From the NCBI RefSeq assembly GCF_018350175.1, contig NC_058368.1, positions 70,124,001-70,188,000 on the forward strand: 64,000 bases of DNA, given 5' to 3'. A program made the position numbers and the translations under genes. Shown here piece after piece: positions 1 to 64,000 of the stretch. The notes beneath the pieces are model-generated. The model worked only from the letters and a program-made list of their open reading frames with translations. It was not told where the DNA came from and ran no database searches. The stretch comes from Felis catus. Lineage: Eukaryota. Positions within the stretch are counted from its first letter, which is position 1; every line of letters starts with the position of its first letter.

Positions 1-1999
1 AATGTCAAGAGGCCAGTGTCTCAAACCAATCTTACAATTTTTCCAAATGACTGGAGATAACTTATGTCCAAGTATTTCTGTTAAATAGCCAATTACGGCT
101 GGGGTGTTAGTTCTAAGACTGACCTCACCTTATTTGGGGAGAAAAATTTTTACTCAAGGAATAAATTTTGTTTTCGTAGGTCCAGCGACTCACAGATATA
201 CTCACAGCTGGTAGGACACCTGGAATCCACAGTGATCTTTACAACATGAAATACTGAGCACAGTACTGAATTCCATCATGTGAAAGAGAAGCAATTTAAT
301 GAGTAGAAAATATGACTTAATTAACTGAATATGATATATTCTCAACCAAGAGCAGCTGTTTACCAACTGGAAAAAAGAAAGGGTGGCTCCAGTGTTTCGG
401 GAACTGCTCACATGGCTTGTTGTCTGTGAACATTACTTTTCCAGGGGCCACCATCCTCCCTACTTATGGCTGGATTAAGGTTTGCACAGATCTGGATGTG
501 AGCTTTCCTCCTCTCAGCACTCTTTGGGGGAGGATATCCAGAAGAGATAGTGTGGACAAAAATCGCCAGGAGCCTGGTCTTGCTGATGGAACTGGCCTGT
601 CTCCAAGTTCTTACCCCTGGAGTTAAATTTTCCTTCCTCGCACTTTCTCGTCAAGGTGTGTGTTCCTATTTTCAGGATTTAGTCTTCGTGGGTTCTGGTC
701 TCAAAACCCAATTGCAAGAATGCAGTTAAAACTCACTCACATGAAAATATTAAAAAAATCCCTCATGTAAAGGGATAGAGGACCTCTCAACCCAGACACA
801 ACCCCGTGTACCAGCTGCCACCTGCCATCTTCCAATCAATCTTCTTCTCTCCCTCTCTTGGTCTCTCTGCATGTCTGTCTCTTTTCACTAATTAGAAAGT
901 GATATACACAAATGTAAAAAAAATGTTTGAACATTCAAAAAGGACGGGGGTTGGGAGGTGGGAAACAAAACAGAACCACCCTTCACTTTTCCACTCAGAA
1001 GTAACCACAGGTAGCAACAGAGTGTATCTCATGTCCACCTTTTTATCCCTATGGACTTGTCCTGAAAATAGGAGAATTTCATTCAGGAAATTAAATGAGA
1101 CGTTGCAACAATATGGAGGGCACGGCTATTCTCTAGCAACAAGGTGGAGAATAGGTTGTAAATAAATCTCAGGAGCTGTCGGATATGCATGCAGGTTTGA
1201 CTGTTGTAATGCGTCCTCCTTGGCAGAATGAGCCTTTAAGAGAATGAACACTCAAAATCAGTAATTTTTAAAGATCCAGGAACAGGATAAAAACAAACTT
1301 AAACCTTGGGTACCAAAGTGAGAGGTCTAGAACCATGTTATTTAAAATAGATGTACCTTTCCTAGGCATACAGCATTTAGTTTTATTTAGACATTGCTTT
1401 AAAAATCCAGTTTAGAGAAGAGCTGTGTCAGTTGCAAACACTCAACAATCACTAAGGTGACCTGATTTCATGCGTTCTTGCAGACCAGGCTCACGGTTGT
1501 GTGAACCAGACCAGAAAGTTCCTAGAAGAACCCAATGATCCAAGCGCCCTCCAACATCGCATACGGATTCTCCCCATGCAGCTCAAATCAAGAAAAGGCA
1601 CTACGTGGAATTGCTAAAAATACATTATCAGATTAAATCTGTAAACCCATCAAAAAGATCATCAAAGATCATTAAAGGCCAGCATTGACTTGGGGTTGTG
1701 TTAATCATAGACATTATGAAATAGCCAGAGAAGAACACTACTTTTCTGCATCTAACTACCTTGGCTTACAAAACACATCCTTTTGTGTATTAAATGAGAC
1801 AACACATGTGAAAGCATCCAACACAGGACCGGCAACTGGTAAGTGTTTGGTAATTCTCTTCTTTTTTTCTACATGAAAGATCATTCAATTACCTTGATAT
1901 AACTCAGCTTAGCTTTTCTCTCTTTCTCCCTCTTTCCCTCCCCTATCACCACCTCCCTGCCATGCCTGGCTTAGTGGAGAACAAGAACTTCATCTGGTC

Positions 2000-2165
2000 A
2001 AATGTGCAGTGATCTTGGGCAAATCTTTTAACCTGTCTCAGTCTCAATCTCCTCATCTGTGAAATGAGTGATAAGAAGATCCACCAGGGCAGGCTAACAT
2101 GAAGATTAATGCTTGAGGCACAGAGTAATAATAAATAAATAAATAGCAGGAATTTCATTCAATAA
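2000..2165 (+). mobile_element. MIR SINE fragment
   Basis: MIR core-like gtgatcttgggcaaatctttaacctgtctcagtctcaatctcctcatctgtgaaatg. Confidence 0.7.
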
Positions 2166-2260
2166 ATAGCAGGAAACTAACAACAACAACAACAACAACG
2201 TTATTATTAAGGGTTTAAGTCTTTTCAAACATTTTCTTTCATTAAGAATATGATTTCTTG

Positions 2261-2471
2261 GGCCTAGGTGGCTCAGTTGATTAAGCGTCAGACTTCCGCT
2301 GAGGTCATGACCTCACAGTTCAAGAGTTTGAGCCCCGCGTAGGGCTCTGTGCTGACAGCTCAGAGCCTGGAGCTGTTGTATCTCCCTCTCTCTGGCCCCG
2401 CACCCGCTCATGCGCTCACACTCTTTCTCTCTCTCAAAAATGGATAAACGCTAAAAAAAAATAAAAAAAAA
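2261..2471 (+). mobile_element. SINEC_Fc-type SINE
   Basis: tRNA-like head, CT tract, A tail; 17-bp TSD aagaatatgatttcttg (2244-2260 / 2472-2488). Confidence 0.95.
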
Positions 2472-3684
2472 AAGAATATGATTTCTTGACTATCCTTGGC
2501 AACTTATTAGATGCAGTCAATTAAGAGACTCAGTAACGATGGTGCTGTATCTGTGGAAGATGATTTTAGATGATTTTTTTCCAATTATGTCAGTTAACTC
2601 AGTGTAAGAATTTAATTTTTCTGATACGCTTCAAATGGTGCATCAGCTGAGTAAATATCTGCAGAGGAAGATCCTAGTGGCTGCCGTGTCAGGGGCCTCA
2701 TGAACCTGCGAATCCAGACCAGCAAGCCTGCAGTGTGGCATGGCATCCAATAATGCCGTAACATCTGCCCATCTTTCCACTTCCTAATGGGGGTACAGAG
2801 CTTTAAACGTTTTTGCACACAGGCGTGTAGACTTCGACAGAGACCACCTCTGCACTAAAGCTCAGTCTTCTCTGTGGGTCTGAGGAGTTAGACCCTTTGT
2901 CATGGGCCCAGGAAGTCATGAACACAGGGTAGACGTTTTGGGATACTTCTTATCAATCCATGATACAGTAAGCATAACTGCCAAGTTCTAGGTAAGGAAA
3001 CCAGGGTTTCCAGATGTCCAGCAGACCCAGCCGAGGCTTAGAATCTGGCTAATGGTGGAGCTGGGAGGTAAAGCCTAGTCTGTATCCACAAAGTGGCAGA
3101 TTCTTTCAAAGGCCATCCTACTTTAACCAAACAATGAGAGACAGATCGTTTTCTTCTAACCTTACAAATGAGAAATCTTAGGTCTGGAGACATGAGGTAA
3201 TTTTCCCAAAGACATTCAGACAATAAATGTCACAAGCAGGGACCATCAGATGTTGTTTCTCTCTCAAGAATTGGGCAGAACCTACCTGGTGGCCAGACGC
3301 TGGAGACCTGGGAACCTTGATGAAACCTCTTCTTTAATATGAGGCAAGCATTTTCAAGGGGGCTCAGTATGGACTGTAGGCTGTGCAGTGAAGAAACTGT
3401 CACTGTTCTCATGTGCCCGCAGACACACCTCTGCTGCATGTGCCCTTACCCCTGGCCACACAGCACTAGGCTTTCCTGCTTGTTGGCACGGTGGGGCCCA
3501 GGCAGAGGGCAGAAAGCCATGTCCCAACTACTGTTCCGAACTTAAGGATTCTCAGTTAGCAGTGGTACAGGCATACCCTGGCCAACACTCACATTAAACA
3601 TGTCATTGCCTATTTGGACAACAGTTTTTAACTAAAAACACTCAAAAGAAAATGGAAAGAGGTTCCGAATGTGGTTCTGGTAGA

Positions 3685-3835
3685 GCAGAGGCTCTCAAGT
3701 GGTAGCATTCAGGTCTCACCCCGAGACTTTCGGATTCAGCCAGTCTAGGTGAGGGCCTGAGAACCTGCCTTTCTAACATGCTCCCAGGGTTTCCAGCTGC
3801 TGCCACCCAGGGGACCACACTCTGAGAGCCACAGG
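3685..3835. mobile_element. MER5A-like hAT-Charlie fossil
   Basis: gattcagccagtctaggtgagggcctgagaacctgcctttctaacatgctcccagg...ggaccacactctgagagccac. Confidence 0.7.
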
Positions 3836-4729
3836 AGTGGAGGCTCTGTGTAATAAGACACTGCTGTCCTCACACATATTCGATGAGAGTCCGCATTTCC
3901 CGGTCTCTCATCTGGGTTCCTAGTAATGACATTTCGTAGGGGCATGAGTGGTGTGGCTGCTAAGAAGAATAAAGGTATATTATAATAAAGTGACATGATA
4001 TCAGGGCAACTATTTTTATCCTAATAAAGTAATGCGCTTTATGAGAAGCAGAGATAAGTAAAGCAGAGAATGACTCTGGCTGCATTTTCCAAATATCCTT
4101 GGAAACAAACACACTGTTTCGGTATTCGTGGCATATTAACACTAATTCAATTTCCTCCTTCCACGGTAGAAATGGAAGAAATCGTTTAGCAAGACTAGGA
4201 AGTGTTAAGTTCCTAAAATCAAGCGAGTGGCTTGAGAGACCATCTCTACCTACTTGACCGTTACTTGCTAAAACCTAAAAATAAGACAAACACCACCTTT
4301 TATTGTCTATCCTTGAAATTGTAAAAGGTGAATGCGTGTGTACTTATTTTAACTGCCGCTACATTTGGATATGTTCAAAGGTGGTAGAGGTGGCAATGCC
4401 TGATCAGGTTCCCATATTATCACCCTTGAGGGCACAGCAAACCGTGTTCCCCAGATGGATGCTTTCTTCTGGCCAAGAGGTAACCACCTCCAGGAACTGG
4501 TTCCGTCACACCCTGACTGGTAAGCTTTATTTTATTTCAGGGAATTCGAGTCATTAGCTACGGAATGGTTTCATTAAGGGATTTTAAGGATTTATGGTTT
4601 CTTTACAGGGGCAAAAACAGTCGCTGAGACAAAATATACAATATAGGAAGCTCTTGCCGGTTCAATTAAACACGCACAATGAATTTACAAGGTAAAAGCT
4701 CTGACCATGAACAGCTGTTCAATACCAAC

Positions 4730-4845
4730 CTTAAACGCCAGTGTAAACAGAGACAGAGTGTCCAGAGCCGTAAGGCACACCTCCGTAGCAATGTTGGCTT
4801 CAAGTAGGGACTGGTGAAGGACGTCAGCGTCTGAGTGGCCATAGC
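4730..4845 (-). CDS. DOCK9: DOCK9 exon, 116 nt: [38 protein letters not shown]
   Basis: GCAG acceptor, AAG|GTTGGT donor, phase 1->0. Confidence 0.95.
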
Positions 4846-5074
4846 CTGCGTGAATTACAACACGAGGTTACTGCCGGGGGCTGCAGACAGAGAGGGCGGT
4901 GGCCCGATACAATCACGCAGTCAACTTTTGATTATTTAGGGAAGGCTTCCTTTGGGGCTTTGTCTCCCTGTTTGCCCTTTTCATCGGTGGTGGGGCAGGG
5001 GTAGGTAATTAATAATGCGTCTGTTGGGTTATGACTCTACGATTCTGGAAGGGAAAGAATGGCAGCAACCATTT

Positions 5075-5600
5075 ATTTTGTATTTGCCACGTGCCAGCAA
5101 TCATTCTATGAACTTCACATGTATTCGCTCATTTAATCCTTCAACGGCCCTATGAAGTATGTACATTATTAAACCCTTTCTGCAGATAAGGAGACAGAGG
5201 CACAGGAAGGCTAAACAGCTTGCCTTAAGTCGCACAGTTAGCCCACAGTGGGCGCCAATCCACCGAGTACTTGGCTGAGCTGCTGGGACGGGAGGGGCGG
5301 TGAAAGAGGCTGAGGCTTCCCAAGCTTCCCACATGGACACAGGCAGCAGAGGAGCACAGGGGTTAAGAAAATGAGCCCAGGGTCAGCCTGCTGGTCCCTG
5401 AATCCAGCTCAGCCACGTGCTAGCTGTGTGACCGTGGGCAAGTTATTCGGCCTCTTTATACCTCTGTGTCCTGGCCTGTAGAATGGGGACAATAATAGTA
5501 TCTACCTCAAAGGGTTGCAGGGAGCATTAAGTTGGTTACAATATGTGAAATTCTTAGAATAGTGCCCGGCGCATGGTGAATGCTACGTAAGTGCTGAATC
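5075..5600. mobile_element. Two MIR SINEs in opposite orientation (about 5075-5270 minus, 5345-5600 plus)
   Basis: MIR core motifs on both strands. Confidence 0.7.
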
Positions 5601-6957
5601 GCTGACGTGAAGAACCAGGCATGATAATCAAGAGTTGACTGCACTGCTAATAGTATTCTACTTGCTTTATCAAAAAGCACGAAAGCCAGTATGTCTGAAG
5701 GAAACGTTTAAGAAAAGGAAAGGACTTGAAGAATCCTAATTTAAATACAAACTGATATCTACTATACATGGCTATAAACTTCAATTTAGTACTGACATAA
5801 ATGTAGCTCGACATACAATTTGAGATATTACATTATGAAATGATATGCATTAGCAGAAATACATACAGGGGTGCAAAGATGTTACAGGACTGATCTAGAT
5901 GACAAAGAAAGATGGCACGATAATAAAATGTCATGTAATGTCTTTCTCCAAGGAGCATAAGCAAATCATCACTTACTATGTAGGTAATTTTCTTTATACT
6001 CCAGAGAGGAGGACATTTTGTATACAGATCAGGAAAATGAAGTGCGGAAAACCTAGAGAATTTTCTTGAGGCCATTAATGGGGGAAAAAAACCCCTAGAA
6101 ACTGCACCCTAAATTCCTGATCCAGGTCACCATATCATAGTACCTGTTACTAGGATAAAGTAAAGTAACTAGCATGATGTTATTCTCGCTTGAGCAAATG
6201 TCAGAGTTACAGAATGATTTTTAAAAGACTACAAAACAGACTTTCCAAGTTACTGAGAAAGATGGATATATTTTGGTAATAAGGTCAGCCAAGGCATCAC
6301 CCATTTGGCATGGTTTGTTTGGTAAGATACAGAGATGATGAAAGAGGAAAACGGACTGTTAACTATTGTTAAAGTGATCATAAAATGGGGCAAGAGGGGA
6401 AAAAATCAATACAGCACCTTTTGTTAGATCAACCAAAATTATCACAGGTCACAAAGACCCTTTGTTGAGGGCTGCCGTTTACCCCTACTGATGGTTAATG
6501 ATCTGGGTTAAATTGTCCCAAGAACTGGCTTTAATTTTTTTCTTGGCACAGAACTGACATTTTCTTTTTCTAGGTAACTCCTTGGCTACGTGTATGCAGA
6601 TGCGATCGCCTACACGCTCAAGGATTTCCACTGTGTTTACTTTCAGCTGGAGGTCTAGACCAATCCAGGACTGAAATTTGGCCATGTGTTGTCTTTAAAA
6701 CATATAATCAATGGCCATGCTAGTTAAGTTTTTATATAATTACGTATCCATGTATGGAAACATGACAATGACAAATTTCTCTAAACTCTTACACCATCCG
6801 TGAATCTTGACCTTGTCTATCTGATCTCCTTAAGGGGGACAGTCAGATTCATATGGAGTCTGTCTGCCTGTGTCTGAATTATCTAAGAATAAAAGAAATG
6901 ATCTTTTTAAGCCACAGTTGGTTATAATTTTGCTTTTTGTTAAGCCCTCATCTCAAA

Positions 6958-7100
6958 ACAGAGGATTATTGGAAGGGTTGTGGGAGGGGGGCTGGGCTAA
7001 ATGGGTAAGGGGCATTAAGGAATCTACTCCTGAAATCATTGTTGCACTATATGCTAACTAACTTGGATGTAAATTAAAAAAAGAAAAAAGAAAAAAAGAA
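6958..7100 (+). mobile_element. 5'-truncated carnivore L1, 3' end
   Basis: G-rich 3'UTR, gaatctactcctgaaatcattgttgcactatatgctaac, A-rich tail. Confidence 0.88.
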
Positions 7101-8066
7101 ATCAGCAGGATTCCTGAGCTGGTGTTATTAAAAAGTCCCTAAAAGTAAGGGGCAGCATGGAGAGGTTATGTAAGCGGTAGACACTGCAGGGACAGTTTAC
7201 TGAGAGATGCTCCGGTGGAGAAGGCTTGTCTCAACACCTGGAACAAAGCCGTGCACAAGGGAAGGCTTTAGTCAGCGGTCACCATAGGAAATGAACTGAC
7301 TTGGTATATCCAAAAAGTGATCGTAAGAGAAAAAGCAAGTTCTTAAGGTACTGGTCAGCAACTCACTGAAGCTGTAATATTAAGTGGATTCTGACCCCAG
7401 CAAGCAAGAAGTGCTGTGTTAACCAACCCTACTGATTTTCCCTAGGGGACAGCGCTCGGGGCACTGACTGTCTTCAGCCAGGCTGGTCAGGGAGAGGAGG
7501 ACTTCCTCCCTTCCCCAGTGTGCCATCTTTGGCATGCACATCATGGACTGCTCCTATTTCCACACTTTTTTGTTCTGATGTCACTCTATGATAAAGGATT
7601 TATTCCAGAATCCCCAAATCTTTTAAACACTCAGAGGCCAGGGATGAGATTTCTTCCCCTATCTAATGTCATCTGCTCTGTTAGACTTAATTAACCTTGC
7701 TCTGTTTAATAAACTGTTACTAGAACAGCTTGACTGAATAATGCTGACCACATCTGTAAACTGTCTCCCCCTCTCCACTGCCATGACATCAGAGGTGATG
7801 TGGTGGGAGGGACACAGCTACATGCCTTTTCCAAACATGAGAGGACATTCGAGCTCGAAGAAGTCAGACATGTATTCTCATAGGGGGCACTTTCTTTTCA
7901 ACAGCTGCCCTTACCCTTTATGAAACCAGAATTCTTGTTTTTATCGTTAATTTTTTTCCCTCTGGCCCATACAATATAAATCCAAAAAACAATACATTTT
8001 ATGAGAAAAATGTAAATACTACTAAATGACAAGGAATCTTCTTGCTAAAAGAAGTCCCCAAATGTT

Positions 8067-8286
8067 CACAAGAGGCTCTAAAATACAGAGAACAAGCTGA
8101 GGGTTGCTGGAGGGGTTGCGGGTAGGGGGATGGGCTAAATGGCTAAGGGGCATTAAAGAAGACACTTGGGAGGAGCACTGGGTGTTATACACAGGGGATG
8201 AATCACTGGAATCTACTCCTGAAATCATTTTGCACTATTTGCTAACTTAGATGTAAATTTAAAAATAAATTAACTGATTAAGAAAA
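8067..8286 (+). mobile_element. 5'-truncated carnivore L1, 3' end
   Basis: L1 3'UTR; 20-bp TSD aaaagaagtccccaaatgtt (8047-8066 / 8287-8306). Confidence 0.92.
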
Positions 8287-8510
8287 AAAAGAAGTCCCCA
8301 AATGTTGAAGATCCAGTCTCCCAGGTATATTAACTCATGGTCTCCAGCATTTACTAACTGCACGTATTTTTGCAATGTATCAGGTGGACCAACCCCTACA
8401 TCATCTATTGTTCATCTCCATCTCACTTTTACTGCTAAAAAGGTTTTCCTCACAAATGAGCAGAGAGGAAACAGTAGAAATAAGGAATAATATTCCCAGG
8501 CAAAACTTAC

Positions 8511-8530
8511 GTGATCTTGCTGTCTGTCCT
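8511..8530 (-). CDS. DOCK9: Candidate 20-nt mutually exclusive microexon: (R)GQTARS(R)
   Basis: T-rich plus (TG)n tract, ATCAG acceptor, CAC|GTAAGT donor, phase 2->1, no stop. Confidence 0.55.
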
Positions 8531-11500
8531 CTGATTCACACACACACACACAAAAACAAATATGCTCAAAATGATTTGTGGAATGAGTCTAAAATCTCAG
8601 TTTATACTCGAGGAAATGGTTATGCCATCTGCTCTCTCTGACCAATGCCTCAACCTAATGTTGAGCGGTGTCTGAAAATAGTACCTGTTATGGGATTTAC
8701 ATCTCAAACTGGGAAAACACTTGGTTTACGCATACATTTTAATTTAAAGTCCTTTTTAAGGGTATTAAAAACATAAACATGACTGACTTTGAATAGGCAT
8801 TTTGCCAGACTTTGAGTTCTGAAACCCCATCAATTACAAGAAGTACCAATGACTGACTGCCATATTAGATGTACTAGGTAAGATACAGGTGTAAGATAGG
8901 TCTGTTATAACTCAAAGATATACCCTGATATTACAAATGCTAGAAAATGTGCAAAAATGTATTTCTCAATCAAGGAACCTGTCTCAGAATCAAAAAAAGT
9001 GGCTTTATAAACAAACATTTCATTTACTATCTTGAGTATATATATGCCTTCAAAGCATCCAAGTCCATTTTTACCTATTTTAAAAAATATATTGCCAGGC
9101 TTAAAACCTTTTGAAAAATATTAATTTTACTTCAGAGGATATATGCATTCTCTGTATTTTTCCTATTAATTCAATATTATATCAAGGAACTTTATCACTG
9201 ATACTCATTTGCTTACTTGTACTTCATAGACATCAAAGAATTCCAGAGTTAGATGGGGTCTTACAAACCCACTTGTCCAACTCCTCACCTTCTCTTGTGA
9301 TGTTTAAGTGACCTGGACAATACCCCCAGTGGGTCTTCATCCAGTCTCTGTTTTCACACCTCCAGCTCCAAGTGCCCACGCTAGCTAATGGGCAGTTCAG
9401 TTAGAAAATGCTTTTGCACAATGACCTGAAATCTAATTCTCTGCAACTTAACTCCATGACCTTGAACTCTCTCTTATACTGGATTATATGAAACACAGGT
9501 TTTCTTGAAGTGTTTCTACCTCTTGCTGGCTTTCCCCCCCTCATACCAGTGGGAAATATGAATTCTCATACAAATAGATTTAATATATTCCTAGGGCAAC
9601 ATATAACATCAAAGTAAATGCAAGGTGTTATTTTATATGTTTTGCACATGCATTACCTATTTGCGAACGTGTTTCACTTAGCTTCCTTCTCATAGCTTGG
9701 CTTATGTAAAATACTCTATATGCAGCTATCACTCTCAATATACCATTTGACACAAATATCTTCTGTTGACACACAATGGAGGTACTTTACAATAAAAAGG
9801 TCAATGTGTTAATGTTATACACATTTACTTTTCATGTACCTGGGTAACGACTCAAAGTTAATGAACCTCTCTGTATCTTTTGAGTGTTTTTTTTTTTTTG
9901 AAATAGTTAAAGACTATTTTGAGCACAGTAGGATTTGTAATTTTCATTGTTTCCTATCAAAATCCAAGAGTAAGAACCTGCCACGGTGACATGTGTACTG
10001 CATATGGTGTCCTTTCCCACATCCTACATGGATGTGCTAATGGGGGCATGAAAGTTGGCCTCCATTGAATTAAATTTCCTGTGGTCTTCTGCTGCTCCCT
10101 GCTGGTCAAGCTGAGGCCTGGCAAAGCCTTTCCTACTCAAAGAAAAAGGCAAAACAAAAAATGCAGGTGGTGTATGGGGGACTCTTTCTATTTTTATTCT
10201 TTTCTAAAATAAATTCATTTTAGACTCTGGCACCCTACAAATCTCTCACATATTGGATCTATGTCATATATTGGATGGTCCAACAGAAGGTACTGTATTC
10301 ATTGTTAAAGAAGAATTTTTTAGGAAGACATATATATCTATAGACTTCCCACAGAACACCCAGGTACAGGTGTGAAAATAATCATGTATGTATATATACA
10401 TATACATGCTCACACACATACACATGTATACATATAGCACATACTTCTCTGTGGCTTCTGGGCAAACTGACAATTTGGAGCTCAAAAAGCTAACAGAGGG
10501 AAAGGCTGACACCACCCAAATACATCATCAGATTTAGAGTTGTAAATGAAGACTGAGTTCTTGAAGAAGACGCAAGGACTGTGAGACACCAGAACCAATT
10601 TGGGATGAGCAGGAATTGTAGGAACACAGGAGAAGGCTCAAAGAATCAGTTACACACTGTTTATTGGGAAGGCAGAAGGAGAAGCTCTGATGGAGGATGG
10701 TGTCACTGAAAACTGACTGAAGCAGAAACTATGGGAAGAAAGAAAGGAGAGAGGCAGGAAGGATGGGCTCTCCGTGGGTAGCAGGAAGAGAGGATGGATA
10801 TCAACCACGTTAGCAATATGGTCCTTGGCTGCAAAACACAGCCAGCTGTCTCTCCCCTCCAATTCAAGCCACCATTGCAAAATCTGTTTGCAGTGGGAGA
10901 AGCTGCCGTAGTTCTTAGTGGATTAAGGTTATTTATTCATGTGCCGATCATTCACTTGACTTTTGTTTTCTGTGTTTCCTGAATGATTCTTTGGAGGCGG
11001 GGACTTGGTCTGTTGATTTATTTTTTAAAGTGCTTTAAAGTTTAAGTATTTATTTCAGCTGATGGCGAGGTAGTCCCTGTGTTATAATCTGCACAAAGGC
11101 AGTGTAGCAACTTCTGCAGAACAATGGGAATTTAATTTCTGTTTGCTAAATGGGAAATGAAAACGAAAAACAACAAAATTTTTTGTTTTGTTTGTTTCAA
11201 CCCCTTGCCTACAGAGCTAGAAAAAGCCCTAACAGACAAGAGGTGAAACAATGAAGTGCTGTGGCCTTAGATGTGTTACTAATATACGTCCTGCAGCTGA
11301 GTATAGGACTCAGAACTAGCTCTTGAAAGCTACCAATTCAGTGTGTGGCAGGCAAACATAATACGGATCTATATTAAGCTCAGAATTTTATAGAGAGTCT
11401 ATGCCCATTGCATTTAACTTCGTTGGGGCGGAAGAGGGGACAGCGGTTATATATTTCGATTCCTTGGCCTTCTTACTCTGAACTACTACCAACTTAAAGT

Positions 11501-12019
11501 ATTGAGAATATTGTCTTTACTCTTAGCCTATATTAAGAAAGAGGTATGAAGATCACAATGAGTGCAATTCCTATGATTAGAAATGATGAGAAGATATTAA
11601 TAACTACATTAAAGACATGGAATGAGAACAAATAATTGTCTAGATTAAACAACTAGCTACATTATACCTGGAGAAAAGATGAAACAATTCAGAGAACATG
11701 TCACTAACAGAAATGGTATTTATTATAAATGATCGCCATTAGTTTTTAAAATACTGCATGGCTGATATTCTTTTAGGTTTTCTGCTTTGAGAAACCCTTA
11801 GAAAGATGAAACATGTACATGTTTCTAGAACTAGTACATGACGCCATGTCCCCTCTGGTGATTTGAAAAAAGTAAATTAAAACTATGCTCCCCCTTTTTG
11901 GTAGAATCTCTACTGTGAAGTTAGAAAGCCCCAAAGTTAGGAAGGCAAGATGAACGAAAAGGTCTCAGTTTGCAAGTGAAGCGGCCTCATAAGCAGACTC
12001 CAACCTGATTAAATCTTAC

Positions 12020-12063
12020 CATTGTCTACAGAAATTCCAAGCACACTTGATATCTTTCTCACA
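12020..12063 (-). CDS. DOCK9: DOCK9 mutually exclusive exon, 44 nt: (S)VRKISSVLGISVDN(G)
   Basis: TTTTCAG acceptor, ATG|GTAAGA donor, phase 2->1; matches a human DOCK9 isoform peptide as I recall it. Confidence 0.88.
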
Positions 12064-12574
12064 CTGAAAACACAGAAAAAGTCACTTTGTTATTGGCTTT
12101 TCCACACCCTCACAAATTGATTCATGGGCTTTATGTTTTCACAGCAGTTTAAGGATTAACATACATTCAAAGCTGGAATGTCAGAATGTGGACACGTGAT
12201 CAGTTACATGCATGGGCTCAGAAGAGTGAAAGGGACCTGTTCCAGATGTCCTCAGGACTTCCAGAGGGAAAATGCAAGTATTAAGTTAAAAATATCAAGA
12301 GAATGTTTGGCTGTCAAACCTGCCAAATTTTACGTTAAAAAATACTGAACGGAGGGGTTGGGACACTTTCAGGTCTAATGCCGTAGCTGACCACGTTCCG
12401 CATTATGTCACTCTCCTCCAAAGAAGGGGATTTCGCCATGAACTCTTCATCCCACTTGCTCTGAGCTGGAAGAAAAGTCAGGTTGGTGATGTGGCGCAGT
12501 GCGGCCTGGGGCTCTCCCCTCTGAGGTGTCACATGAGATGGCTGGCTGTTACGATGGCATGTCATGGGACTTAC

Positions 12575-12711
12575 TGTGGTTAAAAGTGAGAGAGTTATCC
12601 AGGCTGCCCAGCTGCTGCAATCTGGCATGCATCATTCCTGTTCTGTTACGGGAAACAGGCAATGTCTGAGACTTTCGATCATGAACTATGGGTCCCAACC
12701 CCTCCTGGTTC
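12575..12711 (-). CDS. DOCK9: DOCK9 alternative exon with two acceptors: long 137 nt ([23 protein letters not shown] + [22 protein letters not shown]) or short 68 nt (12575-12642)
   Basis: GCAG acceptor at 12712-13, internal ACAG acceptor at 12643-44, GTAAGT donor; both forms phase 2->1; recognised DOCK9 sequence. Confidence 0.93.
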
Positions 12712-13187
12712 CTGCAACATGAGTGAAATGGGATAGAAGCAAAAGTTAGACTTGTTACACTGCAGCAAGACGAGGAGGGTTAGTGAGGCCAGGACACAGC
12801 ACAAGGGACGGCCACACGCCAGCCACGTGCAGCGCAGCCTTCTGGGGCCAAGGAGCCAGAGACGCACACACAGGCCTCAGCTCTAAAAGGGTTCACAGCA
12901 AAGCACCTGACGACAAAGAAGCAAAAACCAAGCTGAAGCAGGGAACTTTCCAGTTCTAGAAAGTACTTTAGAGATGCTGCTTTTAAAAAATTTGAGCATC
13001 TGTCTGAGGTGGTGCTAAAGATTAGCGTTCTGACAACTGCCAAACACCATGAACCTTTTCGGGTTAAATAGGTTATTAAAGAGCAAAAAAAAAAAAAAAA
13101 AAAAAATTCTTTAATGAAAATAATGCATTGGAAGAAGCAGAGAACAAACATGCAATGAGGAGGATTATATGAGGCGGTTTTAACACC

Positions 13188-13193
13188 TTTATT
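13188..13193 (-). promoter_or_regulatory. Candidate intronic polyadenylation signal
   Basis: AATAAA on the gene strand, CA about 16 nt later, then TGTTTGTTCTCTG and a long T run downstream. Confidence 0.4.
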
Positions 13194-14511
13194 CTTACCC
13201 AGGCAGGAAGGAGAAGAGCCACACACTTTGTTAAACTTGTCAGCAGTCAAGTAAAGAAAATAGAAAAGTGATCTGGGTTAGCAATCAAACAGCTAAACTT
13301 CCTACTGTGTACCATCACCAGAGCAGATGAAAAATGAGACCCGTGCTGGAATGACACCTGTCGCCCATCCCGTAGCCAACGGTCTCCCTCCCTGTGTTAT
13401 TGTGTGGAGTAGGACAGGGCATGCACGGAGCGTCATCGGGCAACATGCTGCTGGGTGATTTCAGACTGACGTGATGAGAAGGCACAGTAGTCATCAGACC
13501 GGACTGCCACGGAGAGCAGACACCGAGAGCGTTTACACTACTGCTCGGGACCTTTTTCACGTGTAGCAGAGACCACGGCAAAATTTTCCATACGGCAGGG
13601 CACACAGCTCACCACAGGGCACGTAACAAGTAACACTACCTTCCACTCCTGCCTTCCTATGCCCATCTGGTTTTAGGATAGTCCGAGGAAGCATACTTCT
13701 ATATGCAAATATATACAGGGTGCTTATAAAGTCAGAAGACCTTTTTTTTTTTTCTTAATTAAATTTACAGTCATTACAAGTTAACAGTTACACAAAACCC
13801 AATTCTAAAATATTTTGTTGGGACAGAAATCTTCGGCTTCCCACATTCACCATGTTCAGTTCTGTGGCATTTCATCCTATTTTGCACAACACTCTCCAAA
13901 TGCCATCTTGTGATGTAGGTGACAGTTACTTCAAGGAGGCTGTGAAGCTTGCTGGGCACAGTGCCAGCAATATATGTGTCTGCCCATTTTCACGGGACAA
14001 AGTCAAAGCGAATAAAATCAAGGTGGGAGGCATTACTGTATAAGGTCACCTTGTATATACTTGCTTTTGGTACTCAAAAGTGCAAATGTAAAAATTACTG
14101 TTACGATAAAAAATAACAGCTAAAATTAGAGAACTTGTAAGTGCCGCTGCATTTCAGTTAAAAATAAAAAATATTAATAGGATAAAAGAATAAAATACGC
14201 TAAGTTTTCTTTAAAAAAAAACCACAACCTTTCAATGAACATAAAACATAATTCTGGACATTTCTCAAATATCCCAAGAAAAGAACAATGTTAACATAAA
14301 AAGTAAAATCTTCACATTCAAACAGTTCTTAAAAATCTCTTTCCCATTTCATTGCTGTAAAACAGAATCATAGATAAGAGAAAAAACCCTCAATTACTAC
14401 TAAATTTTAAAGTTTTTCTTACAATGTAAATATGTTCACTTTAAATAAACTGCTAAAAACAGTAACAATAGAAAAATAGGATACTTAGACCAAGACCCCA
14501 TAGATACATTA

Positions 14512-14683
14512 TCACGGAATACACAACACTGACAAAAACAAATACAGACACACTGAGAGTGGGTATAGGGCGGGAGTAAGAACTTGGTAATGACAAGATG
14601 TGCTCTGAGGAAATGCTTCCAAGAAGGACCTGCGTGGCTGTCCCTGAGCAGAGTTTCCAGCTCTCCTCAAGTTCAGGATGGAT
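14512..14683 (-). CDS. DOCK9: Candidate alternative last exon (coding part): (R)SILNLRRAGNSAQGQPRRSFLEAFPQSTSCHYQVLTPALYPLSVCLYLFLSVLCIP*
   Basis: CTCTCAG acceptor in the phase needed after exon 15545-15592, 56 open codons, then AT-rich UTR-like sequence and AATAAA at 13188-13193. Confidence 0.5.
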
Positions 14684-14863
14684 CTGAGAGTATGGTGTGG
14701 GGCAGGGCAATGAGGATGTATGATACTCAGCAAAGAGCCCCGGCCGGACAATAGTAGAGCACGGTCAGCTTAGTTGGAGAAAAAAATTTTAGAGATGGTT
14801 TTTGTGGGAGTCTAAACAAACCTGAGATGGACTGAAAACACTCTTTCATTATGAAAAAAAGGC

Positions 14864-15092
14864 GGGGCGCACCTGGGTGGCTCAGTCACGTAAGTGTCTG
14901 ACTTCGGTTTAGGTCATGATCTCGTGGTTCATGAGTTCGAGCCCCGTGTCGGGCTCTGTGCTGACAGCTCGGAGCCCGGAGCCTGCTTCGGACTCTGTGT
15001 CTCCCTCTCTCTCTGCCCCTCCCCTGCTTGCACTCTGTCTGTCTCTCTCTCTCAAAAATAAAGAATAAGCATTTAATAAAATTTTTAAAAAA
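14864..15092 (+). mobile_element. SINEC_Fc-type SINE
   Basis: Full head, CT tract, A tail. Confidence 0.95.
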
Positions 15093-15544
15093 GGGAGTGG
15101 TTATATGAGAAATTAACATCCTTGTAGTCGGGAGAAGGAATGGTAAAAAATGACCTTTGAAAGTCAAACAGGGAAAGGGGAAACCACTGAAGAAGAAGAA
15201 AAGAGCAAGGAGACACACCAGGAGGGGCTGGGAGAAGAGAAAGGGGACATGGAAGGAAGAGAACATGGCGGGGGTGGGGGGTAGAACTTGGAAGGAAGTG
15301 TACGAGAGCAGCAGCAGGCCATGAAGGGAAATCCTTCCAAGAGATGTGCATGAGGCAAAATGAGACAGAAGGAGTGTGGGAATGTAGGCGGAAGATGCTA
15401 CCAGATTTGATGGCAGCAATCCAAAGACATCACGGCTGTTTATGAGAATTCCAACTGCCAATCATCACAGATGACGATTCCCACACATTCAGATCCAAGT
15501 GACACGGAGAATGATACACAGTTCAGACCAAACCCCCACAGTAC

Positions 15545-15592
15545 CTGGCTATGTATCGCTTCCCCATGTACTGGAACTGGTGCAAGCAGACT
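15545..15592 (-). CDS. DOCK9: DOCK9 exon, 48 nt: VCLHQFQYMGKRYIA(R/S)
   Basis: GCAG acceptor, CAG|GTACTG donor, phase 2->2. Confidence 0.95.
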
Positions 15593-15669
15593 CTGCAGAC
15601 GGGATGAAAGATTATTAGGAAAACGGGAAAATAACTGTCGTCAATACGTTGTTTTAGTTAAACCCATCA

Positions 15670-15887
15670 GGGGCGCCTGGGTGGCTCAGTCAGTTAAGCG
15701 TCTGACTTCAGCTCAGGTCATGATCTCACAGCTCGTGAGTTCGAGCCCCGCATCGGGCTCTGTGCTGACAGCTTAGAGCCTGGATCCTGCTTCAAATTCT
15801 ATGTCTCCCTCTCTCTCTGCTCCTCCCCTGCTCATGCTCTGTCTCTCCTTCAAAAATAAATAAAAACATCTAAAAAAAATTAAAAAA
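15670..15887 (+). mobile_element. SINEC_Fc-type SINE, about 75 nt from an exon acceptor
   Basis: TSD aaacccatca. Confidence 0.95.
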
Positions 15888-16131
15888 AAACCCATCAACA
15901 AGAACATTTACTAAACTCTTACACCTACCACTAGCCTCTTGCTTCTGGGGCTCAGAAATTCTCAGGAAGGTCCCTCTCGCCCAGAGACGGTTACTAACCT
16001 ACCCTTGTTGTGCTGCTGTCGGTATTGTGCTGCATGGTCAGAGCCACAGAGAGGCTGGGACCAACAGGGCTGTCCACAGACTCAGGGTCTAGACGCTGAC
16101 TCAGGCAGTTTGTCATAGAAATCACAACGGA

Positions 16132-16362
16132 GGGGCGCCTGGGGGGGCTCAGTCACTTAAGCGTCCGACTTCGGCTCAGGTCATGATCTCTTACTTCATG
16201 GGTTCACGCCCTACATCAGGCTCTGGGCTGACAGCTCGGAGCCTGGAGCCTGCTTCAGATTCTGTGTCTCCCTCTCTCTCTGCCCCTCCCCTGCTCATGC
16301 TGTCTCTGTATCTGTCTCTCTCAAAAATAAATAAACATTGAAAAAAATTAAAAAAAAAAAAA
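16132..16362 (+). mobile_element. SINEC_Fc-type SINE
   Basis: Degenerate TSD agaaatca..gga. Confidence 0.95.
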
Positions 16363-16649
16363 AGAAATCAGGATGGAAAACCTAGACACTGGTGCACTCT
16401 TCTAAACTGCGTATTTGTCCTCTGATTAAGGAGCTCCCTCTTTTGGCTTTTGTAAATGGACTAGTCCCTTACAGACACCCAGTATCCAGTTTTTTGGTTT
16501 GCTGTAATATATCCACAACACTGATAGCTTTAAAAAATCATGTATTTAATAAGAAACAGCCACAATAATGTCCAGCATGTTCTTCTGGTGCTGAATCCCA
16601 TCTGTCTCTCCCACCTTTAACTCAGCAGAGAGAACAATCACGAGACTAT

Positions 16650-16975
16650 GAACTAAGGCCACAATCCAAAATGCACAAAGTTCTGAACACCATAGGTTTC
16701 CACCTGAGTTTAAGCAAATACATTTGCAGCAAAATCATGACCCCAACTAAAAAGATCTAAAGCTACTTATAGTTATAACTTACCCCATTATTGTGAACAA
16801 TCATAGTGCTGCAGAAAGTTTTTTTACTGCAGAAGCAATAATGTGTTTAATTGTGGGGTGCTGTCTGAGACCCCCCACTGGGGTGTTACAGAATATGCTG
16901 TATATGTACATTTTCTAAAAATCTAATAAATTCTGGATTTGGAAAATCATTTGGACAAGGGACTGTGAATCTGTG
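16650..16975. mobile_element. Possible old non-autonomous DNA transposon (TcMar/Tigger-like)
   Basis: Degenerate terminal inverted repeats ggccacaatcc ... gggactgtgaatctgt. Confidence 0.4.
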
Positions 16976-17434
16976 TTTTTTAAAGTAGAGTTTAAAGGAA
17001 ATCAGAAATGTAAATTAAAGAGATAAAATGAGATAATATAGATAAAATGTGAGATTTCACTTATATTTCAAAATCATAGTTATTTTTCTGTCTCAGTTTT
17101 CACAACTGCTTGAGCTAAATTAGATTCAATTTAGAAATGTAGCATCCACCCAATTCGGCTAATAAATTGTGCTATCTTATTAAAATGACTTATACACACA
17201 GTTAGCTCTCATCTATAACAACAATATCTCTAATAATTCAGGTTTGGTCACTGCCCACTGAGTCATGTGCTCCTGAGAGCAAGTGCTGGGGTCGGGTCCA
17301 GGAGAAAGAGCTCAAAACTAAGTATGAGTATACAGCATTCCAGGTTCAACTACATCGTATTGCTCACACCTTTTAATCAGCCAGGAAAAATAAAGATTAA
17401 AAAAAAAATCAATGACCAAAACAAAACTACTCAC

Positions 17435-17501
17435 TCAGATATTGTAAAAAAATCCATAAGTTCAGACGTTGAAGCCTTGTTCCAATACGTAAACAAAGCA
17501 T
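17435..17501 (-). CDS. DOCK9: DOCK9 exon, 67 nt: ALFTYWNKASTSELMDFFTIS(E)
   Basis: CTAG acceptor, GTGAGT donor, phase 1->2. Confidence 0.95.
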
Positions 17502-17691
17502 CTAGAAGATAAACATTAATTTGGTCAGAATCACGATGTGTATTATATGCATTAGGGGACGGGGAAAAGATTTTGGAGCATAAACCCCCAAACCCTCCTG
17601 CTTTTACAGCTAATCAAAGAACAAACCACAGTGACCAATCTATACCAGTAACATATACAACATGCACATTCAATTTAAAGAAGCTACATGT

Positions 17692-17905
17692 GGGAGCACC
17701 TGGGTGCCTTAGTCGGTTAAATGTCTGACTCTTGGTTTCAGCTCAGGTCATGATCTCACGGTTTCCTGAGTTCGATTCCCGCACTGGGCTCTGTGCTGAC
17801 AGTGTGGAATCTGCTTGGGATTCTCTCTCACCCTCTCTCTCTGCCCTGCCCCCACTTGTGCTATCAGTCTCTCTCAAAATAAATAAATAAAAACTTAAAA
17901 AAAAT
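17692..17905 (+). mobile_element. Carnivore SINE (SINEC)
   Basis: Head, CT tract, A tail. Confidence 0.93.
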
Positions 17906-17949
17906 AACTGAACTTTAACCTCATCCTGCATCACTCAGCACCATATAGT

Positions 17950-17953
<4 letters not shown>

Positions 17954-18029
<76 letters not shown>
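17954..18029. repeat. (AC)23 directly followed by (GT)15: palindromic microsatellite
   Basis: Read directly; centre CAC|GTG at 17999/18000. Confidence 0.97.
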
Positions 18030-18031
<2 letters not shown>

Positions 18032-18373
18032 TTTTTTTTTTCCCCAAAGGTTGACTGCCATGTGCAGCACCTCATTTGGATGTGTCTGGAGTCTTGGAAG
18101 CTGGACTCTCCTACATTCTCCCACAAATAGACCTTGAGAGCTTGTCTGGAGGTTCCAACAGGGAAGCACAGCTATCATATACCTTTGACCCAAGAATGGT
18201 CCTCCTCTGTCAGGGAGGGTCGTCCTCTTTGACCAAGCACACAGCTTTGGGAGGGACACACATGGAGCAGGGAGGGAGGAAGGGGACACCCACCTAGCCA
18301 GCCAGATTGGCCAAATCAATCCTGGCGATCAATGGGGTGACAGATGTCACAGCCAGATAAACCCTCACATCCC

Positions 18374-18550
18374 TTTTTTTTTTCATTTGAGAGAGAGAGC
18401 ACGAGTGAGGGAGAGGGGCAGAGAGAGAGAGAGAGAGAAAGTTTTAAGCAGGCTTCACACTGAGCCTGACACAGGGCTTGATCCCACAATGCTGGGATCA
18501 CGACCTGAGCTAAAATCAAGAGTTGGATGTTCAAACGACTCAGCCACCCA
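18374..18550 (-). mobile_element. Carnivore SINE (SINEC)
   Basis: Poly-T, GA tract, reverse head. Confidence 0.92.
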
Positions 18551-19305
18551 GTTTCCTTTATAGTACACATTTAAGTTATATATAATGTGCTCTTAAATGG
18601 ACCAGAAATTTCAAAGAATACAAGTAGGCATATAATCTCAAGTTAGGCTCTCTCTTTGCTTACTACACAATCTCTCTCCAGTAAGGAATCTGTTGAAAAT
18701 TCTTGTATGTACTTCAGTACCCTCTTCCTAGCACACACATGCAGAAATGGAGGCATACATGCTGCACACACTGTTTCTCCTTTGGGTTTCAATTCAACAA
18801 CATAGTCTAGATCAATTCCAATCTTTTCCAAGTTGCATCATATTCCTCTCCATGAATGCACTGTGATTGAGTTAGCCAGTCCCTTACTGATAGATATTTA
18901 CTTGTTTTTTTCTCCCTAATCTTTTGCCGCCTTATATTATGGTTTGAAGAACATCCTTTTACATGGATGTTTGCACACTTGTCCAACTACATCCACAGGA
19001 CAAATATTCTAGAAGTGAAACAGCCATGTCAAATGTTATGTGCATTTAAAATTTTGACAGATATTGCCAAATAGTTTTCCAAACATGCAATGTATGCGAT
19101 TTCCTGTTTCTCAGCATGATGATTCAGTATCCTCTCAATTAAGAAGTCACACTCATACCTGCTCTGCATCAAGATGACCTGGCATATTTTCAGTGAAGGC
19201 AAATCCTATAAATATATTTATAGGAAGCATTCTTTGTGTATGACCCTTAGCTTTTTAGCATTGCACAAAGAGTGTTATCATTGGATAGTTAAACACGTTT
19301 GCATT

Positions 19306-19516
19306 CTTTTTTTTACTGTTTATTTTTGAGAGAGAGAGTGCAAGAACATGAGTGGGGGAAGGGGAGAGAAAGAGGAGGGGATGAGAGGATCTGAAGCAGG
19401 CTCTGGGCTCTGTGTGGACAGCAGAGAGCCTGACATGGCACCTGAACTCACAAACTGTGAGATCAAGATCTGAGTCAAAGTCAGAAACTTAACCAACTAA
19501 GCCACCCAGGAGCCCC
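19306..19516 (-). mobile_element. Carnivore SINE (SINEC)
   Basis: TSD aaacacgtttgc / aaacacttttgc. Confidence 0.92.
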
Positions 19517-19714
19517 AAACACTTTTGCTTTATATTTTGTCTCGGTTGGGAAATTGGTGAAGAGATTTCTCTCAGGAAAAAAAGCCAGTGAGTCTTGGGT
19601 CCTGAGGTGAGTGAGAGCATGTCTGCAGAGATGCTGATGGCTCCTGAAGGTGCATGGCCTCAGACTTTTTACTCCACACTTGTCTAGAATGGTGACAGGC
19701 AGGGGAAGCCATGG

Positions 19715-19717
<3 letters not shown>

Positions 19718-19776
<59 letters not shown>
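19718..19776. repeat. (AT)29 microsatellite
   Basis: Read directly. Confidence 0.97.
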
Positions 19777-19777
<1 letters not shown>

Positions 19778-19982
19778 CGACTGTGTTCTCTTGCAGGCTC
19801 TCTCCTGGGTGGTCTCATGATTGCATACCTATCAAATCTGAATTCGCACCATGGCCAGAGGAAGAATTCCAATTTATAGATAAGCTAATGAAGGCTTAGA
19901 GAAGTCAAGTAATTCTCCCAATTACCAACTTGAAGAATCATGGTGGGATGGGGATTTAAATCAAATATACCTGATTTTCATG

Positions 19983-20176
19983 TTTTTTTAAAAATGTTTA
20001 TTTATCTATTTTGAGAACGAGACAGAGGGTGCAAGCAGGGGAGGGGCAGAGAATCCCAAGCAGGCTTCACGTTGTCTGTAGTCTGACATAGGGCTTGATC
20101 TCACAAACCATGAGATTGTGACCTAAGCCAAAATCAAGAGTAGAACGCTCAACCAACTGAGCCATCCAGGTGCCCC
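19983..20176 (-). mobile_element. Carnivore SINE (SINEC)
   Basis: Poly-T, reverse head ending ggtgcccc. Confidence 0.92.
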
Positions 20177-20206
20177 AAGCACACCTAATTTTAAAAGCCA
20201 CGTTAA

Positions 20207-20318
20207 GGGGTGCCTGGGCTGGCTCAGTCGAAGGAGTATGTGACTCTTGATCTCAGGGGCTTGAGTTCAAGCACCATGCTAGATACAGAGATTACTTAAA
20301 TAAATAAAATTAATTTTT
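20207..20318 (+). mobile_element. Short tRNA-derived carnivore SINE without CT tract
   Basis: A/B-box head; TSD aaaagccacgtt / aaaagccatgtt. Confidence 0.85.
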
Positions 20319-21826
20319 TAAAAAGCCATGTTTAGTCTACTAGACAAGTAAAATGAGTAGGTTGGTTCAGGGATTCTGAGTTTAGATTCCAGAGGGACAG
20401 AGTCTGGTTACTTGAGGTTGACCATCCTCATGTGGTGAGAACCCAAAGAGCCAAGTGAACATGGGAGGAGGGGGAGGGTGGCTCTCAGGGTCAACCTGCA
20501 GACATCTTTGGTAACCCCAGCACATATCAGACAAAACCGGCTGGCTAGCCAAGAGGCACCAAGCCGCCTTTCCTTTTGGCTATTGGCTGAGGCTGAGGCT
20601 GAGGCTACTGGCCAAGGAAAGGGGGAAGGACAACTAACCTCTATGAAGGAGGGAAGGGCCCAACACATAGAAGGTGCTCCTTGAATGTGGAATAAGGAAA
20701 AGAGTAGCTATAGAGTTACACAGTTGACTTTGGTTGTCTGTCTGGCAGAATACTCCAAAGGCAATTTCTCCCCCACCCCATACCATACACAAGAATCAAG
20801 TCCAGGTAGACGTTAAGATTTCAATGTGAAAGTTTAAATAAAATACCACTGTTAAAGAAAATGTAGAAGAATATCTTCATAACTCTGGGGGTAGATGAGG
20901 ATTTTTTAAACAGGACACACACAAACATTCAAATTATAAAAGGAAAGAAATTGATAAGTTGAAGGTAATTTTTTAGAAAAGATGCTCTAAAACTGTTTTT
21001 GAAGAGATGGTTGCATTTTTCAAGTATGCACATGGCCTTCCAAAGTGCTGACTTTAAAGGAAAACTTTCACTTGGATGCAAAATTTTGGATACTCTGGTT
21101 TTAAAAAGTAGTTCCGTTCTGGTTATATATCATATTTATTATTTGAAACTTGAAATGTTTTAAAGAAAATTTTCAGCAAAGGAAAAAACAGAATTACAAG
21201 GCTGGCTAATAAGATTCACTCACCACCATGATGTAAAGTTCAGAACTTTTGATATTAAGGGAAGAATTTCAATTTTATAGCTCAAATATCAGAGTAAGTG
21301 CCCAGTGCTTTGGTATTTGGTCATCACTCAAGGAAAATCTTGTCTGTTGTTTATTTAAAGCTATTTTAAAATAAAGGTGACAGAAAAATAAAACAGTCCA
21401 GTCCTGAAGCACTTTAAGGACAGTATGCTGTTCCTAACATCTGAGTACTAAGGTCAGGATGTTAATGCTATGGAAATGGAAGCTTAATATAAAAGTAATA
21501 CTATTTTTTAGGCAGAAATGTCTTCCCCTGGGTGTTTAACGCCCATACCTACTGCCACCACACACAGGCAGCAGGAGATGCCTTCAACATTTTGTTTTCA
21601 AAAGACTTTGCTCACTCAATATTCTTCACAGTAAACTTTCTGATATGTTGCAGGGAAAGTAGGATAAGATTTTTGAACAAGTTAAGAAATGTGACCTTGT
21701 ACCATGGCATGATTTCATGTGATTGCTCGTATGACAAAACCAGAGTTGAAATGTCTATCACAGACATTTAAAACTTTATTCTATTAAAAAAATATGGTCT
21801 TCAAACCCTTCAGAAACTTAACCTAC

Positions 21827-22135
21827 TGGGGTGGCTGGGCAGCTCAGTCAGGGGGAGAGGGAGACACAGCCTCCAGGCTCTGAACTGTCAGGTTGAACTC
21901 AAAAACTGTGAGATCATGACCGGAGCTGAAGTCAGATGCTTAACTGACTGAGCCACCCAGGTGTCCCTCGACTCTTGATTTGAGCCCAGATCATGATCTC
22001 ACAGTTCATGAATTCAAGCCCACTGACAGCACAGAACCTTCTTAAGATTCTCTCTCTCTCAATGTCCCTGCCCTTCCTCAACCCATGCACACGTGTGCTC
22101 TCTCCAAAAATAAATAACTAAACTTAAAAAAAAAA
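21827..22135 (+). mobile_element. SINEC interrupted by an inverted SINEC fragment (21851-21967)
   Basis: Outer TSD aaacttaacctact / aaacttaatctact; head split around a minus-strand SINE. Confidence 0.85.
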
Positions 22136-22643
22136 ACTTAATCTACTATGATACTACTATTTCCACTAGAAAACGAAAAACTCACATCTCACTTCCAGTT
22201 AAAGCCAGGAATGTCACACACTCTCTAAATGCAACTGATGCTTAGATCCCCCAATACTACATATTCCAATTCAAGAGCCTGACTAGAAAGTTATGCAAGT
22301 TGCCAGTACGTTTGTTTGGACAAATAAAATTAAAAAAAAAAAAAATCAAAAGCTACCTCATTTATCTGCTTCTGTCTCATTTAAGATGGTACGTCTGAGT
22401 TTAATGAAAAATATTTTTAAATGGCCCATGCACATTTTAGAACTCATTTTCTAGAACAATTAGTAAAAATCTTTTTCCAAATTAAGACTTTTACTTCTAC
22501 TACATTTAGTAAATTAACATGTATTTCAAACATGGAAGAAAAGCCTTTTAAATCCTTATATCCTTTCAATCAATTACAAGTTTTAAAAATTAAACTAAAT
22601 ACTAAACAAAGAAAGTAAAACTGACATCCTTATTTTAACCTAC

Positions 22644-22758
22644 CATCAGACATGCTTTTTAAGATGTAGAGGAAACACATCAGCAGGCTCTTAATCTCAG
22701 ACTGGTCAAGTTTGTCACAGCGAACCACAGAATTTCCCAAAGCGCCACCTTGCTGGTG
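22644..22758 (-). CDS. DOCK9: DOCK9 exon, 115 nt: HQQGGALGNSVVRCDKLDQSEIKSLLMCFLYILKSMSD(D)
   Basis: Poly-T plus AG acceptor, GTAGGT donor, phase 0->1. Confidence 0.95.
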
Positions 22759-23674
22759 CTAAAAAAAAAAAAAAAGGAAGTACAGGTGATTTTTTTATCC
22801 ATTACAGGGAAAACAAAACTAGGTTCATTTTTCTCCCTTGAAAGAGAAAGATTCTTAGGACTGAGTCAAATCACACAAATCGAAAGGTATAACTACTTTG
22901 TCAACAAACTACAGGCACACCCTCACCAAATACACACACAGGTGCTGGTGCATAGGAGCTCTGACTCGTCTCCTTTCACATACTTTCCTAAGAGACAAGC
23001 CAGAAGGCGAGGACTTTTCAAACTGGGTAACTATAGTTATGGCTACCAGCTTAGTTCTGAAATGCCAAGTACAATCTCATGCAGAAAGTATGCGTACTAG
23101 GATCAGACACAGAAATGATGCTTCAGAAGACACTGCAGGATATGGTTGGGAACCATATCCTCAGGAGAACGCCAGTGGCTGAAAGAGCAAATAAAATCTA
23201 TCCTGCTCCTGTGTACCAGCCAAGAAAGCCTGGTGCTGAGTCACTGGCATTCAGCTGACAACGTGGGGCACCCTTGGGGAAAAGCGATAGGCAGGTACCC
23301 AATAGGGCCAAATTAGGGACAGCTCAGCAGAGTGTGGCCAAAGACCCTAAATTGATGAGATCATCCCCTCACCAGCTTAGCCCAACACCGCAAACTTCCG
23401 AACACACAGGGCACAGGGTGAGAGCAGTTTTGCCACTAGACAGCAGGTTCACGTAAAAAAAAAAAAAAAAAAAAAAAGAACAAGAATCTCATCTCCTGAT
23501 AAAAACACAGGAGATTTTAAAGTCTTCAAAGTTACATTTCCAATCGAAATCAGGATTTTATTTTACTTTTTTTTTTTGCCAAATACCAAAGCAGAAAGAT
23601 CAATTAAAAATATCTTTCATTCAAGGCATTGGGGGGCAATTTAAAAAAAATAACGATAAATGGGCTTAACTAAC

Positions 23675-23689
23675 CACACACGTGTATTT
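23675..23689 (-). CDS. DOCK9: Candidate 15-nt microexon: KYTCV
   Basis: CACTAAC branch point 28 nt upstream, pyrimidine tract, CTAG acceptor, GTG|GTTAGT donor, phase 0->0 in a phase-0 intron. Confidence 0.65.
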
Positions 23690-24777
23690 CTAGTATAGGA
23701 AGAAACACAGGTGCAGTTAGTGGCAAAAGTGTCGTGCGGGTGCATTGTCTCGCCCACCCACTTCGCCAGGGCCACGAGGAGAACCCAGGACTTCTTGCAG
23801 TGGGAGGGAAGGAGCGGCATGCAGAGTTTTCTCTGGCAAAGGTGGAATCGTTAGAAGGGAAAAATCCACAGTGACCCGGTTTTTCCTGGCTGACTGGCAG
23901 CTCTCTTCCTCCTCTCCAGCACTGCGTATGATGCAAGCGGAATGCCTCCTGAGCGGCTTCTCACTCTACACGTGAAGGCAAGTCATGGTCAAGGGAGAAG
24001 GTCAGTATGTCATGACGCACACTGAAATGCTGGCGTCTCTACAGAACGGCACTGGAGGATAATCGTGTCAATGCCAGCCACAGAAGTACAGGTATGGTTA
24101 CAACCCTGATTTTCCACATGCCTGAGAGCTAGAAGTACATCCCTAAGCGGTTCACCTGTTTAGTGGTGCGCTTGCCTAGAACTTGAAATAACTCAGGAAA
24201 ATGGTGCCGAAGGCAAAACCAATCTACCATTGTCCCGGGTTTAAAGTCAAGCTTTATCCATTCCCACAAAGTTCCAAATAGCCTGACCCTTGATTATTTC
24301 AAGAAAAAAAAGTTAAATACGAGGAGGATGCGTTGTGTTTGGCGTACCAGTGTGAGACGGTTTTCAATAAAGCCTTACCCCTGAATCACCTATATGATGA
24401 ATTAATTTTTCTGGAGCTGGCTTTGGACTCAATACTCATTTGTATGGAAAACTGTGTATAAATGGTATTCTCTGACAGGCCATGGGCATTTTAAATGAGT
24501 GGCATTTTGATCTCCCTACCTGTCCAACCTGCCAAAACTATTTGCTCAAGGTCCTCCACTATAAACATTGCCCTCATCTGAACTCCTGGAAACAGGAATT
24601 GGGGTTTCAGGAAATGGGCTCCATCCTTAGATAATACTCTGATCATCTACTCCAGGTTAATAGACTTATTAAAAAAAAAAAGTCACACTTATTGAACACT
24701 AGAACACGAAGCAAGGTTTACTTTGTGCTAAATCCATTAGTTTTAAGAAATATTTAAGTTAGATGACAAGAAATTAC

Positions 24778-24911
24778 CTTATCCAGGGAATTGCTTTTCT
24801 CACTATTCCTTTCTGGAAGGCTGTTCCCCGAATCTGTGCTTATGAGGGATCCTCTCGAATCAGCATTTCTCACACTATTGATGTTTGGAGTTGACGTCGT
24901 ATATGGAGAAG
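24778..24911 (-). CDS. DOCK9: DOCK9 exon, 134 nt: SPYTTSTPNINSVRNADSRGSLISTDSGNSLPERNSEKSNSLDK
   Basis: TTAG acceptor, GTAATT donor, phase 1->0. Confidence 0.95.
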
Positions 24912-25075
24912 CTAAAGGGAAATTTAAGCCAAGACCAAAGATATGGTGAGACAGAACAAAATAAAGGTAAGTGCTGAACTTTAAGGGAAATTGCTTTTAT
25001 GGCCCTTGTTTCTTCTGTTAGGAAGCTGGCTCAAGCACTGCATTCAACTACCTCACCTTTAAAGAACCAGACCAT

Positions 25076-25298
25076 GGGGCGCCTGGGTGGCTCAGTCGGT
25101 TAAGCGTCTGACTTTGGCTCAGGTCATGATCTCACGGTTCGTGAGTTCGAGCCCTGCGTTGGGCTCTGTGCTGACAGCTAGGAGCCTGGAGCCTGCTTCA
25201 CATTCTGTGTCTCCCTCTCTCTCTGCCCCTTCCCTGCTTATGCTGTGTCTCTCTCTGTCTCAAAAATAAATAAACATTAAAAAAAATTAAAAAAAAAA
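25076..25298 (+). mobile_element. SINEC_Fc-type SINE
   Basis: 16-bp TSD taaagaaccagaccat (25060-25075 / 25299-25314). Confidence 0.95.
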
Positions 25299-25494
25299 TA
25301 AAGAACCAGACCATCATCTGAAACGCTCAGACGGAACCATCAGTTCCATGGCTTGTGAGAAGCCACCTCTGATTTCTTCAGGCTAAAGGAGCATTCGCGG
25401 TTTCAGAATGAGATAGAGGCTCACAAAATATATATATTAAAAAGGCAAATCCACCTGCAACTATCAAATCAAAAAACTAAACCAATTCAATAAA

Positions 25495-26255
25495 ACCACA
25501 GTATTCAAACTGTGTGCTAAGGCGACCTAAGAAACTCAGAGGGGTGTCTGGGGATATTTTACATTTTCAAGAAAAACACAGTGATACATGACATCTGCTG
25601 AAACTGTAGTTTCCATGTTAGATTGTGCTACATTCCTTTCGATGATGTCGTGTCTTTGTGAAGCTAGGTATTTGGCGGCTGCTGTGATTAAAAGCAAGTA
25701 CTGGGTGAAAAATCACTGTGGACCAGGAACGTGAAGATGGTGGTGAGCAGTCTGATTCCAGCTGAGAAACTGGCCAGTGCCTACCAGGCATACACAATCC
25801 CATTAGTAATGGCTGTGGTGTGGTTATTAAAATTAAAATGATTTTCCTTTAAATTTATGTATTTTTCAAATGCCTACTAAGTTGTTCAGATATGAGAACT
25901 TATTAGGTTATTTTGGGGCACCTGAGTGGCTCAGTCAGTTAAGCATCTGACTCTTGGTTTTGGCTCACATCATGATCTCACAGTTTGTGAGATCGAGTCC
26001 TGCACAGGACTCGGTGCTGACAGTGTGGAGCCTGTTTGGGACTCTCGCTCTTTCCCTTACTCTGCCCCTCCCAGCTCATGTTCTCTCTCAAAATAAATAA
26101 ATAAACATTAAAAAAAAAACCCTTTTAGGTTTTTTTGGCTGTAAGCACCTTATCAACAGAAGTGCTGGGTATTTCATTCTGGCCTGGGGACTCCATAGAA
26201 AACTCACTGTGACAGTAAGCATGCTGCAAACTGAGAATGGTTGGGAATCTCTGCA
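25495..26255. mobile_element. Possible hAT-Charlie-type DNA transposon fossil interrupted by a SINE
   Basis: Charlie-like ends (cagtattcaaactg ... ggttgggaatctctg); subfamily not assigned. Confidence 0.45.
25915..26119 (+). mobile_element. Carnivore SINE (SINEC)
   Basis: Head, A tail; degenerate TSD ttaggtt.ttttgg. Confidence 0.92.
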
Positions 26256-27062
26256 ACAGTTACGAGCAGAAATGAAATTTAACTTAGAAGTAAAATTTGT
26301 GACATCCGTGAAAAAATAGCATTTGAAGGCAGAAATCAGCCCCTACACCTCATTACTATGGAATTTTTAAAAGTAATGGATGGACTTCCTGCTTAGATAA
26401 GATTTAAGTACCTCACTCATATAATTTAAAACGACTGTCAAACTTCCACATTCGTGCTGAACCCAAACGGCCTGGCTGGTTGTGCACACTGCATGAGCGA
26501 GCACAGCCTCCCACACCCAGGCTGAAGATGCCATTCCCTAACGCTAGGAACAGGCCGGGGTTTTCAGATTTCCAGATGCAAATGAGCTGCCGGAATGAGC
26601 TGCTTCTAAGTTAATCCCGCCCTTCACCTGACACTACAGCCATCCCTGAAACTGACTCAGCATATTAAAATTAAGAAAAGAGCCAGGGGAATTGGAACAT
26701 GCAAGCGATGGCTGGAATATGTAAACCATTGGCCCCCCGCTGCCCCATCCCAGAGCAGAAGCTGTGTGATTGACTGTCATGGGGAAAAGGCAAAAATCTA
26801 TGAAAAATCTAGAGCCTTTTTCTATACTTAGAGATAAAACACACATTATGACTGAATTTTAATTATAGTCCTCTTAATATAACCAGGCTTCATATTTAAT
26901 GTAGAACATAATGATCATGAGAAAGAGGTCCTCAGTAAAGCAAAATTAGACTCTAAATTCCCAGAGTTTTAGGATCGGTTCCAAAAACGGAGTCCTAATC
27001 TAAGGCAAACAGATGGAAATGCAATAAATCAAAATCAGCATGCTTAGTAGAACTATGTTCCC

Positions 27063-27064
<2 letters not shown>

Positions 27065-27105
<41 letters not shown>
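27065..27105. repeat. (TG)20 microsatellite
   Basis: Read directly. Confidence 0.96.
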
Positions 27106-27107
<2 letters not shown>

Positions 27108-27262
27108 AATATCTCAGTCCAGTGCATAACCTTTAAAAACCTTAAACAACATGTAAGTGAAATGGAAAGAAGTTTAATTCACCTCTGTCTTCTTTGTACA
27201 GACAGCCCAGTGCAAAACACTGAGTAGATGGAAAAAGAAACCCTGAGTCTAAGAGGCGTGTC

Positions 27263-27455
27263 TTTTATTTTATTTTTAAAATTTTAATTTTTTTAGAGTG
27301 TGCAAGTGGGGGAGGGGCAAAGGGAGAGACAGAATCTCAAGCAGACTCCACGCCCAGTGCAGAATCTGACGAGGTACTTGATCGCACAACCATGAGATCA
27401 TGACCTGAGCCAAAATCAGGTCAGATGCTCAACTGACTGAGCCACCCAGGCACCC
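27263..27455 (-). mobile_element. Carnivore SINE (SINEC)
   Basis: Poly-T, reverse head. Confidence 0.92.
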
Positions 27456-28635
27456 AGAGAATGTGTACCTTTTAAAGCAAATGTAATCTCAGAGCAGTTT
27501 TCATCCAGGCAATGAATCCGTTCTAGAAATCTTCACACACCACATTCCCAAGGCATTTAAAAACAACTGCGGAAGGTGCTTTCTCAAGGATTTCTACTAA
27601 ATAGAGATGTAAGGAGAAAGTCTGCTCTCAAAGGATAGGTACTAGTACTAAAGTTAACTGGAAACTCCTTGAAGAATAAGAGTTGCTCAAGCTACCAGAA
27701 AACAATTAGCAAACTCAGTTCAAAGGTGGGGGCTTTTCTGGAAGGCATTCCTATAAGGAACAAAGATTTAAGTATTTAAAGATGGGGGTAATAGACATGA
27801 AGCTTGAGTATAAGTAAGTCTGTTATGGTGAATTGCTATGAAAAGTGGATTCAGATCTTTAAATTTAAGAAAGAGAAAGGGATTAAATTAGTCTCAAATA
27901 CTTTTCACAACTTCATCATGAACACAGAGCAACTGGAGGTCATTAATGCCATTTGAGTCTTGCTAATGATGCCCAATGGCTCATTTTTACATTCTCAAGG
28001 CATCCCACACCCTAACAAGGTGAATACGGAATTGGAGAATAAATGCAGAGTCAAAGCATCACTTCATTCGAATTTGGTCATTTCCATAAAGTCTTGAATC
28101 CTACAGAGTACTGGTCAAGGAGGTAAGATTTCAACACATTCCTGGGCCCCGAGAGTCCTGAAACTGGCTACTGAGAGTATATCCCAAAGCGTGCATGACA
28201 CTGAAGAAATGTGTTCGTTATAATGCAGGCAGATGACAACACCGAGTGTCACCATGCTGAGCACTGTGCACATCTATGAGCTTCCCAACCCTCGCCGCGA
28301 CTCTGTTGATGTGGACACTGATGGTGAAGAGGAGAGACACAGTGCCCAGGGCAATTAGTAAATGACAGAGTATGGATCCAAAACCGCCTCTGTGTGACTT
28401 TAAAGCCAGTGCTGTGAACTCTTGCAGACCAAATCTTCCCAGGAAAGACCCTTTCCGGCTCCTGAAGCAGTGGCTGGTGTGTGGGCAGAACAGGGCGAAG
28501 AAGACAGAGTGAAGGCCCCAGGAGAGAGGCAAGTGCAAACATCACATGCCAGTCTCTATTCTGAGCATTCTGCATGAATTAACTCATTTAATCTTTATGA
28601 CACCTAATGAGACAGCTATAACTATGAAAAATATA

Positions 28636-28852
28636 GGGCACCTGCGTGGCTCAGTCGGTTAAACGCCTGATGTCAGCCCAGGTCATGATCTTACAGTTTG
28701 TGAGTTCGAGCCCCACGTTGGACTCTGTGCTGACAGCTCAGAGCCTGGAGCCTGCTTCAGATTCTGTGTCTCCCTCTCTCTCTCTGCCCCTCCCCTGCTC
28801 GCTCTCTGTGTCTCTCTCTCAAAAATAAAATAAACATCAAAAAAATTAAAAA
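28636..28852 (+). mobile_element. SINEC_Fc-type SINE
   Basis: Head, CT tract, A tail. Confidence 0.95.
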
Positions 28853-28985
28853 TACATACATAAGCATAAATAAGATTAAGGGTTGGGTACTGTAGGATAA
28901 ATCTGGGCATGGTGTGGGGTTTCTGACTTTATGTTCTGCTCAGTTTCATCATCTACATGAAACAGCATCTTCACATCAAACACAA

Positions 28986-29189
28986 GGGCGCCTGGGTGGC
29001 TCAGTCAGTTGAATGACTCTTGATTTCAGCTCAGGTCATGATCTCGAGGTTCATGGGATTGAGCCCCGAGTCGGGCTCTGCGCTGACAGCACCGGGCCTG
29101 CTCGGATTCTCTCTCTCTCCCTCTCTCTCTGCCCCTCCCCTTCTCTCTCTCTCTCAAAATAAATAAATAATTTTTTTTTTTTTAAAAAA
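28986..29189 (+). mobile_element. Carnivore SINE (SINEC)
   Basis: Head, CT tract, tail. Confidence 0.93.
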
Positions 29190-29489
29190 GATCAACACAA
29201 AAGGTAAAGACATAAATTTAGAATGAACTACACTCCTGAAAATTAATTTGCTGAGAGGACTGCCCTTTATTCTGTCCTGTGAGTTAATTCCATTCCTGGG
29301 TGTTCCCAGCACTGGTCACGGCAGGATGCTTTATTGATTCAAAGCGTAGTGAAAGAGAGAAATGAAGACGGAATAAAGTGATTATCCGTGACAATGCTAC
29401 GAAGACACATCTATGTTTCGTAACATCTTTAGGAAGGGGTTGGTGCAGGTGCTCAGTTAGTCAGAGTTTTAATAAGTACATTTCTCAGG

Positions 29490-29771
29490 GACAAAACAGA
29501 AGAACATAAGGGAGGGGAAACAAAAATAATATAAAAACAGGGAGGGGGACAAAACATAAGAGACTCATATATATGGAGAACAAACTGAGGATTACTGGAG
29601 GGGTTGGGGGAGGGGGGATGGGCTGAATGGGTAAGGGGCACTAAGGAATCTACTCCTGAAATCACTGTTGCACTATATGCTAATTTGGATGTAAATTATA
29701 AAAAAAAAATAATAAAATAAAAAACCTATATACAAAAAAGAAAACAACGTATACAGTGAATAAATAAAAAA
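29490..29771 (+). mobile_element. 5'-truncated feline L1 3' end with a double A-tail
   Basis: 19-bp TSD aataagtacatttctcagg (29471-29489 / 29772-29790). Confidence 0.92.
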
Positions 29772-30084
29772 AATAAGTACATTTCTCAGGTATTTTCTTA
29801 CACAGAACTACTCAGTTTGAATCTCGATCTATCCCAGCTGCTTTCTTCTCCATGGAAATGGCTCTTACAATATGTCAGAGAGAAAATAATTTTCTAGGAA
29901 CGATTTTAGAAAACTGATTTTAGAACTGCATTCTCACCAGAGACCACTATCTCCTCAGTAATTATTCTATCATAGTTCATCAAAATCACTATCACCACAA
30001 ATAAATCCTACCCACAGCACCACCACCCCCCCACATCTGCAAAGATCCTCCTTTTCTAGAAACATAATCCAATTTGAAAGTTTT

Positions 30085-30317
30085 AAGTTTTTGTTTTTTG
30101 GGTTTTTTTTTGAGACAGAGACAGTGGGAGTTGGGTGAGGGGCGGGGGGGGGGGGGGTGGGCAGCAGAGAGAAAGAGAAAGAGAAAATCCCAAGCAGGCT
30201 CCAGTGCTGCCAGAACAGAGCCCCATACGGGGCTCGAACCCACAAAACCAGGAGATCATGACCTGAGCCAAAAACCAAGAGTCGGATCCTTAACTGACTG
30301 AGCCACCCAGGTGCCCC
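30085..30317 (-). mobile_element. Carnivore SINE with an expanded G run (30139-30161)
   Basis: TSD tgaaagtttt. Confidence 0.92.
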
Positions 30318-30605
30318 TGAAAGTTTTGAATGATAACTTAAGCATTAACAAAAACAAAAAGCAAACAGCACAGATATGTGATTATGTATACTGAATTTGC
30401 AGTGCAGGAGAATTTGGAGGGTCTGTATTTCAGTGTAGAGTGGAGGGGTTTCATTCATTAAATATTAAAACCAGAAGAAGAACATTCAAGGGAGAAACTC
30501 AGACTTTAAGGTTCTAATTTGAAAGTCGGAGTGGCTCCCACACTGCAGGATGAAGGCGCTTTCAGAATGAGACCAGGGAGAAGCAAACAGAGTACGAAAC
30601 GTTAC

Positions 30606-30726
30606 CGATGCCAGAGATGGCGCCAAACAGGTCCTTGTGCAGGCTGTTGTCCAGAGCGATCCCAGGCTTCTGCGGAGTCACCAGCGGGTTCGCAGCTGGC
30701 AGCGGAAGCGATTCCTCCTTCACAGT
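30606..30726 (-). CDS. DOCK9: DOCK9 exon, 121 nt: TVKEESLPLPAANPLVTPQKPGIALDNSLHKDLFGAISGI(A)
   Basis: GCAG acceptor, GTAACG donor, phase 0->1. Confidence 0.94.
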
Positions 30727-31739
30727 CTGCCCAAGGGGAGAGGGAAAAGAAATAGTTGAAGAGGACGTTAGAAGAGTCGTTGGCTGCTCTTGGAAGTGTG
30801 AAGGCACATGCCAGCAGGGGACACGTGGCCGAGACGGACACGCTGCGTGGGAGAAGCAGGTGCACCGCGTGCAGCGGAGGGAGGAGGTTGGCAGAGGCAG
30901 CAGACCAGGCACGAAACTGGGGACAGCGCAGCCTCGGCCCGTAAAGTCACTATTTGTTTCCCCAAAATGTCTAGCACGTTCCTTTCCAGACCTCCGATGC
31001 CCAACATTTCTTTAGATTGTTGTGGAATGTTACTTCCTCAGGGAAAAAAGCCTCACATGCCCCTTCTAACTGGAACATGGGAAATCCTCCCAAATGAGCA
31101 GCACTGGAAAGCTCTGCAAGCTTGCAGCTTCGTGTGAACTCCCAGTCAGTGGACGAATTATGTTAATTTTGAAGTCATGTGATAAAAGGGATTTTACTGA
31201 TTTTCTCAGGATTGAAGCAGTACAGAGAGATAGCATTATACCCTGAGTGACTTATCCAGATCAGAAAAGCAGACAGATTCAGAGGATGCATGTGTGAATA
31301 CAATGTTGTACATACAGCGTGAGATTAGTGCGGGGCATTTTATTTAAGGACAGTGCCCTTTGGAACTACAGAACCCATTCTACACATACGGGGTATCTCA
31401 GCATGCCTTGATTTAGGAGATGTGTCCAGAAGAGGACAGACAGTATAAAAAATGGGATGGTGCAGCACTGGGAGGGGAAAGGGACAGAAACACACACGAC
31501 AATTCCCCCAGGGTATGCCATAATCACAAAGTGGCAAGACTAACACCTGAGCCAGTTCATGGGTCCAGAATAAAAGCGAAAAGAAGATCGTTGCACTGGT
31601 AGTATGTGTGCAAATGAATGGTAGACAGTCCCCAATCCAAACATTTTGAGATCATCTCTGGGATCATCCTTCAATCAACTTAATTTCCAGTACATCTTCC
31701 AATGACTGCATGAGGATAATATAAATTAAGATGCCTGTA

Positions 31740-31967
31740 GGGGCGCCTGGGTGGTGCAGTCGGTTAAGCGTCCGACTTCAGCCAGGTCACGATCTCGCGG
31801 TCCGTGAGTTTGAGCCCCGCGTCGGGCTCTGGGCTGATGGCTCAGAGCCTGGAGCCTGTTTCCGATTCTGTGTCTCCCTCTCTCTCTGCCCCTCCCCCGT
31901 TCATGCTCTGTCTCTCTCTGTCCCAAAAATAAATAAACGTTGAAAAAAAAATTAAAAAAAAAAAAAA
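31740..31967 (+). mobile_element. Young CpG-rich SINEC_Fc
   Basis: TSD aagatgcctgt, long A tail. Confidence 0.96.
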
Positions 31968-32351
31968 AAGATGCCTGTTCTTGGAGGTGGGGCCTTGTAT
32001 CACTCAGGTTGGCCTCCCTGACATCTAGTCTGACTTTCTAATTTTACAGACACTGAGAAACTCTAGCCCCAAGACGTGGCTTTTCCACGACTTGTTAGCA
32101 TGTTACTATCAGAATTAGGGCTACTAGCGCTGAGCTCTCATAGTACACAGGTTAGAACTATGCTTTTTTTCTTTTAACCTCCTCTCCCCATAAATTTTTG
32201 TTGAATACACAGTGAAGGTCCTTATATCTTACAAGATATGGTCCAGCAGGAAAGCATGGTTTGAATAATGATTTTCAACCTAACAGTTGAAGGTTAATAG
32301 ACTGGCTCCATCTTAGCCAGAAATGCAATTAAACAAGAGTACTATGGACTA

Positions 32352-32818
32352 TTATGGTTTGGGTGGAGGGAAAAAAAAAAAAAGAATGGATGTGTCCCCT
32401 GCAAATTCATACCCGCCCAGAACCTCGGAATGTGACCTTATTTGTAGATGTGATGAAGATGGAAGGTAAAATGAAGTCATCCTGGATTAGGAGGCCTATA
32501 TCCAATTACTGTGAGAAAAGAAGAGGACATCAGAGACCCAGATACACGCCAGGGGGGAGGCCCTGTGAAGGTGGAGGCCGAGACTGTAACAACGTGGCCA
32601 CAAGCCAAAGAACGCAAGGATTTGGGGCAACCACTGGAAGCTGTGAGAGAGGCATGGAACAGACGTTTCACACGGAGCCTCCAGAAGGGACCAATCCTGC
32701 GGATACCTTGATTTCGGACTTCTGGCCTCCTGACTGTGAAAGAATGAAGTTCTGTTGTTTTTGGCCACCCAGTTCGTGTGACTTGGTTAGGGCAGCCACA
32801 GGGACGAATGCAGACTGT
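32352..32818 (+). mobile_element. MaLR (MLT1-type) solo LTR ending about 25 nt from an exon donor
   Basis: gaacctcggaatgtgaccttattt ... accttgatttcggacttctggcctcctgactgtgaaagaat. Confidence 0.85.
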
Positions 32819-32842
32819 ACCTAGATGTATGTGCTTACGTAC

Positions 32843-32956
32843 ACTGCCGGGGTTCACGGGGAAGGGTGACACATCCCTCACGTTGATCCGCTGCACGTTC
32901 TCGATTAGCAGACCAAACAGAGGCAGGTAGAGAGTGGCTATCCTTGCTTGATGGCT
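32843..32956 (-). CDS. DOCK9: DOCK9 exon, 114 nt: SHQARIATLYLPLFGLLIENVQRINVRDVSPFPVNPGS
   Basis: TCAG acceptor; in-frame donor AGT|GTACGT, phase 0->0. Confidence 0.93.
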
Positions 32957-33199
32957 CTGAAACAAAGGCACACAGTGCAAGTTTACCCCAAGGCTCTGAG
33001 AATTTCACGACGGACCAAGCTGGCACTGGCCACCTCCTGTATTCGGATCCTTGCTATGAAGACTATTAGATTTTACTGTGTAAACAGCGAAGGGTCTTAG
33101 TGAGGTTACCGCTAATTTTCTAATTGGTTACTTTCTCTGTAATACTTAAAATGAAGGACATTTACCAATCCATATTTCCTTCCACTGGGGTCCACTCAC

Positions 33200-33378
33200 C
33201 CTCGAAGCATATCTGTCATCAAAAGAATGCTTTATCAGCAGGTTCTTGAGCACGCTGATGGCAATCAGTCGGACCTCCCTAAACTCTTGGAGGGCGGTCC
33301 CCACCTCCCTCAGCAACAGCCCCACCAAGAAGTGGTTTCTACAGAACTCGTCTGTTAATGAGTAGTCAAGCTGGAGAT
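33200..33378 (-). CDS. DOCK9: DOCK9 exon, 179 nt: LQLDYSLTDEFCRNHFLVGLLLREVG...HSFDDRYASR
   Basis: TCAG acceptor, GTGAGT donor, phase 1->0. Confidence 0.96.
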
Positions 33379-33545
33379 CTGAAATGAGGGACAGAAACTG
33401 CTTTAGTTCCAGAGGCTATAATGCACTTTGAATAAAACAAGCCAAATCCACCCTCTGCATTTAGCCCACCCTGTGTGTCAACAGATGATTAAACTTAACT
33501 TCACTCGGGAAAAGGTGGATTATCTAAAATACTGCTCTAATTCCT

Positions 33546-33730
33546 GGGGCTCCTGGGTGGCTCAGGTCATGATCTCACAGTTTGTGAGATCGAGCCCCGG
33601 TCGGTCTCTGTGCTGACAGCTCAGAGCCAGGAGACTGTTTCGTATTCTCTATCTCCCTCTCTCTCTGTCCCTCCCCTACTTGCCCTCTGTCTCTCCCTCC
33701 CTCTCAAAGATAAATTAACTTTAAAAAAAA
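33546..33730 (+). mobile_element. SINEC with an internal head deletion
   Basis: TSD atactgctcta. Confidence 0.92.
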
Positions 33731-34366
33731 CATACTGCTCTAGTTATCACATCAAACTCTTAAACAAAATTTAAATACAGATAATTGTACTGGACTTTGA
33801 TTTTAGAAGATGTTACATCTTGCATAAATATTAAGTTAGTGAATAGTTGTAGTACTAATTTTTGGAATACACAACATGTTATACTACAAATGAAATTTGG
33901 TTATTGATATGAAATAGAAAATAAAGTTATTGTCTAACTGACATTATGGAGAAGTAATTTGTACCTAACAAACATGTCACTAGAGAAAGAATAAATACAC
34001 ATAGTCTATTAAAATATTTGTTCTTTACTACTTGAGTTCATCAATCCATTTTCTGGTTATTAAAGCCTATATACTCTCATTAAAACCCAATGTGTTTAAA
34101 AAGAACATGTTAGCATATAACCTATTTATTCTGCTATCACTGAATGAAGAACTTCCTTAACATAGAATTTTTAAAAATTTACTCAGTACTTCTACACCTC
34201 TATAAGTAAGTTTAAAAAACTAATATAAACTAAAACTGAAATACACAAAGCACCAAGCTAAACTAGTAAGTCATCAGCAAGGTAAGTGATAAAACTGGTA
34301 TCTCTTATGGAGAACAAATAGAAGGAAATGTGAAATCTACTGAAGGAGGGTAAATAAAAGCAACTC

Positions 34367-34583
34367 AGGGGCACCTGGGGGCTCAGTCGGTTGGGTGGCC
34401 GACTTCGGCTCAGGTCATGACCTCACAGTCCGTGAGTTCGAGCCCTGCATCGGGCTCTGTGCTGAGAGCTCAGAGCCTGGAGCCTGCTTCAGATTCTGTG
34501 TCTCCCTCTCTTTCTGCTCCTCCCCTGCTCACTCTGTCTCTCTCTCTTAAAAATAAACATTAAAATAAAAAAAAAAATTAAAA
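34367..34583 (+). mobile_element. SINEC_Fc-type SINE
   Basis: Head, CT tract, A tail. Confidence 0.95.
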
Positions 34584-34652
34584 AGGCGACTACACATCAC
34601 TCTCAAGTTGAAATACACCTTTCAGTAAGCTGTAGCTAGAATCTCAATTCTT

Positions 34653-34891
34653 TTTTTTATTTTTTATTTTTTTTTATTTATTTTTTTATTTTTATTTTTG
34701 GGACAGAGAGAGACAGAGCATGAACGGGGGATGGGCAGAGAGAGAGGGAGACACAGAATCGGAAACAGGCTCTAGGCTTGAGCCATCAGCCCAGAGCCTG
34801 ACGCGGGGCTCGAACTCACGGACCGCGAGATTGTGACCTGGCTGAAGTCGGACGCTTAACCGCTTAACCGACTGCGCCATCCAGGCGCCCC
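34653..34891 (-). mobile_element. Young SINEC_Fc with an 8-nt internal duplication (cgcttaac x2)
   Basis: 16-bp TSD tagaatctcaattctt (34637-34652 / 34892-34907). Confidence 0.96.
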
Positions 34892-36380
34892 TAGAATCTC
34901 AATTCTTATATTGAATCCATTATTAGAAGAAAATCTATACACCCCTTCTTTGACTTTGATTCCATATTAGTTACTTCTAAACCTATCCAAAATACCGACC
35001 CAAGTCCTATGCAGAAGGCCAGGGAAAAAGTATCCGTCTTTCCAGAATAATCATGTCCACTGTTTACTACTGTTTTAAGCTCTGTTTACTCAAATGACAG
35101 TTCATAGCTTGAATTCACATAAAACCCTTAGGAGAAAGCTGTGGGTTTAACTGCATATGTGTGCGTGCATGTGTACAGAGAAGGCGGAAACAGGTGAGAA
35201 GGGAAAGGAAGGAGAATGCTCAAAACATGGACTCCTATCAGTGTCACAAGGTATATTATCTGTAGGTGACCCACATCCACCTGCCAGGGTAGCCCCTCTT
35301 GGTCCCAAATACTCTGACAATCTACTAAGAGCTTGTCTGAGTCTGCTGGGCACCTGACCCTTGACCCAGGATGCTCACCCCCGCCTCACCCAGCTTTCTG
35401 CCAATTATCACCCCAAAGTCACCTTCACAGTGAGGCTTTTCCTGGTCACCCTCTCTCAGATGCCCCCCTGCCCATTTCATACCACCCCCCCTCCTTGGTT
35501 TAGTTTTCTCTCCTTAGCGCTCATCACTAACATGCCACATATTTCACTTCGGTAAAACAGCCAGGCATTTTCATCCCCCTAGTCCCTGACTGCATCCCAA
35601 AGTCATGGGTACCCTAGCCACCCTTGGTGCCAGCTAAATATTTGTTGAATGCATGAATGCCCACACCAGGGCCCCGATCCCTCTGCTTGCTCCTTAAAAG
35701 GCAGTCCAAGTCTGTCTTGGGGAAAGACATTTATGCGTCCGAACGAATGCTTTTGTGTGTTTCTGAGTTCCCGAGGCTGTTGATTTAGGTGTCATTAATA
35801 GTTTGGGGACATCCTTCTGCTTTTTCTCCCTTTTAGCATAAGTCATCCCCAGCACACACAAGACACTAAACTCAGTAATACCACTTGACAGACTTGACAG
35901 ACTATTTTCGTTTGGCTTAGTGAAGACAAAGAAATCTCGATGAGTTTCCTCTCTTCGAACTTTAAGATACACGACAGTTAAAGACTCAACATGCAAACGT
36001 AAAACGCATGTGAAAAGCCGTGTGGCTCCTGATTCAGGTCCCTGCCACCACTACGGACAAGGACTATGAAAATGGCGGAACAGGACATTTCTGGAGTAAA
36101 GCAGGGCTTTTTGTTTGTACGACTTCTTAAAGAGGTATCCTAGAGGACCCAGGGACCCCAGGAGCAAAAACCCAGATATCCACCCCGGGGGTGTTACAGC
36201 AATATATTAGCCGCGGTGAGAGTAAATCCACTGGTTTATCGTGAATTTGAGAACTAATTCAAATAGCATATTGGAACCGCCGAAATGGAGAGCATACGTA
36301 AGCATCTCGGCAATGACTTGCATTCCCTTTCTTTTGAAGGAGGAAAATGCAAGAAAGCAAGCGGTCACACCCACACCTAC

Positions 36381-36422
36381 CTACAGGAGTGTCATTTGAC
36401 TCCACAGTTGGTGAAAGAAAAG
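36381..36422 (-). CDS. DOCK9: Candidate alternative cassette exon, 42 nt: (A)FLSPTVESNDTPV(D)
   Basis: About 40-nt pyrimidine tract plus TAG, TAG|GTAGGT donor, phase 1->1 matching the host intron, no stop. Confidence 0.75.
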   Translation of the reverse strand, partial: LFFHQLWSQMTLL

Positions 36423-36761
36423 CTAATTCATAAGAAAAAAGGAAAAGTGAAACAAATCAAAAAATAAACTACAGTTAAGTAAAATGGATTTTTATTTAAG
36501 CAAAGGAATTTTTCAGCGAAATAGGGCCTCACCGACATGACCTGCAGTCTAGTAAGTTTGCTGGCGAGTAAGTTCCCACACAACACTTTACCAATAGTTT
36601 TTTTTTTTAATGGAAATTTAACAAGAAAAAAATGAACTCATCAATAAAAAAAAAAATTAGAAAATTCCAAGGTCACATTTGAATCCATTCTCTTTTCTTA
36701 TTAAAAATGGATGGCTCTTTTTGTGAAAAGACTCAGATTAATGTGTGTAGAGATAGATTAC

Positions 36762-36873
36762 CTTGGTATCTTTGGATCCTGCCTTTTCCGAATGGCATGG
36801 GGAGATTCAAAGGTATATAGTGTTCGTGATTGCACACCACACGGAGAAATTCAAACTTGTATTCAAAGAGAGT
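36762..36873 (-). CDS. DOCK9: DOCK9 exon, 112 nt: [37 protein letters not shown](D)
   Basis: GCAG acceptor, GTAATC donor, phase 0->1. Confidence 0.96.
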
Positions 36874-37539
36874 CTGCAGGAAACAATGGTCAAAGATAAA
36901 TACCTCACCGAATACACAGCAACCTAAAAACCTGTTAGAAATCATACACCCAGTCTTTAGCTTCGTGACCCTCTTAAAACCGCATGTTCTATGCTATGTT
37001 ACAGATTTTAGAACGGCTGTAGGGATTTGTTTGAAAACTGGGAATGTATTTCGTTAAACAATGTCCTCCACTGACTCTTAGGACATTTATTCTTTATGCT
37101 TCTCCTACTTCAAAAAAGGATTTCAGGCAGCTTATAATTATAGACACAGACTTAACACCATTAAAAAATGAGTAAGGCAGAGCTTTAAAATAGACACACT
37201 AGGGAAGAGACAGATAATTCTAGACAAAGTCTATGTGCTTACTTCCATTACTTTGTTAAGTAAACTATGATTTCCAACCCTTATACTTTTAATTTTGCAG
37301 TGGAGAAGTCATCTTGGATATTTATGAGAAAATCAAGAAGTATATGTATTTTATATTCAGAATTACTGTATTCCTAACACCCCACACATTAATACAAGTA
37401 CTAGTTAGTACTAGATAGTAACTCCAAAAGAGGGGACAATAGTGCCTCTGGCGGGACTGAAAGAAAATTGTCATGTGAGCCCAGAGAAACAGGTGGGTTT
37501 CTGGATGTCTGTAAGAGCAGCCTGTAACACACAAGCTAC

Positions 37540-37623
37540 CTTCGGGTCTCCAGGAGCAAAGCAGCTGATGTAGTTGTTGATCTGTTTAAAGACGAAGCCC
37601 CTGTCCATGAAGGTGAAACATCT
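37540..37623 (-). CDS. DOCK9: DOCK9 exon, 84 nt: [28 protein letters not shown]
   Basis: ACAG acceptor, GTAGCT donor, phase 0->0. Confidence 0.95.
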
Positions 37624-37693
37624 CTGTGGAGAAAATATCCCAGAAAGGTAAGTATTTAGGCACCAACTTTTTTTTTTTTTTAAGTTGGGTTGA

Positions 37694-37896
37694 GGGGTGC
37701 CTGGGTGGCTCAGTGGGTTGAGTATCTGAATCTTGATTTCAGCTCAGGTCATGAGATCGGAGCCCCAAGCTGGGCTCTGTGCTGAGCATGGAGCCTGCTT
37801 AGGATTCTCTCTCTCTCCCTCTCTCTCTGCCCCTCCCCTGCTTGCTCTCTGTTACTCTCTCTAAAAAACAAAAAACAAAACAAACAAACAAAAAAA
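37694..37896 (+). mobile_element. SINEC filling about half of a 422-nt intron
   Basis: TSD aagttgggttga. Confidence 0.93.
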
Positions 37897-38045
37897 AGTT
37901 GGGTTGAAATCAGCATTTACTGTTAATAAGTTTATCCTTTAGCATAAAAACATACCATTGACATCTACTAAGCACCTACCATATATTGGTCACTGCTAGA
38001 ATGAGCATTTTAGCCACTTGACGCCCTGTGCCCTTCTGCCCTCAC

Positions 38046-38192
38046 CTTGATGAACACAGCAAGACTGTGGTTTGCATGTTTAGATGCCTCTGGGTTATCT
38101 CGAAACTTCTGAGTGATGTGTGGCGTCAGCATATTCACAACAGTTTCCACAGCATGGTGATAAGATGCGGGGAATCTCTGGTTTCGCAATAA
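38046..38192 (-). CDS. DOCK9: DOCK9 exon, 147 nt: LLRNQRFPASYHHAVETVVNMLTPHITQKFRDNPEASKHANHSLAVFIK
   Basis: TTAG acceptor, GTGAGG donor, phase 0->0. Confidence 0.95.
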
Positions 38193-38652
38193 CTAAAAAG
38201 AATTTAGAGCAAACACTAATTATTTCTAAAGTTGCAAACCTCTGGGGAAAAAAAATCTCATTCCTGAGTCCATTTTAAAAAACCCAGAGCTCAAATCTTC
38301 TTTATCTAAAATTAGATAAGAGAAATTATTCTTTCTTCTCTCAAAATACTGTATACAGGTATTCTAATACTTCATAAAGCGCTGTGGATTAGACTAGAGA
38401 TCCTAAACTTTGGGGTGATGAAGATCCCCTTGGAGATACTTCTAAAAATGTGGAGATGTGCCTCTACTCCCAGAAATTCTCATCAGAGCTGCGTTTTTAC
38501 TGAGTACTTTTGGTGGCTCGAATACCTATACCTCTCAGAGATCTCTTTAGAAAATAATGGCTCAGGTTTAAGCTTCAAGTATTCAAACTGAAAATAAACA
38601 GATCAGAGACTGTATGTCACCAGCTGACTCTGCTTAGAAACAGTCCTTTTCA

Positions 38653-38880
38653 GGGGCACCTGGGTGGCTCAGTCTGTTAAGCATCTGACCCTTGATTTCT
38701 GCTCAGGTCATGATCTCATGATTCGACAGATCGAGCTCCATGTCAGGCTCTGTACTGACAGTGAGGAGCCTGCTTGAGATTCTCTCTCTCCCTCTCTCTC
38801 TGCCCTTACCCTGCTTGTGTGCACACTCATGAATTCTCCCTCACTCTCTCAAAATAATAAATAAATATTGAAAAAGAAAA
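38653..38880 (+). mobile_element. Carnivore SINE (SINEC)
   Basis: TSD agaaacagtcct. Confidence 0.93.
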
Positions 38881-39419
38881 AGAAACAGTCCTCTTCAAAT
38901 TAACTTTACATAACAGTTCTTCCCCATCAGGAATGCTTACCTACAAAATTATACACAGATCTCAGCAACTACCTATCACGGACTGTGTACCTTCTACTCA
39001 TCAGGCATCACGCTAGTACATATTTTTATGTGCTTTTTCATTCAATTCTTGTAAGTTTTAACCCTCATTTTACAGATGGTTAGAGAGGCCAGGTAAATGA
39101 GTCTTTAGTCACACAACTAACAAGTAACAAAGATTCAAACCCAGATCTACCATGAGTCCAAGGCCTGTGTTCTTTCTGCTCTTTGATGCTTTGGTTCCCC
39201 ACCCACGTGCCCAATAAATGGAACAATTTACTAAGAGCCTGAAATGTGAAGGGACTGAATTAGATGTTCCATGACATTTATCCACTCATGCGTGCGATTC
39301 TAAAAGTCACAACTGGGGTGTATTTTCACCCCCATTTTACAAATGAGAAAACTAAAGCTTAGAGAGACTCAGTAAGTACTACCTGAACTCCAGTATCCCT
39401 CCTTTCCTTCTCCCTCTTA

Positions 39420-39815
39420 ATGGAGGAACCCCTCCAGCATGCTGCTGCCCAGCTAGCGACTACATTTCCCAGCCTAACTTGAGGCCAGAGAAGGGCCATG
39501 TGACTGAGTTCTGGCCAATGGGCTGTAAGAGAAAGACTGTGTGCTTTCTCAGCCATGTCCATAAAAGGGGTTGCTTGCCTTCCAAGTCTTCTTTACCACT
39601 GTCTGGAATGAGGGCCAGCGCTTCAACCATGCAGATGAGGTTAACACCTGGGCTGGATAATTGGACAGGAGCTTGAGTCCCTGAACGACCTTGGGGGGAC
39701 AATCTCCCCCACTCTCAGAGCTGCCTACTGGCTAATAAATTTCCAAAAGAGAAAAATGAAACTTTTGTCTTACTTAAGCCATTATTTTGTGGTTTTCTGC
39801 AGCAGCCAAACCAAA
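39420..39815 (+). mobile_element. Old MaLR (MLT1-type) LTR
   Basis: catttcccagcc...ggccatgtgactgagttctggccaatg...gcagccaaacc. Confidence 0.75.
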
Positions 39816-40339
39816 GAAACAGTATTTTCTAAAACTAGAAATCTAGGTATTTCTGACATGAAAGCATGCATTATTTTATGCATTAAATCCCAGAATCTTT
39901 TGTGAATTTTGAAATATCAATAGCTTTATAATAATCTTAATTCTCAAACCAATAATAAGACAATCTTTGTAAACTTCTTTAAACTCAAGAATCCAGTGAG
40001 GGAAGGATCAAGTAATAATAGTATTTAAAGTTTACTTTCCTTCCAAAACAGAACAGTAAAATTAGAAATTCCAAAAGGATTTTGTTCCATATGTACAGCC
40101 AATAACTCTATATCCTGAGGTGTCAGCCTCAGTAAATGATCAGCTTCCTGGACTCCAAGCCAGGCCAACTCAAGCCACCAGGCCTGACTGCCTGACACCC
40201 AAGCTGCCTACTCCTGAAAAAAGGTCTCTCAAGAAATCGCTGAGGCCTTCATAATGGGTCTCAGTCAATGGCTGCTTAAACCATTAAAAGTGGACAGGGA
40301 ACTCAATAACGTATGGGCATCTCTTAACCTATTAGTCAC

Positions 40340-41002
40340 TGTTATCAAAACTCAGAATGGGACAACCAGACACTGAATGCCCCCCGATATGATGCAGTAG
40401 CACCAATTATGAAGTATCCTTCCTAAAGAGCAAATCGAACCTAAATTGAATTGAGCCTCAACATCACTACAAGTTTACAGGAACCACAGGGGACAAAGGC
40501 CCATGTCACATAACACTGCGAGGTTATAGTGTGGGAAATTCTGCAGGACAAATGGCCCACTTTCTTCAACAAAAACACTGCATTAAAAAGCAAACAAATG
40601 ACAAGGAACAGTTTGAAAATCCAGGAGACTTCAGAGACATATCAACCACATGCAATGTGCAGACTATGTTTAGATCCTGACTCAGACCAGCCAACTGTAA
40701 AATGACATTTCAAAGACACCTGGGGAAAAATGAATACAGACAGGGTGTCAGATGATAATGAAGAAATGTCGCTGACTTTGTTGAGTGTCATAATGGTACA
40801 CTGCTTACATCTTTTTTGAAGGCTTTATCAGTTAGAGATAACACATTCAAGTTTTTACAGATGAAATGATAAAATAGGGGCAACTGGGTGGCTCAGTTGG
40901 TTAAGCGTCTGACTCTTGATTTCGGTTCAGGTCATGATCTCATGGTTCGTGGGATCGAGCCCCAGGTGGGGCTGCTCGCTGACAGCCTGGAGCCTGCTTG
41001 GG

Positions 41003-41039
<37 letters not shown>

Positions 41040-41270
41040 TCCCTTCCCTGCTCATTCTCTTTCAAAAATAAATAATCTTAAAAAAATAAATGATAAAATA
41101 TTTGGTAATTGCTTTTAAAATACTCTAAAAAAAAGTGTGGAAGTGGATATATAACTGTTGAAGGGGAGTGACAGCTTCAGACATGAGATTCAGCAAACTG
41201 TTCTCTTCCCTTTTTGTGTTTACTTAAAAATTTCTACAATAAGAGGTTTTTATGAACAAGAAAGAAAATG
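40340..41270 (+). mobile_element. Old L1M 3'-end fossil interrupted by a SINE
   Basis: gagacatatcaaccacatgcaatgtgcagac...gatcctgactc motifs. Confidence 0.6.
40877..41085 (+). mobile_element. Carnivore SINE (SINEC)
   Basis: TSD aaatgataaaata. Confidence 0.93.
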
Positions 41271-44200
41271 TGGTGATGAATGGTGGATGATTAACATACC
41301 AACCGACCAACAATGCTGCTCAGTGATAAGAGGTCAACTCAGTGCCTCTGCAGACTGAAATGGAGCTCTCCTTGCAGTGACAAACAGCTATTGTCAAGAG
41401 TCCTAATTTGCCAACAAAACAGTGAGGAAAGACACATCAACAGGTGATAAAGACCAAAGCAATTAGATGTTTTTACAGAGATTACTCTACACTGAAATGG
41501 AAGAAAATGATCTAGGATAATGGGCTGCTGTCCAGGGTGGTGGGTATTCAAGCGCCAGCTCGGACGAGAGGACGCTGAGACACTGAGAGACTTCTAGACC
41601 AAACAAAACCCCAACTCCTGACCTTGTCGTGCTGTGGGATCTCCTTTCAGCGCTGCTGCAGCGTCCCCAGCGGCCCAGCCACTCCCCATCTGCTCCTCTG
41701 ACACCTGCTGCCAGTGTGGGGTCTGCATGCCCAGGAGCTGTCCACACCAGATCAGCCTCCTCCGGCAGACATGCTGTGTCCTGTGCCCCCCAACCCTGCT
41801 GTGGGCCCGACACCTCTGTGCCATCCTGTTGGCTGCTCAGCTCCTGCCACCCGGCCCCCAGCCTGAGTGGGATCTTCTTGATGAGCCACATTCGGCCGTG
41901 CTGCGAAGGACCCTGTGAGCCCCACCGCTAGCAGCCACGTCTGCAGACACCAGCGACGGGATCCACCGCGTCCCACACGTCCTGTCTGGGCTCCGACAGT
42001 GGCTGCCGCCCAAATCACTGCTTCATGTACAAGGGGGTCACACCGGTATTCAAATGTTTGGTTCTCTTCTCCTTACTGGGTTCCTCTACTTCTTAGGGGT
42101 TAGAGAACTCTTTTCTACAGGCTACATTATGGCTCAATGAGATGTACTAAAAAAGACTATTAGCTAATAAACTTCATTTTCCTGGCCTTACCTGGGCATC
42201 AGCTCTTTCTCCTGCCTCATGCTCATTCTCTTCTCCCTAAATGTGGCATCCTTATAGGCCCAGGAGAAGCCTCTATCTCTACAGTGATCTAGCATCTTGG
42301 AGCTCACACATACACTTCTTCCCTGTGCTCTAACGGTTCCCGGCTGAATGTCTTCTTTCTCCCAGGAGTACATCAACTTCAAGGCTGACGATGCACCATC
42401 TACACCACCTGCAGACCTCCTCAGTGCTCTGTACACAGCAAACAACTATTCCAAACACACGCTCATGTACGTAAGTATGGATACTGACATTCTGTACATT
42501 CTGCCGTCATGTGTTCACAGTGTTTACAAATACAGTTGAGGGGAAGTCCAGGCAGCCCATCTAAAACAGGAACCATCCCATTCTTTGCCTATGTTTCAAG
42601 TAAACACTCTTTCCTTGATCAATTAGGCCAGAAAAAAACTGGCTGAAGGCTAAACACCTAACTAAGGTGATATACTCATCCTATCCTATGCCACATTTTC
42701 CAGCTTCCTTGAAGTACACCTGTGGAATGCTAGCAATTTGGCTTGATTCAATGTGGGAGGAGAGGAAATTCAAAAAGAGTCTGCTGAAATTATAGCTGCT
42801 AAATATAAGTGATAGAAAAGAAATCACCTAAAATGTGTCGAGCACAGAGGCAGAGTGGGGTTCAGAGCTGGGAACTCCTTAGTGGGCCTTGATGAGGTCT
42901 GTTTTATATTCTCCTTGAAAACTGCTAATTGTCAATTCCAAGCACGTGTCACCTACGGACACTGGCTGGGATGGGGAGGTGGGCACACGGGGCTACCTCC
43001 ATCTTCAGCAAGAATGCAGCATTAGAAGCAAGCCTACCAGCATCAAATTTATCCGTCTACGTAAATATGCACCAGATGGAAGGACCCCATTAACATCGAG
43101 AGTGCACACTGAAGGCTGCAGCTCAACATAGACTATGCCTCCAAATGCTGATCGATGCTAAATATTCTTTGGGTAGGGCACTTTCAGCTCCAGTGAAAGC
43201 ATTACCTGGCTCTTAGATGAATCTGTGGCCCATGTACCCCTAGTAGACAAATGCGTGCCTGGTCATGGCATTTTAAGAAAGACTCACCCAAGGGGGCAAA
43301 AAAAATTAGGGTCAGGATTATAAACACATTGGATTATACTAATAATCATCAGTCTAAAAGTATAAAAACTCTGAGGGAATTTGATTATGATTTTGGAAAT
43401 CACAAATGGCACAGGCACGGTGAATATGAAATTGTTCCCTAAATTCAGAACACTGGGATCAGGGACTAGGGCATACAACTCTTAAGGTATAAATACAGAC
43501 GAACATGAAAATAACTAATTCAAACACATAAAACTCATTACTCCTAAGATACGAAGCAAAATGAATAAAGCCTTCAAAATATGTGAGAAGTCCCTAGATC
43601 AATAATGTCTGACTCAGGGAAGGAACAGCATGGATCAGGTGACACAGAAGAAGCCAGAGGAAAAGTGAAATGTTAAACTCTCCAAAGTGGCAAGCAGGTA
43701 TTTTGAATCTCTTTTTATAGTAAATTATCTTATGGTTAAACTTTCTCCTTTTGGATACCAGTGTTTCTTTTTATGCTGGATAACAAGTTTTAAACAAACT
43801 ACTTCTAAAAACTCTCTGAATACTGTTTTAAGACCAAGATATAATTAACTTACAGAAAAGGTTGTGCATGGTAGCATTTGAGCAGTCTGTTCTAAAGAGT
43901 TCCAAAAACAAACTGTTTCCCAGAGTTGCTGGAAGAATCAGTTTATAAGGCTGGAAACAGCAGAACATCTGGGAGAGGATGATTCTGACTCGAGCATGAG
44001 TTCTTGGCTCTGCTCAGCTGTGTGACCCTGGGCAGGGCACCTCACAGGTCTATACTCCACCTCCACCTCTGGGACATATGGGAGGAGCTGGACCAGGAGG
44101 CAGCTTTCAGGCCCCTACCATCCATGAGATTCTATGGTTTAATTTGGCACCTTGAGAAAAAACCACATGCCATTTAATTACTCTATTAATTTTCTATTAC

Positions 44201-44500
44201 AGTTCTTGGAAAGAGATGTTATTGGGTACTTATGCTTCTGTGGGTGTTTCAGAAGTGTACATCACCTCTTTGTCAATCGCTCCTGTAGTCCATTCGGGCA
44301 CTTTCCCACCTAAACTTTGTGAGGGCACAAACCACGCCACATTTAACTTTGTAACCTGTGAGTCTCCATATAAATAAGGTATCTCAATGAATAGTTTCTG
44401 AACAAATCAGTTCTATTTTTAAATATAATCAAGCCACCAATCTTTCTGAAGTGATTACATTTATTTGAAACCAAAAATAATGAAAAATCTAGTGGGGCCT

Positions 44501-44649
44501 TGTTGTGGACTGAATTGTGTCCCTAAAATTTGTATGTTGGGGTACCTGGGTAGCTCAGTCAGTTAAGCATCCGACTCTTGATTTTGGCTCAGGTCATGAG
44601 ACAAAGCCCCGTGCCCAATTCTGTGCTGAGCATGGAGCCTGCTTAAGAT

Positions 44650-44704
<55 letters not shown>

Positions 44705-45012
44705 GCCCTTCCTCCACTCTCTCTCTCTAAAAACAATAACAACAACAACAACAAAATTCATATGTTGAAATCCTAACCCACAATCTCTTAGAATTTGACC
44801 ATATTTGGAGATAGGGTCTTTAAAGAGGTAATTAAGTTACTATAAGGTCATTAAAGTGGGCCTTAACCAACAAGACTGATGTCCTTACAAGAAGAGGAGA
44901 CGTGCACTTGATGTCAGATTTCCAGCCTCTGGAAGTGTGCAGAAATAAACTTCTATTGTTAAAGCCACCCAGGCTGTGGTACTTGCTATGGAAGCCCAAG
45001 CAAACTAAGACA
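44501..45012 (+). mobile_element. MaLR (MLT1-type) LTR with nested SINEC (44539-44752, containing a long (CT)n)
   Basis: tgtggactgaattgtgtccct ... caaactaagaca; SINE TSD aaaatt..tatgttg. Confidence 0.85.
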
Positions 45013-45076
45013 GGCCAACAACCTATCCTGCATATGATGACATTTTTAACAGAAAAGTACTATATCCAAATGGCCC

Positions 45077-45542
45077 ATGTGTGTGCATGTGTGTGTGTGT
45101 ATGCACGTGTGTGCATGTATGTGTAAGTGTGTGCACACTCGTGTGTACATGCATGCACATGTGAGTGCACGCACACATGTGTAAGTGTGTGTGCATGTGT
45201 GTGCACGCATGCATAAGTGCATGTGTGTGCATTCATGAATGTGTGTGTGCATGTGTGTGCATGCATACATACATGCATAAGTGCATGTGTGTGCATTCAT
45301 GAATGTGTGTATGAGTGCGTGCATGTGTGCATGCACATGCGTGCATATGTGAGTGTGTGCATGCATGCGTGTGTGCATGCATATGCGTGCGTGTGTGCAT
45401 GCATGTGTGTGCGTGTGCATGCATGCATAAGTGCATGGGTGTGCATTCATGCATGCATGTGTGCGTGTGTGTGCATGCATGCAAAAGTACATGTGTGTGC
45501 ATTCATGAATGTGTGTGTGCATGTGTGTGCGTGCACACACAC
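45077..45542. repeat. About 465-bp compound (TG)n/(TGCA)n alternating purine-pyrimidine repeat with higher-order units
   Basis: Read directly; source of the His/Cys/Val-rich spurious ORFs. Confidence 0.95.
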
Positions 45543-46351
45543 TGAGCTGCATACTGCCAAGCAGACAATCTGCTAGGTTTTTATTTGGCAGGCTATTCTG
45601 GCATGATTTAGTTGTGCATTACTCTGTGGAAAGCAGGGCCCACTTCCATCTGGCATTTCCCTGGGCACTAAAACCGGAATTAAAAGGGAAAAATAAAAAG
45701 GAAACCACCTGGTCAGGCACTAGTGCCTGCTCCACTAGAGGAAAGTGTGGCTCTCGGTGCTGAGCTGCCAACCTTCTGCCTGACAAAATCCAGCAGCCTT
45801 TCCCCAGGCTTTCTCTGAGAGTCCAGATCCCTGGTCCAGGTGGCCTAGAACTTCACCCTCCCTCCCTGTGGTTCCCCTCTCCTCCCCTCATTCACTGTGA
45901 GAGAAAGCTGGGCACCAGCTCCCTGCCCCAGGGCCTCTTGCTCTCCATGGGGCTCAATGGGCTCAATGCCCTGCTTCTGCATAATTGCGATGCAGAGAGA
46001 ATTCGGAGTCGTTATGGCAACTCCAAGAGGATGCACATCTCAAAAGGGACTTGGTGACTTGGCCACTGCATTCACCTATTAGAATCTTACAAAAATGTAT
46101 CTACAGTGAGCCTCAGACAGCCAGAAACAGCCGGTCACACCCAGACAGGCATCAGTCCAGAGAGGACACGTAGGGACCCAGAGTGTCACACACACCCAGG
46201 CACCTCAGCGAGAAGGGTTGGTGGGGGGAGACTGAGTTATCTCAGAGTCCATTCATTGCTTAGAGGACATGCATCTGACACGCTCAGCTTAGTCCCTGAG
46301 AAAGGTCTATAATGTTCAAGACTGGGTAATTACATTTAAAATAAATGTATA

Positions 46352-46572
46352 GGGGCGCCTGGGTGGCGCAGTCGGTTGAGCGTCCGACTTCAGCCAGGTC
46401 ACGATCTCGCGGTCCGTGAGTTCGAGCCCCGCGTCGGGCTCTGGGCTGATGGCTCAGAGCCTGGAGCCTGTTTCCGATTCTGTGTCTCCCTCTCTCTCTG
46501 CCCCTCCCCCATTCATGCTCTGTCTCTCTCTGTCCCCAAAAAATAAATAAACGTTGAAAAAAAAATTTTTTT
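46352..46572 (+). mobile_element. Young CpG-rich SINEC_Fc
   Basis: TSD aaataaatgtata. Confidence 0.96.
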
Positions 46573-46966
46573 AAATAAATGTATAAACTATTACTCTCAT
46601 TTCAACAGACTTGAAGATTTCTGAGCTATTTAAAGGAAAAGCCTTTGGACTTTTTAACACATGCTTCAGGAGAGTGAGCTTTGGAGGCAGACTGGTCTCA
46701 AAACCTGGCCCCCTCCATTCGCTGGCAGCGTGGCCTTGGGCAAGGAACTCGCTCTGCCCTCAGTATCTTCATTTATAAAATGAAGGGTAGAACTTTATTA
46801 TAGCCTGATGGCTTTGTCACATGGAATAAACCGCTTTCTCACTTGGAAAGCCGTTAGAACAGTACTGTAACTGGCACACAGAAAGGGCTAATGAACGTTG
46901 GCCACAAACCCAATGAAAAGACTCCCTTAAGAGCCACCACACAAGGCCCGATACAAAAGGACATAC

Positions 46967-47038
46967 CTTAACTTTGGAGTTCTCTATCAAATGCTGAGCC
47001 ATGGATTTTATCAAAACGTCAAAGAAAAACCATGAATA
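46967..47038 (-). CDS. DOCK9: DOCK9 exon, 72 nt: YSWFFFDVLIKSMAQHLIENSKVK
   Basis: TCAG acceptor, GTATGT donor, phase 0->0. Confidence 0.95.
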
Positions 47039-47561
47039 CTGAAAGAAAACAAAAAAGGATGCTGGTAAGAAAAACAACAACTTAGAAGGTAAGATGTTTA
47101 CCCCCTTAGGCCGACAATGTTACAGACACAAAACAGGTGTAATCAAAAGCAGGGCTGAACCTCTCGATAAATAAATTATTATGGGACCAGAGGTGAGTGG
47201 CAGGCAGCTGTTTTCTGGCTTTTGCGTGTCCAGGAAGCTGGGTGCATCTGCTCAGCACGGCACAAGCCAGTAAGAGGCACCACTGGATTAGATTTGTGAT
47301 CTCGCCTCTTTGCTGAGCCTCGCCTGCTGATGCCACCTTTGTAATTTCTCAGTGTCCTCCACCCATTTGAATATAATGACTTCTTAAAATTTAAGAGCCC
47401 ATGGAACTTTGAATATGGTAATATTTTGCAGCTCCATCAGAAACCCAAGTATACGCAGCAAAGTTGGTCCCCGAGAACTAACTCTTCACCCCTTTTCAGG
47501 AGGTGGTGATGGTCTCTAAAAGCACACCAGGAAGGTGAACTGATCCGGCTGTGGCATTTTG

Positions 47562-47713
47562 CAAGAAAGCAAGCTGAGGAGGGTCAGAGAATCCAAAGGG
47601 GGCTTAGTGCTGACAGCAGAGAGCTAGATTCAGGGCTCAAACTCATGAACAGTGAGATCGTGACCCTAGCAGAAGTCGGACGCTTAACCCACTGAGCCAC
47701 CCAGGCACCCCCT
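47562..47713 (-). mobile_element. Degenerate SINEC lacking a poly-A tail
   Basis: 15-bp TSD ggctgtggcattttg (47547-47561 / 47714-47728). Confidence 0.85.
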
Positions 47714-47782
47714 GGCTGTGGCATTTTGGATTCTCTCTCATCAGTTTCCATATCACAGAGCCACCCTGGCCCCTCGACATAC

Positions 47783-47908
47783 CTTAAGTAGTTTGTTGCT
47801 GGTGAGGAAGTCGGCAGAAGGCTTGAGAATTGTGGTCATGGCTTTTGTCAGTTCTTCGTGCACTGTCTTGTATTCGGAAGCAACGTACGGCTCAGCCTTG
47901 TACGCATA
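47783..47908 (-). CDS. DOCK9: DOCK9 exon, 126 nt: YAYKAEPYVASEYKTVHEELTKAMTTILKPSADFLTSNKLLK
   Basis: TTCAAAG acceptor, GTATGT donor, phase 0->0. Confidence 0.95.
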
Positions 47909-48718
47909 CTTTGAAGAAAAGGGAGAGATACTTTAATGCCCCAGTTATCGGAGGTGGGTTGAAAGCAGGGGAGGCCCAGGGGGATGGCGGTCAGGGACCC
48001 AGGTGCAAGTGCAGTGGGGAGAGGAAGGTGTGGAAACAGAAGGTGGGAGGGGTTCCCCCAGGGAACCCATCAGTTAGGGAACCACCTGGCTCAGGTCAGT
48101 GGTCTTCCAGCCCACGACTCGACCTCCCAAGGACTTGGAGGAATGTGTCCCCTGACCCTGGGGGACTGATTCCACAGCCATAATTTACAGAGGTGTCTAA
48201 GACTAAACAGAACGTGTGTGTAACTTTTCCGAAGGGTAACTGCCGCTTGTTTATGGAACTGTGTTACACGAACAAAGAACTTGCTGCTACTCAGCCCCAT
48301 GGCATCTCTTGCTGTCCCACATAGTTATCTAATTTGATGGCAGACAGAGCTACCCTTCTCATCTCGGGAGAAGCAGTTTTACTGCAGATTTTAGTTGGGA
48401 AAAAGAAAAATGACAACAGGCTATACCAAAGGCCTTCCTAGAGCGACTTAAAATTCTTTGAAATTCCACGTCACCATTATTTGCAAAACCCATTAAGAGA
48501 AATGTAGTTGAAAAAAATAAAATTAAATAAATAAATGAATGGCTGCCCCTCTTTGGACCTCCTCTCATTCAGGTACAAGCACTGGCTTTAGGTATAGAAG
48601 AGAAAGCAGAAGTATTAAGTTGCACCCCCAAATAACTAGATTTTTTTTTAAATGAGTCCTTAGAAGGAAAATTGGAGAGCCACAGATTTAAGTGATTGGG
48701 ACAGTTTATTTTACATAC

Positions 48719-48788
48719 CTTAACATATGACCTCAAGTGGCTCTCCAATCCTTCCTCATGGCACTGGGCAACCACATGAATAATGACC
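48719..48788 (-). CDS. DOCK9: DOCK9 exon, 70 nt: VIIHVVAQCHEEGLESHLRSYVK
   Basis: GTAG acceptor, GTATGT donor, phase 2->0. Confidence 0.95.
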
Positions 48789-49060
48789 CTACACACCACA
48801 GGAATGAATAAAGCAATGAATAGTAATGTGAAAATGAAAACATTTCATTATTACACAGTAGTAGTAGAACAATGATGATGCTACTGGCACCACAGGAAAC
48901 AAGGAAACGAGGAATTAGATGGGGTCCCTATACATGGGATCAAAAGAAATTTCTTAACTATAATGGTCAACACATACTAGCATCCCAGATATGTACGACC
49001 GTGCTCCAGATGAGGACAGACTGAAAGGGGAGAAGGTATCCACCTCTCCGCCTCTCTTAC

Positions 49061-49176
49061 CGTGTCACGTTGACAGCAACTTCCTCCTGGGTCGCTCTGG
49101 TGAGGACGCGGAATAGTTGGTTCAGGATGGTGGGCAAGAAGGCGATCATCACGTGGCCTTCCATTGCATGCAAGCT
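49061..49176 (-). CDS. DOCK9: DOCK9 exon, 116 nt: SLHAMEGHVMIAFLPTILNQLFRVLTRATQEEVAVNVT(R)
   Basis: GTAG acceptor, GTAAGA donor, phase 0->2. Confidence 0.95.
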
Positions 49177-49289
49177 CTACAGACAAGGAATGGCACTTGT
49201 GTTATCTTCTTAACAGTAGGCCAACCCCAACAAATTTCCACCCAGTTCCAAATAAGGATGGAAGAAGTATATCTAAAACAATGGGAAAC

Positions 49290-49731
49290 TGTGGCGGGCA
49301 GAATAAGGGACAAAGATGTTCACATCCTAACTCCCAGAACCTGTGACTATGTTACAGGGCAAAAGGGAATTCGGGCTGCTAATCAGCTGGCCATAAGATG
49401 GGGGGACTCTTCTGGATTATCCAGGTGGGCATGAAGTCAACACAAAGGTCTTCATAATCAGAAGAGGGAGGCAGAAGGGGAGGGTCAGGGGAGACGTGCC
49501 TAAGGAAAGAATGGCCAGAGGTGCAAAACAGTTGGCTTTGAGATGGAGGAAGGGATTACAAGCAAAGGAATGAGGACAGCCTTCAGAAGCTGGGAAAGGG
49601 CAAGGAAACAGATTCACCCCCAGAGTTTCCAGAAAGGAACTCAGCCTATGGAGGTGTAAGAAAATAAATTTGTGCTGCTGGAAGCCACCAAATCTGTAGC
49701 ATTTGTTACAGCAGCGATAGAAAACCGACAC
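49290..49731 (+). mobile_element. MaLR (MLT1-type) solo LTR
   Basis: tgtggcgggcagaataa ... tttgttacagcagcgatagaaaaccgacaca. Confidence 0.85.
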
Positions 49732-50564
49732 AAAGTCTCTTCTTAAAGTCACACGGCTCTCCATGAGGTACCAGAAAGGACACTTGGCGAAGTAGTGACT
49801 TCAGAAGTCCCCATTCCATTTTCCTTGCTGAAATCAAACAAACTCGTATTCCATTTCTCAAATGTCTGGTATTTTGTCCCCACGCCTCGGGTGCTCTTTG
49901 AACTACTCTCCTTTTTTAAAATGTTCCCCTTGAACCACATTCTGGATAAAACTCCCCTAGAGAAATGCCACCTTGCTATCACTGTTTCATGATACAGGGA
50001 GCCTGCACAACACTGAGGATGGTCACACGCACTCTTTTCTGTTCTGTTCTGTTTTGTTTTTTGCCCACCTAGCACACATTCGCCACGGTTATGTTATCTC
50101 CTACAGTGAGCTCGAAATGCCTTAATGGCAGGACTGAAGTCCCTCCTTCTTATGTGCTTGTCCCTGTGCTCTGCACCCAGTGAGCACTCAGAGGACAGGG
50201 CCTGCGTATGTGTGTGATTTTGTAGGCAGAGAACAATGTATTTTGGGTTGGGCCTAAAAACAGTACATGTGGGACAAAGATGAAGGCAGAGCAGTTGTCC
50301 TATTTCTTTTCTTTCTCGTCTTCTTTTCTTTCTAATTAAATTCTTAATTTTAATTTCAGCAGAGTTGATGTACAGCACTCTGGAGTTGTCCTATTTATGA
50401 GGCCGCTTCTTGCCACCACCTAAAACCACAGAGAAGTGAGAGTACCCAGCTAAGAGCATCCTTATAAGGTTCCCGAGAGGTAAGAACGACCCTCGCCAGC
50501 AAAAGGAAAACCCAACCTACTCCAATCTCATTAAAAAGGGGTTACTAAGAAAGCCATCTGATAC

Positions 50565-50654
50565 CTTAAGGTATTTTACAAGTTCACTCCCTAAGGCCTG
50601 GGCTCCAGATTCGGTTTTCTGACAGTACTGGAAAAAATTATGTAAATGCTGATC
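50565..50654 (-). CDS. DOCK9: DOCK9 exon, 90 nt: DQHLHNFFQYCQKTESGAQALGSELVKYLK
   Basis: Long pyrimidine tract plus CCAG, GTATCA donor, phase 0->0. Confidence 0.95.
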
Positions 50655-51014
50655 CTGGGAGAAAAAAAAGAAGAGAAAGAAAGAAGGCCTATTAGCATAA
50701 TGTCGTGGAAATAGGAGTACCTGCTTCTTACAGCATGCATGTTTTATTTAGACTAAGAAACTGATCATATAAAAATGAAAACATCAAAAGAGATAAAAAT
50801 TTTTAAAAGATTTCCAAGAACCTCCAACAAAAGAGGAAATAGTTGAGAAACGTTACTTGTACTATTCATTTATGTCAGTACATATGAGCGCCTTATACGT
50901 ACGTATAACATATCAATTAGGATTTTTTGTTTGTTTGTTTTTTTGCCGAAAAGATCATGCAAATTCGTTCACTGAGCAATCATTGGTAACTAATGCTAAT
51001 GGAACAGCCCGTAC

Positions 51015-51101
51015 CTGAGTATACACGGTGGAAACCAGATGAGTTGAAACTTTCAGCAGTGGCTTGCTTCCATCCACCCATTTAATTTCTGGACCATAAT
51101 G
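51015..51101 (-). CDS. DOCK9: DOCK9 exon, 87 nt: [29 protein letters not shown] (end of DHR-1)
   Basis: CTAG acceptor, GTACGG donor, phase 0->0. Confidence 0.95.
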
Positions 51102-52191
51102 CTAGAAAATATGGAAGGGAAAAAAAACATCCCAACAGATGAGTGGTCTTGGCTTCAAACACCATGTTCACCGAGAGGACTGGTGAGGTGTCATGGGCCC
51201 AAACAGCATCAGTGACTCAACAGCTATGGCTGGTTCACTGCGAGAATGCAAGCAGTACTAATTTCTGCCCACTCTCTTCCCCCAGGTACAAAGTTCTCCT
51301 TACTGGATTTTCTAAGTCACCTTTTAGTTGCAGTTGTATGAGTTACTATCTGTTGGAGAGGGAAAGAATCCTATTTCACCAATGACTTAACCAAACTGGA
51401 TTTTAGGGTCCTGACAGTGATGGCAGAAGATTGTCCAGCAAATGGGACAGTATGAAGTCCTACATGGGTAAAGGGTCAATACTCTGTGTGTGCTTGCTTA
51501 GATTTCTGACTCCTCCATTTTTTCTTACGTTCAGATTAGGAATTATAACTGAATGGTATAGGATTTCTCCTGATTTTGGAATCTTTTAACCATTTGTCCA
51601 TAACATGGACCCAAATTTGGCACTACTTCAATGCTGAGAAATATTAAAAGCTCTGCAAAATGAAATAAAGCAGACCCTTACCTGAGTGCATTATAAAACT
51701 GAAATCTATAAAATTTAAGATGGCCAAACAAACTGCAAAATCAGTTAACCAATGGGAGAAATGGGAGAAAATTCAGGCTTTCATGGATTAGCAAAGGTAT
51801 CAGAACCAGCTACCCTGTGGGCACGAGTTGCTACATTTACACTAAACAGAAAGACAATTCCTAATAGTTTGCATGACTCTAAGAACACGTCCTTATTTGA
51901 GCATGGCTGATTTGCAGTGAAAAACTTTTACCTCATCCAGTATCTCTAAGTCTGTTTCCCTGATGAGGCGCTGCTAGTTCAGGACTTATAAAATGCCCAA
52001 ACTAGAATTCTAGATTGTGCCGTTAATAGCACTGCCTTCCAATGGCCTATGTTTACTTGGAAATGAATAACTAAAACCAAAATGTTGGGACCGGCAAAAA
52101 TACTGTGTGCGTTCTTGTGTTATTCTTGCGTTAGCCCATCTTTCATGTTTTCTGAAGGTACAGGGATAAATCAGTCTTAAAAGTCCTATAC

Positions 52192-52313
52192 CCTGCCCAT
52201 TCCGAGCTCCTGGTAGCCAAGGTAGCCAGAGGGGAGATTGGCCGCGACAGGAACATGCTGCTCACTAGTCACTACCCTTCCATCCTTCAGCAGAGGAAGC
52301 CAGGAATATCCAA
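52192..52313 (-). CDS. DOCK9: DOCK9 exon, 122 nt: [40 protein letters not shown] (DHR-1)
   Basis: ACAG acceptor, GTATAG donor, phase 1->0. Confidence 0.95.
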
Positions 52314-52484
52314 CTGTTGAAACAAAACACAAAAAATTTCACTGCAGGTTGTTTGAAAACATATGAAAGAAAGTCAGTGCTATGACATGGCCTGATCTTT
52401 AAGGCCCTGAATCTAGTCTCTGCCAAGCACTGTCTACAATGTACTTTGGCCTCTTTGGGATTACAATTCTAAAATGATCTTTCA

Positions 52485-52687
52485 GGGGCGCCTGGGTGGC
52501 GCAGTCGGTTAAGCGTCCGACTTCAGCCAGGTCACGATCTCGCGGTCCGTGAGTTCGAGCCCCGCGTCAGGCTCTGGGCTGATGGCTCGGAGCCTGGAGC
52601 CTGTTTCCTATTCTGTGTCTCCCTCTCTCTCTGCCCCTCCCCCGTTCATGCTCTGTCTCTCTCTGTCCCAAAATTAAAAAAAAAAAA
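52485..52687 (+). mobile_element. Young CpG-rich SINEC_Fc
   Basis: 14-bp TSD aaaatgatctttca. Confidence 0.96.
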
Positions 52688-52798
52688 AAAATGATCTTTC
52701 ATAAAAACTTACATATGCAAGCCAGGCATGCTACCTTCACAAACGTCATCTAAAAACTCCACAGAAGGATGAGAATTCAGAATCAAAATAAAGTTTAA

Positions 52799-53005
52799 GG
52801 GGCGCCTGGGTGGCTCAGTTGGTTAAGTGTCCGACTTCGGCTCAGGTCACGATCTCACGGTTTGTGAGTTCAAGCCCCTCATCGGGCTCCGCACTGGCAC
52901 TGCAGAGCCTGCTTGAGATTCTCCCTTTCTCCCTCTCTCTGTGCCCCTTCCCCACTTGCACACACATGCTCTCTCTCTCAAAATAAATAAATAAAACTTA
53001 AAAAA
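52799..53005 (+). mobile_element. Carnivore SINE (SINEC)
   Basis: TSD aaataaa.tttaag. Confidence 0.93.
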
Positions 53006-53070
53006 TAAATAAAATTTAAGAACCTACTATGTAACCTGTAAACAATGAAAGGATTGATGAGACCCCAAAC

Positions 53071-53194
53071 CTTGTGTTTCAACAACATCCTTCTTCTTTG
53101 TGCTCCCTTTACTAGAATTATCGCAGCTGACATGGAAAAACGTGAACAACAAGTGGTGCTTTTCGTGTAGCTGGGTGGGCAGTTCTATTTTAAT
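53071..53194 (-). CDS. DOCK9: DOCK9 exon, 124 nt: [41 protein letters not shown](V) (DHR-1)
   Basis: GCAG acceptor, GTTTGG donor, phase 0->1. Confidence 0.95.
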
Positions 53195-53380
53195 CTGCAA
53201 GGAAGACAAAATAACAATCTCTCTTATATTTTAAAACAACAATTCCTGATGAGAGCAGGCACACAACACGTCACCCATTGCACAAACCTGCATTTGGTCT
53301 CCAAACTAGCATTAACATTTGCAGTCGAAGAAATCAAAGAACGTAAACTGTGCCAAAGAAGAAATGGATCCATAATCCAC

Positions 53381-53737
53381 TGCTGTGATCTGAATGTGTG
53401 TGTCCCCACTCCCACCCCCAAATTCTTATGTTGAAATTCGTATTACCCCCAAGGTAATGGTATTAGGATGTATGGCCTTGTGGGGGTGACTAAGTCATGA
53501 GGGTGGAGGCCTCATGAATGGGACTGATGCTCTTACAAGAGATCCAACAGAGCCCTCCCTGCCCATTCCACCGTGTGAGGGTACAACTGAGAAGTGTGTG
53601 ACCTGGAAATGGCCCTCACTGGGCCACGCTGGCCCCCTGATCTAGGACTTCAGCCTCCAGAACTGTGAGCAATAAATACCTGCTGTTTCCAATCTACCTA
53701 TTCTGTGGTTCTGCTGTAGCCTGAACAGACCAAGACA
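53381..53737 (+). mobile_element. MaLR (MLT1A/MST-type) solo LTR
   Basis: tgctgtgatctgaatgtgtgtgtcccc ... gcctgaacagaccaagaca. Confidence 0.85.
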
Positions 53738-53879
53738 TTCACTGACCAGAAATGGGAGAGTTGGTACGTCAACTCTAGAAAGAACTAGAAAACACGTGAC
53801 ATCAATCCCTACATTAACCTAACACAGCTAAGGCATGATGAAAAACCAGGATAGAACATCTGAAAGTAGGATTCATACA

Positions 53880-54028
53880 GGGGCGCCTGGGTGGTTCAGT
53901 CAGTCAAGCATCAGACTTGGCTCAGGTCATGATCTCGCGGCTCATGAGTTTGAGCCCGAGTTGGGCTCTGTGCTGACAGCTCAGAGCCTGGAGCCTGCTA
54001 CGGATTCTGTGTCTCCCTCTCTCTCTGC

Positions 54029-54064
<36 letters not shown>

Positions 54065-54087
54065 ACTAAACATTAACAATTTTTTTT
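53880..54087 (+). mobile_element. SINEC_Fc-type SINE
   Basis: TSD aaagtaggattcata. Confidence 0.94.
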
Positions 54088-54478
54088 AAAGTAGGATTCA
54101 TATAGCAGTTTTAATGAACTACATTATCATTCCACATAAAGAAACAACACAGAAAAAAGATTCTCGGATCCAACAGACATAACCACACAAGTGTGAATTT
54201 GAAAGAAAGTATGTCAGAATATTAATTGTGGTAGTAATAGAGGAGAGCTTTTTGACTTTTCCCCTTCTATGATCTGCTTTTTCCCAAGTGTTCAGAATAA
54301 ATGTTACTTTTGTAATTAGAACAGATGATGTAAAATAAATACTTCAACATTTAGTTCTAGCACTGTAATTGCAGTGTAGTATGCAGTTTCTCTTGAATTT
54401 TGCTTTACTAAGCAAACAACTTGGAGTTTTCTTTAAAACTGGTTAACTGGGATTTCCCTTGAAAACCTCCTCACTTAC

Positions 54479-54571
54479 CTCATCATAAAATTCTGGGTTT
54501 TGGTGATGGTGTAAAACCGCAGCAAAGGCGCTTCTTGTGAACACTGGCCCACCGGGCCTGCCATAAATGCA
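54479..54571 (-). CDS. DOCK9: DOCK9 exon, 93 nt: [31 protein letters not shown] (DHR-1)
   Basis: TTAG acceptor, GTAAGT donor, phase 0->0. Confidence 0.96.
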
Positions 54572-55733
54572 CTAAAGCACGAGTTAGCAAAGAAAAACAC
54601 CAGTATTTAATTAACAGAGTCAGAAATTAAACTCAGATGTGTTGTAAAGAGGCCTTCCTGCAGCATAAACTTATAATAACCACCTCTGATGGATGGATTT
54701 CTTCTGCCTAAGAGACCCCTATGTCCCCTTACTCCTGGGTCCAACCCTTCCTTCAGCCCCTCTCCCAGCTCCCCCACCTGAGCACACACACCCGTCCACG
54801 CTATAACCAGACAACAGCTTGCCCACAACTCCCTTTCTCACCTCCGCACCTGTGCTCATGCAATCCCTCTGTCTGAACGACTTTCCCTTCTATGTGCACC
54901 ACACTCCCACGTGTCCATCAAGAAATGATTAACTCCTTCCTCTGGGTCCCCTTAGCATTTTTTAGACTAATTATTATTCAGTTTTGACAGAAAGTCATTT
55001 CAGGACCTTCTATGTGCCAGGAGCTTTTTCTCCATGACTAGCTTTCTCAGCAAACCATGATTTTTTTTTTTCTTGAGGGCAAAAACTATTACATTCTTCT
55101 TTACACCTTTGTCTCCTTCCTTTCTTGGAAAGTCATTTTCACATAGTTACAGTAAAGAATTTGGGGTCTGGAGCCAGACCACACTGGTGCCACTAATGGA
55201 CAGCCCTAAACAATTTTATTTAAATTTTATGCATTAGTCTCATCTAAAAATTACTGTTAGGAGAATTAAAGGAGTTTAATAACTCTAAGCCTCTATGAGC
55301 AGAGTCTGGGTCATAATAAGCACTCAATAAACCCCACCAATACTCTACTACTGTTATTATTACCATATTATAATACTTAACAAATATCAATCTATCCTTA
55401 TTATTATTTCTATTATCAATCTTACTAATACAATTCTTAGCACCCACACACCCTGGCTCATGGTCAGACGTGATGTATTTACCGAATTGAACATGCCTAA
55501 GAAACCTTCATCCCCAAAGAGTGTGACAAAACGGAAACAGTCAATGAGGAACAAGAACTCATTTACTCCATATTATGTAAGGTTTGACACATCTGGTTAT
55601 ATATTATGATGTCACATATCTTCGTGTTTGCGTCTAACTATAACGTGCTAAATTCCTTTAGTTGTGCAATTTGCCACTCAGGTCCACTTTTAAAATGGAA
55701 AAATGCAGACATATATAAAAAACAAACCTTCAG

Positions 55734-55958
55734 GGGCGCCTGGGTGGCTCAGTCGGTTAAGCGGCCGACGTCGGCTCAGGTCATGATCTCATGGTCCGTG
55801 AGTTCGAGCCCCGCGTCGGGCTCTGTGCTGACAGCTCAGAGCCTGGAGCCTGCTTATGTTTCTGTGTCTCCCTCTCTCTCTGCCCCTCCCCCATTCGCGC
55901 TCTGTCTCTCTCTGCCTTTCAAAAATGAATAAATGTTAAAAACAAAACAAAACAAAAC
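55734..55958 (+). mobile_element. SINEC_Fc inserted at a DOCK9 splice donor
   Basis: TSD aaaacaaaccttcag (55719-55733 / 55959-55973) overlaps the exon end. Confidence 0.95.
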
Positions 55959-55967
55959 AAAACAAAC

Positions 55968-56033
55968 CTTCAGAGGCTGAGAGTCTTCCTCATCTGAATC
56001 TTTGAATTCAATGCAAATAGCAATATTTCTGGC
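55968..56033 (-). CDS. DOCK9: DOCK9 exon, 66 nt: ARNIAICIEFKDSDEEDSQPLK (DHR-1)
   Basis: ACAG acceptor, AAG|GTTTGT donor, phase 0->0. Confidence 0.95.
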
Positions 56034-56165
56034 CTGTAGCAATATTTAAAGAAAAAAAGAAAAAGAAAATAAGGCAAGAAGCCAGAATATGTAAATGTAT
56101 ATAAAAGAACATGAGAAGCCAAGAGAGACTGATCTCAAAACTGAAACCTCCATCTCCGCGCTCAC

Positions 56166-56353
56166 CTTGGCAAAAGACTTTTGACTGTCGTATTTCAAGT
56201 ACTTAGGATAAACATACAGGTGGTTGTTGTAGATGGTGTAAGGCTGAGTGTGTTTTGGTATGCAGGGCACAAATTCTTCCACTTCAAATGTGATTGGAGT
56301 TTTACTACAGGTTTCAAATTGCTTCATGGGAATGTATGATGAATTCACATAAT
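56166..56353 (-). CDS. DOCK9: DOCK9 exon, 188 nt: YVNSSYIPMKQFETCSK...HLYVYPKYLKYDSQKSFAK (start of DHR-1/C2)
   Basis: CCAG acceptor, GTGAGC donor, phase 1->0; lies in ORF 56046..56375. Confidence 0.96.
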
Positions 56354-56432
56354 CTGGAAAATTAACAATAAACAAGTTGCAGTAAAAACCAAACAGAATT
56401 TTGTCTGGTTATTACAAAGAACTAACACTTAC

Positions 56433-56512
56433 TAGGAAAGTCTGAGGAAACATTATCAATTGTAATGTCTAGGTTGCCCAAAATCACCGGGAGTTTAGCC
56501 ATCTTCTCGGGT
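56433..56512 (-). CDS. DOCK9: DOCK9 exon, 80 nt: (K)PEKMAKLPVILGNLDITIDNVSSDFP(N)
   Basis: ACAG acceptor, GTAAGT donor, phase 2->1; followed by a 79-nt intron. Confidence 0.95.
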
Positions 56513-56574
56513 CTGTAAACAGAAAAAAAGAAAAATCACACGTGTCTAAGTCAGGTTAGCTCTAAAACCTAAAT

Positions 56575-56885
56575 TCTGGAGCAGCACTTCCAGAGAAATA
56601 TAATGTGAGCCACACAGTAAACCTCCTAGGAGCCACATTTTAAAAAGTAAAAAAAAAAAACAAACAAAAAAAAAACGGGTAAAATTAGTTTTAAGAATAC
56701 ATTTGATTTAACCCAATATATCTCAACTATTATTATTTTAATATGTAATCAGTATAAAAAGTTACTCTAATTGTTCAAATGCAGATGTGTATTACACTTA
56801 CAGCTCATCTCAGTTTGGACTTGGCTGTATTTCACCTGCTCAATAGTCACCCATGGCCAGTAGCTACCGTGCTGGACTGCACAAA
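56575..56885. mobile_element. MER3/MER33-like hAT-Charlie fossil
   Basis: agaaatataatgtgagccaca ... ctcaatagtcacccatggccagtagctaccgtgctggactgcaca. Confidence 0.75.
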
Positions 56886-57299
56886 TCTAGTTAAGAGTAT
56901 CAGCAAGGTGTTACAGTTAGTTTTCGTGAACCACTCCATCCTTACCCACACATTCTTGGCTCATTTACAATCATGAAAATAGAGCTAGACTCCATCTTAG
57001 GCTCCAGTATCTAGTAAAATGCTGGACACAAAGGAAGTACTGAATGAAACGTTTGGTGTTTGTATTTGGTGTAACTCAACCCAGTATAAGAACCTCCTGT
57101 GCGACGTTCCCGACAGGACTGCTCCGGCGTCACCCCTCCCTAGGTGTGAGGAAGCTCAGCATAGCGGTTTTCACACCCAGACTGTGCTTCCTCATCTCAC
57201 CTCCCTGAAACCTGCACTCACCAAGGGGCCTGGTTACATTCTTTGTGGCACACCTTTCCACCGTCTATGAATGGCAACCACATCATGCTGAAGGCCTCC

Positions 57300-58500
57300 G
57301 TTTTCAGCCCTTTTGGACCTTCCTCCAATGCCATTTCTCCCCTAGAACAATGCTCCATTTACATCAAGGTGCCCAAACTGCATAGATCAGGCCCAGTAAG
57401 GTCTGACCAGGTGGGGGCATAGGAGCTAGCTGGTTTTGAACCATACACCCTTCTACCGACGTAGCCAGATTCTATTATTTTGTGGTAGCCACACCACCCT
57501 AGTGATGTACATTACATTTAAATCACCTACAATCCTGGAATCTTTTTCCATAGGCTTTACTTTCATGCTACATCCCTCTCCTATATTCATACAATTATGG
57601 TTTGGGAACTCAGAATGGGATTTGATTTTTGCCTTGCGGAAGTTTCACTTTTTAACGTCTGAGCCATTTCGAGTTGATCAAAACCCTTCCAGATCCAGGT
57701 TCTGACATCTAATGTATAAGATATCCCTAACAGCCTGATGTCATGAGGACACTTCGCCAGCATGTTATGTCCTCAAAAAAGTCACGGATGATGATACTGC
57801 ACAGAATGTGGCCAAGAACAGGTTCCTTCTCAAACCCCTAAAGGTCCGCCACCAGACTGATGCTAATCCCTTCACCGCTGTTCCTGGAACACCTGTCCAC
57901 TCGTGCACACTACACTTCCCTGACTCATTCACAGGACATCTTGGAACATACGCTTGTTAAAGGTCTCACATTCCTCTATGGCACCAGTTTAGCAACCCAA
58001 TTAAAAAAAGAAAAGCCGCAATGTGGTTAGGACGACAAGTTCGACATGACATGACTTATTCCTAAGAAAACAGAATGCTGCCTCGTGGTTCTTCACAAGC
58101 CACCTGTTTAATAATGCCTTTTAAAACACTGCCAAAAAAAACCCATCAAAGCTCACTGGCCTCCAGATTCTGCATTTGGTTTTATTCCTGTTTTTGAAAA
58201 GTTCCTAGCTCCTGTCTTGAAGATTCCTCAGACGTTACTGTTAACGTGTTAATAATAAGCAGCCTCACATGTACCGTGTCAGTCTAACCTGGGGTACTGT
58301 TCATTTGCGTCAGGATTTCCTAACAGTCCTGAATCCTCGCTTCCTGATGACAACAGCCCATGTTGAGCACATTCTGAGCTTTGCCCACTGCCAGCTCCAA
58401 TGTGCGGAATCGCTTCCTCCTAGGGTTTCTCTCTTTTCCACTTGTCTTTTGTTTATATCAGAGTTTAAATGGGCAATTCCTTGAAATCCTGAAAGAGATA
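57300..58500 (-). mobile_element. Possible ancient CR1/L3 LINE remnant
   Basis: Weak motif resemblance (gtgcccaaactg...ggtctgaccag); boundaries uncertain. Confidence 0.4.
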
Positions 58501-58565
58501 ACTATCAGGAAGACAGGTCAACAATTTTTCACACATTCTGTTTTCAGTTAAAAAAATTGCTGGCC

Positions 58566-58762
58566 GGGGCTCCTAGGTGGCTCAGTCAGTTAAACGTCTG
58601 ACTCTTGATTTCAGCTCAGGTTATGATCTTGCAGGTCATGAGTTTGAGCCCTACGCGCTGTCAGTGTGGCTTGCTTGGGATTCTTTCTCTCTCTCCTTCT
58701 ATCTGCCCCTCCCCTGCTCTTTCTCTCTCTCAAAATAAATAAACTTAAAAATTTTTTTTTAA
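58566..58762 (+). mobile_element. Carnivore SINE (SINEC)
   Basis: Head, CT tract, tail. Confidence 0.92.
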
Positions 58763-58858
58763 AGATTTCTGGCCAAAAGATGTCTAGGTAGAGCCCAGCA
58801 TCACCGCTCTATCTTGTCCCTGTGCCTACTGTGTGATTTATGCAAAAACATAATATGC

Positions 58859-59092
58859 TTTTCTTTTAAATTTTTTTTAATATTTATTTTTGAGAGAGAG
58901 AGAGAGAATGCAAGCAGGAGAGGGGCAGAGAGAGAGAGAGAGAGGGAGACACAGAATCGGAAGCAGGCTCCAGGCTCTGAGCTGTCAGCACAGAGCCCGA
59001 CATGGGGCTCGCACTCACGACCCTTTGAGCCGTGAGATCATGACCTGAGCCGAAGTCAGCCACCTAACCGGCTGAGCCACCTGGGCACCCCC
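58859..59092 (-). mobile_element. SINEC_Fc-type SINE
   Basis: Poly-T, GA tract, reverse head. Confidence 0.94.
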
Positions 59093-59929
59093 ACAGTATT
59101 ATTTCCTACTAGCTAGAAGACTGTGCCTTCAACAGTCATCTCCTGGTTGCTGTTGCAACCAGGCCTCCCACACATTGCGTGCTCCCATGATGCTATACTG
59201 TCGGAGTCGCTCTCCACTTTACATAGAGCTCTTCAGGGATATCGACCCCGAGACCCATGGGTTTCTGTGCAGCTATAAATCCGCCTGACATACAGTGCCT
59301 TGCTCCACCCCTTCATTCAAACACCTCAACACTGCCCCTTACCACAGAACCCTGCATCCCACAAATCTTACAGACACCTAGGAAGTTGTTTCTGCTTCCT
59401 CGAATCAGAAATATCCTGCTTATTGCAAAGAATATTTCCAAATGTAAGTGTCCAAGAGCGCTGTGTTTCATCCCTTGCTGGTTATGTCTGCCAATAAGGG
59501 AGTATGTCCCTTCACCACTTTTTCTATTACCCTGCCATCATCCTCATATAAACTTATGATAACTGGATTTCTAAGCAACAAGTTTTAATTAAACAATCCT
59601 CACTGGAACTCTTCGCACAATGTGTTATATTCTTCTGTGTCTAACTATACTTGTTTCTTTTCCCTGATGAAAGCTTTCAGTTCTGGCTGCTATTTCTATA
59701 GAGGCATTATGTCCATGTATTTCCAAGAAAGCACAGATCTGAGCTTAGTTCCACAGCACATGGCACATGGGCTTGGTGGAAGCTGTTTCTACCAACTTGG
59801 TTTTTTAAATATAGTCTTAAACTTACTTCAAAACTTCAGGGCTTTTATGGAACCTGGCTCAATACACATCAAAACCTTACAAACAATGAAAATTCTATTG
59901 CCCTTTTTTATATGCATTTCCAAAGTGAT

Positions 59930-59930
<1 letters not shown>

Positions 59931-59966
<36 letters not shown>

Positions 59967-59970
59967 GTGT
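59931..59970. repeat. (GT)n microsatellite with one GC interruption
   Basis: Read directly. Confidence 0.95.
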
Positions 59971-61183
59971 ATCACACAAAGTGAATTCTCTTATAACTGG
60001 GGTTAGTTTTTCTTTTTTTTAATGCTGAAAAATGTATATATTCTATGCACAACTTACAATCCCTTGAGCATGAAAGCCCATCCTAAAACTGCATTAAATG
60101 AATGTATAAAGTAGACACACATAGGGCATCTGGAATTTGGGGACTGCTTTTGTCTACATATCAGTGTAGGAATGAGGCTCAAACTCTTACTCTTAGGCAA
60201 AGGAAAGGTTTTTCTTCCCACTGCCCATACAATCCTGCTGACTTGACAACTCCCAGAAGCAAGGGGAGTATCACAAACCAGCAATCATCCCAGGCCAACA
60301 GACTTGGTGTCTTCACCTCTGTATCTCTGCAGTCCGGTCCTCCCTTCTCTATTTTCTGTACTGACCCATTAAAGGGATTAACGGGCAATATTGGCATGTG
60401 TGGGTCTGTTGGTGGTGAGTCTAATCTTCTAAATGCATTTTGTAAAAGGAAATAGCCCCTAAAAGCTTTGGAGTCACTTAAAGAAATGTGTCTGTGATTG
60501 AAAGAAATTTGAGATGTTTTTGCTTACACAAAATCACTGAATTTATGTCTAGGAGAAATTTCAATAAGCATTTATCAAGTGCTTATGGTATGACACACAC
60601 TAGACTAGGCACCACAGACAGAATACTAATGTGACATGACTCCTGTGCTCAAGCAGACAGATGATGACAAACACATGCATACCGTGTGTGCAAACCTCCA
60701 CGGGGAGGCGAGTGTCTAGAGTGTGGAGAAGGAAGGCTAAGAGACGAGTCTTCTCAGTGACAGACATCACCCTGACATGCATTTTCATTTACTCCCCACC
60801 ATAGCTATAGGACGCAGGGCTGCTAGGGCTCCCCTTTAAAAAGAAGAGAAGACTCAAGCAGAGAAGCCACACAACCTGGTCCAGCTTCCCAACATGGACA
60901 TAAGTTACAGACTGGACTTGAAAGAGGACAGAGGTCCTTTGGAGAGACAAAAGCAGATGGGGATATGGTTTAGGCAGAGGGCAAAGCATGGTGGAGTGCA
61001 AGTACACAATGGCTTCAGAGAAAGGCAATAGCCCCACCTGGCTTCAGTGCAATGTAACCGGAGGGAAATGGAGAGAAGAATGTCAAACTTGGGCACAAAG
61101 AACATAAAGGTACAAATAAACATATATGCGTAAGTCTCATGCACAAACCCTAATAATATTATTGCCTAAACTACCCAATGTGG

Positions 61184-61392
61184 AGGCACCGAAGAGGCTC
61201 AGTCAGTTAAGCATCTGACTTTGGCTCAGGTCATGATCTCACAGCTTGTGAGTTCAAGCTCCGCGTCAGTGCTGAGCCTGCTTCAGATCCTCTGCTATGC
61301 CCCCTCTCTCTCTCTCTCTGCCCCCTGCCCGCTCATGCTTTCTCTCTCTCTCTCCCTCAAAAAAATAAAAAAATTAAAAAAATAAGCATTAC

Positions 61393-61423
<31 letters not shown>

Positions 61424-61437
61424 CAAACAAAAACAAA
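61184..61437 (+). mobile_element. SINEC with an (AAAAC)n tail
   Basis: TSD ctacccaatgtgg. Confidence 0.92.
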
Positions 61438-61592
61438 AACCTACCCAATGTGGTAGCCTTAAAAAAGTTTACATTTAGATAGCCCTTCCTGCCCACGGTC
61501 TTGTCTTTGTGCTTTAATAAAAACACCTTTTGCACCAGACCCCCCCCCCCAAAAAAAATAATAATGAAGTACATTTAAAAGAAGATATTCTT

Positions 61593-61798
61593 GGGGCACT
61601 TGGGTGGCTCAGTCAGTTGAGCGTCTGACTTCAGCTCAGGTCATGATCTTGCAGTTCGTGGGTTGAAGCCCCACAGTGGGCTCTGTGCTGACAGCTCAGA
61701 GCCTGCTTTGGATCCTCTGTCCCCCTCTCTATGCCCCTCCCCAGCTCACACTCTCTCTCTCAAAAATAAACATTAACAATTTTTAAGAGAAGGAAAGA
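61593..61798 (+). mobile_element. SINEC_Fc-type SINE
   Basis: TSD aagaa.atattctt. Confidence 0.93.
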
Positions 61799-61810
61799 AA
61801 GAAAATATTC

Positions 61811-62617
61811 TTGAAAAGATGCGCAACATCACTCATCATCAGGGAAATACAAATCAAAACCATGATGAGGTACCACCTCACACCTGTCAGAATGGCTAAA
61901 ATTAACAACACAAGGAACAACAGGTGTTGGCGAGCATGGGGAGAAAGGGAACCCTCTTGCACCGCTGATGGGAATGCAAACTGGTGCAGTCACTCTGGAA
62001 AACAGTATGGAAGTTCCTCAAAAAGTTAAAAATACGATCCAGCAATCACACTACTAGGTATTTACCCAAAGGTACAGAAATACAGATTCGAAGGGGTACA
62101 TGCACCCCAATGGTTACAGCAGCATTATCAACAATAGCCAAACAACGGAAAGAACCCAGTATCCATCAACTGATGCACGGATAAAGAAGATGTGGCAATA
62201 TACCCAGTGGAATATTATTCACCCATCTAAAAGAATGAAATCCTGCCATTTGCAGTGACATAGAGTTAGAGAGTATTATGCTAGGTGAAATAAGTCAGTC
62301 AGAGAAAGACAAATACCATATGATTTGTGGAACTTAAGAAACAGACAAACATATGGGAAGGGAGAAAAGAGAAAAAAGAGGCAAACAAACTGTAAGAGAC
62401 TCTTAAGTATAGAGAACAAACTGAGGGTTGCTGGAGCGGAGGTAGGTGGGGGATGGGCTGGACCGGTGATGGGTACTAAGGAGGGCACTTGTTATGATGA
62501 GCACTGGGTGTTGTATGTAAGTGAGGAATCACTGAATTCTATTCCTGAAACCAATATTGTACTGTATCCTAACTAACTAGAATTTAAATAAAAATTTGAA
62601 AAGAAAAGGAAAGAAAA
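61811..62617 (+). mobile_element. 5'-truncated carnivore L1: frameshifted ORF2 C-terminus plus 3'UTR
   Basis: [55 protein letters not shown]-rich UTR and A tail. Confidence 0.95.
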
Positions 62618-63819
62618 TGATCTGTTTTTATGCTTTGCCTTCATGCTTTCCGATTGCCTGCAGAAGTTAGAAAAGTCACCACCCTAAGCAAATCAAATAA
62701 GGATAAAATACCAAGTGTTTCTTCTTAGGTAAATGTTTCTGGAAGCATACGTGTCAGCAATACCATCTATCTGACAGAACTATTTTCTACTAAGTCTTGG
62801 AAAACACCCCTGGTACTTATTGCAAAGGAGAGGGAGGGGTGGCCTATGAGATAGATGTGCTGGCTGTTTTCTAAAGACTGGGGGCAGCTCGAGAAAATTT
62901 TTCCCATCCATTATTAAATGACATTTTGAGACAATCATGGGAGCAGAAACAATAGTTTTGCACCTGGCTGGTGCCCAGGTCAGTGACATGAGATTATTCT
63001 CTGTAAGAAAACGAACAAACAAACAAATTAATTAATTAAAGGGAAAAGGAAAAGAACAATGCCAAGGTTAAAAAGAAAAAAAAAAAAAAGGAAACCTCCA
63101 CTTCCCTAACTCCACTGTGAAAAGCAAAGGGAGCAGACACGGGCATTTCTTTGGATTTTGCTGAGAAGGAAGGACAAAGGCTCCCCTTTGCATCTTCTGA
63201 GGCTGACAGCATCACATCCCTATTGGTGGGTTTCTCTGGCTGGCCCTCTGGAACACGCTCCTCCCACAAGGTCCTTCCTACTGAGCACACCCATGAAGGC
63301 CCAGTATGCCGGGGAGGCTACCGCTGTGCTCTGAAGCGGTGAAGGCTTGTGCTTCTCCTAGCCATCGGCTCTCCACTCAGATCACTTTTTCATTAAAGAC
63401 CCTGTAGAGCCTACCCTTCACCTCCGCTGAGGAACAGAACAGTGAGCTGGGGCTGCCACCAAAGACCCACCCCAGCCAGAGCAGTCTCTAGCTAGCCTGC
63501 CTGGCACACAACTTCCAAGACAGGGCTTCCAACCGCCGCCACATGTAGAAAACCTCATTGTTTGTTTGTCAGAATATGAAAGTAAATGTTGGTTAAAAAA
63601 AAAAAAAGTCCACATAAAATCATGGAAAGCTATCAAGTATAAGTTAAAAGTCATCCATACACCAAGCCCTCAGAGACAACCATGGCCACCATTTTGGTAT
63701 ACACCTGACATGGCTATTTGATGGCTATCTTTCTACATGGCTAGCTGTTTGCCTATCCATTTCTTCATTTACACACAAAAAGCGTATAAAATGTTTTCTT
63801 CTCAAAAATGAGGTCATAC

Positions 63820-64000
63820 GGGGCGCCTGGGTGGCGCAGTCGGTTAAGCGTCCGACTTCAGCCAGGTCACAATCTCGCGGTCCGGGAGTTCGAGCCCCGC
63901 GTCAGGCTCTGGGCTGATAGCTCAGAGCCTGGAGCCTGTTTCCGATTCTGTGTCTCCCTCTCTCTCTGCCCCTCCCCCGTTCATGCTCTGTCTCTCTCTG
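63820..64000 (+). mobile_element. Young CpG-rich SINEC_Fc, cut by the window end
   Basis: Near-identical to the copies at 31740, 46352 and 52485. Confidence 0.95.

Follow-up and report, generated by a model that had tools for sequence, protein, structure and literature searches.

Organization of the DOCK9 Locus

The window, a 64,000-nucleotide stretch of Felis catus contig NC_058368.1 (positions 70,124,001 to 70,188,000), contains on its minus strand a part of DOCK9, a cell-shape gene and Cdc42 activator. A constitutive upstream exon of 48 nt (15545–15592), identified by matches to database proteins, ends in phase 2, and the constitutive downstream exon of 116 nt (4730–4845) starts in phase 1. 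The forward and reverse primers published for mouse correspond to positions 15557–15576 of the former (0 mismatches) and 4779–4798 of the latter (2 mismatches), respectively. Direct joining of these exons resulted in a frameshift with a stop 7 codons on. Five units of 137, 68, 44, 59, and 20 nt were each flanked by AG/GT, were 2 mod 3 in length, and were open in frame; all two-unit and three-unit combinations shifted the frame, and joining of the 137- or 68-nt unit to the 44-nt unit produced an immediate stop (…HM*). The early stop of off-frame transcripts is located more than 700 codons ahead of the normal end. Recomputation on the minus strand confirmed the coordinates, exon phases, and frame arithmetic of the initial annotation, including the loss of frame on inclusion of no unit or of two, and the assignment to DOCK9 agreed with the matching database proteins. 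The module, described as lying ahead of the GEF region of DOCK9, does not directly adjoin the GEF domain; its C-terminal limit lies approximately 220 residues N-terminal of Pfam DHR-2 lobe A.

Alternative Exons and Their Distribution

The protein sample comprised 366 proteins (from 120 of 1217 matches and 15 of 4364 main-cluster members), none of which was named as cat. Exactly one of the 137-, 68-, and 44-nt forms was present in 256 of the 259 database DOCK9 proteins having both flanking exons, in accordance with the earlier view of these forms as alternative isoforms. The long form (137 nt, 12575–12711, minus strand), corresponding to mouse "exon 37a plus 37b", occurred in 120 of the 259 proteins, from fish to mammals; its short form, produced through an internal acceptor (68 nt, 12575–12642), occurred in 57 (VastDB MmuEX0015484), and the 44-nt exon (12020–12063) occurred in 79 (MmuEX0015485). 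In a less biased subset (n = 224), the three forms were found 78, 55, and 73 times, respectively, and a peptide of the 59- or 20-nt unit was found in none. The 44-nt exon was also present in bird, lizard, catshark, and teleost proteins, and four fish read-throughs contained both exons in the same order, approximately 200–220 nt apart. One mole gene model carried both exons in frame, with extra residues at the join. In one raw poly(A) run, of which approximately 2% was sampled, 2 of 12.9 million reads covered the downstream exon and 0 joints were found, and the assembled contigs from three runs had a hole over this exon. Judging indirectly from the database proteins and the inclusion values published for mouse, the 137/68-nt and 44-nt exons are each joined singly to both flanks, as is characteristic of mutually exclusive exons. 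The linker, previously estimated at 7 to 46 residues, has supported lengths of 16, 24, or 47 residues.

Several origins and causes of mutual exclusion were rejected for this pair. Exon duplication was not supported, as the similarity of the 137- and 44-nt exons was matched by 321 of 2000 protein shuffles and 777 of 1000 DNA shuffles; no pair among the four units had significant similarity. Steric interference (donor-to-branch distance below approximately 50 nt) does not fit the intervening intron of 511 nt; with this length and an AG 21 nt above the 44-nt acceptor, there is no long AG-free zone. U2/U12 incompatibility was likewise discarded, the donors being GTAAGT and GTAAGA and the acceptors CAG with ordinary tracts.

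Proposed 59- and 20-nt Units

The initial annotation had regarded the cluster as larger than usually described, with additional units of 59 nt (9657–9715, minus strand) and 20 nt (8511–8530, minus strand). Candidate units were scored using a crude home-made splice-site matrix with textbook-type frequencies. Among 130 candidates, the 44-, 137-, and 68-nt units ranked 2, 4, and 7, whereas the 20- and 59-nt units ranked 27 and 88, respectively. The 59-nt acceptor (score −3.9) was without a pyrimidine tract (43% pyrimidine) and had a second AG 10 nt upstream, and 23 units on 12 donors in the intron scored at least as high as this unit. Shuffled introns yielded a unit at least equal to the 59-nt unit in 200 of 200 trials and to the 20-nt unit in 149 of 200 (103 of 200 when restricted to units of at most 30 nt), but at least equal to the 44-nt exon in only 9 of 200. 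Thus, the scores and shuffles indicate that the three units making up two exons are real and that the remaining two are at chance level.

A reading in which all five units form a frame-locked array, the 59- and 20-nt units being real tissue-restricted or felid-specific exons, draws on the AG/GT flanks, length, and open frame of both, on the strong donor of the 20-nt unit (8.2), on a TGCATG 5 nt below the 59-nt donor, and on an upstream acceptor (9784) that gives an open 128-nt form of the 59-nt unit. Each of the two regions occurs once in the genome, and a repeat origin of the two units was not detected. After removal of the real exons, frame-restoring units were mildly in excess at two of six thresholds (9 vs. 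3.65 and 16 vs. 8.6), although the excess at the latter was shared equally by 0-mod-3 units. Against this array, besides the chance-level scores, peptides of the two units were present in 0 of the 259 proteins with both flanks, no mouse microexon in this interval was found among 2987 listed rows (after conversion of the mouse coordinates), and the 52-codon frame around the 59-nt unit had 0 homologues in 1.84 billion representatives, which is a weak test. Moreover, the two known events already total more than 100% in mouse endothelium. The five-unit array is considered highly improbable, and the enlargement of the cluster was not upheld; if the two units were nevertheless real, which we regard as hardly to be expected, the locus would hold an unusually large non-duplicated exon array.

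Neural SRRM4-type microexons have a UGC motif near the acceptor and are deeply conserved. The 20-nt unit was rejected as such a microexon, since the 45 nt preceding its acceptor were free of TGC and it was absent from the mouse table. Its weak acceptor has a (TG)7 run in place of a pyrimidine tract. UG-repeat binders such as TDP-43 hold cryptic exons silent, and such exons surface on loss of the binder. The 20-nt unit may accordingly be a silenced cryptic exon and not a functional isoform, as the directly upstream (TG)7 run and the strong donor suggest; however, the TG repeat is short, and this origin appears improbable. Chance intron sequence is the likely nature of both the 59- and the 20-nt unit.

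DOCK-D Paralogues and the Long-Form Motif

The same phase-2-to-1 layout was found in both paralogues, with a single 143-nt exon in DOCK11 and exons of 102 and 125 nt in DOCK10, from which the frame lock of DOCK9 is understood as an inherited ancestral DOCK-D exon phase and not as a special design. An exon similar to that of 44 nt was not detected by tblastn in the DOCK10 or DOCK11 stretch. The codons of RKSQTLP (12657–12677, minus strand) are confined to the long form; the K/R-S-x-T-x-P pattern is common to DOCK10 and DOCK11, whose homologous exons carry K/R-S-Q-T-x-P. RKSQTLP resembles a 14-3-3 phosphomotif; K/R-S-x-T-x-P, kept by the long form alone, is a predicted phosphomotif. No link between 14-3-3 and this motif was found in the literature search.

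Structure prediction for the 44- and 137-nt forms gave a mean pLDDT of 42.8 and 43.4, respectively, with values below 50 in the linker; both models being of low confidence, they were used only to place the segment between predicted helices. None of the solved DOCK9 structures covers the segment, the DOCK9 chain matching the DHR-2 part only, and this loop is not discussed in the available part of the DOCK11 cryo-EM paper (PMC13663769).

Nova Motifs and the Published Mouse Event

The either-or exon event of DOCK9 is already known and is kept from fish to mammals. The reciprocal switch of the mouse Dock9 exons was published, with RT-PCR, as a Nova2 target (Giampietro et al. 2015, PMC4633719). In its supplementary VastDB rows, Nova2 knockdown in mouse changed the inclusion of the 68-nt event from 25 to 59% and that of the 44-nt event from 86 to 47%; the values total 111 and 106%, indicating leaky exclusivity or biased estimates. 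The mouse event (MmuEX0015484 and MmuEX0015485) is orthologous to that of the cat, with identical lengths (68, +69, and 44 nt), order, spacing, and flanking exons, and the RT-PCR in mouse was primed from this pair of flanking exons. The passages and tables examined contained no frame or decay analysis, RNA structure, or isoform function, and no 59- or 20-nt exon was among its six Dock9 rows, in a table restricted to changed events.

In the cat sequence, the pyrimidine tract ahead of the 137-nt exon holds three YCAY (Nova-type) motifs (12719–12731, minus strand), in a stretch that gene models reading through it show to be conserved as far as birds and turtles, and a cluster of 5 motifs in 47 nt lies at and below the donor of the long exon (12533–12579, minus strand). 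YCAY clusters thus adjoin the long exon, as would be expected of a Nova-regulated exon; clusters of equal density occur at two other places in the intron.

Predicted RNA Helices

Two competing complementary partners (17 and 14 bp), one in each flanking intron, were found for the initial 20 nt of the 137-nt exon. The exon-start segment (12692–12709, minus strand) is predicted to pair upstream with 15217–15233 (17 bp, one G-U) and downstream with 12347–12364 (14 perfect bp at 12351–12364 and 4 more past a bulge), both on the minus strand; the downstream pairing would loop out the entire 137/68-nt exon. In having one element complementary to two competing partners, the exon resembles ATE1/Dscam-type structures. 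Rfam gave no match, the 25 longest inverted repeats were discarded as AT-rich noise, and searches for orthologous DNA returned one spurious locus each in the metagenome and prokaryote collections and none in viral contigs.

Two related proposals follow from these helices. Upstream pairing, at a site close below the upstream donor, might keep the long exon and downstream pairing might loop it out so that the 44-nt exon is used, which we consider unlikely; exclusivity might also be set mainly before splicing by the competing helices, in the manner of ATE1, Nova and decay playing secondary roles, a proposal of similarly limited probability. In their favor, the two best helices for the exon start across the window on both strands were the flanking ones (17 and 14 bp; the next was 12), their energies were reached in none of 150 and none of 300 shuffles, and helices on both sides were found for only 1 of 25 exon starts. 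The downstream helix was present in the minimum-energy and centroid folds, and a trace of it is preserved in translation in one other mammal, where 6 of 7 residues over the downstream arm are kept and one change would break a pair. However, the helices were a post hoc finding, the segment is rich in G with CT-rich tracts elsewhere within approximately 3 kcal, the best shuffle was only 0.6 kcal short of the upstream helix, and the overall fold of the region was average (z = −0.04). In addition, fish keep the exon pair despite a different exon start, the 44-nt exon is blocked by no helix, and the paralogues are without the helices.

Exons 7a/7b of ATE1 (Kalinina et al., PMC7797038) likewise form an either-or pair with one segment and two competing partners. 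In ATE1, however, the shared element is intronic and the competitors are duplicated, one before each exon, whereas in DOCK9 the element is exonic and no pairing lies near the second exon; the role of the ATE1 structure was proven by mutagenesis, and the DOCK9 helices are predictions. DOCK9 was absent from five supplementary files of PMC8052449, the full pair tables of which are possibly elsewhere. Neither the helices nor the long-form-only motif was found in the literature searched, and the helices may be catalogued in the supplements of PMC10573301.

Double Inclusion and Decay

Double inclusion of the 137/68- and 44-nt exons shifts the frame to a stop, as in the frame-shift, decay-policed class of mutually exclusive exons described for human (Hatje et al. 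2017, PMC5740500). Compared with this class, the two DOCK9 exons show no detectable homology, and their lengths are up to 93 nt apart; a search by name found DOCK9 neither in the text of that paper nor in 10 of its supplementary files.

Nine of the 366 proteins, including those of quail, three snakes, and four salmonids, end exactly at the double-inclusion stop. Double inclusion could be a regulated output, yielding a stable truncated DOCK9 without the GEF domain or tuning its level through decay, a reading consistent with the constant stop-forming start of the 44-nt exon and with the mouse inclusion totals above 100%. Nevertheless, all nine are gene models, none is named as a mammal, and the beginning of the 44-nt exon is under protein-level constraint as well; the …HM* models could instead be terminal-exon transcripts, and regulated double inclusion is judged quite unlikely. 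Nonsense-mediated decay is a plausible enforcer of exclusivity; the driver of the choice named in the literature is Nova2.

Proposed Mechanism and Significance

The locus is very probably a two-exon, three-isoform either-or module of DOCK9 (137, 68, and 44 nt) in which Nova2 tilts the choice in mouse cells toward the 44-nt exon, decay is likely, and the 59- and 20-nt units probably represent chance intron sequence. The 137-nt exon would correspond to the original DOCK-D exon running from phase 2 to phase 1, and the 44-nt exon would be a substitute of matching phase that is not related to it. Nova would silence the long exon by binding the YCAY runs that surround it; competing RNA helices might assist this choice. 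Transcripts with neither or both exons would acquire an early stop and likely be removed by nonsense-mediated decay. The choice may set a surface loop of 47, 24, or 16 residues in the armadillo region and may retain or drop the conserved phosphomotif. A bolder and doubtful extension is that the choice is a folding switch tipped by Nova, through which the armadillo region gains or loses a 14-3-3-type phosphosite common to the whole family.

The core event being known and frame-policed either-or exons being the commonest class, the module as initially described adds little. In the literature searched, no function was assigned to the three DOCK9 isoforms, although conservation of the two exons spans fish to mammals and the choice between them is Nova2-responsive in endothelial cells. 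The conserved long-form-only motif and the two predicted helices provide specific testable leads. If the folding switch were true, isoform-specific regulation of a Cdc42 activator would be switchable by one antisense oligonucleotide.

Reading Frame and Isoforms of the DOCK9 Segment

The middle part of DOCK9 lies on the minus strand of the window, where DOCK9-named database proteins align exon by exon from ~56500 down to 4730. All coordinates, lengths and phases of the exons and units in the initial annotation were reproduced: an upstream constant exon (15545–15592, 48 nt) ending in phase 2, a downstream constant exon (4730–4845, 116 nt) starting in phase 1 and, between them, a long exon (12575–12711, 137 nt), its short form from an internal acceptor (12575–12642, 68 nt), a 44-nt exon (12020–12063) and two further units of 59 nt (9657–9715) and 20 nt (8511–8530). 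SINEs are also present in the intron. The claim that zero or two units break the frame held as well, as full skipping led to a stop in the downstream exon and all pairs and triples to a frameshift, with an immediate stop where the 137- or 68-nt exon was followed by the 44-nt exon. Any single unit of the five restored the frame, with 47 (137 nt), 24 (68 nt), 16 (44 nt), 21 (59 nt) and 8 (20 nt) residues between the constant YIA and YGHS.

The protein set (366 in all, 259 with both flanking exons; biased by queries built from real exons) was sampled among the matches listed (120 of 1217, plus 15 of 4364 main-cluster members) and included several proteins from dog, fox, seals and bears, with none of those listed named as cat. 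The long, short and 44-nt forms were found in 120, 57 and 79 of the 259 proteins, respectively; one mole gene model with extra residues had both exons in frame, and two opossum gene models carried something else. A less biased subset (n = 224) contained 78 long, 55 short and 73 44-nt forms and none with the extra units, the remaining 18 being truncated, odd or devoid of the upstream exon. Nine truncated DOCK9 models (P0022, P0032, P0048, P0093, P0109, P0325, P0329, P0333 and P0334), from a bird, snakes, salmonids and one further assembly, none named as a mammal, stopped exactly at the predicted double-inclusion stop. The 48 nt directly above the long acceptor (12712–12759, minus strand) form an open stretch in frame that terminates at a further strong AG and is kept as far as birds and turtles; in many database gene models this stretch is read through and replaces the upstream exon, probably by mistake.

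The either-or choice between the 137/68-nt and 44-nt exons is already known. Mouse Dock9 is a validated target of the splicing factor Nova2, knockdown of which raised the 68-nt event (acceptor 69 nt upstream) from 25 to 59% and lowered the 44-nt one from 86 to 47% (available part of PMC4633719); in the window, the mouse RT-PCR primers given there fall within the two constant flanking exons. Lengths that are no multiple of three were reported for 377 of 629 human mutually exclusive exon clusters, making frame policing the usual situation; DOCK9 was not found by name in the searched supplementary files (PMC5740500, in part). Other or unspecified DOCK9 events appear in the accessible portions of PMC7551865, PMC8627023, PMC12807931 and PMC9550651.

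Assessment of the 59- and 20-nt Units

Open, AG/GT-flanked pieces of 2-mod-3 length were abundant in the 10.7-kb intron. Scored with a crude splice-site matrix, 23 units on 12 donors equalled or exceeded the 59-nt unit, versus 10.8 on 6.5 donors in 200 intron shuffles, all 200 of which held at least one unit as good. Equal or better units occurred in 149/200 shuffles for the 20-nt unit, 37/200 for the 68-nt form and 9/200 for the 44-nt exon. With the proven exons removed, 2-mod-3 units were mildly enriched at two of six thresholds (count reached in 9/400 and 6/400 shuffles), the sole statistic favouring an enlarged array; 0-mod-3 units were equally enriched at one of these two, and enrichment was absent at the 20-nt unit's own threshold and higher. 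We read this excess as noise among 18 tests. The 59- and 20-nt peptides were found in none of the 259 proteins with both flanks. It is thus very unlikely that the two units are real exons of a cluster larger than described: this part of the initial interpretation found no support, and its 137/68- and 44-nt alternative isoforms stood.

Two features make the units look regulated: for the 59-nt unit, TGCATG (9647–9652, minus strand) 5 nt below its donor, and for the 20-nt unit, a TG repeat (8537–8552, minus strand) immediately above its acceptor. Cat read mapping over the downstream exon (two reads, no joints, intronic contigs with a hole over the exon) was neutral on every unit. An 8-nt mouse exon presumably lies near the Dock9 3' end, the gene assignment and coordinate conversion being our assumption. 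Among the coordinates searched, it was the only chr14 entry at ~121.545–121.8 Mb in the mouse microexon table (2,987 entries), the method of which detects only insertions into annotated junctions (PMC7821500, in part).

Predicted RNA Helices and Splicing Regulation

The long exon's initial 20 nt are predicted to form competing helices (12692–12709, minus strand): upstream with 15217–15233 (17 pairs, one G-U) and downstream with 12347–12364 (14 perfect pairs with 12351–12364 and 4 after a bulge). These were the longest for this segment on both strands of the window (next best 12 bp), and their energies were reached in 0/150 and 0/300 shuffles; a GC-rich perfect repeat of at least 14 arose in 0/1000 shuffles of 1.5 kb, and any such repeat in 8/1000. 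Among 25 exon starts, some located roughly and with 10 and 20 shuffles each, only that of the long exon stood out on both sides. With the downstream helix formed, the internal acceptor and the long exon's donor would both be enclosed. One mammalian read-through, whose intron is moderately conserved overall, kept six of seven residues over the downstream arm, and one change would break a pair. A folding switch built on these helices is a candidate reading of low probability; against it, the helices were selected after the fact, the segment is G-rich and CT-rich tracts elsewhere give near-equal energies, the region's overall fold is average, and the exon start differs in fish. ATE1 likewise has competing pairings (PMC7797038, in part); of the ATE1-type tests, the predicted DOCK9 helices failed none and passed only the first, that one element can pair with two competitors. 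DOCK9 was unmentioned in the related literature among the matches listed, the supplementary tables of which may list these helices. Separately, adjacent AC and GT microsatellites (17952–18031), ~450 nt above the exon starting near 17501, form a predicted 32-bp hairpin.

Three forms (137, 68 and 44 nt) are productive, and other combinations lead to early stops. Nova2 favours the 44-nt exon (PMC4633719, in part) and may act via YCAY motifs, three of them in the tract of the long acceptor, which is kept to birds and turtles, and five at the long exon's donor; leaky off-frame transcripts would be cleared by decay.

Protein Segment and Origin of the Frame Lock

The spliced segment ends ~220 residues ahead of lobe A of DHR-2, the GEF domain, and by comparison with DOCK11 (PMC13663769, in part) may lie inside the armadillo region; the structure models were too poor to place it other than between helices. 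The 69-nt extension of the long exon encodes KSQTLP (KSLTLP in 4 of 194 sequences). The RKSQTLP codons (12657–12677, minus strand) are nearly invariant in DOCK9 and match RKSQTMP in DOCK11 and RSQTLP in DOCK10; the short and 44-nt forms are devoid of the motif. We take RKSQTLP to resemble a 14-3-3 phosphomotif, and no paper linking 14-3-3 to KSQTLP was found. The 44-nt exon peptide (12020–12063, minus strand) starts with SVRKISS in all sequences from catshark to cat, and its RKIS presumably resembles a basophilic kinase site.

The long exon was present as far as teleosts, bichir and sturgeon, and the 44-nt exon in birds, a lizard, a catshark and teleosts; four fish-like read-throughs had both in the same order, ~200–220 nt apart, with the 44-nt acceptor and donor kept. 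No similarity was detected between the two exons, and a duplicated-exon pair was therefore rejected in favour of a non-duplicated one; steric-interference and U12 mechanisms of exclusivity do not fit.

Between homologous flanks in the same genome, DOCK11 (locus L009) has a single 143-nt exon, with AG kept where DOCK9 has its internal acceptor, and DOCK10 (loci L010–L011) has the segment divided between two exons, a symmetric one of 102 nt and one of 125 nt, an arrangement reminiscent of the 69 + 68 split of DOCK9. Both run from a phase-2 start to a phase-1 end, a layout suggesting that the long DOCK9 exon is the ancestral asymmetric exon, any substitute for which would need a length of 2 mod 3.
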